This document shows positions 1 to 64,000 of a stretch of 64,000 nucleotides of DNA, piece after piece. The notes under the pieces were generated by a model, which saw only the letters and a program-made list of their open reading frames with translations, was not told the origin of the DNA and searched no databases. The DNA is from Octopus vulgaris. Taxonomy: Eukaryota. The stretch is taken from contig OX597828.1 in the NCBI GenBank assembly GCA_951406725.2, forward strand, positions 77,810,001 to 77,874,000. The letters run 5' to 3'. Position 1 is the stretch's first letter. Every line of letters starts with the position of its first letter. The translations under genes and the position numbers were made by a program.

Positions 1-3000
1 TTAGATCATGCATAACAGATTCAATGGTTTATTTTTAAATCACCTGGATTCAATTAAAGCTGCAGGCAAATCTCTAAGCAAGGTATTCCAATATGATTCC
101 TCATTGTGTATTTCTGTAAGGATTTTTACTTTACTGCTCAAGTTAGGGTTCAATTGTCAAATTTCTGCAACTTCCCTATGGATGGCTGGTTTTTGTTCAA
201 CATCAAAAGTGAGATGAGACATATAGGTCAGCCATTGAAAAGACTAATTTTAGAGTTGGACCATTTCCCAGAGACTATCCATTATAGAATCATAATACAC
301 CAGGCCCAGAATTGTCAAAAAATTAGTGGGGCATTGAAAGCAAATAGAAATATGACACAAATTCATGATAATGGCAGGGGGTGGGGGATTTATCTATTTT
401 GATTACTGTAGCTGAGGGCCAAAATGGTTTTGAGACCAAGATGTCACCATTATATCAGAGATCTCAAGAGAATTCATACAACAACACACACACACACCAA
501 AGTCTCTCACATATACAAATAATGTTGATATTCGTCACTGGATGAGCTGTTACCTGCAGCTCTGCTTCTAACGAAATCATAATCTTGAGAGCTCTGAGCA
601 TCTATATTGATCTATTGTATAATACATAGTCTAGCACTGTCTGTACTTTACCGAGCAGTAGTAAGTGACTGACTGACTGGTAAACTCAGTCAAACAACTG
701 GCTCCAACACAACAAAACAAATGAGAGCCTCTATCCAGTCACCCAAGAAATAACAGCTAAATCCTAAATCGCTTTCACATTACACCATTTTAGGAAGAAC
801 ACTTTGAATAATGCAACTCTGAGACACTACCTCTAGGAAAAAGTAAGAATATTCATAGCTGGAATTCTTTTGAGAGCATGGGTCTCCGTAACTGAAGCTG
901 AGCTGGGCTCAAGAACCCAAGTAGGTTATTATGAGGTGTAGTAGTCAAGGTATGCTGTAGGTTCTGATAGTAGCTATAGAAGAGGAACAAAGAATTCAAC
1001 AGAAATGGAAAAGTTGCTGCTGCATACACAACTTTAGCAGTGTGCATCACAGAGGTATGTTTATGACTTCAGGTGCAGGGGTGGGAGGCTGGGGTGGGAG
1101 AAGTAGAGTTCTGAGGATGAGAGCATAGTAACGTAGCAGTATTCATTAGTGTGTCACAGGAGTCAGTCTCTCTCTCTCTCTCTCTCTCAGGCAGTTTTCC
1201 CAGCAGAATCGACAGGTGTCGCTGGGATGAAATTGATAAAAACTACTTTCACAGACACTGATACAAACACCACAAAAATCGGGTCTTTTGTGCAAATTCT
1301 TTTACCGGCCTTGACATAACAAAGACAAAATAAATATCGGTTTCAAATTTTGGCACAGGGCCAGCAATTTTGGAGGAAGGGGCCAAGTTAAATACATTGA
1401 TCCAAATGCTCAGCTGGTACTTATTTTACTGACCCTGGGAGGATGGAAAGTAAAGTCAACCTCAGTGGAGTGTGAACTCAGGACATAAAGACGGATGATA
1501 TGAAAATAAAAATGACCTACAGTGTATTAAGAGACCAACACATTTGCAGAGTAACAGGGTAATATTATAGCCAGATTCCACCGAGGTTGACTTTGCCTTT
1601 CGTCCTTTCAGGGAGTCGATAAATTAAATACCAGTTGCATACTGGGGTTGATCTAATCGACTGGCCCCCTCCCCAAAAATTTTGGGCCTCATGCCTAGAG
1701 TAGAAAAGAATATTTTAGCCAGATTATATCTTCAAATTCATTCCATAGTTAAGTCTGTTTACTTCCTGGTGTAAAGTGAAAAATAATCGATAACAACTCT
1801 TAAGGTAAAAGAGGTGATAAGCGTATGACAAGGAATATAGCTTTTCAGAGGTGCTGTCTCCTAAGAATGCATATTCAATACTACCTAGGTGGACTTTTAC
1901 ACCACTTAAAGAGTCAAATGTGGAAGTGCGATGGTCCAGTGGTTAGGGCAGCGGACTTGCGGTCGGATGATCGCAGTTTTGATTCCCAGACCAGGCGTTG
2001 TGTGTGTTTATTGAACAAAAATACCTAAAAGTTGCACGACGCTCCAGCAGAGAGTGGTGGCGACCCCTGTTGTACTCTTCCGCCCCAATTTTTTCTCACT
2101 CTCTCTTCCTGTTTCTTGAGTAACGCTGCAATGGACTGGCGTCCCATCCAGTTGGGGAGAACACATATGCCACAGAAAGCAGGAAACCAGGCATGTGAGC
2201 CTGGTTAGGTTTGAAAAGGACGTATAAATAAAAAAAAAAATAAGAGTCAAATGGAATTTTTAAAAGAAATTATATCTCATGGTTCTACATAAACTTACAA
2301 CTATCTTTCAATTTTCAAAGGAACAACAGAATTTCCACAAGTGCTGATTATTTTCATAATTACCAACAGCAGTAGACAATCACAAATGTATACAATCATC
2401 ATCATCATCATTTAATGTCTGCTTTGCATGGGTTGGACAGTTTGACCGAAGCTGACCAGCTAAAGGACTGGTCAGGTTCCATGTCTGTTTTGGCTTGGTT
2501 TCTATGGTTACTGGATGCCCTTCCTAACACCAACCACTTCTCAGAGTGTACTGGGTGCTTTTCATGTGGCACCAGCACTTACAAGCCCACAAGGTTAGGG
2601 ATGCTCAGCTGGAGAGGGTTGCAAGGGACAAGCCTGTAGGCAAGGGCAACAAAGCTTTTACAGAGCTCAGCCTGTCTTTTCAAGCACAGCAAACTGCCAG
2701 GAGTCTTGGTCCCCAGTCATCCCCTCTCTGAGTCCCAACATTTGCAGATCCTTTCTCACCACTTAGTCCTATGTCTTCCTAGGTTTACTCCTTCCACATG
2801 CTCCCTTTACAATAAGAGACCAGCACCTCTTGATGCAACTGTCCTCATTCATATGCATTACATGGCCATACCAGCGCAGTCTTCTCTCTACATCTGATGC
2901 TACGTATACCCAATTTTTCTCTCAAATCACTTACACATTTTTGTAAATGCACACCGCCATTACCCATCCAGCAAAGCATACTAGCTTCATTTCTTTCAAG

Positions 3001-4906
3001 TCTTAACATATCCTTAATTAAATTAATCCCATTACTAAATTACTACTTGTTTAATCAACCCTCAGAATGATAAAAAGTGAAGCTGACCTTGTAGTGATTT
3101 GAACTCAGAATGCAGTGTTGTAACTACAGCAATAGCATTTGCCCAGAATATTATTCTGCTAATCAACCACCTTTAGTTAGTAACATATATTTAATAAAAG
3201 CATCAACAAACTGTCACACTGGAATATGACCCCAGCACACACCTGATAAGCAATCAGTACATGTGCTAATTAACACTAATACATATCTGGAATTGATTTG
3301 ATTGAACATTACCAGGAATTGCATTCAGAATGTAAAAGTCCATCCCATAATCAGTCCAACTAATTTTCTTTCTGAACAAAGTGTATTCTGGGTGGAATTT
3401 CAGTGAAATTTGGTTGCATTTCTAACAGGTCAACTGACCTCATTAGGTGGGCAACTTTGGAGCAGAGTACAATATTTGGCACCTTAGATACTCAGAAGTA
3501 CAGCAGAGAGAGGAGCAGTCCCTAGCAGTCCACTATGACATGGGCCATACCCTAGTTTCTCCTAGTACATCTGCGTTACCTGTTGTTTTGAAGGTGGCGA
3601 GGATTCAGAAAGCCATTGAAAGGAAGGTATGAGAAACATAGTGGGGTAAGCAAGAGAGAATGGGTGTTTAGCTGGTGGAGAAATTGTGGGGAGAAGGCAG
3701 AGAGAGAGAGAGAGTGATGATTGGCAGTGGGTAAGAGAATGAGCATCACTAGTGAGGTGATAGGATATATATCTATCATTATCATCGTTTAGCATCTGCC
3801 TTCCATGGGTGGGACAAATTCACAAAAGCTGACCAGGAAGAAGCCTGCACCAGACTTCTGTGACTGTTTAGGCAGGATTCTTACAGCTGAATGCCAACCA
3901 CTCAGCAGAGTGGACTTATTGCTTTTTTACATGGCACAAGCACAGGTGAGGTCAGTTTTGGCAAGGTTTTTACAGCTGGATACCCTTCTGAATGCTAACC
4001 ACTTACAGTGTGGACTGGGTGCTTTTAAATGGCATCTGCACTGACAGAGTCACCAAGTACTTGCAAGACAAAAAAACACCTTTCGTATATATCATCATCA
4101 TCATCATTTAATGTCAGCTTTCCATGCTTGCATGGGTTGGACGATTTGATATATATTTGATCTGTCCCCTTCTCTCTCTACTCATCCTCTTTTTCTCTTC
4201 TCTTTCCTCTGATTCTTTGGTCTAATCTTCCACTACCCTCCTATTTCTTTGTCTCGCTCTGCACTCACAGGTCGCTCTTCGACACCCATCCCTTCTCCTC
4301 TCTGATTCCTTCTTTCTCTCTCTTCTCTCTCTTTGTTGCGTTTGTCCCTCCTCTCTCTCTCTCTCTCCTCTCTGCCGTTGCTTCTCTTTCTTTTCTTTTC
4401 TCTCTTCTCTGTCACGTGACTGCTGGCCGAAATCTGCCTTTCAGCTTCTGACCAGCGTTGTGTTAACATCGTTGTTTTTCATCCGCCGCTATAGGCATCG
4501 CCGATAAGGCTCCTTTCCTTGCGCCAGAGAAAAAATTTGTTTGCTTGTTATCAGTTGTAAGACACTTGTTGTTGTTTTCACCGTTAATGCTTCTGTATTT
4601 CATGTTTCTGTATTCCATTATTTTTTTGTTTTTTTATATTCGTCCCTTTTGCTGTCCTGGTGTCCGTATGCATTCGATCCTTCTTCCAGGAAATCTACGC
4701 TCCCAGCTTAGTTTTTCCAATGCTCGTTGCTTAGTTTTTCTTGGAGGGCTGGCCGTGATCTAGTAATCTCAAGATTAATCAGCCGAAATTACTACGATGA
4801 TCCGGTTCTTGACTGAAGACTGAGGGTTTCGAATGTCCTGTCCGTGTTTATTGTATCGTCTTCTTGAGTTATACGTTCTTGTCCATGTTGTATTTTTCTA
4901 CATACC

Positions 4907-4941
<35 letters not shown>

Positions 4942-5015
4942 ATTTTTTGATTTTTCCAGTTTCAGCTTATGAGCTGTGGCCATGCTGGGGCACCGCCATT
5001 TGTATATGTGTATAT

Positions 5016-11001
<5,986 letters not shown>

Positions 11002-11166
11002 TTCAAATTACGATGAACGTAAACAAACAAACGAAGTTTGCTTTAAAAGCGTTGAGATGTCTTAGAAAGTTAAAGAAGTGATTTTAAATTCTCAAAATAC
11101 AGGATGATGCTAATAATATAGCCTGAACAGGATAAGCTACCCCTATTTTGCAGAAAAAAGTGTTGG

Positions 11167-11243
11167 CAGCCAGCTATGAGACTCGAACTCACACCTCCGT
11201 GATTACGCGTCGCAGTGCTCTGAACCATTAAGCTAAACTGCTC
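11167..11243 (-). pseudogene. tRNA-derived sequence (SINE head or tRNA pseudogene)
   Basis: Minus strand GCAGTTTAGCTTAATGGTTCAGAGCA...GTGAGTTCGAGTCTCAT has an A box, a B box and a T-arm; the anticodon stem is imperfect. Confidence 0.55.
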
Positions 11244-11339
11244 ACACCACAAATTCTTCTGCAAATTTAAGATATATAGAAATCTCGCTTTATGAGACGC
11301 TATCATACACATACATATATATAAACCAATATTATTTTG

Positions 11340-11700
11340 AGAAGGACCAAGAGAGCAATGTGTTGTGAAACTATTGGATAAAAGAAGAGCTAAGGACTTA
11401 ATAATAGGGATACCAGGGTTGGAGGAATCAGTGGTACAGCTGGCAAAGGTGAATAGAGTGGGGTGGTATGGATATGTGTTGAGGAAGGACGACGACTATA
11501 TTCTGAGGAGAGAGCTTGAGTTTAAAGTGAATGAACTGCGAAAGCAAGGTAGCACAAAGAAAAGATGGAGGGGACAGGTGGTGGAAGATATTGGGAGGGT
11601 TGAGTAGGGAGGATGCGCAAAACCAGGTGAGATGGCGTGAGAGTGGTTGCCGTGAGGGTGAGGTACATCTGCCCACCTCTATTAACGGGGACAAACCTAG
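11340..11700 (+). mobile_element. 3' fragment of a second, diverged RTE-like LINE
   Basis: Translation NRVGWYGYVLRKDDD...RKQGSTKKRW resembles the RTE C-terminal motif LRWYGHV.R....GRP.K.W. Confidence 0.7.
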
Positions 11701-12039
11701 ACTTACAATATTGGACATCGATCAATCAATTATTCCTATGTATAAGGCGGACAGCTGGCAGAAAAGTTAGCAATGCTGGACCAATAATGCTTAGCAGCAT
11801 TTCGTATGTCTTCATGTTCTGAATTCAAATTCTGCCAGGATCTTCCTTGATTTTCATCCTTTTGGGATCAACAAAATAAGTAGTAGTTAAGCACTGGGGT
11901 TAATATAATTGACCTACCCCTTGCCCTGAACTTGCTGGCTTTCTGCCAAAATTCAAAACCAGTATTATCCCTATGCAGTAGGTTGGTGATCATTTAAGGC
12001 TTATTTTGAAATGAGATTAAATGGTGCTTATGTATGAAA

Positions 12040-12510
12040 GGCAAGCCTCAGTACAGTGATTAAAAATAGTAAAAAAGCAAATTCAAGCAGTTTTATTGAA
12101 ACAAATGGGACGCAATACAGTGGAAACTGCCCAGGACATCAACCAGTCATATTGGCAAATGGATATCCAGCTGCTCAACAATGGTTCTAGAAATTTCATT
12201 GACAAAAGACAACCAAGATGAGCAAAGTTGCAGATGACCTTCTGCGATTGACGATGATCAGTTGAAAGCCAATCCTGAGGTAGACCTACACGAAACAACT
12301 CAAAGTTGCAAAACTGCTAAATATCAAATATTCAACGGTTATTCTTCTCTTACACCAAATTGTAATGTTAAAAAAGCTCAACAAATGGCTGCCACATGAG
12401 CTGAACTGAATAAGAATTGCAGTGATAAAAGCTGCTCTGCACTTCATTTGTGCAACCAAAAGGATGCATTTTTTTTCATTGCATAGTGACATGTGACAAA
12501 AAATGTTCCA
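12040..12510 (+). mobile_element. Degenerate mariner transposase remnant (HTH region to first catalytic D)
   Basis: Fragments AQQWF*KF, IDDDQLKA, KKLNKWLPHELN (WVPHEL linker) and FFHCIVTCDKK (cf. RIVTCDEKW). Confidence 0.8.
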
Positions 12511-13280
12511 TTATTGCAGGATCGTTTGGGAACATGAACACTTCCCTCAAATCCATCTCATCCATGCACCACCCCATCACTAGCACCATACACAATACTG
12601 AGTTTTGGTTTTGCTTACACTCTTATGTTGCCCTTTGTCATCCATATTGTGGGAAACAAATTGGTGTTGACTGTCATTGCTTTACTGCATCAGCAAAGAG
12701 ATTCAATATTTGTTTACACCAGGCCATGTAACCTGCAAGGAAGGATGTCTATGCAGCCAGAACATGCCCTAAAGATGCACAACCTCCATACCAATGACAA
12801 TCAACAATATCGTTTGGGCCCTACCAAATAACAATGGTCAAGAATACAGCAAGATACAGCCACCGCTATCTGGTTCTGTTTTACCCAATATCCTCCAGGA
12901 GAGTCAGTTACTTTGACAGTTTCTCCCAAGCTCGGTTTCATTCCGGTCAACACTGACTGTGTTGATTGGCCCACACAAACAATGGCATCCGGTGATTTCC
13001 AAAGCATCTTGAAGCAACAGGAATTTTACAGTAACACTACAGTGCCTATGGAGTGGAGTGGGAAAACCAAACCCTTATCATAACAACTTGCAAACACACT
13101 TGTCCAACACCTCTCTCTCTCTCATTATACATACACATATATATATATTTATATATACATATATATATATGAATGTACATACACATACATACATCCTCAT
13201 TTAGCATCTGCTTTCCATGCTGGCATGCATTAGATGGCTTGACTGGAATTGGTCAGCTAGAGAGCTGTACCAGGTTCCAG

Positions 13281-13312
<32 letters not shown>

Positions 13313-13324
13313 TTCTCGTTTGTA

Positions 13325-13483
13325 TCTATCATCATAGGCTATGCACCAACAAACTTGCACAAAAACCTAGAAATACTTGGTTTCATGAAGAAAGAACAAA
13401 AGAAATTGAAGCAGATTCTCCAAACCCAATCTATTGGCAGCACAGTGAGGGTCTGTAAGACATTCCAGAAATTCTCCATCTGA
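13325..13483 (+). mobile_element. Extreme 3' end of an RLE-type (R4/Dong-like) non-LTR retrotransposon ORF
   Basis: IIIGYAPTNLHKNLEILGF...LQTQSIGSTVRVCKTFQKF* resembles the post-RLE C-terminus of these elements (recalled, not searched). Confidence 0.55.
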
Positions 13484-14234
13484 GATTCCTGTCTGAACAG
13501 ATGTACACACTTGCGTGTATGCATCAACAGTTCAACCACAGATTTACAGACACTGGGAACTTCCTTAACTCAGAATGTCTTGTGGATTTGTTAATGACCA
13601 ACATGAACTCCCTCACAAAGAACTTAAATTTAACTCAAAGAAAAATCACATTAACAGTATGGAGTGTTTTTATTATTAACCTTTGAATTATGAAATAATG
13701 AATTTCACTCATAATTATTCTATTCTTCATTAAATTCAATTGTTTTTTTTCTTTTGGAGAGAAAAGAAAAAAAGCTTCCATTTTCTTTTATTATAGTAGT
13801 AACTAAGGAAGACTGGTGGGATTATTGTTTGTGTGGACTTTAAGATTGGCCGTTATTTAGTATATAATTTAGTTATTGTAGGTTTACTGTTAATACCAAT
13901 ACAGATGTGCATACATTTATGTGTTTCTGGTTGTAGTTTAATTTTAAAGTTAGTGTTTAATCCAGCTTATATTTGATTGAATATTGTTGTACAGAGGTTA
14001 ACTGTGTTTGGAAGTTGTGTGTTTAGTCTTTTGGAATGTTTGTTCCCAGACAGCACTTATTTTAGTGTTATTGATACCACTGGATTGAATGGTACTGCCC
14101 AGGTGTCGAAACCATAATGATATCCATGGGGCAGCTGAGGATGGAGGTATGTTGGATTGTTGGTATGGCTATTTGCGTATAAGTGGAATAGTGTTATAAC
14201 ACATATCTTTGATATATACACTTTATGCATATAA

Positions 14235-14522
14235 AGCACCATCCGATTGTGGCCGTTGCCAGCCTCGCCTGGCCCCCGTGCCGGTGGCATGTAAAAAGCA
14301 CCATCCGATCGTGGCAGTTTGCCAGCCTCGTCTGGACCCTGTGCCGGTGGCACGTAAAAAGCACCCACTACACTCACGGAGTGGTTGGTGTTAGGAAGGG
14401 CATCCAGCTGTAGAAACATTGCCTGATCAGACTGGGCCTGGTGCAGCTTTCTGGCTTCCCAGACCCCAGTTGAACCGTCCAACCCATGCTAGCATGGAAA
14501 GCGGACGCTAAACGATGATGAT
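14235..14522 (+). mobile_element. SINE or short retroposed fragment sharing the RTE 3' UTR (other copies near 38817-39100 on -, 51830-52365 as an inverted pair, 59052-59190 on +)
   Basis: TGGCACGTAAAAAGCACCCACTACACTC...GTTAGGAAGGGCATCCAGCTGTAGAAAC...CCATGCTAGCATGGAAAGCGGAC..AAACGATGATG is closely similar to 8060-8242. Confidence 0.85.
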
Positions 14523-14589
14523 ATTTTATAGCTTTCCTTGAAGAAACTGAAAAACTTTATTCACTGCAACAAACAGGACCATACCAAGA

Positions 14590-14785
14590 AAACATCTCAA
14601 GTCCTTTGATCCCATCATACTAACAGCACTGTACCTACACATGACTATCTTTTCAGATTTCACCAAACTGGTGATCATGTAGGAAGTGACTGTACCCTGG
14701 AGAGAACATATGGAGGACAAGGAAGCTTGCCAAATTCCAGGAACTGATGGAGTAATGCAGAAGCCAAGGTTAGCAGATAACTGAT
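14590..14785 (+). mobile_element. Fossil restriction-like endonuclease domain of a Hero/NeSL-type non-LTR element
   Basis: Translation TKLVIM*EVTVPWREHME / RKLAKFQELME*CRSQG matches the ELTVPWEE..RK.AKY..L...C...GW RLE motif. Confidence 0.7.
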
Positions 14786-17606
14786 AATGTGTTTAAGAAC
14801 ATCAAGATGTATCTTGCAATATATCTGTGCATTTTCTATTCATTTTAATACAATTACCAAATATATATATGTGTATATATATAATAATAATAACAATCCT
14901 TGGGTAGAATTTATTAATATTTTAATACGTTGGCACATAAAAAGCACCCACCACACACTTGGAGCACCTGGCGTTAGGAAGGGCATTCAGCTGTAGAAAC
15001 TTTGCCAAATCAGATTGGAGCCTGGTGCAGCCTTCTGGCTTCCCAGACCCCGGTCAAACCATCCAACCCACGCCAGCATGGAAAGCAGACATTAAACAAC
15101 GATGATGACAATGGTGCTACATGCGTATCCACAAACCACATGTTTCTTAAGGTCATAGTCTGTATTCCTCAGATGATTACAGTGCCATCCATAGTATCCA
15201 TGGGGTGCCATCAGGTAAATCATGTTAATGCAATCATTTCTTTGAGTGAAATAGCATTAATGGATGTTTATCTGAGAGTTGGTAAGTAACATTAATGGAT
15301 GTTTATATACACACACATATCTATACCCAGGACCCTCTTCTCTCTATAGTTATTAAATGCTAATAGATACTTTCTCCATTTCTATTTTCCATTCTACAGA
15401 AATGCAAATCTGTAATTGCACAAGACAAAAATAACAACAAAACAAAAAAATTTATAAATCTATATTCAATATTAATTCTCACTTAAATCATTGGAGGTTT
15501 AAGTGTGACTTCATTTTCTCTCAATTTCCATTTTCCTCACAGATTATTATCGTCATTTTAAGCCCTCTTATTCAAACCTATCCTGTGGACAGGTTGTCAA
15601 GGACCATGCTCTTATTTGGAGTTAATATCCTTCTAGACAGGCCAGAGTTAAGGTCTATGTTTCACTCATATATTCCGCTTTTGAAATGTCTTCTACAGGT
15701 GGGTGCTTTTCCTATCACCAACCATTCTACAGTTCATACTTTAGTCTATCATGGCCCCAGCAACAGAGACATGTCTTCTTCCCAGCATGATAGAAGAAAG
15801 TAAAGAGTGACAACCAAAGTAAGAGAATGGAAAGACAAGCAGAGTGAGATGAGAGAGGGTGGAGGGAGGGAGGGAGAGAGAGGAGAGACAACTACAAGAA
15901 AACTGTTGGTAAAGGAATTCAGTAAAAACACAAATGGTGTAGTAGTAGTAGGAAGAGGAGGAGGAGAGAGAGAGAAAGAGTGATAAGAAGGTGACAAAAT
16001 AATAGGTGTAATGGGAGCGGGGAGGATGTAAGTTGAGTGGATACCAATGAAAATAGGTGATGCTAAGGAGACTGGGAGTGAAGGATGTCAATAATGGGTG
16101 ATAGGGGAGAGAGAAATGGAAGAAATCAGAAGCGATGGAATGCAATAAATTATTATTATTATTATTAAGGGCACTGCGGGGGTATTAATCTTTTTTAAAA
16201 TTAATTTATTTAGTCAGCAAGAGAAGAAGTAAATATCAGCCTTTCACCGAGTGGTAAGAACGACGCGGTTAATGTTCAGTTCTGATGGTGGACAACTGGC
16301 TGAAAGGACGTAGGTGGGTAGGGACTCGTTGAGAATTACTGCTATCAAGAGAAAATGGTTTTGGTGGAGGATAAACGAGGGGGCGGGTTGTGACAGATGT
16401 GTCGTTAGTGTGAGAGAAGAAGAAGAAGAAGATGAGTGGAGAAGACAGTTCGGAGAAGTAGAAGCCGTTGTAGTAGCGGAAGGAGTAGAGACCCCGGTGA
16501 ATAGTCCCTTTTCAAAAGTATTTGCTTCGGGATTCAAAAACTGCTATCGAGTACGTCGCTAGAACGATAAAACGGGTATCGATAACGTTATTGATATTTC
16601 ATTTAATCAGGTTAAAAACAGAAGAAAAAAATCTGTCCATCTGTACGAAAACCTGGTACTTACTTTGGGTTTACTACACTAAACAAGAGCGGTGCATTAG
16701 TAGAAAAGGTGAGGTTGTACTACGAAATGGTTTTACAAAATTTGACGTCGTTTTATCTTCTGAATTTAAAATGCCGTCAGCGTCAACTTCACCTTTCACT
16801 TCTCAGAGTTGATCAAAGAAATGCAATTTAGATACTGAGATCGAATTAAGCAGCTACACTTTCCCCACCATCACACATAAAAATTTAAAAAATATAGCCT
16901 TCCGCTTCAACACTCCACTATCGAGCTTCGTTCGTAACGACCTGTGTTTAATTCTACACTTTTAATCTAAGCTGTTTGAAAGCAGGAAGAAATCGGAAAA
17001 TTTCTAAAAGGGAAACTTGAGGAAAAAGAAATCCTCTAATTTAAAAGATAAAACCTGTCGATTCTCAGGTATTATTGATGGAGGTGTGCGGCGGTGGAAA
17101 AAAAAAAAAGAGAAAATAGTAATCGGCAGAATTATCTTTATTACATATTAGTCTAACAGGTGTCTCACAATCTCGCCGAAGCATTCACGCCTCTAGTAGC
17201 AGCAGCAGTAGTAGTAGTAGTTAATAATGCCACCAGTACCAGTGATCTACTGAGGTTTGATCCAATCTAACTCCACCTACTAAATTAATGACCTTCCACC
17301 AAAAAACAGAAGCAATCACCACCACCGCCACTATAACTGGGAAACACTGTTTAAATAATACATCATTCGAGTCGATGGTTGTATGAATGTGAGCGTGTTA
17401 TCTATGAGAGGGGGTTTTCCAAAAGCCAAAAAAAGAAGAAGAAAAGATTAGGGAATTCCTTAGAATGAAAACGATACAAGAATACGAAAATAAAAACGCA
17501 ACCATATTTTATTAAATGTTACGAGGTTCTGTGTGTTATGTCGGTCAGGATATCTGTTCGATCTCTGCTCTAGTTTTATAAAACCTTTTAATCCGATACT
17601 ACCTTC

Positions 17607-17655
<49 letters not shown>

Positions 17656-17767
17656 TCTTCCTATCCATCTATTCCGTCTGTACATTATATTCTATTGCAA
17701 GGAGGCCGCTTCTTTCCATCTTTCTCTCATCTATATATATATACACACACACACATATACATTAATA

Positions 17768-17813
<46 letters not shown>

Positions 17814-20028
17814 TAAATATATACATTAATATATATATATATATATATAAATGTATGTGTATATATATATATATATATATCCGCGTCGAGTCTGTAATGT
17901 CGTGGAGGTAGCAAATGTCTCGCCACTGACATATTTACTTCTCTCCATGAAATAAATACACCGAAAGAAGAATCGATTCTTTATCTTCCGAGACGTTAAT
18001 GGAATTATAACAGAAAAGATTCCCACTCGTACACGAATAATAATAATAATAATAACTCTTTCTAATTTCGGGCACAGGGTTTGAAATTTTAGGGGAAAGG
18101 GACCAGTTGATTACATCGACCCATCAGGTACTTATTTTATCAATCCCCGAAAGGATAAAAGGTAAAGTTGACCTTGTCGTTATTTGAACTCAAAACGTAA
18201 AGAACAGGAACACATGCGGTTAATAACTTTTTGTCCGACGCGCCAGCGATTCTGCTGGCTCGCCCCCTTTATATAATGAATGATGATAATAGCAATCATA
18301 GTTTAAAAACAAAAACAATGCTTTTCAATTTATTTTATGTAATTTCAGCATATTCACAAGAAAATATTAATTTCACACATTTAAAAAAAAAAAAGATCTT
18401 TAGGAAACCTTAACACGAAAATAGTGTGCATTGGACCAGGGCCATACTGGTGCCTGCCTTTGTTAGCTAGATCAAGTCCATTTGTGTTCGAATCATAGCA
18501 TCTACCTCCCTCCCTGTTCCGAGTTCAAATCCTGTCTGGGAGAATTCAAACTGAAGTATCCTGGTATATAGACATTGTGAAGTCTAGTATTGTTATGGCT
18601 TTGGTGTCCCCACAACATCCTACCCAGAATTCTTAATTAATAAATCCCTGAGTGCTGTTGCTTTCAAGCATTATAGGTTCACCTAACCAGATACCAGTAA
18701 CATACTCAGGAGGGATTTCAATTATTATGACCGTGTGCCTATGTTTTGGCAGTGGTAGACTTAATACAGCAATAAACAACACAAGTACCGTGTTCAAATT
18801 CTGCCGAGGTCTATAACAAGAAAAAGCACACGAGTAAGGTGGAGAGGTTGATATTTTCCCCCCTGCACTCATTGTGTTAGCAATTATTCGGATCGATTCC
18901 AAGCTCCAACATAATACTGGGGCTTTACATTTTCCTTGATCCTGGAACGACATAAAGATAAACTTGACGTCGGTGGGATTAAAAATGTCTAGCGGAACTG
19001 AGTCCGGATTCTCTTACGTTGTGAATTCAAATCCTGCTGAAGTCAGCTTTCAATTTTTCGGAGTTGATAAAAGAAAATACCAGTCAAGCACCGGATATAG
19101 GGGAGTCAATGATATCGACTAATTCCTTCCCCTAAAATTTGCTGGAGTCTTTGCCAGAAATTATTATTATTATTGTTATTATTATTCCGCCGAGGTCGAC
19201 TTTGCCTTTCATCCTTTCGGGGTCGTTAGAATAAATACCAGCTGAGCACTGGGGTCGACGAAATAGACTAACCACCACCACCACCACCACTACTCCTTTC
19301 CACCTCTCAAAAATTCCAGAAAGAAGAATTGGTACCGTTAGTAGGGCGGTGGATTGAAACTGAGAGTCGATATGTGATCTGCCTGGCAGCTTCTAACTTC
19401 GTCACTTGGCCTGGCGCCCTTCAGAAGCCAAAAAGCAAAACAAAACCATAAACATCACAACGCGTCATTCTGACAAAATATGAAATTACAAAGAGCCATT
19501 ATTATTAAGGTGGGTCGCTGGAGATTTTAGAAATACCAGCCAAGAAATTCGTTCGTATCACGCACCCACTTCATAAAAAGAAAAAAGGACATAAAGGAGA
19601 TTTGTAGACTTAAATATACATTAGGTTTGGGGGAGAGAAAAAAAACTACAAGCGAGACGGTCATGGTTAGAATAGATTTGATTATGCGTCTTCTAGGTCA
19701 ATGTCAACACAGGGCTAAACAGTCAATATAGAAAGGGAGTCGATATCGGAGGGGAACTCCTATCACTACGATCGTCATCATAAGGTTATCTGACATGGCA
19801 AGGACAGGAATAGCACCTTCAGTTTAAACACTGCAACCCTCCTCACATTAAGGACAAAAAGCGAATCCAGATGTCCCGGTTCCAAGAGGCGGAAACGAGA
19901 TCCAGGTATCACATTTCAACAAACACACGCCCTATTATGCGTACGCGCGCGCGCGTGTGTATATATATATATAAACGTTTGATGATGCAAGCAGGAAAAA
20001 TAGAACTTAAAACATAAATTTTTTTTAT

Positions 20029-20162
20029 TAATATTTAGCAAAAGCAACAGAGTGACTCAAGGGCCAACAGTTTCGTGCGTTTGCACTTATCAAACTTTGC
20101 TAAGTGCAAATGCACGAAACCCCGCTCTCAAGTCATTCTGATAATATTTCTGCTAAATATTA
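20029..20162. ncRNA. Inverted repeat with two opposed hammerhead-like motifs (Penelope pLTR type)
   Basis: Minus strand TTGATAA-GTGC-AAAC-GCAC-GAAAC; plus strand TTGCTAA-GTGC-AAAT-GCAC-GAAAC; arms extend to AATATTTAGCA/TGCTAAATATT. Confidence 0.55.
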
Positions 20163-20585
20163 TATATATATATATATATATACGTGGAGCGTATAAGATG
20201 TAATTCATTTATGCAGATGTAATATACATGCACACACACACACACATATTATGTATATATACGCACACACATATGCATGTAGGTGTAATATATGTGAATA
20301 TGGTGTATAGATAGATGTAAAAATAATATAGCAAAACGCTTTTGAAGTAAAATGTGAACTGTTTTGGTGTAATGTGTGTTTACACATCTGTGCTAACATC
20401 ATGTGTATAAATGTGATTTCTGCGTGTGTGTGTATGTGTATATATACCTATATATATATATATAGTGGAGGGTTGTTGTAAAGTCTGGAAATAGAGATGA
20501 GTAGAGTGTTAAGGAAGGAAGAAGTTGTTGAGAGAGAGAGAAGACTAACTTTAAAGATGGGCAGAGAGAAATTGTTAAAACTTAC

Positions 20586-21025
20586 TTTTGTTCATCCACA
20601 TGGGGTTGGTTATTCGTTCGTAGTAATCTTCCAGTTCAGGGAGCGAATCGTCGACTGCTTTCAGGAATGGCCAATTGACCGCCTTATTAGAATCGGCCAT
20701 CAGTTCACAGAGAATTCGATAACCGTGTTCGAGTTCAGTGTTGAGCGGTGCTTTTTGAGGGGCAAGTGGTGTTGTTGTTGGTGTTGATGCGGTTGTATGT
20801 GGTGTTGGTGATGCTGGCAATGCTGGTGGTGATGACCTGTCCGTATTAGAATTGCCTTCGTCCCCATCATCATCATCATCATCATCATTATCTTCCTCCT
20901 CCTCCTCATCATCATCATCTTCCTCATCATCATCATCATCATCATCATTATCGTCGTCGTCGTCTTCATCGACGTCACCGTTCAACTCCATAGCGTTGTT
21001 GTTGTTGCTGCTATTACTGTTGTCA

Positions 21026-21056
<31 letters not shown>

Positions 21057-21321
21057 GGTCACCAGCAGCAACACCTATGAAGGTCTCTTGCGTCTGATGT
21101 CTTTCTGCCACCTGAACTGTCGTTGATGAAGATGACAAGGATGATAACGACGACCAAGAAGAGGAAGACGATGACGACGATGTTGTTGTTGCTGTTGTTG
21201 TTGGTGGCTGTCGTGCTTCTTCAGGTGGTGGACTATGGTTCGTTGTTGTTGTTGTTGTATACAGGGCAACTTTCCTTTCCATTGCTGTCGGAGGACCTTC
21301 GTCAATTGAAGAAGATTCCAT
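20586..21321 (-). CDS. BRD10: First coding exon of a bromodomain protein, KIAA2026/BRD10-like (low-complexity acidic N-terminus plus N-half of the bromodomain)
   Basis: ATG in CCACCATGG context at 21321. ELEHGYRILCELM...WPFL...DYYERITNPM is bromodomain helix Z/ZA loop, and GYRIL.E is recalled from KIAA2026. Phase-1 donor A|GTAAGT at 20585. Acceptor TTTTAG at 21499-21500 places the exon start at 21498. Confidence 0.75.
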
Positions 21322-22266
21322 GGTGGTACAAAGTTCATCCAGGCAGTCATGAAGGATTTAGGGGACTTGAAGGGGCTTTGTTGGTGTTAGTGTAGCTATT
21401 GGTAGAGTTATTGTGATTTTCCTTTCAGAATTTAGGATATATGTCAGGGAGGGGTGGCATGACGGGAAAGACTGGCTGTCACAGTTTCTAGGTCTCGGCT
21501 AAAATATAAAACAAAAAAAATAAGTACAAGAGAAATATACAAAATAAATTTAACAAAAAAAAACAATTAACCACAAAATTTGGAGAGAATTATTAGCCAG
21601 AAAATGATGTTGGTTTGTCCGACCGGTTGTTGTCTAATAAATATCACATCATTATTATTATTATTATTTGTAATCTGTGGTGAAGGGGTTGAGGGTTAAG
21701 CCAGCATTTGCTCGAGATAATCCGTGGGATTAGTGAAGGGGAGGGGACAGTAGAGAGACATTCATTAGCATCAAAATAGGAATTTTAAAGACAATAAGGG
21801 TCTGTTGGGTCCCTTGAAGCGAGTCAAAACTAGCCGAAGGGCTAAACATGTTTAAAATGTAGAAATGAAAGCAAGTCCCAAGAATGACAACATAATCTCC
21901 ATCTAGAAAAGACAGAGTGTGAGGAGAGAGAGAGAGAGAGATAAGAGTGTGAGTGAGGGGCATGACGAGAGAGAGAGAGAGAGATAGAGAACAAAAAGAG
22001 AGGGAGCACATAAAAAATTGTGTGAGGGAAAGAGTGACAGAGACGGCGAGTGAAAGAGAGAGCAGAGTGTGTGTGTTTGTTTTAAGAGAACAAAGTTGAA
22101 AAAGACAATTCTGTTGTAAAGAAACGATCATGGCAACAGGGTAAAATAGTGGAAAAGTGAATTTATAAAGCGAGAATAATTAGTAAGAATATTTGTCACA
22201 CCTGCATTATAAATCATCTTCATAGATGCACAGAGCAAAATGACCCAATCACCATGAGGTACTTAC

Positions 22267-22850
22267 TGGGTTATATTATTCCGCATTTCTTTTTTCTTTT
22301 TATAAACTTCTACTTCTTCGAACACCTATTTACGACGATTGTCTAAAGATATTATCACCCTAATAAAAATTACAATTAATATTACGAACGATATCAAGTC
22401 ATGTATTAAAATCTGCAGCTTGCGTTTCATCCATAAATTCACAGAGACAGAGAGAACTATTTTTTCTCAAGGCGCTTTTAGCAAGGGATGTCATATGCAA
22501 AATAGGCGCAATTTGCCGGTAATCTTCCGATAGGAATCAATAATGACGATTCGATTCGATGAAAAATTGAAGAATTGTCCGAAGAAGAAAAAAAATAATC
22601 ATTAAATAAAAAGAAAAAAAATTAAATTAAAATATTATTCTTATTATCTAAAAATATATTGTGAAATTTTGTAGAGAAAAAAAATATTTGATTGCTCGTT
22701 AGAAATATATAAAATGTATTAATCGGGCGTACTTTTGATGTCACTTGGCCTCGAAAAGCTTTAGGAGGAAAAAACTGGATTCGTTTGAAGGACGACACAA
22801 CTCGCTGTATTTCCTCAACACTTTTGTTTTTAAGAATTATATTTATTTTA
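22267..22850 (-). other. Probable upstream non-coding exon of the bromodomain gene (5' boundary approximate)
   Basis: Minus-strand donor CCA|GTAAGT at 22266 lies upstream of the acceptor at 21499; the sequence is CpG-retaining and not obviously repetitive. Confidence 0.4.
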
Positions 22851-24455
22851 TTATCCTCATCGAGGTTTCAAATGGGCCGCTGTGAAGCCATGCAATTTCA
22901 CTAAACGTTACTAATGCCCTTGAGAAAGGCATGAACATCACTACAACCTCGCTCCCTTACTAATAAATAAGCCTTGAAATTATTTTTTAAGAAGGCAATT
23001 AAATGAAATAGCGACAAATACTTTTTTTTCTTTATGTTTGCTGGTGTATATTATATAAGCGTTACATCGCAAAAGGCATTGTCAGCTTTTATTGTTCATT
23101 GATGAGCATTGAAAGGGGTCACTAAATTGATGAAATAACTTGTAAAATCGTAAGGCTGTCATTAAAGTGATTAAACGTTTCTTAAACTTATAAATAAATA
23201 AAATAAATACCGTATTCCAAGTGATTAGAAACTAATATTTATTCGGTGGACGAAGGCGGTGAGCTGGCAGAATCGTTAGCGCGCCGGACAGAAATGTTGA
23301 TCGGTTCTACGTTCGGAGTTCAAACTTCACCCAGGTCGACTTGGCTTTTCATCCCTTTAGGATCGATAAAATAAGTACTAGTCGACCTCTGGAGATCGAT
23401 GTGACCGACTAGTCCTCCATCCTTACGTCAAGATTTCAGGCATTGTGCTTATAGTAGAAAGAATTATTTGGTAGAATCGTTAGCGCGTCGGACAAAACTG
23501 CCTTTTGTATTTAATTGTGACCCTTTATGTTCTGATTTCAAATCTAACAAAGATCGACTTTACATTTCATTTATCTGGTGGGTCGATATAATCGACTGTT
23601 CCTTAGCCCCCACATCGGCCTTAAGTCTATAAAAAAAAATTTATTAACAGAATGAGATGGAAGAGTCGTAGTATCGCTCCGAGTCAGCCCTAGTATAGCA
23701 GACCCATGACCAAAATTATTTTAATCATGATTATCTTTTAGCATATTTTTGTTTTCTTTTATTTTTCTGCTTTTGTTCAGGTATTGTATACCTGGGACTA
23801 CATTATCCCCTATGTCCTTCCGTTTTCAGCATGGTATGTTGTCATTTAGCTGCTGTTTCTAGCAAGCAGCGGGACTATAGACAGGCCTCATTTGTGACGC
23901 GCTTGCACTTAAATGCAGGACTGACAATACTTTGTAATCAACGGTCTGTTATATATAAACACGAGGAAGATAGTGGGGTCATTTTACTTTTTATCACTAA
24001 GAGGGATTGTCAGTGGAGTGGGCCAGAAATATGAGAAAAGTATTAAGATACAGCGGAGGGGGAAGACATAACGATTAGCTTTCTAGTGCAATGGATGGGA
24101 GGACGTGTTTCCAAGTGCAACAGGGCAAGTTTTATTCACATCACATTACTATAGTGCAGCCGAGGGGGTCAGTGATGTAACAGTACAGAAGTGGGGAAGT
24201 TAAGCTTAGAGAAGTAACATCATAAAAGAACAATTTGAAAGCAATTATAACAGAACCTGATGTTCAGGGAAGAACTTTTTTTAAATTAAACATAAAAAAA
24301 ATATTGCTTTATTTTTTTCCGAGGCAAGAAAGATTTGTCTGGTTGTTTTATATTATTTTGTCGTTATTTTTGTCTTTTGTATGTTTTAAAAATTTTGACA
24401 AAGTTGTAAAAAAGTATAAAAGGAAGAAAATATTCACTGCTGCAATTAGTGCATC

Positions 24456-24530
24456 ACTTCCGGAGGATTCGACGTCCTTATTGTAACGTACTTCCACTCC
24501 TTTACGATGAGTGAAGCCTTAAACTTCCGG
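24456..24530. promoter_or_regulatory. Paired ETS/GABP-type sites in the probable p24 gene promoter
   Basis: ACTTCCGG at 24456-24463 and 24523-24530, between two divergent genes and followed by a purine-rich leader. Confidence 0.5.
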
Positions 24531-25356
24531 TTTTGTTCTCCGCCTCCACCTTCTTCCCTGTCTCAGTATTTGTGATGAGAGGAGAGTAATAGTAGTAATA
24601 GCAGAGGAAGGAAAACGATGAGTAAGAGAAGACGATGGAAGTAAGAACGAGTGACGAGTAAAGGGAGAAGGAAGAGTGAAGGGTAGGAAGCGAGAGAGAA
24701 ACAAGGAGGCAAAGTGAGGAGTAAGAGGAAGGGGAGCAGATGAGAAAGAACTACGAGTAGGAGGTGAACGAAGGAGGGAGGGTTAGAGAAGCGAGAGAGA
24801 GACAAGTGTTGTTGGAGAAGCTGGAGGTGTGCAGAGCTGGATGGAAGTGGTTCCCTCTTTTCATTTTGCTTTCCAGTCTCTTTTTTTTTTCATTGCTTCA
24901 TTGCATGTTTTGTCTTTCTGTCCGAGTCTCATCTAGCGCTTCATTTATTTTTGGGTTTTGGACATAAGCTATCAGGCCAAGCATCTCTCTCTCTCTCTCT
25001 CAAGAACGTCCAGCTAAGAACTTTGTCATAAATTCTTCGACTGCAATATTCCTCACACACTTAACTCTCTATTAAGAAGAACTTCGAAATACATTTTGAT
25101 TACTTTTTATGCTTGATTCGTTATTAACAGTTTTTTTTTTCCAACAAAACAAGAATATCCCCAACACCACCTCACCTTCTAAAGCAGCAAAAAGAAAACA
25201 GAAATAAACCATTTGCAGAAATCTTCGAGGCAACACGCCGCACACACACACACATGTAGTTGAGAGCAATATTACTGAAATAGAGCTTCAGAAAAGGAAA
25301 CTAAGTTTTTCCAAACAAGAAAGCTAGCAATAAAAAATACTATAAATTTGTGTAAC

Positions 25357-25410
<54 letters not shown>

Positions 25411-25436
25411 TCATATATATTTGCCTAACGACTACA

Positions 25437-25637
25437 ATGTCGCTAACGTTATATTACAAGAGGGATGGTGTTGCTGCATCAGTGACCTGTTTGCTGTGTT
25501 TGCTGTTGGTCAGTGTCGGACCTTTGACCGTTGCCGTGGACACTGACCTGACGGTGGAAATCGCTCCAGGAAACCAAGAATGTTTCTACCAGCAGGTCCT
25601 CATGAAAGGGGAGACTACTCTAGAACTAGAATATCAG
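25437..25637 (+). CDS. TMED5: p24-gamma (TMED1/TMED5-like) exon 1: signal peptide and start of GOLD domain
   Basis: MSLTLYY...TCLLCLLLVSV...DLTVEIAPGNQECFYQ...LEYQ; donor CAG|GTAAGA, phase 0. Confidence 0.9.
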
Positions 25638-27644
25638 GTAAGACTTTTCTGGGTCTACTTTTAGGTCCTCGGACCTTTCATCTTTCTGTAACACTACTAT
25701 TGTTGCTTGTTTATAGCCCTTGCAGGTCAATCCTGATCGATCGTGTTGACCTTTCACACAATGTGAATGAAGGCAGTGCTCCAGCTTGGCCTTCGCTGTG
25801 ATGGTAAATCTAGGACTTATCCTTTGGGAGGGGGGGGGCCCCACCCCTCACTAACTTTTCCTGCTATAAATACCAGAGATACTCTCAGGATCGTTTTAAT
25901 CGACAATATCCTTCTTATCGGTCTCTATCAATGGAAATCCATTTATTACTCAAGTTCAAACCTTATCAAACTCCTATTTTCTCAGGGGTGCAGTCTATGA
26001 GCCACTTCCTTTTATACTTTAGATTCTATTTTCAAATTCCGTCTCGCTCCATTGAATCTATTAATCACTTGTCGCCAAATACAATTTAAAACACTAGATT
26101 CACTTTTTCTAACCCCGTTTTGCGATCTACTTCTCTTCATCCACCCCTCGCCACCCGACACCTTGTGGCTCTCTGGCAAACTTTGATACTTCTTAAGGTT
26201 CTCTGTCTCATCATTTCACCGGTGGCAGTTCTGTTTGGGCTTAAATTAATTATTACTATAGCTATTTTAAATTCCACCGAACTTTCATCCTTGATTTAAC
26301 TGAATATATCCCACACACACACACAAAATATGCGGTCCTTTATTGTTAAAAGTGTGTCTGTCCTGTATTCTGTTGGTGGTTGCGTATTCACATTGTCTAA
26401 AACACCCACATAAGTATTTTGACAACAACACTGTAATGTCCCATCTAAACTTTAATTTATTAATACGTCTCTGCACCACGGTCAGCCGATGTGCTAAAAA
26501 TAGTAACCAAATCTCGAATAAACATCCTTTTGTCTTAAGGAAAGGAAGGATGTTTTTAACTCCAAGTCGACCCTGATTGAACAGAGATCTCTGATCATCA
26601 TCTGCATTGCTTCTTTGTATATCTAGGACTATACAGCCCAGTGTGTCGTTCCTTTTCTGATGCAATAAGATATGGTTTGATAGAGATTTAGCTGCTACTT
26701 CTAACGATCCAAGCGACTTGTTTCTAAGGCTCCCTCGTTAGCTCGTGGTGATGTTTTAGTTGTAGATTGATTTACGAAGGAATGGCCACTGTTGGAACGT
26801 CTTTGGTCATAGATCTGTTGGATCAGAACTGACCTGAAGCTGTGGCTTCTATTTATTCCACTGCTATTGAGTCACTTCGGTAAATATTCTTGCGAAAATT
26901 TCGACATTTTAAAATTTATGTTCCAAGTCCTTATGAAAAGATATTTAAAAATATATAAATGAAAGCTTGGTTTGTAACAGAAACTGATAAAGTGTCTCGA
27001 CATGTGTTGAAATGATGAATGATCCGTAACTTTCCAAGTATTTATTTACTTGTGTTTCTCTGTCCCGATTTCAAATCCGATGTGTGAGTGAGTATCTGTA
27101 ATATAACAGAGTTTGACTTTGTGGGCATTGCCCCTCAGATGCGGGAAACCATTCCTAGGGCTCAGCATACTCGGTGTTTCCCGGAAGGTTTCATTGGGTC
27201 CAGGGTACCAGTTTTGATCTATGTATCCTGTGGTCTGTTATCAATAAATGCTATAGGACTCAGTGCAGTGACTGACCCATGGTGCTTATAATGCTGCTCA
27301 GACAACCTTGCTAACAAGTAGCATTTGTTGTCCTTTCCAATAAAATCCGGATGGTTTCTGTTGTAGAAACTCAAGGAATCACAATTCAAAAAAGAGAGAG
27401 AAAAATAAATAAAAGATAACTTATCCTCGAAAAAAAAAACGTTACCAAAATTCCTACAGAAATATCAGAAACAAAGGCGACTTAGTTTCACTCATCGTCG
27501 CCTGTTTTGTTGTTGAAAATGATTTTATGAAGGCCACAGAATCCCAATTTCTGCCCTTTATTTTTCAATATGTCTACAGTTATGGCATAAACGCTACTAC
27601 ATCCATTTTCTCCTCAGGTTTTAAGTGAGTTACTTACTTTGTGT

Positions 27645-27782
27645 TTTATGCCATGAACGCCACAACTTCTCATGGTATCCTGGAACTCTATAAAAAAAGG
27701 CTGTTGAACTCTTTATTAAAAAATGTCGAAGTTTCGAGCCTCGGCCCCCTTCTACGTCTTCCTCTATGTTACTGGGTCAATC
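27645..27782. repeat. About 140-bp sequence with a near-identical direct copy at 30323-30467
   Basis: TTTATGCCATGAACGCCACAACTTCT...TGTCGAAGTTTCGAGCCTC...GTTACTGGGTCAATC occurs twice in TMED intron 1. Confidence 0.9.
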
Positions 27783-29913
27783 GATTCCACCTCCACTTCG
27801 TTCTCCTTCCCTATAAATGTGTGGCCCTGTTTGTTCCTCCTTATTTGGAGGAAACATCCGTTGGCACCAATAAATGTTACCCTAAACATTTGAGACGATA
27901 TATTTGGGCTAAAAACAACATATCTTTTTATCTATCTCTGACTTGCTGGGACACCGCATTGAAGAGTTTAGTCGAACAAATCGACCCCAGGGTTAAGTTG
28001 TTTTTTCTCTTGTAAGCCTGGCACTTATTCTATAGTTTTCTTTTTGCCAAACCGCTAACTTGCGGGGATGTAAACAAACCAACACTGGTTTCCAAACACA
28101 TCGACACACACACACATATATATACATGCATATATAGGTACAGGACATTATCATATATATATATATATATATATGTGTATATATACGACGGGCTTCTATC
28201 AGTTTCCGTCTGCGAAATCCACTCACAAGGCTTTGGTCGGCCCGGGGCTATAGTAGAAGACACTTTCCCAAAGTGTCACGCAGTGGGACTGAACCCAAAA
28301 CCATGTGACTGTGAGGCGGGACTTCTTACCACACAGCCACTCCTGCGCCTTTGAATTCTTCTAACATTTGCGATCGGGCAAATACCAAAGTCCAGCTCAT
28401 TGCGACTGTTGTTAGCTTTTTAGAAAAACAAATGACTTTACGTATTTTATTTTAGAATCAATCCCTTAATATTATCGATGTTTCTGACAGATTCCAATAA
28501 TTAGTTATGAACTCACTAGCCACACCGAAAACTGTGTTCTTTTCAAATTGTTCTCTGTCTCACTTTTCTATTCAAATCTCTCATCATTTTGAATACAAGT
28601 CCTGATCAAATTACCAACATCTTTCATAATTTATAGGGCAACGTGTTTCTTTTCTTTTTTGGTCTGAGTTCAAATCCTGACACGCCTTAGTCATGTCGGA
28701 TTATGTATGTCTATGTATAATATATATATATGTATATGTATATATTGTACGTGCCTGTATGTATTCATACATACATTTGTATATAGATGTGTATGTATAT
28801 ATTTGTGCGTGTGTGTATAAAGCGTGATTTATAAAGAGTTTTTTGTAAACCGTTATTGTCTCCCACTTATTTCCACCTCGTTGCTTTCTGTGACACTTTG
28901 AACCGGAGTTCATAATACTTGAAAAAGCCATACGACTGTAATTTCTATCTGTTACAGTATAAATAGCTAATATTGGTAAGGTTTCGGCATTTCGTCTGTA
29001 GCTTCAGGAGTAAGGAGATATCGAGTGAGATTCTAATCTTAGGTGACGGGCACTTTACGCTTGTGTGTGTATATATAATATATATATAATGTGTTTGTAT
29101 GTATATTCGTACAGAGTTACATACAGGCGTGACAGTCTAACTTCTGTCGAGTGGAAGGGTGGCCTCGTCTGAAATGATAGTTTAGCATTTCGTCTTACAT
29201 CGTCCTTTCCAGGGAGATTCATCGCTCGATCTTTTACAAATGCTACCCAAACTTCTCTTAAACCGCACCCACAGTGGCCATCTAAATAACAAACGTATTT
29301 GAAAACGAGCTAAAAAGTTTGGATTTAGCAACGCCGAAGCCATTCCTTCATTTATTAGGGGTTTTTTTCCTTTATAAAGTAATCTTAGTTGTGAATGAAA
29401 TTGTTTGATGTAATTAACCGATGCCTGGACGGGGACACACACACATTGTATATAGTCATATTTGAGGATGGTCATCTTTTGCCAATTAAACACACGATTT
29501 GATCTTCTGTTTAGTTTTTAATATTTTTAGTTTGTTTGTCTGTCTAAAGTTCTTTTGTCACACATTCTTTGACTTCTTAAATGATTTCTGCCCCTTACAC
29601 AGACACGTGCATATTATATACCTTTTTAATTACCTACTACTGTATACCTTATAACAAGGACGATACATACTGAAGTAATACCAGGAGTGCCTTTGGGTAT
29701 ATCTATCCCTTAGATGGTTACATTACCTCTAACTTATATCTTACACAATATATAGAGAGAGGTTATGAGAGGTAATGGTGTCAATAAGACCCAAAGGTGT
29801 CCGGTAATGCTGAGTAAGTGATATAGACAGACCATAGTTAAGCTCCAGGTTCGGTGATTATGCGAATAAGGGGTCCAACATAGGTCATATATCAGTGTGT
29901 GTATATATAAAAA

Positions 29914-30156
29914 AATGAGATAAAAAACCAAGGCTGTGAAGATTTTAGAACATTTATAAATAGAAGGCCTTACACCTGTTTCCAGGATATTTATTATATC
30001 CCTTCATCGGAGACAGTGTCAGAAAATTAACTATTGCTTAACCATTGTCTCACACCGTCTCCAATGAAGGGATATAATAAATATCTTGGAAACAGGTGTA
30101 AGACCTATTTATAAATGTTCTAAAATCTTCACAGCCATTGGTTTTTTTATCTCATT
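29914..30156. mobile_element. Penelope-type inverted pseudo-LTR pair, each arm with a type I hammerhead-like motif
   Basis: Arms of about 105 bp with an about 25-bp spacer. Plus-arm motif GTCT-CCAATGA-AGGGATAT-AATAA-ATATCTTG-GAAA-CAGGTG-TA-AGAC; the minus arm has core CCGATGA. Confidence 0.7.
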
Positions 30157-30835
30157 CTGAAAAAAACAAAATTCATATCTGTATATACACACACTTCAGT
30201 ATATGGTTTGATTCTATCTCCAATGTCTCTTCGTATCCAGGTATAAGTTATGTTTTCCCTTTCTCATTCATTCTATTACTGGTCAGTATCACACACAAAA
30301 AAACTCGTTTGCCAAGTCCTTATTTATGCCATGAACGCCACAACTTCTTATGGTTTCCTGAAACTCTATAAAAAAAGGCTGTTGAACTCTTTATTAAAAA
30401 ATGTCGAAGTTTCGAGCCTCCTCCCCCCCCCCCCTTCTACGTCTTCCTCTATGTTACTGGGTCAATCAGCCACATTGCTCATTCGTCATTCCGGAGTTCA
30501 AACCCAATTCAACAATAAACATAGAAATGGCACAGCCACCTCTCCCACAAATAGCCCCAAACACACCTGGTTGAAATAAGTAGTGACTGGGTTTCATTTT
30601 ATCCCCATGCAAAGCCATGGGACATTGATCAAAAATGCTTAAGACTCTTGCATTCCAGGTCAGACCCTTTCTTTCAAAGCAAATAAGACCATTCCGTGCA
30701 CATCAACACGGTGTGCCACTGGCTCCACAACCCAGGTAACACCACGTTTAACAGTATATGCTTAATTATGATATTGACTTGTACCTATCTTTGCAACCTA
30801 CCATCATTGAACCTGCAAGACAAGCAACATTAAAA

Positions 30836-31062
30836 CCCTTTCATTTCCAAATTTCAGTTGAAAAACACTCCTTTTGTTTCATTTAATATTGGAAAAAAAA
30901 CCAGTTTAGTCAAATAATCTTGTCGTTATTCAGCTGGTGCTTGGAACATAATTTAACAGAAAATTTTGATGGAAGATTTTAATTTAGATCACTAAAAACA
31001 GGAATATTTTGTTGTAGATCACAGAACTGGGAACCATCTCAGGTAGTTTGGTATTAAAAGGG
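30836..31062. mobile_element. piggyBac-type MITE (similar termini at 43107-43273)
   Basis: CCCTTT...AAAGGG termini with TTAA on the right and a degenerate TTAA on the left. Confidence 0.55.
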
Positions 31063-32656
31063 TTAACTGTGCTTCCCTATCTGACATAATGTCACGGATT
31101 TAGGCATTTGTGGGTGTTGCCATAAGTACAATTTTTCAGGGCTAAAGAGTCCTGACAGAAGTTGACAGGGGTGAAAGTGTTGATTTTGGCTCCTGAATAT
31201 GGAGATCTGACTGTGGGTTTTTAACTCCTATTTTATTGATCAACACCTGTTGACCAGCAAATTGGCCATCACTTTATTCCATCATCTCTGTCTTTTCTGC
31301 TCAGGGACAAATATGAATGGCAAAGTTCATTTCTGTGTGCTTCCCAAGTGTCGGAATGAAGGCTCTTCTCTTGTGGAAATCAAGACAGTAAACCAGTGGC
31401 TAAGGCATGGAAAGATTATCAAAACTATAGCAATGAGTGACCAACGGAAGAAGGGAATCCCAGACTGCCGTGGTTTCTGGTTAAATGGTCCTTTACACAA
31501 ACAAAATCAAACATATCAATGTTGGTAATAGGGATAAAACAGTTTGGAGAGGTAGCTAAACACAGAAGGGACACCATTAGCTTTTGTGGCCAGCTATCCT
31601 TCATAACAGATTATACTGGATACATTTTTGGAGAGGACACCAACATTATAGAGGTTCCTATGTTCTCAGAGTTTAAGAAACCTTTAGACCCTACAAAGCA
31701 CACTGGTTAAATACTTTACAGAATGCCCTACTTAGGTAGATTTATTGTGGCCCCAACGCTTGTGGGGGACACTTCATACCTTTCCTTATACTGCAATCAT
31801 TTAGTCAGTGCTGCGTGAGTGACGAAGAGAATAGAGAAGACAGCCATGACAGGAGAAGGACAGAAATGGTTTTGTTGAGCCTGAAAAGATGAAAAGCAAA
31901 GTTGACCTTGGCAGGATTTGAACTCAGAACATAGACAGATGGAATGGCAGAATGAGAAAGAGGTGCAAGAGTGTGGTAGAAACAGGATGGTTAATGGGTA
32001 AGAAAGCAATGAATAGTAAGTAGTAGATGTTGGTGATTGGGGGAGGGCAATACCAGGTGTCTTCAGGGGATGAGGTATTGAAGAAGCCCATTCAACCATT
32101 TTAGAGTTTATTTTATACACTAATAACACCAGTGCCAGAAGGATTCTTTTATGCCCTGAAAGAATCCAAAACACTCAATATTTAACATGAGTCGGTTTAG
32201 TTCACATAAGGAGCATAAGGGCCAGTTTCTCTGGTATATATATCTGTCAATTCTTTCCCACCACCCGATGGAACACTGGTCCATCACGGGATTACTCATT
32301 TTGGCCAGCAACGTGAAATGAAGTGTCTTGCTCAAGAACACAACACATCACCCAGTCCAGGAATCGAAACCACAATCTTCTGATCATAAATCTAACACCC
32401 TAACCACCAAGCCATGCCCATCCACATTTAACATGGATACATACTGTCAAAGGAACATGATCAAGGAAGTGATAGAAGAGAGAGAGATTGAAGACAGGAT
32501 AAGGGCCAAGATGGGCGGGTGAAAGCGAGGGAGAGTATGATGGCAGAAACAGTGTGACAGGGGTAGGGGAGAGCAGCAAGTGTCAGTCCAGAAAGGTATA
32601 AAGAGGGTTCTCTGTGATTGTATTGGGTCCAGTGGGGTCTCATATATAGACTAGAT

Positions 32657-32905
32657 CAGTGGTTTTCAACTTGGGTCCATATAGGATTTTACTGTTAAGG
32701 TTCATGTGCAATAAACTGGTTATACTGTTAGGATACCCAAAATGTCTTCATCTTTTTTTGTATTCAGTTGCTAATGGTATTTAATGATGGAAATATAATA
32801 GGATTGTTTAAAGCATTGAAATGGTTATGAGGGTCCACCCAAGTACAATGAGAATCAAAGGGGTCCATAGGGAAAAAACAAAAAAAGTGCGGTTGAGAAT
32901 CACTA
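32657..32905. mobile_element. hAT-Charlie-type MITE
   Basis: TIRs CAGTGGTTTTCAAC / GTTGAGAATCACTA; imperfect 8-bp TSD GACTAGAT / GACTAACT. Confidence 0.65.
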
Positions 32906-34587
32906 GACTAACTGATAGACTGGAGCAGTAGAGTGAAGGGGATCATGTTGGTGTATGTGTTGAAATGTTTAAGGGGGGCAGCAACAACATCAACAACAAC
33001 AACCTGCTGACATAATTTCAAGCAAGAGATGTAGAAATGCTGTTGAAGAATTTACAGGCTTTCTTGCCCCCCCCCCCAAAAAAAACCCCTCGTAAAATGA
33101 AAACATGAAAATAAAATCTAGGACACAGTTGTTTTCAATGTCTAAACCAAAAGCTGTTGCCTATGTATGTATATATATATATATACAGACACACATCTGC
33201 ATGTATATATATATATATATATGTATATACATATGCATGTATTTGTAGGTATATATATATATATATATATATTTGTAAAATGCTGTTTGTGTGAAATGTC
33301 CAACTGTTGCCGAATCAATTAGTTTGGTAATAAACTGTGCTAAGTAAATTGACGGATGTCAGTAATTGCTTGTTTATGGTAAGTTTTATGGAACCAGAAA
33401 CCATCTTCTTCGGTCGAACATTACTCAACTTGTCATTTCAGCTTTGTCAATTTTATTTTACTTTATCAATTGTTTTTTGAGGGTTTTTTTTTTCCTTATA
33501 ATTGATTCTGCATAACACTCTCCCCTCTCTCTTTTTTTTTTTATAATTATTTGTTATTGTCATGTACCTCCAACCATCACCTTTGTGCAAAATAAAACAA
33601 AAAGCATTATTATTATTATTGTTATTATTATTATTATTCAAACTGGCATAATTGTTAGGACGTCATTTATTCTGCCATTCCATCCATCTGTGTTCTGAGT
33701 TCAAATTCTGCCGGGGTCAACTATGCCTTCATATTTTTAGGGTCAATAAAGTAAGTACCATCTGAGCATTGAGATGAATGTAATTGACTCGGGACCCCAC
33801 CTGCCCAGAATTTCAGACTTTGTGCCTATAGTAGAGGGGATCATTATTATTATTATTATTATTGTTCTTGCTGTTGTAGTTGTCTCACTGATTGCGTTTC
33901 TCAATTTTGAGCTGATACTATGATAAACTTCATCTGGTGCATTCTAGAAAGGGGTTGTAGCAGAAAGGGTATCAGGCTATAGATATGCCAAAGTGGAATG
34001 TGTGTGTGTGTGTGTGTGTGTGCTACCTTGAGGGGCCACCTCCACTATTTATTTCTTTGCAGTTACTACTGAATGAATCAGTAGGAGCAATGTAGCTCCT
34101 CAACAACAAGAACCTGCCTCTGCTCCAACCTCTTCTCTCATATCTTAGCCCTCATCAGCTAGCATAAAACTACCCTCCTCCCTCAGCTTTTGAAGCCACG
34201 TGAGCTGCATGGTGACCTTACTAGTGCCAGAGCCATGAGAAAAGCACCCAGTTAAAGGGTTGACGTTAAGAAGGGCATCCAACCTTAGAAACAGGGCTGT
34301 GAAGTCAGAGCCGATAAAACTATACCGACTCTGATTCCCACCCACAATGTCTTTATTCTTTAATATAAACCAATTATAACATATAGGACTACTCAAAGTA
34401 CAAGTGTATGATGCCTAGGCTTTGTGAGATATGTAGACCTCAATCACTTAATTACATAAAGAGGAGTCCAAATCAGAGTCAGAGGTGCCAATAGTAGAGG
34501 AGTCAGAGTCAAAGTTTTTTTTGGTTTCGACTCCACAGTCTTGCTTAGAAACCATGCTAAAGCAGACACTGGGGCATGAGGTATGTA

Positions 34588-34872
34588 GGTCCACCTACAT
34601 ACATTTTGTTTGTCCAACACCCTGGGCCCACCCACATTTTGTTTGCCTAACACCCTGGGTCCACCTACATACATTTTGTTTGTCCAACACCCTGGGCCCA
34701 CCCATATATATATTTTGTTTCTCCAACACCCTGGGCCCATCCACATTTTGTTTGCCTAACAATCTGGGTCCACCTACATACATTTTGTTTGTCCAACACC
34801 CCGGGTCCACCCACATTCGTTTTGTCCGACACCCTGGTTCCACCTACATATTTTGTTTGTCCAACACCCTAG
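34588..34872. repeat. Minisatellite, about 8 units of 33-38 bp
   Basis: Unit ATTTTGTTTGTCCAACACCCTGGG(T/C)CCACC(TACAT)AC, with long and short variants. Confidence 0.9.
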
Positions 34873-34992
34873 ATCCATCAGTAATTTCTTGTTTTCTCTT
34901 GAATGGCTGTTCTATCAGTTGTATCCACCCAAACCTTGGACTATGGTTATTCAGTTAACTATGTACCTACGCAGGTTTTGAACAAAGGGTTG

Positions 34993-35250
34993 TACAGTTC
35001 TATATTTAAGAGATGAGGAATTGTGTACATTATTTACATTTTGCGTAGTGGTTAAAAGCATGGGCTACTAACCCCAGATTCCGAGTTTGATTCCAGGCAG
35101 TGACCTGAATAATAATAATAATAATAATATCAAAAAATAGCTTCGGAACGAGAACCCAGGTTCGAAATTTCCCCAAGATGAAGGCTTGAGGGTCCATCAG
35201 CAGAAACAAACAAGATGAGGACGAATATCGTCAAATGTAAATAATGTAAA
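34993..35250 (+). mobile_element. tRNA-headed, hammerhead-tailed short element, copy A
   Basis: Colinear with 48601-48876. The tRNA-like part GCGTAGTGGTTAA...GGGCTACTAACCCC...GAGTTTGATTCC is present; the ribozyme core is partly deleted; terminal inverted arms are present. Confidence 0.75.
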
Positions 35251-37433
35251 TAAAGTAGTGTTGTTTAGTCACAGGTGAAGAAAAGCAGTTATGACCTTAA
35301 CTGGGATTCTGAAACTGAGAAAAGAATGAGAGGAAGAAATTGGGTTAACGCTGTGTTTAACGTTAAATCTAACCTGAAACAATACAGGAATATTGTAGGT
35401 GTGCTATTATTGAGAATTACATACACCAGTGCCTCTCCATTTCAGATTTTGTTCTATTTATAAATACACAGTATAGCTGTAATTTAAACGTACTATATTT
35501 ATAGTAGAAAACTCTTTAATTTCATGTTATAGTTGATGAATTTCACTAAACTTGGTACAGTAATACACATCACACAGGTCCATCTCACCACACCTCAGTT
35601 ACCACAGTGGTCTATGAAGTTCAACTGTTCAACACCTTAATAATAATTATAAGAAGAATTCTTTCTGTTATAAGCAGAAGGCCTGAAGATTTGGGTGTGA
35701 TGGAGCTGGTTCCCGAAAGGATGAAAAGGAAAGCTGACCTCAGTGGAATTTGAACTCAGAATGCAAAGCCAGAAGAATTGCTGCTTAGCATTTTGTCCAC
35801 TGTTCTAACAATTCTGCCGGCTTCACCACCCTTTAGTAACAATTTCATATTTTGGCACAAGGCTAGGAATTTTGTGGGGAGGAAGTTTCTTAGATTGACC
35901 CCGTATTTAAATGGTACTTTATCAATCTCCAAAAGGATAAAAGGGGTGAGTTGAACTCAGAACATAAAGAGCTGGAAGAAATACTGTTGTGTGTATTGCC
36001 CTAATGACTCCAACACAAGTAACGGGGACAAAGGTATTGATTAACTCCTTACCCCTAAAATCGATGACTTTCTGCCTAAATTAGAATTTATTATTAGGGC
36101 AGAATCTTTAGCACTTTAAACAAAATGCTTAACACTATTTCTTTCCCTTCTTTATTGACACCCTCTTCAGATTTAAGAAAGTAAGTACCAGTAATGCACT
36201 GGGGTTGGTGTAATCAACTTTCCCCTCCTCTCAAAATTTATGGTCTTGTCCCAAAATTAGAGAAGATTATTAAGGTGGAAAGCTGGCAGAATCATTAACA
36301 GACGAAATTCTTTGTGGCATTTCCTCTGGTTTTCCATTCTGAGTTCAAATTCCCACAAGGCTGACTTTGCCTTTCATTCTTTCAATCAATCAAGCACAGG
36401 GTGAGGGGTAGGGGTCAGTGTCATCAACTCAACCAGTGGTTCTCAGCCAGTGTCCATATTTTTGTGAGGTCCATGCAACAAAATAGTTAATTGGAGACCC
36501 ACAGTAATATTTTAAGGGTCCCTAAAAAACTTTTGTTTCAGATGTATGTATTGGTAGAAGCAGATGCATTTCTTTCCCTTACATTTTACTTAGTTCAACT
36601 CAGACCAAGTTAGTGTGAGAAAAAACAAAATAGGAATTTTGGAAGACTGACAGGATATATAGACACAGCATGTAGATGTTGGTTGGATAGGTAGACATTG
36701 CGTGAAGATAAGAGACACTCTGTCATTTATAACGACAAGGTTTCCAGCTGATCTGATCCTCAGAAACAGACTGCACATGGAATTAATATGCAAGTGGTTG
36801 AGCACTCCACAGACACCCCTACTCTTAGTGTAGTTCTCAGGGATATTCAGTGTGACAAGGCTGGCCCCTTTGAATCACAGGTACAACTCATTTTTGCCAT
36901 CCGAGTGGACTGGAGCAACATGAAATAAAGAGCCTTGCTCAAGGACACAATGCATCGCCGGTAATTGAACTCGTGACCTTATGATAATGAGCTGAATAGC
37001 ATAACCACTAAGTCAAGTGCTTTCCCTGTATGTAGATGTTGACTGTATATATAGACATATCATGACTGGCTGGCTCTTGCGCCAGTGGCACGTAAAAAGC
37101 ACCCATTACACTTGCAGAGTGAAGGAAGGGCATCAAGCTGCAGAAACCTTGCCAGATCAGATTGGAGCCTGGTGCAGCCTTCTGGCTTGCCAGTCCTCAG
37201 TCAATCCATCCAACCCATGCCAGCATGGAAAGTGGACATTGAGCAACAATGACGATTTCAATAAAACTAGTTTTTAAACATCGAATGCCTGTACTGATCC
37301 ATCAGATTGAAATAGTAACCAAAGGGATCAAAAGATAAAAAAAGGTTGAGAACCCCTGAAGTAGACCCTCTTCCACCACAAAAATTCAGGCCTGGAAAGA
37401 ATTGTTGTTGATGCATTTTGTTTTCCTTTGTAG

Positions 37434-37531
37434 GTGATCGATGGTGGTGACATGGACATCAGCTTTTACATTCAAGGCCCAAATAATGCAATCCTTGTCG
37501 CTGAAGAGAGAAAGTCAGAATCTTCACACAA
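37434..37531 (+). CDS. TMED5: p24-gamma exon 2 (GOLD domain)
   Basis: TTTGTAG|VIDGGDMDISFYIQGPNNAILVAEERKSESSH; donor AA|GTAAGC; phases 0 and 2. Confidence 0.93.
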
Positions 37532-38545
37532 GTAAGCTTAAAGTTTGTTTGTCATGTGATTAATAAAATATAAACATCAACTCCGGGGCATGGGTGGCTT
37601 GGGTTTGATTTTGTAGCACATGGTGTGGATGAGAAAGAAATCTGCCCATGGATAGTAAACCAGTCTTTCTGAACACTTTAATACTCAGATTACTTTGTCA
37701 AATGCAATGCTTATTTATTCGCATTGCTTTTAATTAATTATGGATTATCTTGTAGCTTCAACATTTCAATGATGTGATTGTTTATTTTTAGAATCACATT
37801 GTAGGATAGGTGTGAGAGGTTGGATATGGCAAGTCTGAACATCAAACAGGTAGAATATAAGGGCTAGATATGGCTGGTTTAAATGCCAAAGGGTCAAATA
37901 ACATCCCCCCACATATTCTGCTGTATTTATTCCTACTGACTTCCTCAGCTCAAAATACAAAGAATGATTTTCTTCTCATTTGTTTTTTCTTAGCCTTAAC
38001 CCGAGAGAAATTAAAAGCAGGCAGAATTTGAACTTACCCACTGATTTATAGATAATACTGTCTGTAGAGGTGCTGTTGGTGTCTCCCCTACATAGCCTTC
38101 CATTACCAAGTGACTCTAATTCCTGCCCACCACACATTGTGGTCTTGTGTAAAATTAGAAATCCAGCAGATTTGGAGCAGCGTCAGAGAAAATATTTTAC
38201 AGTATTTAGTGCCATTCGTTGATATTCATCATCATCATCATCATCATTTAATGTCCATTTTACATGCTGGCATCAGTTGGATGGTTTGACAGGAGCTGGA
38301 AGGCTGCACCAGGCTCCAATCTAATCTGTTTTGGCTTGGTTTCCACAGCTGGATGCCCATCCTAACACCACCCACTTTATGTGGTGCCAGCATGAGACCC
38401 TTTTTTATGTGGCAGCAGCACAGGACCTTCTTACATGGTCCCAGCACAGGACCTTCTTACATGGTCCCAGCAGAGGAGCTTCTTGATGTAATCGACTTAA
38501 TCCTTCCCCCAAATTTGAAGTCTTGTACTTCCAGTAGAAACGGTT

Positions 38546-38815
38546 ATTATTACCCCCGCCTTAGCGAAGGCGGGGGTATTCTTTTCAGTCATGTTTGTTT
38601 GTCCATGGACAAGATATCTCAAGAACCGCTTTGGATGAAACTGTCAGAGATGTTTGGCCTCATGACTGGCACAAACTGCTTAGATTTGGGTATTGATCCA
38701 GTACCAGACAAGAATTCTGGATTATTTTTTCCTGTTTTTTACTCAATTGTTGAGAGCGGTCAAGTTCATTTTTAGCATTCTCGTTTGTGAGAGTAGTCGA
38801 GTTTATTTCAGATAT
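38546..38815 (+). mobile_element. DINE-1/Helentron-like non-autonomous element fragment
   Basis: TTATTACCCCCGCC-TTAGCGAA-GGCGGGGGTA hairpin followed by a GTTT/GTCC microsatellite and GATATCTCAAGAACCGC...GATGAAAC. Confidence 0.55.
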
Positions 38816-39190
38816 TCATCGTTTAACGTCCGTTCTCCATGCTAGCATGGGTTGGACGGTTCGACCGGGGATCTGGGAAGCCAGAAGGCTGCACCAGGCT
38901 CCGGTCTTATCTGGCAATGTTTCTACAGCTGGATGCCCTTCCTAACGCCAACCACTCCGTGAGTGTAGTGGGTGTTCTTTACGTGCCACCTGCACTGGAG
39001 AGCCAGGCGAGGCTGGCATCGGCCACGGTCAGATTGGTGCTTTTTACGTGCCACCGACACGGAAGCCAGTTGAGGCGGCGCTGGCATCGGCCAATCCTTT
39101 CTGGCTAATCGTTGAAAGGACATTGGTGTTGCTTTGGTGGAGGTTTGTTCTCTCTGAGTGATCTTGTTATTATTTATTATTATTTTTCAG

Positions 39191-39374
39191 AGTGGATGTA
39201 CAGATGACAGGAACTTACAAGATCTGCTTTGACAATACCTTCAGCCGATTCTTCAGGAAAGTCGTCTATTTTGACATCATCACAGAGAATGAAGAAGATG
39301 ATGAGAATGGAAATTGGACTTTCAGTAAAGAAGATGCTGCAGAGTTGATGGACATTAAACTTGATGATTTTAAA
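39191..39374 (+). CDS. TMED5: p24-gamma exon 3 (end of GOLD domain, start of coiled coil)
   Basis: TTTTCAG|A VDVQMTGTYKICFDNTFSRFFRKVVYFDI...LDDFK|GTAAGT; phases 2 and 0. Confidence 0.95.
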
Positions 39375-40329
39375 GTAAGTCTGCTCTTGTTGTTGTTGTT
39401 ATTGTTTAACCCTGTGTCAGCTGAGATCTTCTCATCTTTTAACATCTATCATTGGTCAGTTATTGATCACACCATTTTTCAGCATCATCGTCTGTCATTT
39501 CTTTTAAAGTTTGCATTGTGTGATTTGAGGAAGATTGAGCTCCTATTTCTAGCGATACATAGAGGCTTCTCTTGTTGACTTGTTTTTGTTGTTACTTGAA
39601 CTGGTGGTGATGGTGTCGGTGGAGACACTGATATTACTGTTTGACCCCTTGTAAGCCTATGTCATGCTCCTCACAGTAATACTGGATTAAAAGGATTACA
39701 CAGCACCTCTACACTTTCTCCACCTGTTTGCCATCAACTTTACTGTTAGTGGAGGTGTGTAGCTTAGTGGTGAGGGTGTTGGACTCAGGATCCTAAGGTT
39801 GTCGTTGCAATCCATGGACCGGGCGACGCATTGTGTCCTTGAGCAAAACACTTCATTTCACGTTACTCCAGTCCACTCAGCTGGCAAAAATGAGGAATCC
39901 GGTGTCCCATCAAGGTGGGGAGTATTTACTTCATGAAAGCTGGGAAACCGGTCCTTATTAGTCAGAATGACTCAAGAAGGTCATTTTACAGTTAGTTGTG
40001 TAGAGACAATCCAAGACTGCATTATAACTATCTCATTACTTTTGTCAGTTGTTAGCAGTCAGGAAACTACTTCCTTCAAAACTTCCGTGCTTCCTGGAAT
40101 TTGCCAACAGTGCACCCATACACACCCACTCCCACCCCACCCTTTAATTAACTCAAGGTACATGTGTGGTAGTGTGGTTAAGAAGTACATACTGGCAAAC
40201 ATGTCATTTCAGGTATAGCCAGATTTAAGGGAGCAGGGGCAATTGCCCAGGAGTATCACTGTTAGAAGGAGGTCCACTGGCCCCGAGTACAAACATAAAG
40301 GAATCTCCTTTCCAACTACAGGATTGGGC

Positions 40330-40520
40330 CCATTTTTGAATTCCATGTCTAACATTTGTGGACATGCTTACAAAATCAAAGGACAACACAACACCCATGA
40401 CCTTCACAAACATTTTTTCAAGCTCAGAATTACTGAAGCATGGAATAAACTACCCACATCAGTTGTTAGCTTTCAGGACACTACAGGCTTCAAAACTTCC
40501 ATGCTTCACCAACAATACGC
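40330..40520 (+). mobile_element. CR1-type LINE 3' fragment (shorter related piece at 40043-40110)
   Basis: GHAYKIK...KHFFKLRITEAWNKLPTSVV matches the CR1 ORF2 terminal motif RGH.....FF..R....WN.LP..VV. Confidence 0.75.
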
Positions 40521-40724
40521 CTGATGTCATACCCAGCTTTCTTTTTTTAAACGACTCATTTACCCTTTACTTCCTCTGCATTATTCTGTATACTGTTTAT
40601 GCACTTATGGCTACATTTTTCGATGTGGCGTTGTGCATGTGAGCCCTGTGTGCAATAAGTGGAAAAGGTTAGCAACTGGATTTGGTTAAAAAGAGATGAT
40701 GAGCAATAGATAGAAGAATGTTGA

Positions 40725-40960
40725 AGGCAGCAAACTGGCAGAAGCGTTAGCACACCGGGTGAAATGCTTAGTGGTATTTCGTCTGTCTCTACGTTCTGAG
40801 ATCAAATTCCGCCGAGGTCAACTTTGCCTTTCATCCTTTCGGGGTCGATTAAATAAGTACCTGTTATGCTTTGGGGTCGATATGATCGACTTAATCCATT
40901 TGACTGTTCCTGTTTGTCCCCTCTGTGTGTAGCCCCTTGTGGGCAGTAAAGAAATAAGAA
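40725..40960 (+). mobile_element. Representative copy of the most abundant tRNA-derived SINE family (dozens of copies and fragments in the window)
   Basis: CTGGCAGAAGCGTTAGCA...TTCTGAGATCAAATTCCGCCGAGGTCAACTTTGCCTTTCATCCTTTCGGGGTCGA..AAATAAGTACC, also near 11750, 23253, 41175, 47180-48000 and 50760. Confidence 0.85.
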
Positions 40961-41802
40961 GAATGTTGAGCTTTATTTGATAACCAGTTCATTGTGCAAG
41001 TGGGGCCTCATAATTGTGAGGGTTGGGCCTATGCTCAATGATGCCATCAAGAGGTAGGCCCAGAAATGGCGCACATTCTCTCCTGATGACCTCATACACT
41101 TCTTCTAGTAGCACTTGTATGTGCAAGTTGTTTGCAAAACATCTGTGATATAAAATGACAAGAATTGTTAGGAGACCAGAAAAATGCTTAGCAGCATTTC
41201 ACCTGTCTTCATGTTCTGAATTCAAATTCCACCGAGGTCAACTTTGCCTTTCATCCTTTTCGGGTTAAAAAATAAGTACCAGTTGAACACTGGGGGTCGA
41301 TGTAATTGACTATCCCCCCCCTCCAAATTTCAGGCATTGTGTCTATAGTAGAAAGGATTATTATATAAGTGTGATATAGAAGATTTGGCTGCTATATCTA
41401 GCAGATAAGTAGGTACTGTCTCAAGTCCTAGGACACCTGAAGCTTGTTACCTGGTTGCATAAGTGACTCCAAGATGACAACATTCTTCCCTGAATGGGTC
41501 ACCAGTCTGTTGCAGAGTTATTCCTTTACTACTGATTGGACTGGGGCTGTGTGAAATGAAATGTTTTGCTCAAGAACAGAATCCACTACATGATCCAGGA
41601 ATCGAAACCACGATGCTGTGATCATGGGTGCAAACCCCTAACCACGAGGCCACACAATATCTAGCAGGTGAAGCCTCTTAATTATGTATGAAATGGTATT
41701 CAATGATTGGTTTGTAAGATGTTCCTTCAGCTAGATAACAGCTAACGAGCCTATTAGTTAGGAATGCATCTACTAAACTATTGTTTTTTTTTTGTTTTTT
41801 AG

Positions 41803-42039
41803 TCAATAGTTGGACGTGTAAAAGAGAATCTTGAAAGATCGCATCAGGTCCAGACTTACTTGAAGATGTTTGAGGCACGGGACCGAAACATCCAGGAATC
41901 CAATTTTGAACGTGTCAACTGGTGGTCTGGCTTCCAGTTGTTCCTCATGATGTCTGTGGCGTTGACGCAAGTGTTTATGATTCGCAGCCTTTTTGATGAC
42001 CACAGCCGGCTACACAAAGTCTTTCAGGCACGATCCTGA
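41803..42039 (+). CDS. TMED5: p24-gamma exon 4 (coiled coil, transmembrane helix, cytosolic tail, stop)
   Basis: Poly-T AG|SIVGRVKENLERS...FEARDRNIQESNFERVNWWS...QVFMIRSLFDD...ARS*. The four exons total 720 nt (239 aa plus stop) with consistent phases. Confidence 0.95.
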   Translation, partial: SIVGRVKENLERSHQVQTYLKMFEARDRNIQESNFERVNWWSGFQLFLMMSVALTQVFMIRSLFDDHSRLHKVFQARS

Positions 42040-42140
42040 ATAGCAATAATAGAGCAACAAATAAAGAGAACCTAGAAAAGGAGAAGAGATGAAGCAAGAA
42101 AAATATCATACTACACACACATGCGCGTTTATATATAAAT

Positions 42141-42225
<85 letters not shown>

Positions 42226-42644
42226 TATGAATATATATTTTTTCTGAGAAATCCAGTGAGATGAATGTAGTGTTTCTGTGCAGAGGAAATGTTTGTTTGA
42301 CAAATTCAGTCTGGGCAAAAACAGATTGTACATTTGTCCCATTTAATTTTAAAACAAGAAATTTTTTAATCCACTTGACGACGTTGAGTTCTGTAATTTG
42401 GCTTGAAGTTATACTTGTTTCAACGAGCAAGCAAACTGTAATAATAAAATGATGCATGTATGTATATATGTGTGTGTGTATATACATGCATATACACACA
42501 CACACACACACATGTATGTGTACATATATATATATATATAGTGTAAATATATTTGTGTGTATATATATGTAAATATATTTGTATGTTTATATTTATATAC
42601 ATGTGATTATATATATACATACATGTGATATATGTGTGTGTGTG

Positions 42645-42680
<36 letters not shown>

Positions 42681-43293
42681 AATAAAATCACATATGCATA
42701 TAAATATACATATGTATATTTGATTATGTACTATTACTATTGTTCAAATTTTTTAATTTTTGAGAGACACAAAAAAAAAGAAACCTAATTTATACAAAAG
42801 TCTAATAATGTAGGAAGAGCTTCATATTTTTTTATTTCTATTTTCTGACTTGATTCTTCCTCTTAACCAACCACAAGCATTTCTCATTAAAAGCAGTATT
42901 ATACAACATTTCTCTTCCAGAAACAGTATTATAACCTTATTATGCAATGCCAAATCCAAGGGTCCTAATACATTACACCTCACCCCACCCACTTCGTGCT
43001 TTATTTTTGTGTTCTGTTTTGTTTTATTTTCTAAGGAACCCATCACGGGTGGATGAACAAGGTACTGCCACAGCGTGGCTGGAGTCTTATAAGTGAAAGC
43101 AGTTCACCCTTTGACATTTAAAATGGGCAGACCAAGCCCAAATGTTCTGCCTGTTTTATATTTAAACCAGCCAGATCTGACCTCTTGCACCTAGCCTAAA
43201 GATAAGCAATCACATTGTTGAAATCTGAAAACAAACAGAAAATTCTAAAGAAAGTAATCTGAATGCTAAAGGGTTAAGGTGTGTATTTATGTA

Positions 43294-43343
<50 letters not shown>

Positions 43344-46300
43344 TACAGACACACTGCTATATGTAAACAGTATTAAACCTGATGAACAGTAAAGTCAGTG
43401 GTGGGACTTGAACCTGTCTCAACTAATTACACCACTTATACCTTACTGAGTTTGGTTTCCCTCCCATACTTTCTCTTGAAAGCAATAAATACTCATGTTC
43501 AAACACCATCAGTGCATTAGCTGAACCCTTCTAATTGCAAATCAATGCTAACGAAGGAAGGTGTCTTGGAGGTGGGTGCAGACATGACCTTAATTAAGAA
43601 GTTTGCTTCCCAACCACATGGTGTCAAATTCATGGTAGCCCGAGCAAGTGAGTGTCTTCTATGATAGTCCCAGGCCAGCCAAGCCTTTATTCTATGAATT
43701 TGGTGGGCAGGAACTGGAAGAAATTCTTTGTGTGCCTGTGTACATTTGGCATCTCTGAAAGTCTCCAGCTACAAGCGGTGTTGTTATTGTTAGAGAATGC
43801 TTACTTGAAGAACTCGTAAAGATTACACCAGGAAGGGTATGTGACTGTAAGACAATGCTTTAATAAAACATTCATCTAACCCATGCTAGTAGGGAAAAAA
43901 TGGACGTAAGAAAAATGCTAAATACACACACACACATGCACAAACTGTTTTCTTGTCTCAAAATTATGTGTGTCACATTCAACAAGGCAATTTAACTGTC
44001 CTGTGGCACCTTTACTCACTTTGCAAAAAGAAACTTGTTTCACTGTAGCTATGCAATAGACAGGATGTGAGACAATAAAGAGAGATATTTTCTGACAAGG
44101 AAGATGGAGAAATTTTCCAAAGAGAACTATCGTAACCGTCTCAGGCATATTGCTTGCATTTATGAAATCTTAAAGTTGATTCTTCCCTGGTTAAGATGGA
44201 GCCATTTGTATGAGGTACGAAAGAATGAGCTCTGTTCTTTAAATTGGAAACAAAACCTGAATCTCAAGAAACAATTTTTTTTTTCTTTTATGGCTAAATG
44301 CCAGACAAGGATTAATAAAAAAAAAAGATAATAAAAAGAACCCACAGAGGCAAAACTGTCGTTTACTGTTACTATTATATCTTTATTACAATAATTAATT
44401 AATGTAGTTAATTGATGAAAGCCCAGAAGTGTAAAACAACAAATATGTTGTCCCTTTGGTACAAACATGGTTGCGATTAATGAGGTTGAACCAACATAAT
44501 GTCGACTGCTGATATTTTATTTCATCAAAAAGAAAGCACGGAACACAAAGGGACATAACTTGGGCTTACATTTTGACGTCACCGCTCTAAAATAAGAAAA
44601 TATTTTACTGCTTTCATACACTGGACTGTGGCCTTGCTGGAGATCCAATTCAAGCGGATGGTCAATTACCTTCTTTGTATACACACGTGTGTATTTATTA
44701 TTAATGTCCACCGTCCCATACTTGCATGGACTGGACAGAATTTACTGAAGCAGACTTTTCTATGCCCAGATACCATTTCTGTTGCCAATCATTGTTTCTA
44801 AGCAAAGTAATATTTCCCCCATTATTAAGCATGTTTTTCACACAAGACTAGAAATGAACCACCTCGCTTCTATGACAGTGATGTTCATTTACAATATTAC
44901 ACACAACCAACCGTATACACACACATATTCAGTTTCCCTGTACAGGGCTATAATAGTAGATACATGCCCAAGAGGTGCTACAGAGTGGGATTGAACCCAG
45001 AACCATGTAGCTGAGAAGCTAGCTTCTTATACATGTACATTCATACACACCTGTATACGGCTAATTTTGAAATAGTAAAGTTGCCCTTGACAAATAATAA
45101 TAATATTTTCTCATAATGGCATCAGGCTGAAAACCTCAAAAGTATAAATAATAATCAGGCAGAAGAATCTAATTATTTTCTAAACCTTTTTCCGTATGAC
45201 TCATGTAACAAATGTGTTTTGGTTGAAAAGCCAGAGACTGGCTTTCGTCCAGGAAAAATCCTTTTAGAGATGTGTTAAAGAAATGCAGTATACTTCAGAG
45301 CTAAGTGATTTCGTTTTTACCTGGCTCACACGTAGATGTCTGTTAATAGTTGTTTCTACTCTAGGCACAAGTCTTTGAAAATTTGGGGGAAAGGGGGCTA
45401 GTCAATTACATCGACCCCAGTGCGTAACTGGTACTTGTTTCATTGACCCCGAAAGGATGAAAGGCAAAGTTGAACTCAGAACATAGATGACTGTTAATAA
45501 TGATAATGCTTTTTACTGTTAGCACATGACCCCCGAAAGGTTGAAAGGCAGAGTTAGCATTGGCGGAACTTGAACTCAGAACATACATTTGAAATGCCAC
45601 TGAGTATTTTGTCCAGCATTTTATCGATTCTACCAGCGTGCTGCCTTAATAATGATAATAATAATAAGAGTTTCTGATTTAGGCATGAAACTAACAATTC
45701 TGAGCGGAAGTAGCAGATACCATGAACTCCAGTAGTTGTCATTTTATTGACCCAAAAGGATGAAAGGAAGTTGACTTTGGCAGGATTTGAAACCAGAATG
45801 TAAAGAGCTTAAAGAAATATCACAATTCTGACAGCTTGCCACCCTTAATAACAATCGGGACACATAGCCAGCCATTTGACAGGAACTTAGTCAATATCAT
45901 GCAACTCAATATCCGTTATATACTTTATATTTCATCGACATATGACAGTGAAGGCGCCTGGTTTAGTGGTTAGAGGTTGGGAGTTCAAAACCCGGATCAG
46001 GCTGCATGTTGTGTTCTTGAGCAAGACACTTTATTTCACGTTGCTCTAGTTCACCCAGCTGTAGAAATGAATTGTGACATCACTGGTGCCAAGTTGTATT
46101 GGCCCCTTACATCAGTGGCGTGGTATACATGGGCGACTGCGGCCTTCCACAAACAACGTTGCCCAGACTTGTGCCTTGGAGGGTAAATTTCTAAGTACAT
46201 CCCATGGCCATTCGTGACCGAAGCACGGTCTCCGATTTCATGAAGGACAAACTTAAATTCAGAAGAGCTAAAAAAAATCATTGTAGAGCATTTTGTCTAA

Positions 46301-47039
46301 TGGAGGCACATGGCCAAGTGGTTAGAGCTGTGGACTCATGGTCAACTGTTCGAATCTCAGACCGGGCAATGCGTGTGTTTATGAGCAAAACACCTAAGCT
46401 CCACATGGCTCTGGTAGAAGGTAATGGCGAACTTCTGCTGACTCTTTCACCACAGTTTTCTCTCACTCTTTCCTCCTGCATCTAGCAGCTCACCTGCAAT
46501 GGACAGGCATCCTTTCCCGGTGGGGAACTTATATGACAATGAAACCAGGAAAGCAGCCCTTATGAGCCAAGTATGGCTTGAGAAGGAACAAACAACGTTT
46601 TGTTTAACACTTTATATAACGGTAATAAGTATTTTGTCCAACACACTAACAATTTCATCAACTAATAACCTTAGAAATAATTCTTTTTAAATTTTGACTC
46701 AAGGCCAGCAATTTTGAGCAAAGACGAAAAGTTGGTTATGTCCATTGCAATGCTCGACTGGTATTTCTTTAATCAACCCCAAAAAATAAAAGACAAAGTC
46801 GACCTCAGCGGAATTTGAACTCACAAAGTGGAGAGTCAGAAGAAATGCAACTAAGTAGTTTAATTATCAAAATTCTTGACTTTACAATTTTAATTATAGA
46901 ATTATCTATTTGAAACGGAATCTCACATTAGCAAACAGACAAGTTTGTCAGATCATTGTGTCTGTTAAGAATATTCTATGATGGTAGGGAGGTGACAGAA
47001 TTATTCAGGAATATTTTTTAAAAAAAAGGTAGGAGCTTT

Positions 47040-48028
47040 GATTTGTTCCTGTTTTTTATATTCTGAGCTCAATTCCCACCAATGTTAACTTTACCTAATT
47101 GACCCCTCCTGGGGTCAATTATATCAACTATGCCAATCCCCTCGAAACTGCTGGCCTTGTATTTAAATTAATATTACTATTATAACAAAAGTGGCAAGCT
47201 GGTAGAAATGTTAGCATGCCAGACAGAATTCTTAGCAACATTTTCTCCGGGTTTACATTTTGAGTTCAAATTCTGCAAAGGTAGACTTTGCTTTTCATCC
47301 TTTTGGGGTCGATAAATTAAGTACCAGTGAAACAATAGGATTGATGTAATCAACCTGGCCCCTCTCCCCAAATTGCTGGCCTTGTGCCAAAATTTGAAAC
47401 CATTATTATTATTAAGAAGGTGGCAAACTGGCAGAATCCTTAGCAAGCCAGGTGAAACGCTTAGTGGCATTTCACCTGTCATTACGGTCTGAGTTCAAAT
47501 TCCGCCGAGGCCAACTTTACCTTTCATCCTTTTGTGGGGCGATGAAATAAGTACCAGTTGACTTACCCCATTCCCCGAAATTTCAGGCTTTGTGCCTATA
47601 TTAGAAAAGATTATTATTATTATTAAGGCAGAATCTTGAGCAGCATTTCATCCATCTCTGCATTCTGAGTTCAAATTCTGCCAAAGTCAACTTTGCCTTT
47701 CATCCTTTTAGGGTCGATAAATTAAGTACCAGTCAAGCACAGGAGTCGATCTAATGGACTGGCCCTTCCCCAAAAATTTCAAGCATTGTGCCTATAGTAG
47801 AAAGGATTATTATTATTAAGACGGCGAGCTGGCAGAATCGTTAGCACACCGGGTGAAATGCTTAGCGATATTTCATCTGTCTTTACATTCTGAGTTCAAA
47901 TTCTACCACAGTTGACTTTGCCTTTCATGCTTTTGGGGTTGATCTAATCGACTGTCCCCTTCCCACCAAATTTCATGCCTTGTACCTATAGTAGAAAGGA
48001 AAATTATTATTATTATTATTATTATTAG
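47040..48028 (+). repeat. Head-to-tail array of about 5 SINE copies separated by (ATT)n
   Basis: The CTGAGTTCAAATTC...CTTTCATCC...GTGCC(A/T)A module recurs near 47260, 47490, 47665 and 47890, with a remnant at 47065. Confidence 0.85.
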
Positions 48029-48320
48029 CCCTGTTGCATGATGAAGAAGTTTTTTTGATTTTTTTGGCAGATGCACTTGAGAAATAGAAACCATTTATTA
48101 CTGATCAGGGTCAAGATTTAACCATAACTGAGGTCACAAAGAATTTTAGAGAGAAGAGTGGGGCAGTAAAATTTCTTTTCACCAGATTGTAAACAAAACA
48201 GGTTTTAAAAGTTTAATTTGCAATAAACATGATTATTGGTGAAACACCAAAAACCGAAAGCACTGTAACGGATAACATAGCTGATGATAATTATAATATA
48301 CTACAGAATATGTGTGTGTG

Positions 48321-48353
<33 letters not shown>

Positions 48354-48600
48354 ATATACACGTAGATATATATATAGATACATGTATATAATCAATTCTT
48401 ATTACTGTATGATTCAATTTCATGAACCCTAAATCATTATCATTATTATTATTATTATTAATTTCTTGTATATTTTTTTTCTTTTTCTGCTGAAATATTT
48501 TCAGGAACCAAACAGTTTGTCTTTTACTTTTTTTTTTCCTCCGTTTCGTTGAGTTACATATTTCAATAAAACTTCAAGCTATTTCCTACAAATTGAGTTT

Positions 48601-48876
48601 TACAGTTGTGTATTTGAGAGATGAGGAATTATGTACATTATTTACATTTGACGCCACATGCCTGTGGGCATATGGCGTAGTATTAAGAGCACAGGCTACT
48701 AACCCCAGGCAGTGACCTGAATAATAATAATAACATCGAAAAATAGCTTAGGAATGAGAACTCAGGTTCAAAATTTCCCCAAGACACCTGATGAAGGCTG
48801 GAGGTGTATATCAGCTGAAACATGTTAACAACAAACAAGAGGAGAACAAATATCTGTCGAATGTAAATAATGTAAA
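48601..48876 (+). mobile_element. tRNA-headed, hammerhead-tailed short element, copy B
   Basis: A box TGGCGTAGT, T-arm deleted; CTGATGA-AGGCTG-loop-CAGCT-GAAA-CATGTT at 48788-48826; 19-bp inverted arms at 48634-48652 and 48856-48874. Confidence 0.75.
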
Positions 48877-51137
48877 TTGAGTTTTGACTTTTGTTTCTGA
48901 CATTTTTGTTCAGTTAATTCTTTACCTGGTGTCAGTGCTTGGACCATGACCATGCTGGAGTAACATCTCCAAGAGCATAGTTGATTACTTTGATTTATTT
49001 TACAGCAATACTTTTTTTTTATCGACTTTGAAAATTAAAATGGTAAGTAGTTCTGGTCAGGATTTCAAAATCATAACTTCAATCATCATTTAACGTTTGT
49101 TGTCCACGCTGGCATGGGTTGGTTGGTTGGTTGGTGTGACTGGAACTGGCAAGCTAGGAGGCTGCACCAGACTTCATTCTGATTCAGCATCGTTTCTACA
49201 GCTGGATACCCTTCCTAACATGCCAACCACTGCAGAGCCACGTTTACATAACACCACACAGGCACTTTTATGTGTCACAGCACTGATGCTTTTATGTGTT
49301 GCTGCATGGATGCTTTTACATGTTGCCACATGAAGCTTTTATGCATCACTGCACAAATGCTTTTACATATTGTCACACAGGTGCTTTTATGCGGCACCAA
49401 TATATTTATTTATTTTTTTGCAACACATTTATCTTCTATATTTTATGTTTCAGTCATTGGACTGCAGCCATGTGGTCAGGAGGTGGGGCACTATCTTAAA
49501 GGGTTTTAGTTAAACAAATGAACTCCACAATTTATTTTTTCCTTTAAGTTTGGAATTGATTCTATTTATATTAATTTTATATACACAGATTAGCGAATCA
49601 TTAAATCATCCAATTATTTGGGTGACAAAACCATAAATACTAATGGCGAAGCAAGTCTGGAGAGAGCCGAACAATCAAGGAGTCTTAACTGATGAAGCAA
49701 CGGAGATTGCCAAAACTGATGTCAGTATGATGAATTCTCAATCAGCATTTTTCGGATAATTATGCTCCCTGTTAGTGTATATGCTTCCATTCATGTGCAT
49801 TAACTACAACATTAGAGCAGTTTAGCTCTTATTTCTAGCAATGTAGGTGTTTTCTAAAACCCTAACTACATTTAGTGACATTTGTAATTCTCTTTTTTGT
49901 TGAAACATTGCAACTGCTATCATCACATTACACCACCCTGCACACACTAGCACTGACCACTTCCCAGCACCCACACATACAGGCTCTTACATATGCATGC
50001 GCACCTTTGTTTTGGGATCACCACTACTTTATTATCTCCCCTCCTTCCTAGCTCTCCTGTCTGACATTTGCCATGAAAGATCACTAACCACTAAACCTTT
50101 TTTTATTCCCTATTTTTTCATGTTCCTTTCTATTGAAGAGCATAGTCTTGAAACGTAAAAGACTTTCTCACCTTCCCGAGCATTAAACTAATACACCTGT
50201 TTGTTGTTTACACACCTGTCTTCGTCTTTTGTTTTTATTTTTGTAAATTCCAACTAAAATGTATATATATGGGTGTATATAGCTTTTGTTTACCAAATCC
50301 ATTCACAAGGCTTTGATCAGCCCAGAGTTATAGTCGAAGACACTTGCCCAAGGCACCACACAGAGGGACTGATCCTGGAACCATGTGGTTGGGATGCAGA
50401 CGTCTAACCACACACTCCCAACTACACCTATAAAGGAGGAACTTGGTAAAATAACTTTGTCAATTATTAAGCTGGCTTTTGTTGCCAACTGACATGAAAT
50501 TTTCGTGGGAGCTTTTAATTCTGATTCCTTTAGGACAGGAAGTTTGTGTGTCCGAGAACAACCAGTGAGGATGGTCTCAGATGAGTTGGTCTGGTTTCAT
50601 TTCATTTTATGCTAATTATTTATGATCATTAAAAAGGAAGAGAGCATTATACGAATCTTATTTATGTCCTCCAAATCTGTGGCTCTCTACAATAGCCCAC
50701 CACTCATTATTTGTAACCTAATCAAAAAAAGAAATAAAATATAAATGCTACTGACCTCATTCGCATGCTGGGCAAAATGAAGAGTGGCATTTCATGTCTG
50801 TATGTTCTGAGTTCAAATTCCACCAAGGTCGACTTTGCCTTTCATCTTTCTGTGTCAATAAAATAAGTACCAGTTGAATACTGGGGTCGATGTAATCAAC
50901 TTACCCCTCCCAACAAAATTACTGACCTTGTGCCAAAATTTGAAACCAGTATTTCATAAATCCTTCTTCCTATCATTTCCGTCTCTTTTGGTCACCAGAT
51001 GCTGCCATTGTTGTTTAACCCTAGGTCAAACTTGATCAAGACATTCCAGACAGGACCATTCTACTTCCATTTTCTTATCACAACGTACAGGAATGGCATA
51101 TATGGTATCTGATGTCACTTTTATGCCATTATATATA

Positions 51138-52366
51138 CAGGGTGGCCATAAAGTCACGCACCATCCTGCAATATGTGAAATGGCTAACATTCTCTTTTTT
51201 TTTTTTTATCTCTTTTCACAACTGCCGGTATTACTCACAAACCAATCCTTATTGGATGGAGGCAAATAATCAACAAGGCGGGGGCAAGGTAATGGTGTGG
51301 TGTGGAATTTGGCACAATCAAATAATTGGACCGTTTTATTTTGAAGGCTCTGTGACAGGTGATTCGTATCTGGATATGTTTGGCAACAAGATGATGCCTC
51401 ACCTGCATTCACCTGGAAGGGGAAATCCTGTCTGGTTTCAGCAGGATGGGACTCGGCCTCCATTATGCATTACAGGTTCATGATTTTCTGAATGAACAGT
51501 TTCCATGGAGACGGCTCAGGTGTCGCAAGCCAATTGAATGGGCACCACAGTCACCAGACTTAATTCCCATGGACTTTTTTCTTCTGGGGCTATATTAAAT
51601 CCCTTTATTCTTTTATTTGTTTCAGTCATTTGGCTGTGGCCATGCTGGAGGACTGCTTTTAGTCAATCAAATCGGCCCCAGGACTTATTCTTTGTAAGCC
51701 TAGTACTTATTCTATCAGTCACTCTTGCCAAACTGCTGAGTGACGGGGACTTAAACACACCAGCATCAGTTATCAAGCGATGTTGGGGGGACAAACACAG
51801 ACACACAAACATATATATATACCTTACTGGCACCTGTGCCAGTGGCATGTGTAAAAAGATTTGAGTGAGGTCATTACCACTACCGCCTGACTGACCCCTT
51901 GCCGGTGGCACGTAAAAGCACCCACTACACTCTCAGAGTGGTTGGCATTAGGAAGGGCATCCAGCTGTAGAAACTCTGCCAGATCAAGATTGAAGCCTAG
52001 TGCAGCCATCGGGTTCGCCAGACTTCAGTCAAATCATCCAACCCATGCTAGCATGGAAAACGGACGTTAAACGATGATGATGATGATCATCATCATCATC
52101 ATCAGCGTTTAACGCCCGCTTTCCATGCTAGCATGGGTTGGATGGTTCAACTGGGGTCTGGGAAGCCAGAAGGCTGTGCCAGGTCCAGTCTGATCTAACA
52201 GTGTTTCTACAGCTGAATGCCCTTCCTAACGCCAACCACTCCGAGAGTGTAGTGGGTGCTTTTTATGTGCCACCTGGACAGGTGCCAGACGAGGCTGGCA
52301 AATGGCCATGATCGGATGGTGCTTTTTACGTGCCACCAGCACGGGGGCCAGACAAGGCTGGATGAC

Positions 52367-52399
<33 letters not shown>

Positions 52400-52710
52400 T
52401 ATACAAGCTTCTTTCAGTTTCCGTCTACCAAATCCACTCACAAGGCTTTGGTCAGCCCAAGTCTATAGTAGAAGACACTTGCCCAAGGTGCCACACAGTG
52501 GGACTGAACCCAGAACCATGTGGTTGGTAAGCAAGCTACTTACCACACAGCCACTCCCCCACTTGTGCATTCTGAAAAATTCATGACCAAGAACTTTCTT
52601 CAAAGAATTGTTGAAGCGTGTGAGAGATATTTGAGAGAGTTCATCACAATTTCAGATTCCATATAAAGACTTATCTAGAGCTACATGGCCAACACTTTGA
52701 ACATTTGTAA
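51138..52710 (+). mobile_element. Tc1/mariner DD41D (rosa-like) transposon fossil split by nested SINEs
   Basis: TA|CAGGGTGGCCA end; NCRY..KVMVWCGI..IIGPFYF..WFQQDG; EWAPQSPDLIPMDFF with 41 residues between the second and third D after correcting one frameshift. The ORF resumes near 52560 and ends HGQHFEHL*. Confidence 0.85.
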
Positions 52711-53231
52711 TGGATTACCAACTTCATTGCTAATAAGGAAGGGTATCCGGGTGTAGAATACTGATTGAGAAAGCCTTGTCCAACACATGCCAGCATGGAA
52801 AAAGTAGATGATGATGATGATGATGATGATTACAGTGATAATGATAACTGTATCCAGAATAATCTACCCTTTATTTTTATTTATTTTTTTTTTTTGTTTT
52901 TTTAATGAAATTCTTGAATGTGATCCAAATGAAAGTGGCTGCTATTTTTAGCAGATCAAGTAACCATTTAGAGGTTTTTTTAAAATTTGTCATGCTGTGT
53001 TCAAATTTGAACTCTGTACAGGGGCCATGATGTGTATAGTCTATTACTGGTACTTAGCTGATGGACCCATAACAAGATAAATTCAGTCAGGATGGGATTC
53101 GAAATCAGGACCTGTGGGGTCAAAAAAATATTGTAAATTACCAGCATATACAACTGAGGCAGTATTTAACTAAAATAGCCATCTATGTATCATACCTAAT
53201 GTATACACACTGTTGACAAGCCAGTTATTTG

Positions 53232-53812
53232 GAGTTACCACATGCGAAATAGACCTTAGTAGGATAGACATGATGGTCACCACATGAGGTAGACCTTAGG
53301 GCTACAGACATAGTGGTTACCACATGAGCTAGACCTTGGTAGTATATACATAGTTACCACAACATAGATCATAGGGATATAAATATGGTGGTTACCACAT
53401 GTAAGGTATACCTTAGAGGTATAGACATGGTGACTACCACATGTGAGGTAGACCTTGCTATTATACCCATGAGCAGACCTTGCAAGTATAAACATGATAG
53501 TTACCACATGACACTTTGGTATTATAGACATGGTTATCACATGAGAGGTATGACTCAGGTCTATAGACGTGGTGGTTACCACATGAGGTAGACCTAAGGG
53601 CTATTAACATGGTGGTTGCCACATGAAGTATATACATGGCTACAACATGTAAGATAGACCTTAATGAATAGACATGGTTGTTGCCACATGGTAAAGAGAC
53701 CTTGGTATAATAGATATGGTAGCTACTACATGTGAGACAGACCTTATTGGTTACTAGATGAGAACTAGGTCTTGAATATAAATATGGTAGCCACCACATA
53801 AGGTAGACCTTC
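53232..53812. repeat. Diverged ~40-bp minisatellite, about 14 units
   Basis: Consensus ATAGACATGGTGGTTACCACATGAGGTAGACCTTAGG.. visible by eye. Confidence 0.85.
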
Positions 53813-55155
53813 TACAGCACACACATGTAAACAAGTGAAATGTATACTTTACAGCAAAAACCTTAATAGGTTCCACCTGAACTGTCAGATGCTATCCATG
53901 TTTTGGCAGGACAACTTGCCCGGTTGAGATGCTCAGTTATTCAGTGTTAACCCAGCATCCATTCCGCTATTTATAGCCCAGCTGGATCAGATTGATCACA
54001 TTGTCAAAATGAACCAGAAACCATTTCTGAAATGTCTTTTCTACAGCGTCTTGGTGAGTGTGATGGTAGTCAGTAACATTCAGGGCAAATACTACAGGGA
54101 TAGTTTTAAGGCCTCCCTGAAAGCTCTCGGGCTTTTATCTAATCAGGGTTGCTGCTGGAAGATTGACCTGATGCAGTATTCGTAAGGAAAGCTGTAGTTG
54201 TGCCTGAGCAAGGTGAAGGGGCTGACAGCCTCAGGCATTGACAACCCCATTCACAACAAACATAAAGATGAAGATACTATGTGAGAGAGATTGATCCTGG
54301 TAACATAGACTCGCTGGTAATTAGAGCACGGCAGTCTAGATATCAGAACAGAGACAGTAAATATTAAAAACTGAGTGTAAAGTCCATCTGGCAAGAGAAG
54401 CTTATTGGAGAAAACACTTATTAAAATCATGCAATTACTAATTAATTAACCCCCAAAATCCAAAAGAAATAATTGGAATTAAGAAAATACATTTTACAGA
54501 CTTAATAAAGTCATATTAAATAATATGAATGTAAATACAAAATGATAATGATAATGATGATGATGATGAAGATGATGATGATGATAATGATGATGATGAT
54601 GATGATGAAGATGATGGTGTGGGTTAGTGGTTATGACAATATTTGTGTTTTTTTCTTTGGCTTTTTTTGTTGTTGTTTTTCTTTTTGGATTTACTTACTT
54701 ATAAGAAGAAGAGTGGTACTCTTGAGCTCTGAGACTAATAGAAAGAAGCCGTTCTCAAAGGCTGGCAACTGAGCAGATTCCATGGAGAGTAGTGAAAGAA
54801 GAGGTGATGGTGTTTAACCAAGAGACTAAACACTACCACACCAAAAGCACAGAAATGATCTCTGATGGGCAGCCAAACAGTTTCTGTCTATTAAATTTCA
54901 ATCATGAGGCTTTGGTTGACCGGGGGTTAAAGTAGACGACAACAGCTGAAGGTGAGGCACAGTTCTGTTGAAGCTGAAAACATGGCTTTGAAGTGACCTT
55001 TGCACCATACAGTCGTTTTACGGGTTCATTGAATTTGTTCCAGGCCTTGTCACAGAGACTATATTGTGGGTAGTATAAGGGTGGAGATGCTGGTGGTGGC
55101 TCCAACATTGTGTAACTGTGGTAGTGATCACCAAAGAATACTTGCAAAATAAATA

Positions 55156-58100
55156 TTATTTCTTGAAGTTCTTTATGCGTTGTGCATTGAAATGTTTTCC
55201 CAGCCTCATTACAAGAGGAAGTGGTGATGCAGGGTTTGGTTTTGATTCTAGTTTGGCGTCATCTGTATAACAACGGTCTTTGAGATCAATATCTGTGTTC
55301 ATCTTAACACAGCTCTTGTAATTATCGAATGTATCATCAGAGTTATCTGAAGAATTAGGAGAAAAATTTAGATAATCCCAACAACATTTTACTGGATTAT
55401 TCTGATTAATTGATCTCGGAGTTATTGTTTTGGTGACATCAAATGGGGAGAAAGAATCATCGAAACCAGAAAGGTAACTCATCTCTTCAAACATTGAAGA
55501 ACCTCCCTGCTGAAATGACGTTTGCTTTGGACTACTATGAATATTTTCACAAGACAATGAACTTATATATCCTTCATGCGGAGACTTGACTTTAGTGTTC
55601 TCATTCTCTAAACCTGCAGACTCTTTTGAAGATTTAAAAATCAATTTATCATTTAATCCAGTTCTTAAATTTTCTTGAAGAACAGAAGCAGAAGAATTTG
55701 GTACTGCACCAGACATTTCATGTGAACCAACTGTTGTATTGTAAGAAAAACTGGCATCATTATTTGGAGATTTCAGAAGACTTGATGTCTTCTCTACAGA
55801 ACTGATGTAAGGAGACAAAATAAAACATGAATTCTTTTGCAAATTGGTCAGAGAGTTCTTTCTACAAGAATATTTAATTTCCATCTGGTTTTTATAACCA
55901 GAATTAGTTGTCGAGTTGAATATATGAGTCTTCATGTTTTCAGAAATTTTAGGAGAATCAGAATCCAACTTGAATTCAGAAGAATTGTCTAAAAGAGAAG
56001 AGATGAGTTCAAAATTCCCCACCCTGCTTTCACTGAAAGAATTCAGAGAGTCAGGTGTTAAGTTATAAACAGCATCCATAATTGAAGAATAATCTTCAAA
56101 CGATGAGTATGGAATTGCATCTTCTTCAGGATCCTTGTTAGAGACAGGGAATTCTTGCATGGCTAAAGCACCTCCTGGCGTCTTTGATCCATGAAACTCT
56201 ACTACTGTGTTCCCTGAAACTGTGATGTCTGACACACTTTCAGACAAATTCTCAAGATGCTGAGAAGCAGTTTCAGTTTTGGTTGGATTTAAACAATGAT
56301 TTGATATCAAGGAACTATTTTTGAGAACATGATCAGGACTTACAGAGTTTTTGTCATTCATAAACAGCATAGAACTGTCTTCGGGGGTCTGAGAATGGTT
56401 ACTTATGTCAGAAATAGTATTACTAACAGAAGTGGAATTACAAAAAAGAAGGGATGCATTGTCTTCTCCGTTTATAGAATAGTTTGAAATTGTGTTGCTA
56501 CAGTTTCTATGTTGAAGAGATTCATTGAAAGACGTCTTCAAACTGGGTGGCAAGGAACAGCATGGACCCTCCTGTACATCATGGAGGGAAAAGTCTCCAG
56601 CAGAATAGAATTTTGTGTCTTTGGTCGACAATCTGCTTCCATCTTTTATGGGTGGGTGTAGTGATTGATTTTCAGCTAAAAGTTGAATGGCATCTGTCTG
56701 GGATGGAACTTCAAGAGTATTAGTGCAAAGTTGGGTCGCATCAGTAACAATATCTGTACATAGCAGTGTGGCATCTGTACAGAATGACCCCTCAACAGGG
56801 TCAGTACACAGCTGTGTAGCATCTGTATTAAATGACCCCTTAACAGGGTCAGTACACAGCTGTGTAGCATCTGTATTAAATGACCCCTCAACAGGGTCAG
56901 TACACAGCTGTGTAGCATCTGTATTAAATGACCCCTCAACAGGGTCAGTACACAGCTGTGTAGCATCTGTATTAAATGACTTCTCGATAGTGTCTGTAGA
57001 CAGCTGTGTAGCATCTGTACTGAATGACCTCTCAACAATGTCCATACACAGTTGTGTAGCATCTGTACTAAATGATCTCTCGATAATATCTGTATACAGT
57101 CGTGTAGCATCTGTACAGAATGACCCCTCAACAGGGTCAGTACACAGCTGTGTAGCATCTGTACTAAATGATCTCTTGATAGTGTCTGTAGACAGCTGTG
57201 TAGCATCTGTACTGAATGACCTCTCAACAGTGTCTGTACACACTTGTGTAGCATCTGTAGACTTCTCAACAGTGTCTGTACACACTTGTGTAGCATCTGT
57301 ACTACATGACCTCTTCATAGCATCCGTATATAGCTGCTTGGCATCTGTACCAAATGACCTCTCGACAGTGTCCTTACACTGTTGAAGTGTAGCCATTGAT
57401 ACCATTCCAGAAAGATTTGATGACAAAGCTTCTACTTCATTTACATTCAACAGGAAGAACTGTTCAGTTATTTCAGCCATTTTGGATAACTGAGAATTGT
57501 CAAAGGGTTCAGCAGAATTATCTGGAAATTTTTGAGAAAACTCTATTGATTTATTCAGTTCTTCCATTCTTTCACAATGGTTTATTTTGATGCTGTCATC
57601 ACATGGAATCTGAGAGGAATCTAATGGGAGGCATTGGTTAGACTGAAAGTTATCTTCGTTTTGAGACTCACCAGAAATTTGGTAACGGTTAAGCAGTTTG
57701 TGAGAAACAGGAAGATATAGGCTATCATCAGAGTCTTCATCATTGGAAGAGTCTATCTCTGGACAGGAGGAATAAGAATTTCCTGTTAAATCAATTGACT
57801 CAATAGTACTGGCACCGTGACCGATGGTATTGGTCTGTTGATCAGAACACATTGATACACTTGCAGAGTTTCGGATTTGACTCCTGCTTTTGGAGTCTGT
57901 TTCAGAGTTAGTTTCTGATTTAATGGAATTGGTAAATGATGGTAATAATGATGTTCTAGACATTTCCTTCTTTGGTTTATGGTTTTGAATTTGTACACAA
58001 GAGTTCTTTATTCTTTCTTTAAGAGGTAAATATTCATCATCAGAAATGTCTGGCTCAGAAGACTCAGTACTGTTACACCTTAAATTGGTCAGCCCAGCAC

Positions 58101-58376
58101 CAGAAGAAGGTTCCTCATTCTGAGAAACAGAAGATAAACAATTTCTTATAGATTCTTCATTAAAAGCCATAAGAACTGGTTCACATGCAAATCTTGCTGT
58201 GTGTTTCTCTCTTTTGGCAGGGAATTCCTCACTGGTCCCTTTCACAGTCTTCTGTGTAGCAGCTGCTTCGTTTGGTTTCAGAGTAAGTCCTTCCATACTC
58301 AGCAACAAAACTTGTTGGGACTCGGCTGAGTTTGCCTCTGGTTGGCTCTTTTTTGTCTTGCTGCTAATTCTGGAGG
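55156..58376 (-). CDS. GEN1: Large terminal exon of a GEN1-like Holliday-junction resolvase (disordered C-terminal tail)
   Basis: 3.2-kb uninterrupted Ser/Asn-rich ORF. Acceptor TTTCTCCTTTCAG at 58377-58378 is phase 1 and matches the upstream exon. Terminal SPLPLVMRL resembles the recalled GEN1 SPLPL..RL end motif. Confidence 0.75.
56684..57397 (-). repeat. Coding tandem repeat, 48 nt / 16 aa, about 15 units (TDATQLCTDPVEGSFN)
   Basis: Unit ATCTGTATTAAATGACCCCTCAACAGGGTCAGTACACAGCTGTGTAGC on +; length variants are in frame. Confidence 0.95.
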
Positions 58377-59188
58377 CTGAAAGGAGAAATTGATAAACAC
58401 CAGCTACATACACTTCATGAAATATATCTATATATATATATATATATATATTATTATTATTATTATTATTATTATCATTATTATTATTAGGGAATATTAC
58501 TTCCGAGTACACAGAAAAAAGACATTCAAATTAGACGTACTAAAATGAACATCTCTCAATGTTTAATTCGTATATATAAAAGTAATTTTAAAGACAGAAC
58601 CACCTTCAACTCAACACTCAAAGATTTTATACCCGACTATTCCATAAAATGTTAAAAATTAAATCTTATACTAACTATATCTATTCTGAATCCTGTATTT
58701 TCCGTTTAAAAGACTACTCGTGTTTCATGAAAATACGTCGGTATTGATTAGATACGAGGTATCTAGTTTCAATACTTAATTGGGTTGACATACTCCCAAT
58801 CTTCAGGTCTGGATTCCTCAACATTTTCCACTACCCCTAACTCTTATATACCTCCATGATACTCTATATCATCACTATAATCTTACTTAACATATACAAA
58901 TGAATAGAAATACAATTAATAAATAAAAATATATATATATACACACACACACATTTATATATTCATACTAGCATTATGTGCTAGTGCATGTATATATGCG
59001 TATATATACGTGTACATATTACATGTATATCTATATATATACATCTACACATTGGCGTTAGGAAGGGCATCCAGCCGTAGAAACACTGCCAGATCTGACT
59101 GGGCCTGACGAAGCCTTCCAGCTTCACAGACCCCAGTTGAACCGTCCAACCCATGCTAGCATGGAAAGCGGACGCTAAATGATGATGA

Positions 59189-59264
<76 letters not shown>

Positions 59265-59493
59265 TATTGGTCATGGCTGACACAAAAGAGAAGGAGATAG
59301 GAAATTCTCTCTGTTATATAGACTATGGTCAGTAATGTAGGTCAAACCCTAAACAAAGGACTGACCTTTCCTTGACCAGCACATGTCCTAGGGGGAGCAC
59401 AAGTCCTGGTGTGGAGAGGATTTCCTGCAACAAGCAGATGGATTTGGTTTCAAATCTCAAGCAGGGCCAATCTAGATCCCTACATATGTATGC

Positions 59494-59541
<48 letters not shown>

Positions 59542-60067
59542 TAGATTCAGATGAATATGGTACGTAAGTTGAGGCACCAGAATTTGTACGGTATTATCCT
59601 TACAATGAGGTCATTATAATCAAAATAAGCAACAAGGATATCCAGAGGTAATGCAGTACAATCGTTTCATGCAACTCCATTTAATTGAACAATGCAATCA
59701 TTTCATTACATCAATTTAAAATGTAGAGCAACCTTCAGCTGCACAAAGACATGGAATTTAATTAAATTAGAACAGATGAACACATTAGTATAATTTTACC
59801 TAAGATCTCCAATAAGTTAAGGAGATACACAAAGAACATGTTGTACCTACAACATCATAGCTATATATACTAGAGGGGGTGTACAAAGCTAGTATAAACA
59901 CAAGACTGGCTTAACCTACTCCCTCCTCTAAGATGACAGGAAAATAACTTAAGGGAAAAGGAGAGACATAAAAAGTAGTCTGAGTCAGACTATATATATA
60001 TATACACACACACACGCATACAAAATATACACACACACACACGCACATATATATATATATATACTCA

Positions 60068-61087
60068 CTAGCATTAAAGACCTGTCGTTGCCGGGTCATA
60101 GTGCTAGTGCATGTATATATGTGTGTGTATATGTGTACATATTACATGTACAACTATATAAATACATCTACACATAAAATACAAAATACAAAGTTATATC
60201 TTGATATCACTAGTGATAACAATACTCAAAATATATAACAGACTGGAATTGTTAGCCCAACTCTTGTAATTTCGATCAATTGTATCTTGTCCTCCCTCTT
60301 GTATAGAAGTGTGGCTACAATCCAGCCTACTTCTGGAGGGACATTTTTAATTTTTTTCCCGGACATCCTTCGTCCCAGATATAAAGGTAAAATAAAATAT
60401 TTCCACTTTGCAAGTTCGAGTCGAGTACTCCCTTGCACGCTCCGTTGACTCGAACCTTGCTTCTATTGTGACGAATTTACTGCCTCTGATTAGATATCTT
60501 TCATAGTCGCACCAAGACACTTTTCGAAGGTGCTTTCCTCCAAGTCTTCGAATCTTCTTTTTTCTCTACATTGTATACTTTATAGACAATAGTCTTTTCT
60601 TTAATTTAATTTTTTATTATCCATCTGGACTATTCCATTTCTGCATGCTAATTTTATTTTTAATTTATTCCCATTCATGTGAAACCACTTATTCAAATTC
60701 AAGTCATTGATGCAATTTTATACACATTGCTATTTTTATTTTTTGTTATGTTACGATTATATTATACTTTAGTTTGATTTTAATTATTACTTACGACATA
60801 TAATTCAATTGTTATTATTATTTTTATTGTTAAAGTGAAAGTATCTGACATAAAATAGAGAAATGTTTTTGTTTCACTTTTAACACGTAATACCGAAATA
60901 GTGGAGAAGATATGATATTGCTATGGGCTCGCTCTAGGCAAGAAGTTGAACTTTTTTTTGCCCATGAAACTACATGGACCCTAAGTAAGGCATGTGTAAA
61001 ATTTGAATGAAATTGGTTGTGTAGTTCTCAAGTTTTAGGGAAACACACAGACAGACAGGCACACATTCTCAGTTTTATATATAAAGA
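60068..61087 (-). mobile_element. Non-autonomous Helitron, about 1.0 kb
   Basis: The minus strand starts A|TC, then a CTGT microsatellite; it ends with hairpin GACCCGGCAACGACAGGTC, a short spacer and CTAG|T; no TSD. Confidence 0.8.
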
Positions 61088-61112
61088 TATATATATATAT
61101 ATAATATATACA

Positions 61113-61265
61113 ATGGGCTTCTTTCAGTTTCCATCTACCAAATCCGCTCACAAGGCTTTGGTCAGCCCGAGGCTATAGTAGAAAAAACTTGCCCAAGGTT
61201 CCACACAGTGGGACTGAACCCGGAACCATGTGGTTGGTTAACAAGCTACTTACCACACAGCCACA
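61113..61265 (-). mobile_element. Representative tRNA-derived SINE with CORE-like segment (copies near 28190, 50290, 52385, 62660)
   Basis: Minus strand GTGGCTGTGTGGTAAG...GGTTCAGTCCC...CCTTGGGCAAGT...AAAGCCTTGTGAG. Confidence 0.8.
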
Positions 61266-61551
61266 TATAAATGCCTGAGTTGACCTATCACTTTAATTAT
61301 TTAATTAATTTTACTGATCTTGTGTCAAAATTTGAAACCAAGATATTAATTATTTTACTGAATATTCTAATGAGTTCTGTCGTGCTGCATAGAACCCTAA
61401 CCTAGCTATTAAGCTATGACACATCACTACATGGCATAAGTCTGTTAAAACAATATAGAGTGATATAGTAAATCGCTAACCTAGCTACAAGCAACATTGC
61501 AACACATCACTAAATGACAGGAGTTCATTAAAGAAATAAACATCAACCAAC

Positions 61552-61671
61552 CAGGTTTTGTCTTTGTTTTCTTCTTTAATTCCTGTGAAAATTGCTCCAA
61601 GAGATCAGGAAAACACTGGCCAACCATTTCTCTGTCCTCAACAGTAACATAAGCTTCATTTTCAGAAGATC
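61552..61671 (-). CDS. GEN1: Penultimate exon of the GEN1-like gene (end of chromodomain-like region and basic stretch)
   Basis: TTTTCTCCAAG|GSSENEAYVTVEDREMVGQCFPDLLEQFSQELKKKTKTKP|GTTGGT; 120 nt, phases 1 and 1; resembles recalled GEN1 T.EE..LF...YPE.V..Y..K. Confidence 0.75.
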
Positions 61672-61706
61672 CTTGGAGAAAAAATAAACACTGTATAAAC
61701 ATATAC

Positions 61707-61763
<57 letters not shown>

Positions 61764-61788
61764 AGGTTTGGAGATGATGTACAGGTAT

Positions 61789-62083
61789 TATATATTAAAA
61801 GAAATGAGGTAATCAGAAGATCGGATGGTTCATATTTATAGATATTTATTTATATATTACATTTTTTATATATATATATCATATCAGTTAGATTATTAGC
61901 GCTTTCTCCCATTCCAGTGGGGTTTTCAAATCAATTTGATTTGAAAACCCCACTGGAATGGGAGAAAGCGCTAATAATCTAACTGATATGATATATATAT
62001 ATATAAAAAATGTAATATATAAATAAATATCTATAAATATGAACCATCCGATCTTCTGATTACCTCATTTCTTTTAATATATA
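61789..62083. repeat. Near-perfect ~290-bp palindrome with hammerhead-like motifs at its centre
   Basis: Centre TTTTCAAATCAA-T-TTGATTTGAAAA at 61935; the arms match apart from TA-run length. Confidence 0.9.
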
Positions 62084-62102
62084 TATGTATATAAAACATA
62101 TA

Positions 62103-62345
62103 CAGGGTTGGCCAAAAGTCACCCAACAGTAAATCAAAAATTCCATAAATACTTAATATTCAATTTTATTTATTCATTCCAATTATGAATGTTTAATAAT
62201 TGAATGTTGTGAGTTAAAAATCACCATTTCTTTCCCCCCCCCACCATTTATTTATTACTGAAGTCACATGTAAACTAATTTTTTTGTTTTAATCTTGGAA
62301 TTAAATGGTTTCGATTTACTGTCAGGTGACTTTTGCCCAACCCTG
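62103..62345. mobile_element. Tc1/mariner-type MITE
   Basis: TA|CAGGGTTGGCCAAAAGTCACC..ACAGTAAATC ... GATTTACTGT..GGTGACTTTTGCCCAACCCTG|TA. Confidence 0.85.
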
Positions 62346-63269
62346 TATATATATTATATATACATACATGCAAGCATGTATGGGGAAAACAGTCTTCAGT
62401 TTTCACACTATTCATTTTGTACGGTTTCACTTTAGCATGCTTTGTTATACTCCTTTACTCTTTTATTTGTTTCAGTCATTCAACTGTGGCCATGCTGGAG
62501 CACTGCACTTTAAGTCAAAATAATCAAACCCAGGACTTATTCTTTGTAAGCCAGGTACTTAATCTTTTGGTCCCTTTTGCTGGACTGCAAAATTATGGGG
62601 ACGTAAACATACCAACATCAGTTGTCAACAGACACACAAACATACACACACACACATGACAGGCTTCTTTCAGTTTCCGCCTACCATATCCATTCACAAA
62701 GCTTTGGTCAGCCCGAGGCTGCAGTAGAAGATACTTGTCCAAGATGCTATGCAGTGGGACTGAACCTGGAACCATGCGCTTGGTAAGCAAGCTACTTACC
62801 ACACAGTCACTCCAACTATATAGGGCAAATTCTTTTTATAATCTACCTATAATATATAACTTATAATTTACCCCAATAGAATCACCCATTCTATTTTGAC
62901 ATTTGGTTTTACTTTCATTTCCTTTCTTTGATAATAGTGGAGGAAAGCACATTTCTGAATTGCAATTTTAAATATATATGTATGTATATATATATATATA
63001 TATAAAATTTTCTTTGTAGAACCTAAATATTTCAGTTGTCAGTATTTTACATCCGAAAATGAAATCCTGCTTTTAGTGATTTATAAGGCTTGGATGGGAT
63101 ACCTGTTTATATTAAAAATTTGAATAAAAGATAATATAAAAATAAGAATAATAAGATATAAAGTGTAAATGAATTAAGATATAATAACATGAAAACCATG
63201 TATGCGTGTGTAGATACATGTATTCAAGGGAGAATAAAGAGAGTTCAGTAATACACGATATCATGTAAG

Positions 63270-63545
63270 CAGTGGCAGACTGGGTCTAAAAATATTAGTT
63301 GCCAGGAGAGTAAGGGGGCCCACCCGCAACTCCAATGCTATCATTTAATTTTATTCTTTTTGTTTAAAGTATTCTTTTCAACTGTCTACAAACACAGCCA
63401 GGCTGGAATAATGCATCCTTTGAGGAGTGAATAAAAAATTCTCAAATTTGAGGAGATACTAACATGGGCCACCATAAATGGATTCTAATGGTGCAGGGGC
63501 CCACATGCCATCAGGCAAGCTGGCAACCTGGCCAGTCTGCCACTG
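63270..63545. mobile_element. hAT-type MITE
   Basis: Perfect 14-bp TIR CAGTGGCAGACTGG; 8-bp TSD CATGTAAG / CATGTAGG. Confidence 0.85.
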
Positions 63546-63565
63546 CATGTAGGTAAAAGTCAGTT

Positions 63566-63654
63566 AAAACCTATGGCTGTTTCAGTAAATGTTAAGGGGC
63601 TGTAGGAACAGTCCTTATTCAATTCCATCGAATGATATTTCCTTCTTCAGGGTT
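63566..63654 (-). ncRNA. Hammerhead-like motif with extended helix II
   Basis: AACC-CTGAAGA-AGGAAAT...ATTTACT-GAAA-CAGCCA-TA-GGTT. Confidence 0.5.
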
Positions 63655-63784
63655 CACTGCTTGTGGTAAGGTTCAGCTAAAATTCTACATGATGAATTCC
63701 TATTGGTGGGTGGACATCAAATAATCAAATAATTAAAAATATAACTAGCAAAACTGATACAGCATCATCCAAAATATATGTATA

Positions 63785-63851
<67 letters not shown>

Positions 63852-64000
63852 GTTCCACTGAGGTAAGTTCAACTTAAAAAGTACTCCATCCAGTGACATA
63901 CATATGAGGCAATGACAAGTGACTGAGACCTTGGTGATGTGCTGTGCTTGAGAAGATTTGTCAATCCAAGTGAAAGCATAGCTGTGGCCGATGCTGGTGT

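What the first reader, a model, noticed from the sequence alone, without database searches (positions are those of the whole stretch)
48601..48876. Short element family joining a tRNA-derived Pol III head to a hammerhead ribozyme tail, bracketed by inverted arms (copies at 34993-35250 and 48601-48876)
Seen: two colinear ~260-280 bp copies with the order left arm TACATTATTTACATTT(GAC), tRNA-like segment, (AAT)n, conserved linker, CTGATGA/helix II/GAAA/palindromic ACATGT, right arm GTC(G/A)AATGTAAATAATGTA. The copies have complementary deletions (B lacks the T-arm/B box, A lacks the start of the CTGATGA core), so the ancestor had both modules. Established: Penelope-like elements and retrozymes carry minimal hammerheads with a palindromic helix III and often insert with an inverted partial pLTR; ordinary SINEs borrow LINE tails. 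Inference: a Pol III SINE whose RNA end is made by self-cleavage and which is mobilised by a Penelope-like RT, i.e. a SINE-retrozyme hybrid. I cannot tell whether it has been described.
Basis: partly seen in the sequence, partly recalled or inferred. Interest (0 to 1): 0.75.

Follow-up and report, generated by a model that had tools for sequence, protein, structure and literature searches.

The report
Penelope end repeat with tRNA-derived promoter

Summary
The two copies are real, but they are not a SINE with a borrowed tail. They are solo pseudo-LTRs (pLTRs) of an autonomous Penelope/Poseidon-type retrotransposon with about 20,000 pLTR copies (RT + GIY-YIG, 835-codon majority frame). The tRNA-Arg-derived head, (AAT)n, minimal hammerhead and tail are all part of that pLTR. 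Inverted arm, one-sided tail and minimal hammerhead are known PLE features; both window hammerheads are broken. Copies end 50-90 nt past the predicted cut, so self-cleavage does not make their end. Unusual: 33 of 48 copies that reach the A box stop at the tRNA start (6% expected), short and long copies share subfamilies, and the 2,665-nt unit has no TTTT on its sense strand (P about 0.03; 1 of 24 other PLE frames has none). So the head likely works as a Pol III promoter, possibly for the full element. Also, 44 of 298 copies lack exactly the triplet before the hammerhead cut, arising arm by arm: a possible footprint of cleavage in vivo. Nothing is shown at the bench. The scan reached the pLTR reading before on other DNA of this genome (e1-8669850).

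The parts
48601..48653 (-). Copy B, inverted 5'-truncated arm: pLTR positions +232..+284, with the 33-bp Penelope-type tail
   Evidence: blastn to family reference, 92% over 53 bp; alignment
48652..48677 (.). Copy B, palindromic junction at the pLTR 5' end (12-bp arms, 2 mismatches, 2-nt centre)
   Evidence: sequence; 16 such junctions among the fetched loci
48666..48719 (+). Copy B, tRNA-Arg-derived head; A box damaged, 20-nt deletion removes the B box
48720..48734 (+). Copy B, (AAT)n tract
   Evidence: sequence
48754..48756 (+). Copy B, ATG that opens the element's reading frame in the family majority (+129)
48783..48826 (+). Copy B, minimal type I hammerhead, broken: cleavage triplet deleted, so helix I cannot form in the palindromic register
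48827..48877 (+). Copy B, pLTR 3' part ending at the first end cluster (about +251..257), no tail
34993..35041 (-). Copy A, inverted 5'-truncated arm: pLTR +236..+284 with the tail
   Evidence: blastn 96% over 49 bp
35043..35107 (+). Copy A, tRNA-derived head starting inside the A box (about +10); B box present with a CpG change
35108..35129 (+). Copy A, (AAT)n tract
   Evidence: sequence
35177..35206 (+). Copy A, hammerhead remnant; 7-nt deletion at the core start and 14-nt deletion over the cut site
35207..35253 (+). Copy A, pLTR 3' part, no tail

Best explanation
The two copies are decayed solo pLTRs of an autonomous Penelope/Poseidon-type retrotransposon whose pLTR begins with a tRNA-Arg-derived A/B-box segment, and this segment likely acts as an internal RNA polymerase III promoter that sets the 5' end of the element's RNA. 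Shown: pLTR identity, the head as part of the pLTR, the two 3' end clusters, the pile-up of 5' ends at the tRNA start, no TTTT on the sense strand. Inferred: Pol III starts about 7 nt before the tRNA-like sequence and, meeting no terminator, can read head, hammerhead, tail, the 835-codon frame and the second pLTR. The RT then starts inside the RNA at one of two tail sites (known for anole Poseidon). Priming in the first pLTR, or on an RNA from a solo pLTR, runs off at the tRNA start and gives the SINE-like 260-290 bp copy; priming in the second pLTR gives ordinary 5'-truncated copies; two independent primings give the head-to-head pair with the tail on one arm. The hammerhead is mostly uncut in the templates; in about one copy in seven the RT probably crossed a cut RNA by a 2-nt microhomology and lost the cleavage triplet.
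For: Endonuclease end followed by the head in 20 of 20 loci; tail followed by the ORF N-terminus in 10 of 25 loci, one (L071) starting at tRNA +4. Majority of 10 near-full copies gives one open frame with RT and C-terminal GIY-YIG-type motifs (Pfam RVT_1 E 5.5e-10). Head vs a tRNA-Arg(TCT) gene of the same genome: 9/11 in the A box, 9/11 in the B box, 6/7 in the anticodon loop, 17/44 elsewhere, stems broken; best score 64 vs at most 48 in 300 shuffles; tRNA profile E 3.8e-4. 5' ends: 33 of 48 stop at -16..+12, 6% expected, binomial P about 1e-28; 25 of 37 in a partly overlapping tail-anchored sample; 27 of 30 head-anchored copies. Genome-wide exact 34-mers fall from 2,457 in the head to 460 just upstream. 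No TTTT in the 2,665-nt unit: P 0.009 by base shuffle, 0.028-0.039 by synonymous-codon shuffle; 42 private TTTT runs in 101 kb of copies, none shared by more than 4 of 46; 24 other PLE frames: 149 observed, 141 expected, 1 with none. Short and long copies share four variant sites (P 0.25-0.69). Tail on exactly one arm in 36 of 40 pairs. Triplet deletion in 44 of 298 copies, next indel 11 of 313; discordant in 15 of 18 pairs against 10 of 24 for subfamily markers, P 0.011.
Against: No transcription start or Pol III occupancy was observed: the RNA runs are unstranded, follow the genomic copy profile and show no start or end pile in the pLTR. The TTTT result is one modest P value; GGGG is also absent (1.07 expected, P 0.28), three control frames have only 0.4-0.8 TTTT per kb and one family copy has 3 in 1.7 kb. 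Other PLEs also have a sharp, often palindromic pLTR 5' edge without any tRNA (Adineta, PMC3846280 passages). Of 3 long copies whose 5' pLTR reaches the head, 2 run on into an upstream endonuclease end, so some templates start upstream of the head. Short copies are slightly less diverged than long ones (3.3% vs 4.3%, P 0.011). ARAGORN (0 of 42 loci) and Rfam call neither tRNA nor hammerhead. No 5' ends pile at the cut site (0 of 90 at +196..200). Translation of an uncapped Pol III RNA is not explained.
Confidence: 0.62

Rival explanations
1. Same element, but the head is a passenger: a tRNA-derived piece with an (AAT)n tail was captured once into the 3' region. The element is read by Pol II from a pLTR promoter or by read-through, and the 5' pile-up comes from a Pol II start or from fold-back at the small palindrome before the head.
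For: D. virilis Penelope has a TATA-less internal promoter (PMC2377424, abstract); Adineta pLTRs have palindromic 5' ends read as self-priming (PMC3846280 passages); 16 palindromic junctions here; 2 of 3 long copies pass the head; none of the related PLE loci with a recognisable hammerhead (19 of 80) has a tRNA-like hit between frame end and hammerhead.
Against: The boxes are kept while the stems are lost; the pile-up sits at the tRNA start; many piled copies have no palindromic junction; the two arms differ at the triplet deletion, so they are not copies of one folded-back cDNA; the centre of the palindrome does not predict which arm has the tail; no TTTT.
Confidence: 0.22
2. Pol III reads only short RNAs from pLTRs, which the RT copies as a built-in SINE, while the protein-coding RNA is made by Pol II. 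(A narrower form of the best explanation, counted partly inside it.)
For: All 5' pile-up data; short copies are a little younger; Kojima argues that weak Pol III processivity bars autonomous elements (PMC10886601 Discussion).
Against: Does not explain the lack of TTTT over 2.5 kb of coding strand; L071 starts at the tRNA head and runs into the frame.
Confidence: 0.3
3. One reading: an independent Pol III SINE that borrowed a Penelope tail, whose RNA end is made by hammerhead self-cleavage (SINE-retrozyme hybrid).
For: Most head-bearing copies lack upstream coding sequence (27 of 30) and look like SINEs; the hammerhead is perfect in 22 of 90 anchored copies.
Against: The head belongs to the autonomous element; no separate lineage; 0 of 90 copies end at the cut; no head-to-tail arrays of the short unit.
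Confidence: 0.07
4. For the triplet deletion alone: RT slippage in the short GT repeat just 3' of helix II, with no cleavage involved.
For: The deletion is bounded by a 2-nt direct repeat; 2-nt and 5-nt deletions on the same repeat also occur; no reads or copies begin or end at the cut; in anole Poseidon uncut RNA is the main substrate in vitro (PMC11167929).
Against: Sites of the same repeat geometry elsewhere in the pLTR show 0-1 such deletions and a true AAC tandem shows 11 of 313; the deleted bases are exactly the last three of the predicted 5' product.
Confidence: 0.45

Closest known systems
Penelope/Poseidon EN+ PLEs, e.g. Poseidon_Ac of the green anole (Frangieh et al. 2024, PMC11167929: abstract, passages, second half of main text) and Adineta Pen2a (Arkhipova et al. 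2013, PMC3846280: passages)
   Same: One frame of about 840 codons with RT and C-terminal endonuclease, pLTR that holds the frame start, hammerhead overlapping the start of the frame, two end sites flanking a 30-40 bp tail, inverted 5'-truncated arm, palindromic junction.
   Different: No tRNA-derived segment or Pol III promoter is mentioned for them ('tRNA' 0 hits in both main texts; supplements not seen). Their promoters are read as Pol II type. No cut-site deletion is reported in the passages seen.
[quoted passage not shown]
   Same: No helix III, palindromic 15.2-16.2, extra base between A9 and G10.1, G10.1-C11.1 pair, 5-bp helix I, larger helix II; mostly dispersed single motifs from truncated PLEs.
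   Different: None in the ribozyme itself; here it lies behind a tRNA-derived head.
Schistosoma SM-alpha / Sj-alpha SINE-like retroposons (known to me from passages of PMC6765202 and PMC8490949; the original paper is not held)
   Same: Pol III-type promoter followed by a type I hammerhead in a short repeat.
   Different: Those are non-coding, tandem and released by cleavage from multimers; this unit is the terminal repeat of a coding element, dispersed or head-to-head, and its ends are not at the cut.
TRIMp3 elements Cassandra, Helenus, Ajax (Kojima 2024, PMC10886601: abstract, Introduction, Discussion read)
   Same: A tRNA- or 5S-derived promoter inside a terminal repeat, boxes kept and RNA fold lost, probable origin by capture of a SINE.
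   Different: Those are non-autonomous LTR elements up to 1.3 kb; the paper expects autonomous partners to need Pol II. Here the terminal repeat belongs to an autonomous 2.9-kb PLE.
Animal non-LTR retrozymes (PMC7761336 passages; bioRxiv 10.64898/2026.07.22.740005 parts 1-3 of 5)
   Same: pLTR-derived short units with a type I hammerhead, moved by PLE enzymes.
   Different: Defined by head-to-tail units each with a ribozyme; none found here, and no tRNA head in the parts read.
Octopus tRNA-derived SINEs of Ohshima and Okada 1994 (seen only as a reference listing; not held)
   Same: Recalled, not checked: tRNA-derived octopus repeats, some of tRNA-Arg origin and one of about this length, so the short unit may have been catalogued as a SINE.
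   Different: Could not compare sequences; no link to a Penelope element appears in anything I read.

Membership tests
Penelope/Poseidon EN+ PLE | Single frame with PLE-type RT | tested here: met
   Majority frame of 10 copies open over 835 codons; Pfam RVT_1 E 5.5e-10 on L074; 1,506 relatives at E<=1e-20
Penelope/Poseidon EN+ PLE | C-terminal GIY-YIG endonuclease | tested here: inconclusive
   Motif VYSIPCSCG..YKGET with later His residues in the translation; Pfam does not call it on the family's own piece but calls GIY-YIG on the relative P0097 at the same motif
Penelope/Poseidon EN+ PLE | pLTR: the same repeat behind the frame end and before the frame start | tested here: met
   20 of 20 and 10 of 25
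Penelope/Poseidon EN+ PLE | Inverted 5'-truncated arm and optional 30-40 bp tail on one end | tested here: met
   51 of 90 copies have an adjacent inverted piece; tail on one arm in 36 of 40 pairs
Penelope/Poseidon EN+ PLE | Clade placement by RT tree | not tested
   No tree built; the assignment rests on domain order, lack of an obvious linker and similarity
Minimal type I hammerhead of PLEs | Core, helices I and II, palindromic 15-16, extra base after A9 | tested here: met
   Family motif and MFE fold; same layout with unrelated helix II sequences in 10 of 12 motifs from related PLEs; N7 is the only common core variant. Not met in the two window copies
Minimal type I hammerhead of PLEs | Self-cleavage as dimer or with protein help | not testable with these tools
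   Co-folding two copies gave another duplex, not the dimeric ribozyme; the triplet deletion is indirect
tRNA-derived SINE (SINE2) | tRNA-derived head with A and B boxes | tested here: met
   not called by ARAGORN or Rfam
tRNA-derived SINE (SINE2) | Copies start at the head | tested here: met
tRNA-derived SINE (SINE2) | Non-autonomous lineage distinct from its partner, sharing only the tail | tested here: not met
   The partner carries the whole unit; shared subfamily variants
tRNA-derived SINE (SINE2) | Transcribed by Pol III | not testable with these tools
   Only unstranded RNA-seq was available
Non-LTR retrozyme | Head-to-tail units, each with a hammerhead | tested here: not met
   0 tail-to-head joins of the short unit in the own-genome loci held
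Non-LTR retrozyme | Circular RNA from cut to cut | not testable with these tools
   No such joint listed; these libraries cannot exclude it

The most novel reading that the evidence does not exclude
An autonomous, protein-coding retrotransposon that is transcribed end to end by RNA polymerase III from a captured tRNA promoter, has purged Pol III terminators from its coding strand, and sheds its own terminal repeat as a built-in SINE; its copies also record, as a fixed 3-nt loss, that the pLTR hammerhead cuts in vivo and that the RT jumps the cut.
Probability: 0.33. Interest if true: 0.82.

Novelty: new variant of a known kind. Interest (0 to 1): 0.55.

Why it matters
Retrotransposons that encode a protein are assumed to need Pol II (stated for LTR elements in PMC10886601). 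A PLE with a tRNA promoter at the first base of its RNA would carry its promoter into every full copy and would show how a SINE can arise from an autonomous element without any tail swap. The role of pLTR hammerheads in vivo is called a mystery in PMC7761336, and reads ending at the cut were not found in anole; a deletion fixed at the cut site in thousands of genomic copies makes that question directly testable. For annotation, about 20,000 copies that look like SINEs are PLE ends.

Tried and rejected
Rfam and ARAGORN: no tRNA or hammerhead call on the copies. Snap-back of one cDNA at the palindrome: predicted that the centre tells which arm has the tail; not seen (GT centre 4 left, 2 right; AC centre 3 left, 0 right). 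Pile-up of 5' ends at the cut: 0 of 90. First estimate of the triplet deletion (19%) was inflated by 30 loci chosen for likeness to copy B (17 of 42 there); 15% without them. A within-genome Poseidon control family: all 30 loci from a distant protein query were this same family. tRNA heads in related PLEs: five tRNA-like hits in 80 loci, all upstream of the RT match, none in a 3' pLTR; the closest relative L305 has no TTTT in its 473-codon stretch but a T-rich 3' region and no head. A first gapless head-tRNA comparison was one base out of register and was redone. No RNA holder on record was listed; raw RNA reads are unstranded and uninformative on start or polymerase. Target-site duplications of the window copies: only a 5-nt and a 7-nt match, not convincing. 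Head as an independent SINE: the 5 of 30 head copies that miss the hammerhead end in or just after (AAT)n, one of them behind an endonuclease end, two being a local duplicate. Literature: nine answered searches and one search listed no paper on a tRNA-derived promoter in a PLE pLTR; Repbase, Dfam, subscription journals, Ferbeyre 1998, Lunse 2017, Ohshima and Okada 1994 and all supplements were not seen.

Full report
Observation. The two copies are in the window as described. A DNA search of the own genome gave 5,003 first-look candidates. An exact 34-mer over the hammerhead occurs 3,926 times, its backwards control never; 37 of 186 copies found by other anchors match that 34-mer, which gives roughly 20,000 copies. 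Coordinates below count from the first base of the tRNA-like head (+1). The host is probably an octopus; this is recall of its repeats and was not tested.

What it belongs to. One locus (L028) held a stretch coding for a GIY-YIG-type motif directly before the same head. With that stretch as query, 20 of 20 loci (one is the query) run from its end into the head after 8 bp. With an N-terminal stretch as query, 10 of 25 loci have the unit's tail directly before the frame start. Ten near-full copies give a majority with one open frame: conserved N-terminal motif, RT, C-terminal endonuclease motif; the repeating unit is 2,665 nt and the frame 835 codons from an ATG at +129, the only in-frame ATG before the conserved motif at residue 84 (the 5' part of that unit came from one copy, L094). 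Pfam calls the RT; it calls GIY-YIG only on a relative. The unit is therefore the pLTR of an autonomous Penelope/Poseidon-type element. All 30 loci from a distant protein query were this family. Contigs of three other coded organisms hold both endonuclease end and pLTR, and one listed contig bridges the two.

Known PLE features explain most of the anatomy. In 90 copies taken in genome order by the hammerhead anchor, 3' ends lie at +244..257 (53) or +280..291 (27), none at the predicted cut after +198. In 36 of 40 head-to-head pairs exactly one arm has the 33-bp tail. This matches the inverted arm and one-sided tail described in PMC8557442 and PMC3846280 (passages) and the two internal RT start sites shown for anole Poseidon, where the frame also begins inside the hammerhead and uncut RNA is the main substrate (PMC11167929). 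The ribozyme is the minimal type of PMC4209133: helix I of 5 bp, core with N7 as the only common variant, an extra A, helix II of 6 bp, palindrome ACGT without a loop. It is perfect in 22 of 90 anchored copies and broken in both window copies. Rfam does not score it.

The head. Among 30 tRNA genes fetched from this genome the best match is tRNA-Arg(TCT): score 64 against at most 48 in 300 shuffles. In register, identity is 9/11 in each box, 6/7 in the anticodon loop and 17/44 elsewhere; the stems keep 3/7, 1/4, 3/5 and 2/5 pairs. Only 30 tRNA genes were compared, so the donor could be another isoacceptor. ARAGORN calls none of 42 loci. In 80 related PLE loci from metagenomes, 19 with a recognisable hammerhead, no tRNA-like hit lies between frame end and hammerhead.

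Evidence that the head sets the RNA start. Of 48 copies that reach +12, 33 stop between -16 and +12 (five of them through a short fold-back palindrome) and 15 continue into the coding region; the background rate predicts 6% (P about 1e-28). A tail-anchored sample of 90, partly the same loci, gives 25 of 37; a head-anchored sample 27 of 30. Genome-wide 34-mer counts drop from 2,457 in the head to 460 just upstream, against 3,926 to 2,457 over the longer way from hammerhead to head (patterns differ in mutability, so these are rough). Short (86) and long (40) copies share four variant sites at like frequencies, so there is no separate SINE lineage; short copies are slightly less diverged (this set includes the 30 loci chosen for likeness to B). 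Caveat: Adineta pLTRs also have sharp, palindromic 5' edges with no tRNA.

Evidence on the full-length RNA. A run of four T ends Pol III transcripts in animals (my knowledge). The sense strand of the whole unit has none, against 30 runs of four A. P is 0.009 by base shuffle and 0.028-0.039 by shuffling synonymous codons. In 72 single copies the 42 runs are private. Of 80 related loci, 24 had a stop-free RT stretch of 400 codons or more; they show 149 runs against 141 expected, median about 3 per kb, one with none. Against: GGGG is also absent (P 0.28), three controls are nearly as low, and 2 of 3 long copies whose 5' pLTR reaches the head continue upstream, while one (L071) starts at +4 and runs into the frame. 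RNA-seq of one coded organism is unstranded, follows the copy profile and shows no pile of starts or ends in the pLTR, so it says nothing on the polymerase.

A possible footprint of cleavage. Without the 30 loci selected by likeness to B, 44 of 298 scorable copies lack exactly 3 nt that can be placed as the triplet ending at the cut; the next indel, in a true AAC tandem, is in 11 of 313; short deletions start about ten times more often per base at +194..200 than elsewhere. In head-to-head pairs the deletion is on one arm only in 15 of 18 pairs that carry it, while minor subfamily alleles are discordant in 10 of 24 (P 0.011). It therefore arises at insertion, and the arms are copied separately. 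A cDNA that reaches the start of the 3' cleavage product ends in two bases that pair again three bases upstream in the 5' product, which gives this loss (inference). RT slippage on the same repeat without a cut is a live rival, and no copies begin at the cut. Window copy B carries this deletion.

Comparison and novelty. It is a member of the EN+ PLEs by frame, pLTR, tail and ribozyme (no tree built). It works like a SINE in that most head-bearing copies begin at the head, but fails the SINE test of a separate non-autonomous lineage, and fails the retrozyme test of tandem units. A Pol III unit with a hammerhead is known from Schistosoma, and small-RNA promoters in terminal repeats from Cassandra, Helenus and Ajax, all non-autonomous; that paper expects autonomous elements to need Pol II. 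Searches listed no paper on a tRNA-derived promoter in a PLE pLTR; passages of octopus and squid repeat papers (PMC13282606, PMC8967140, PMC6962438), of PMC4824008 and of SINEBase do not describe it. Repeat databases, supplements and the 1994 octopus SINE paper were not seen; the short unit may be catalogued there as a SINE.

Verdict. Real feature; ordinary PLE ends in most respects; new variant through the tRNA-derived head. pLTR identity about 0.97; head as Pol III promoter about 0.62; Pol III for the full coding RNA about 0.35; triplet deletion as cleavage footprint about 0.5. Interest 0.55.

Noticed in passing
window 11164-11243 (-): tRNA-Thr(CGT) called by ARAGORN, Rfam tRNA 31.5 bits; gene or SINE head not decided.
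   Followed up: no
window 4951-6757 (+): Two open stretches of a LINE-type endonuclease and RT; used only as a TTTT control.
   Followed up: partly
window about 8200-11000: About 2.8 kb of (TA)n.
   Followed up: no
window 55156-58530 (-): A 1,124-codon open frame that contains a 48-bp minisatellite at about 56657-57384.
   Followed up: no
window 39162-39578 (+) and 20575-21357 (-): Exon-like stretches that resemble an emp24/TMED protein and a bromodomain start; names from recall, not tested.
   Followed up: no
window 34600-34870: A tandem array of about 29-bp units just left of copy A.
   Followed up: no
window 52032-52147: A long hairpin-like palindrome around an (ATG)n centre, part of a repeat with an inverted partner at 14259-14522.
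   Followed up: no
L059:3725-4516: Open stretch of another PLE-like family with a GIY-YIG-like motif; no Pfam call.
   Followed up: partly
P0173 and P0007 N-termini: Two unnamed relatives read through the hammerhead in the same frame as this element, as anole Poseidon does; two metagenome relatives (L301, L325) have stops there, so it is not general.
   Followed up: partly
L247/L248 and L238/L239: Near-identical insertions with shared flanks at two places of contig C1, probably local duplications.
   Followed up: no
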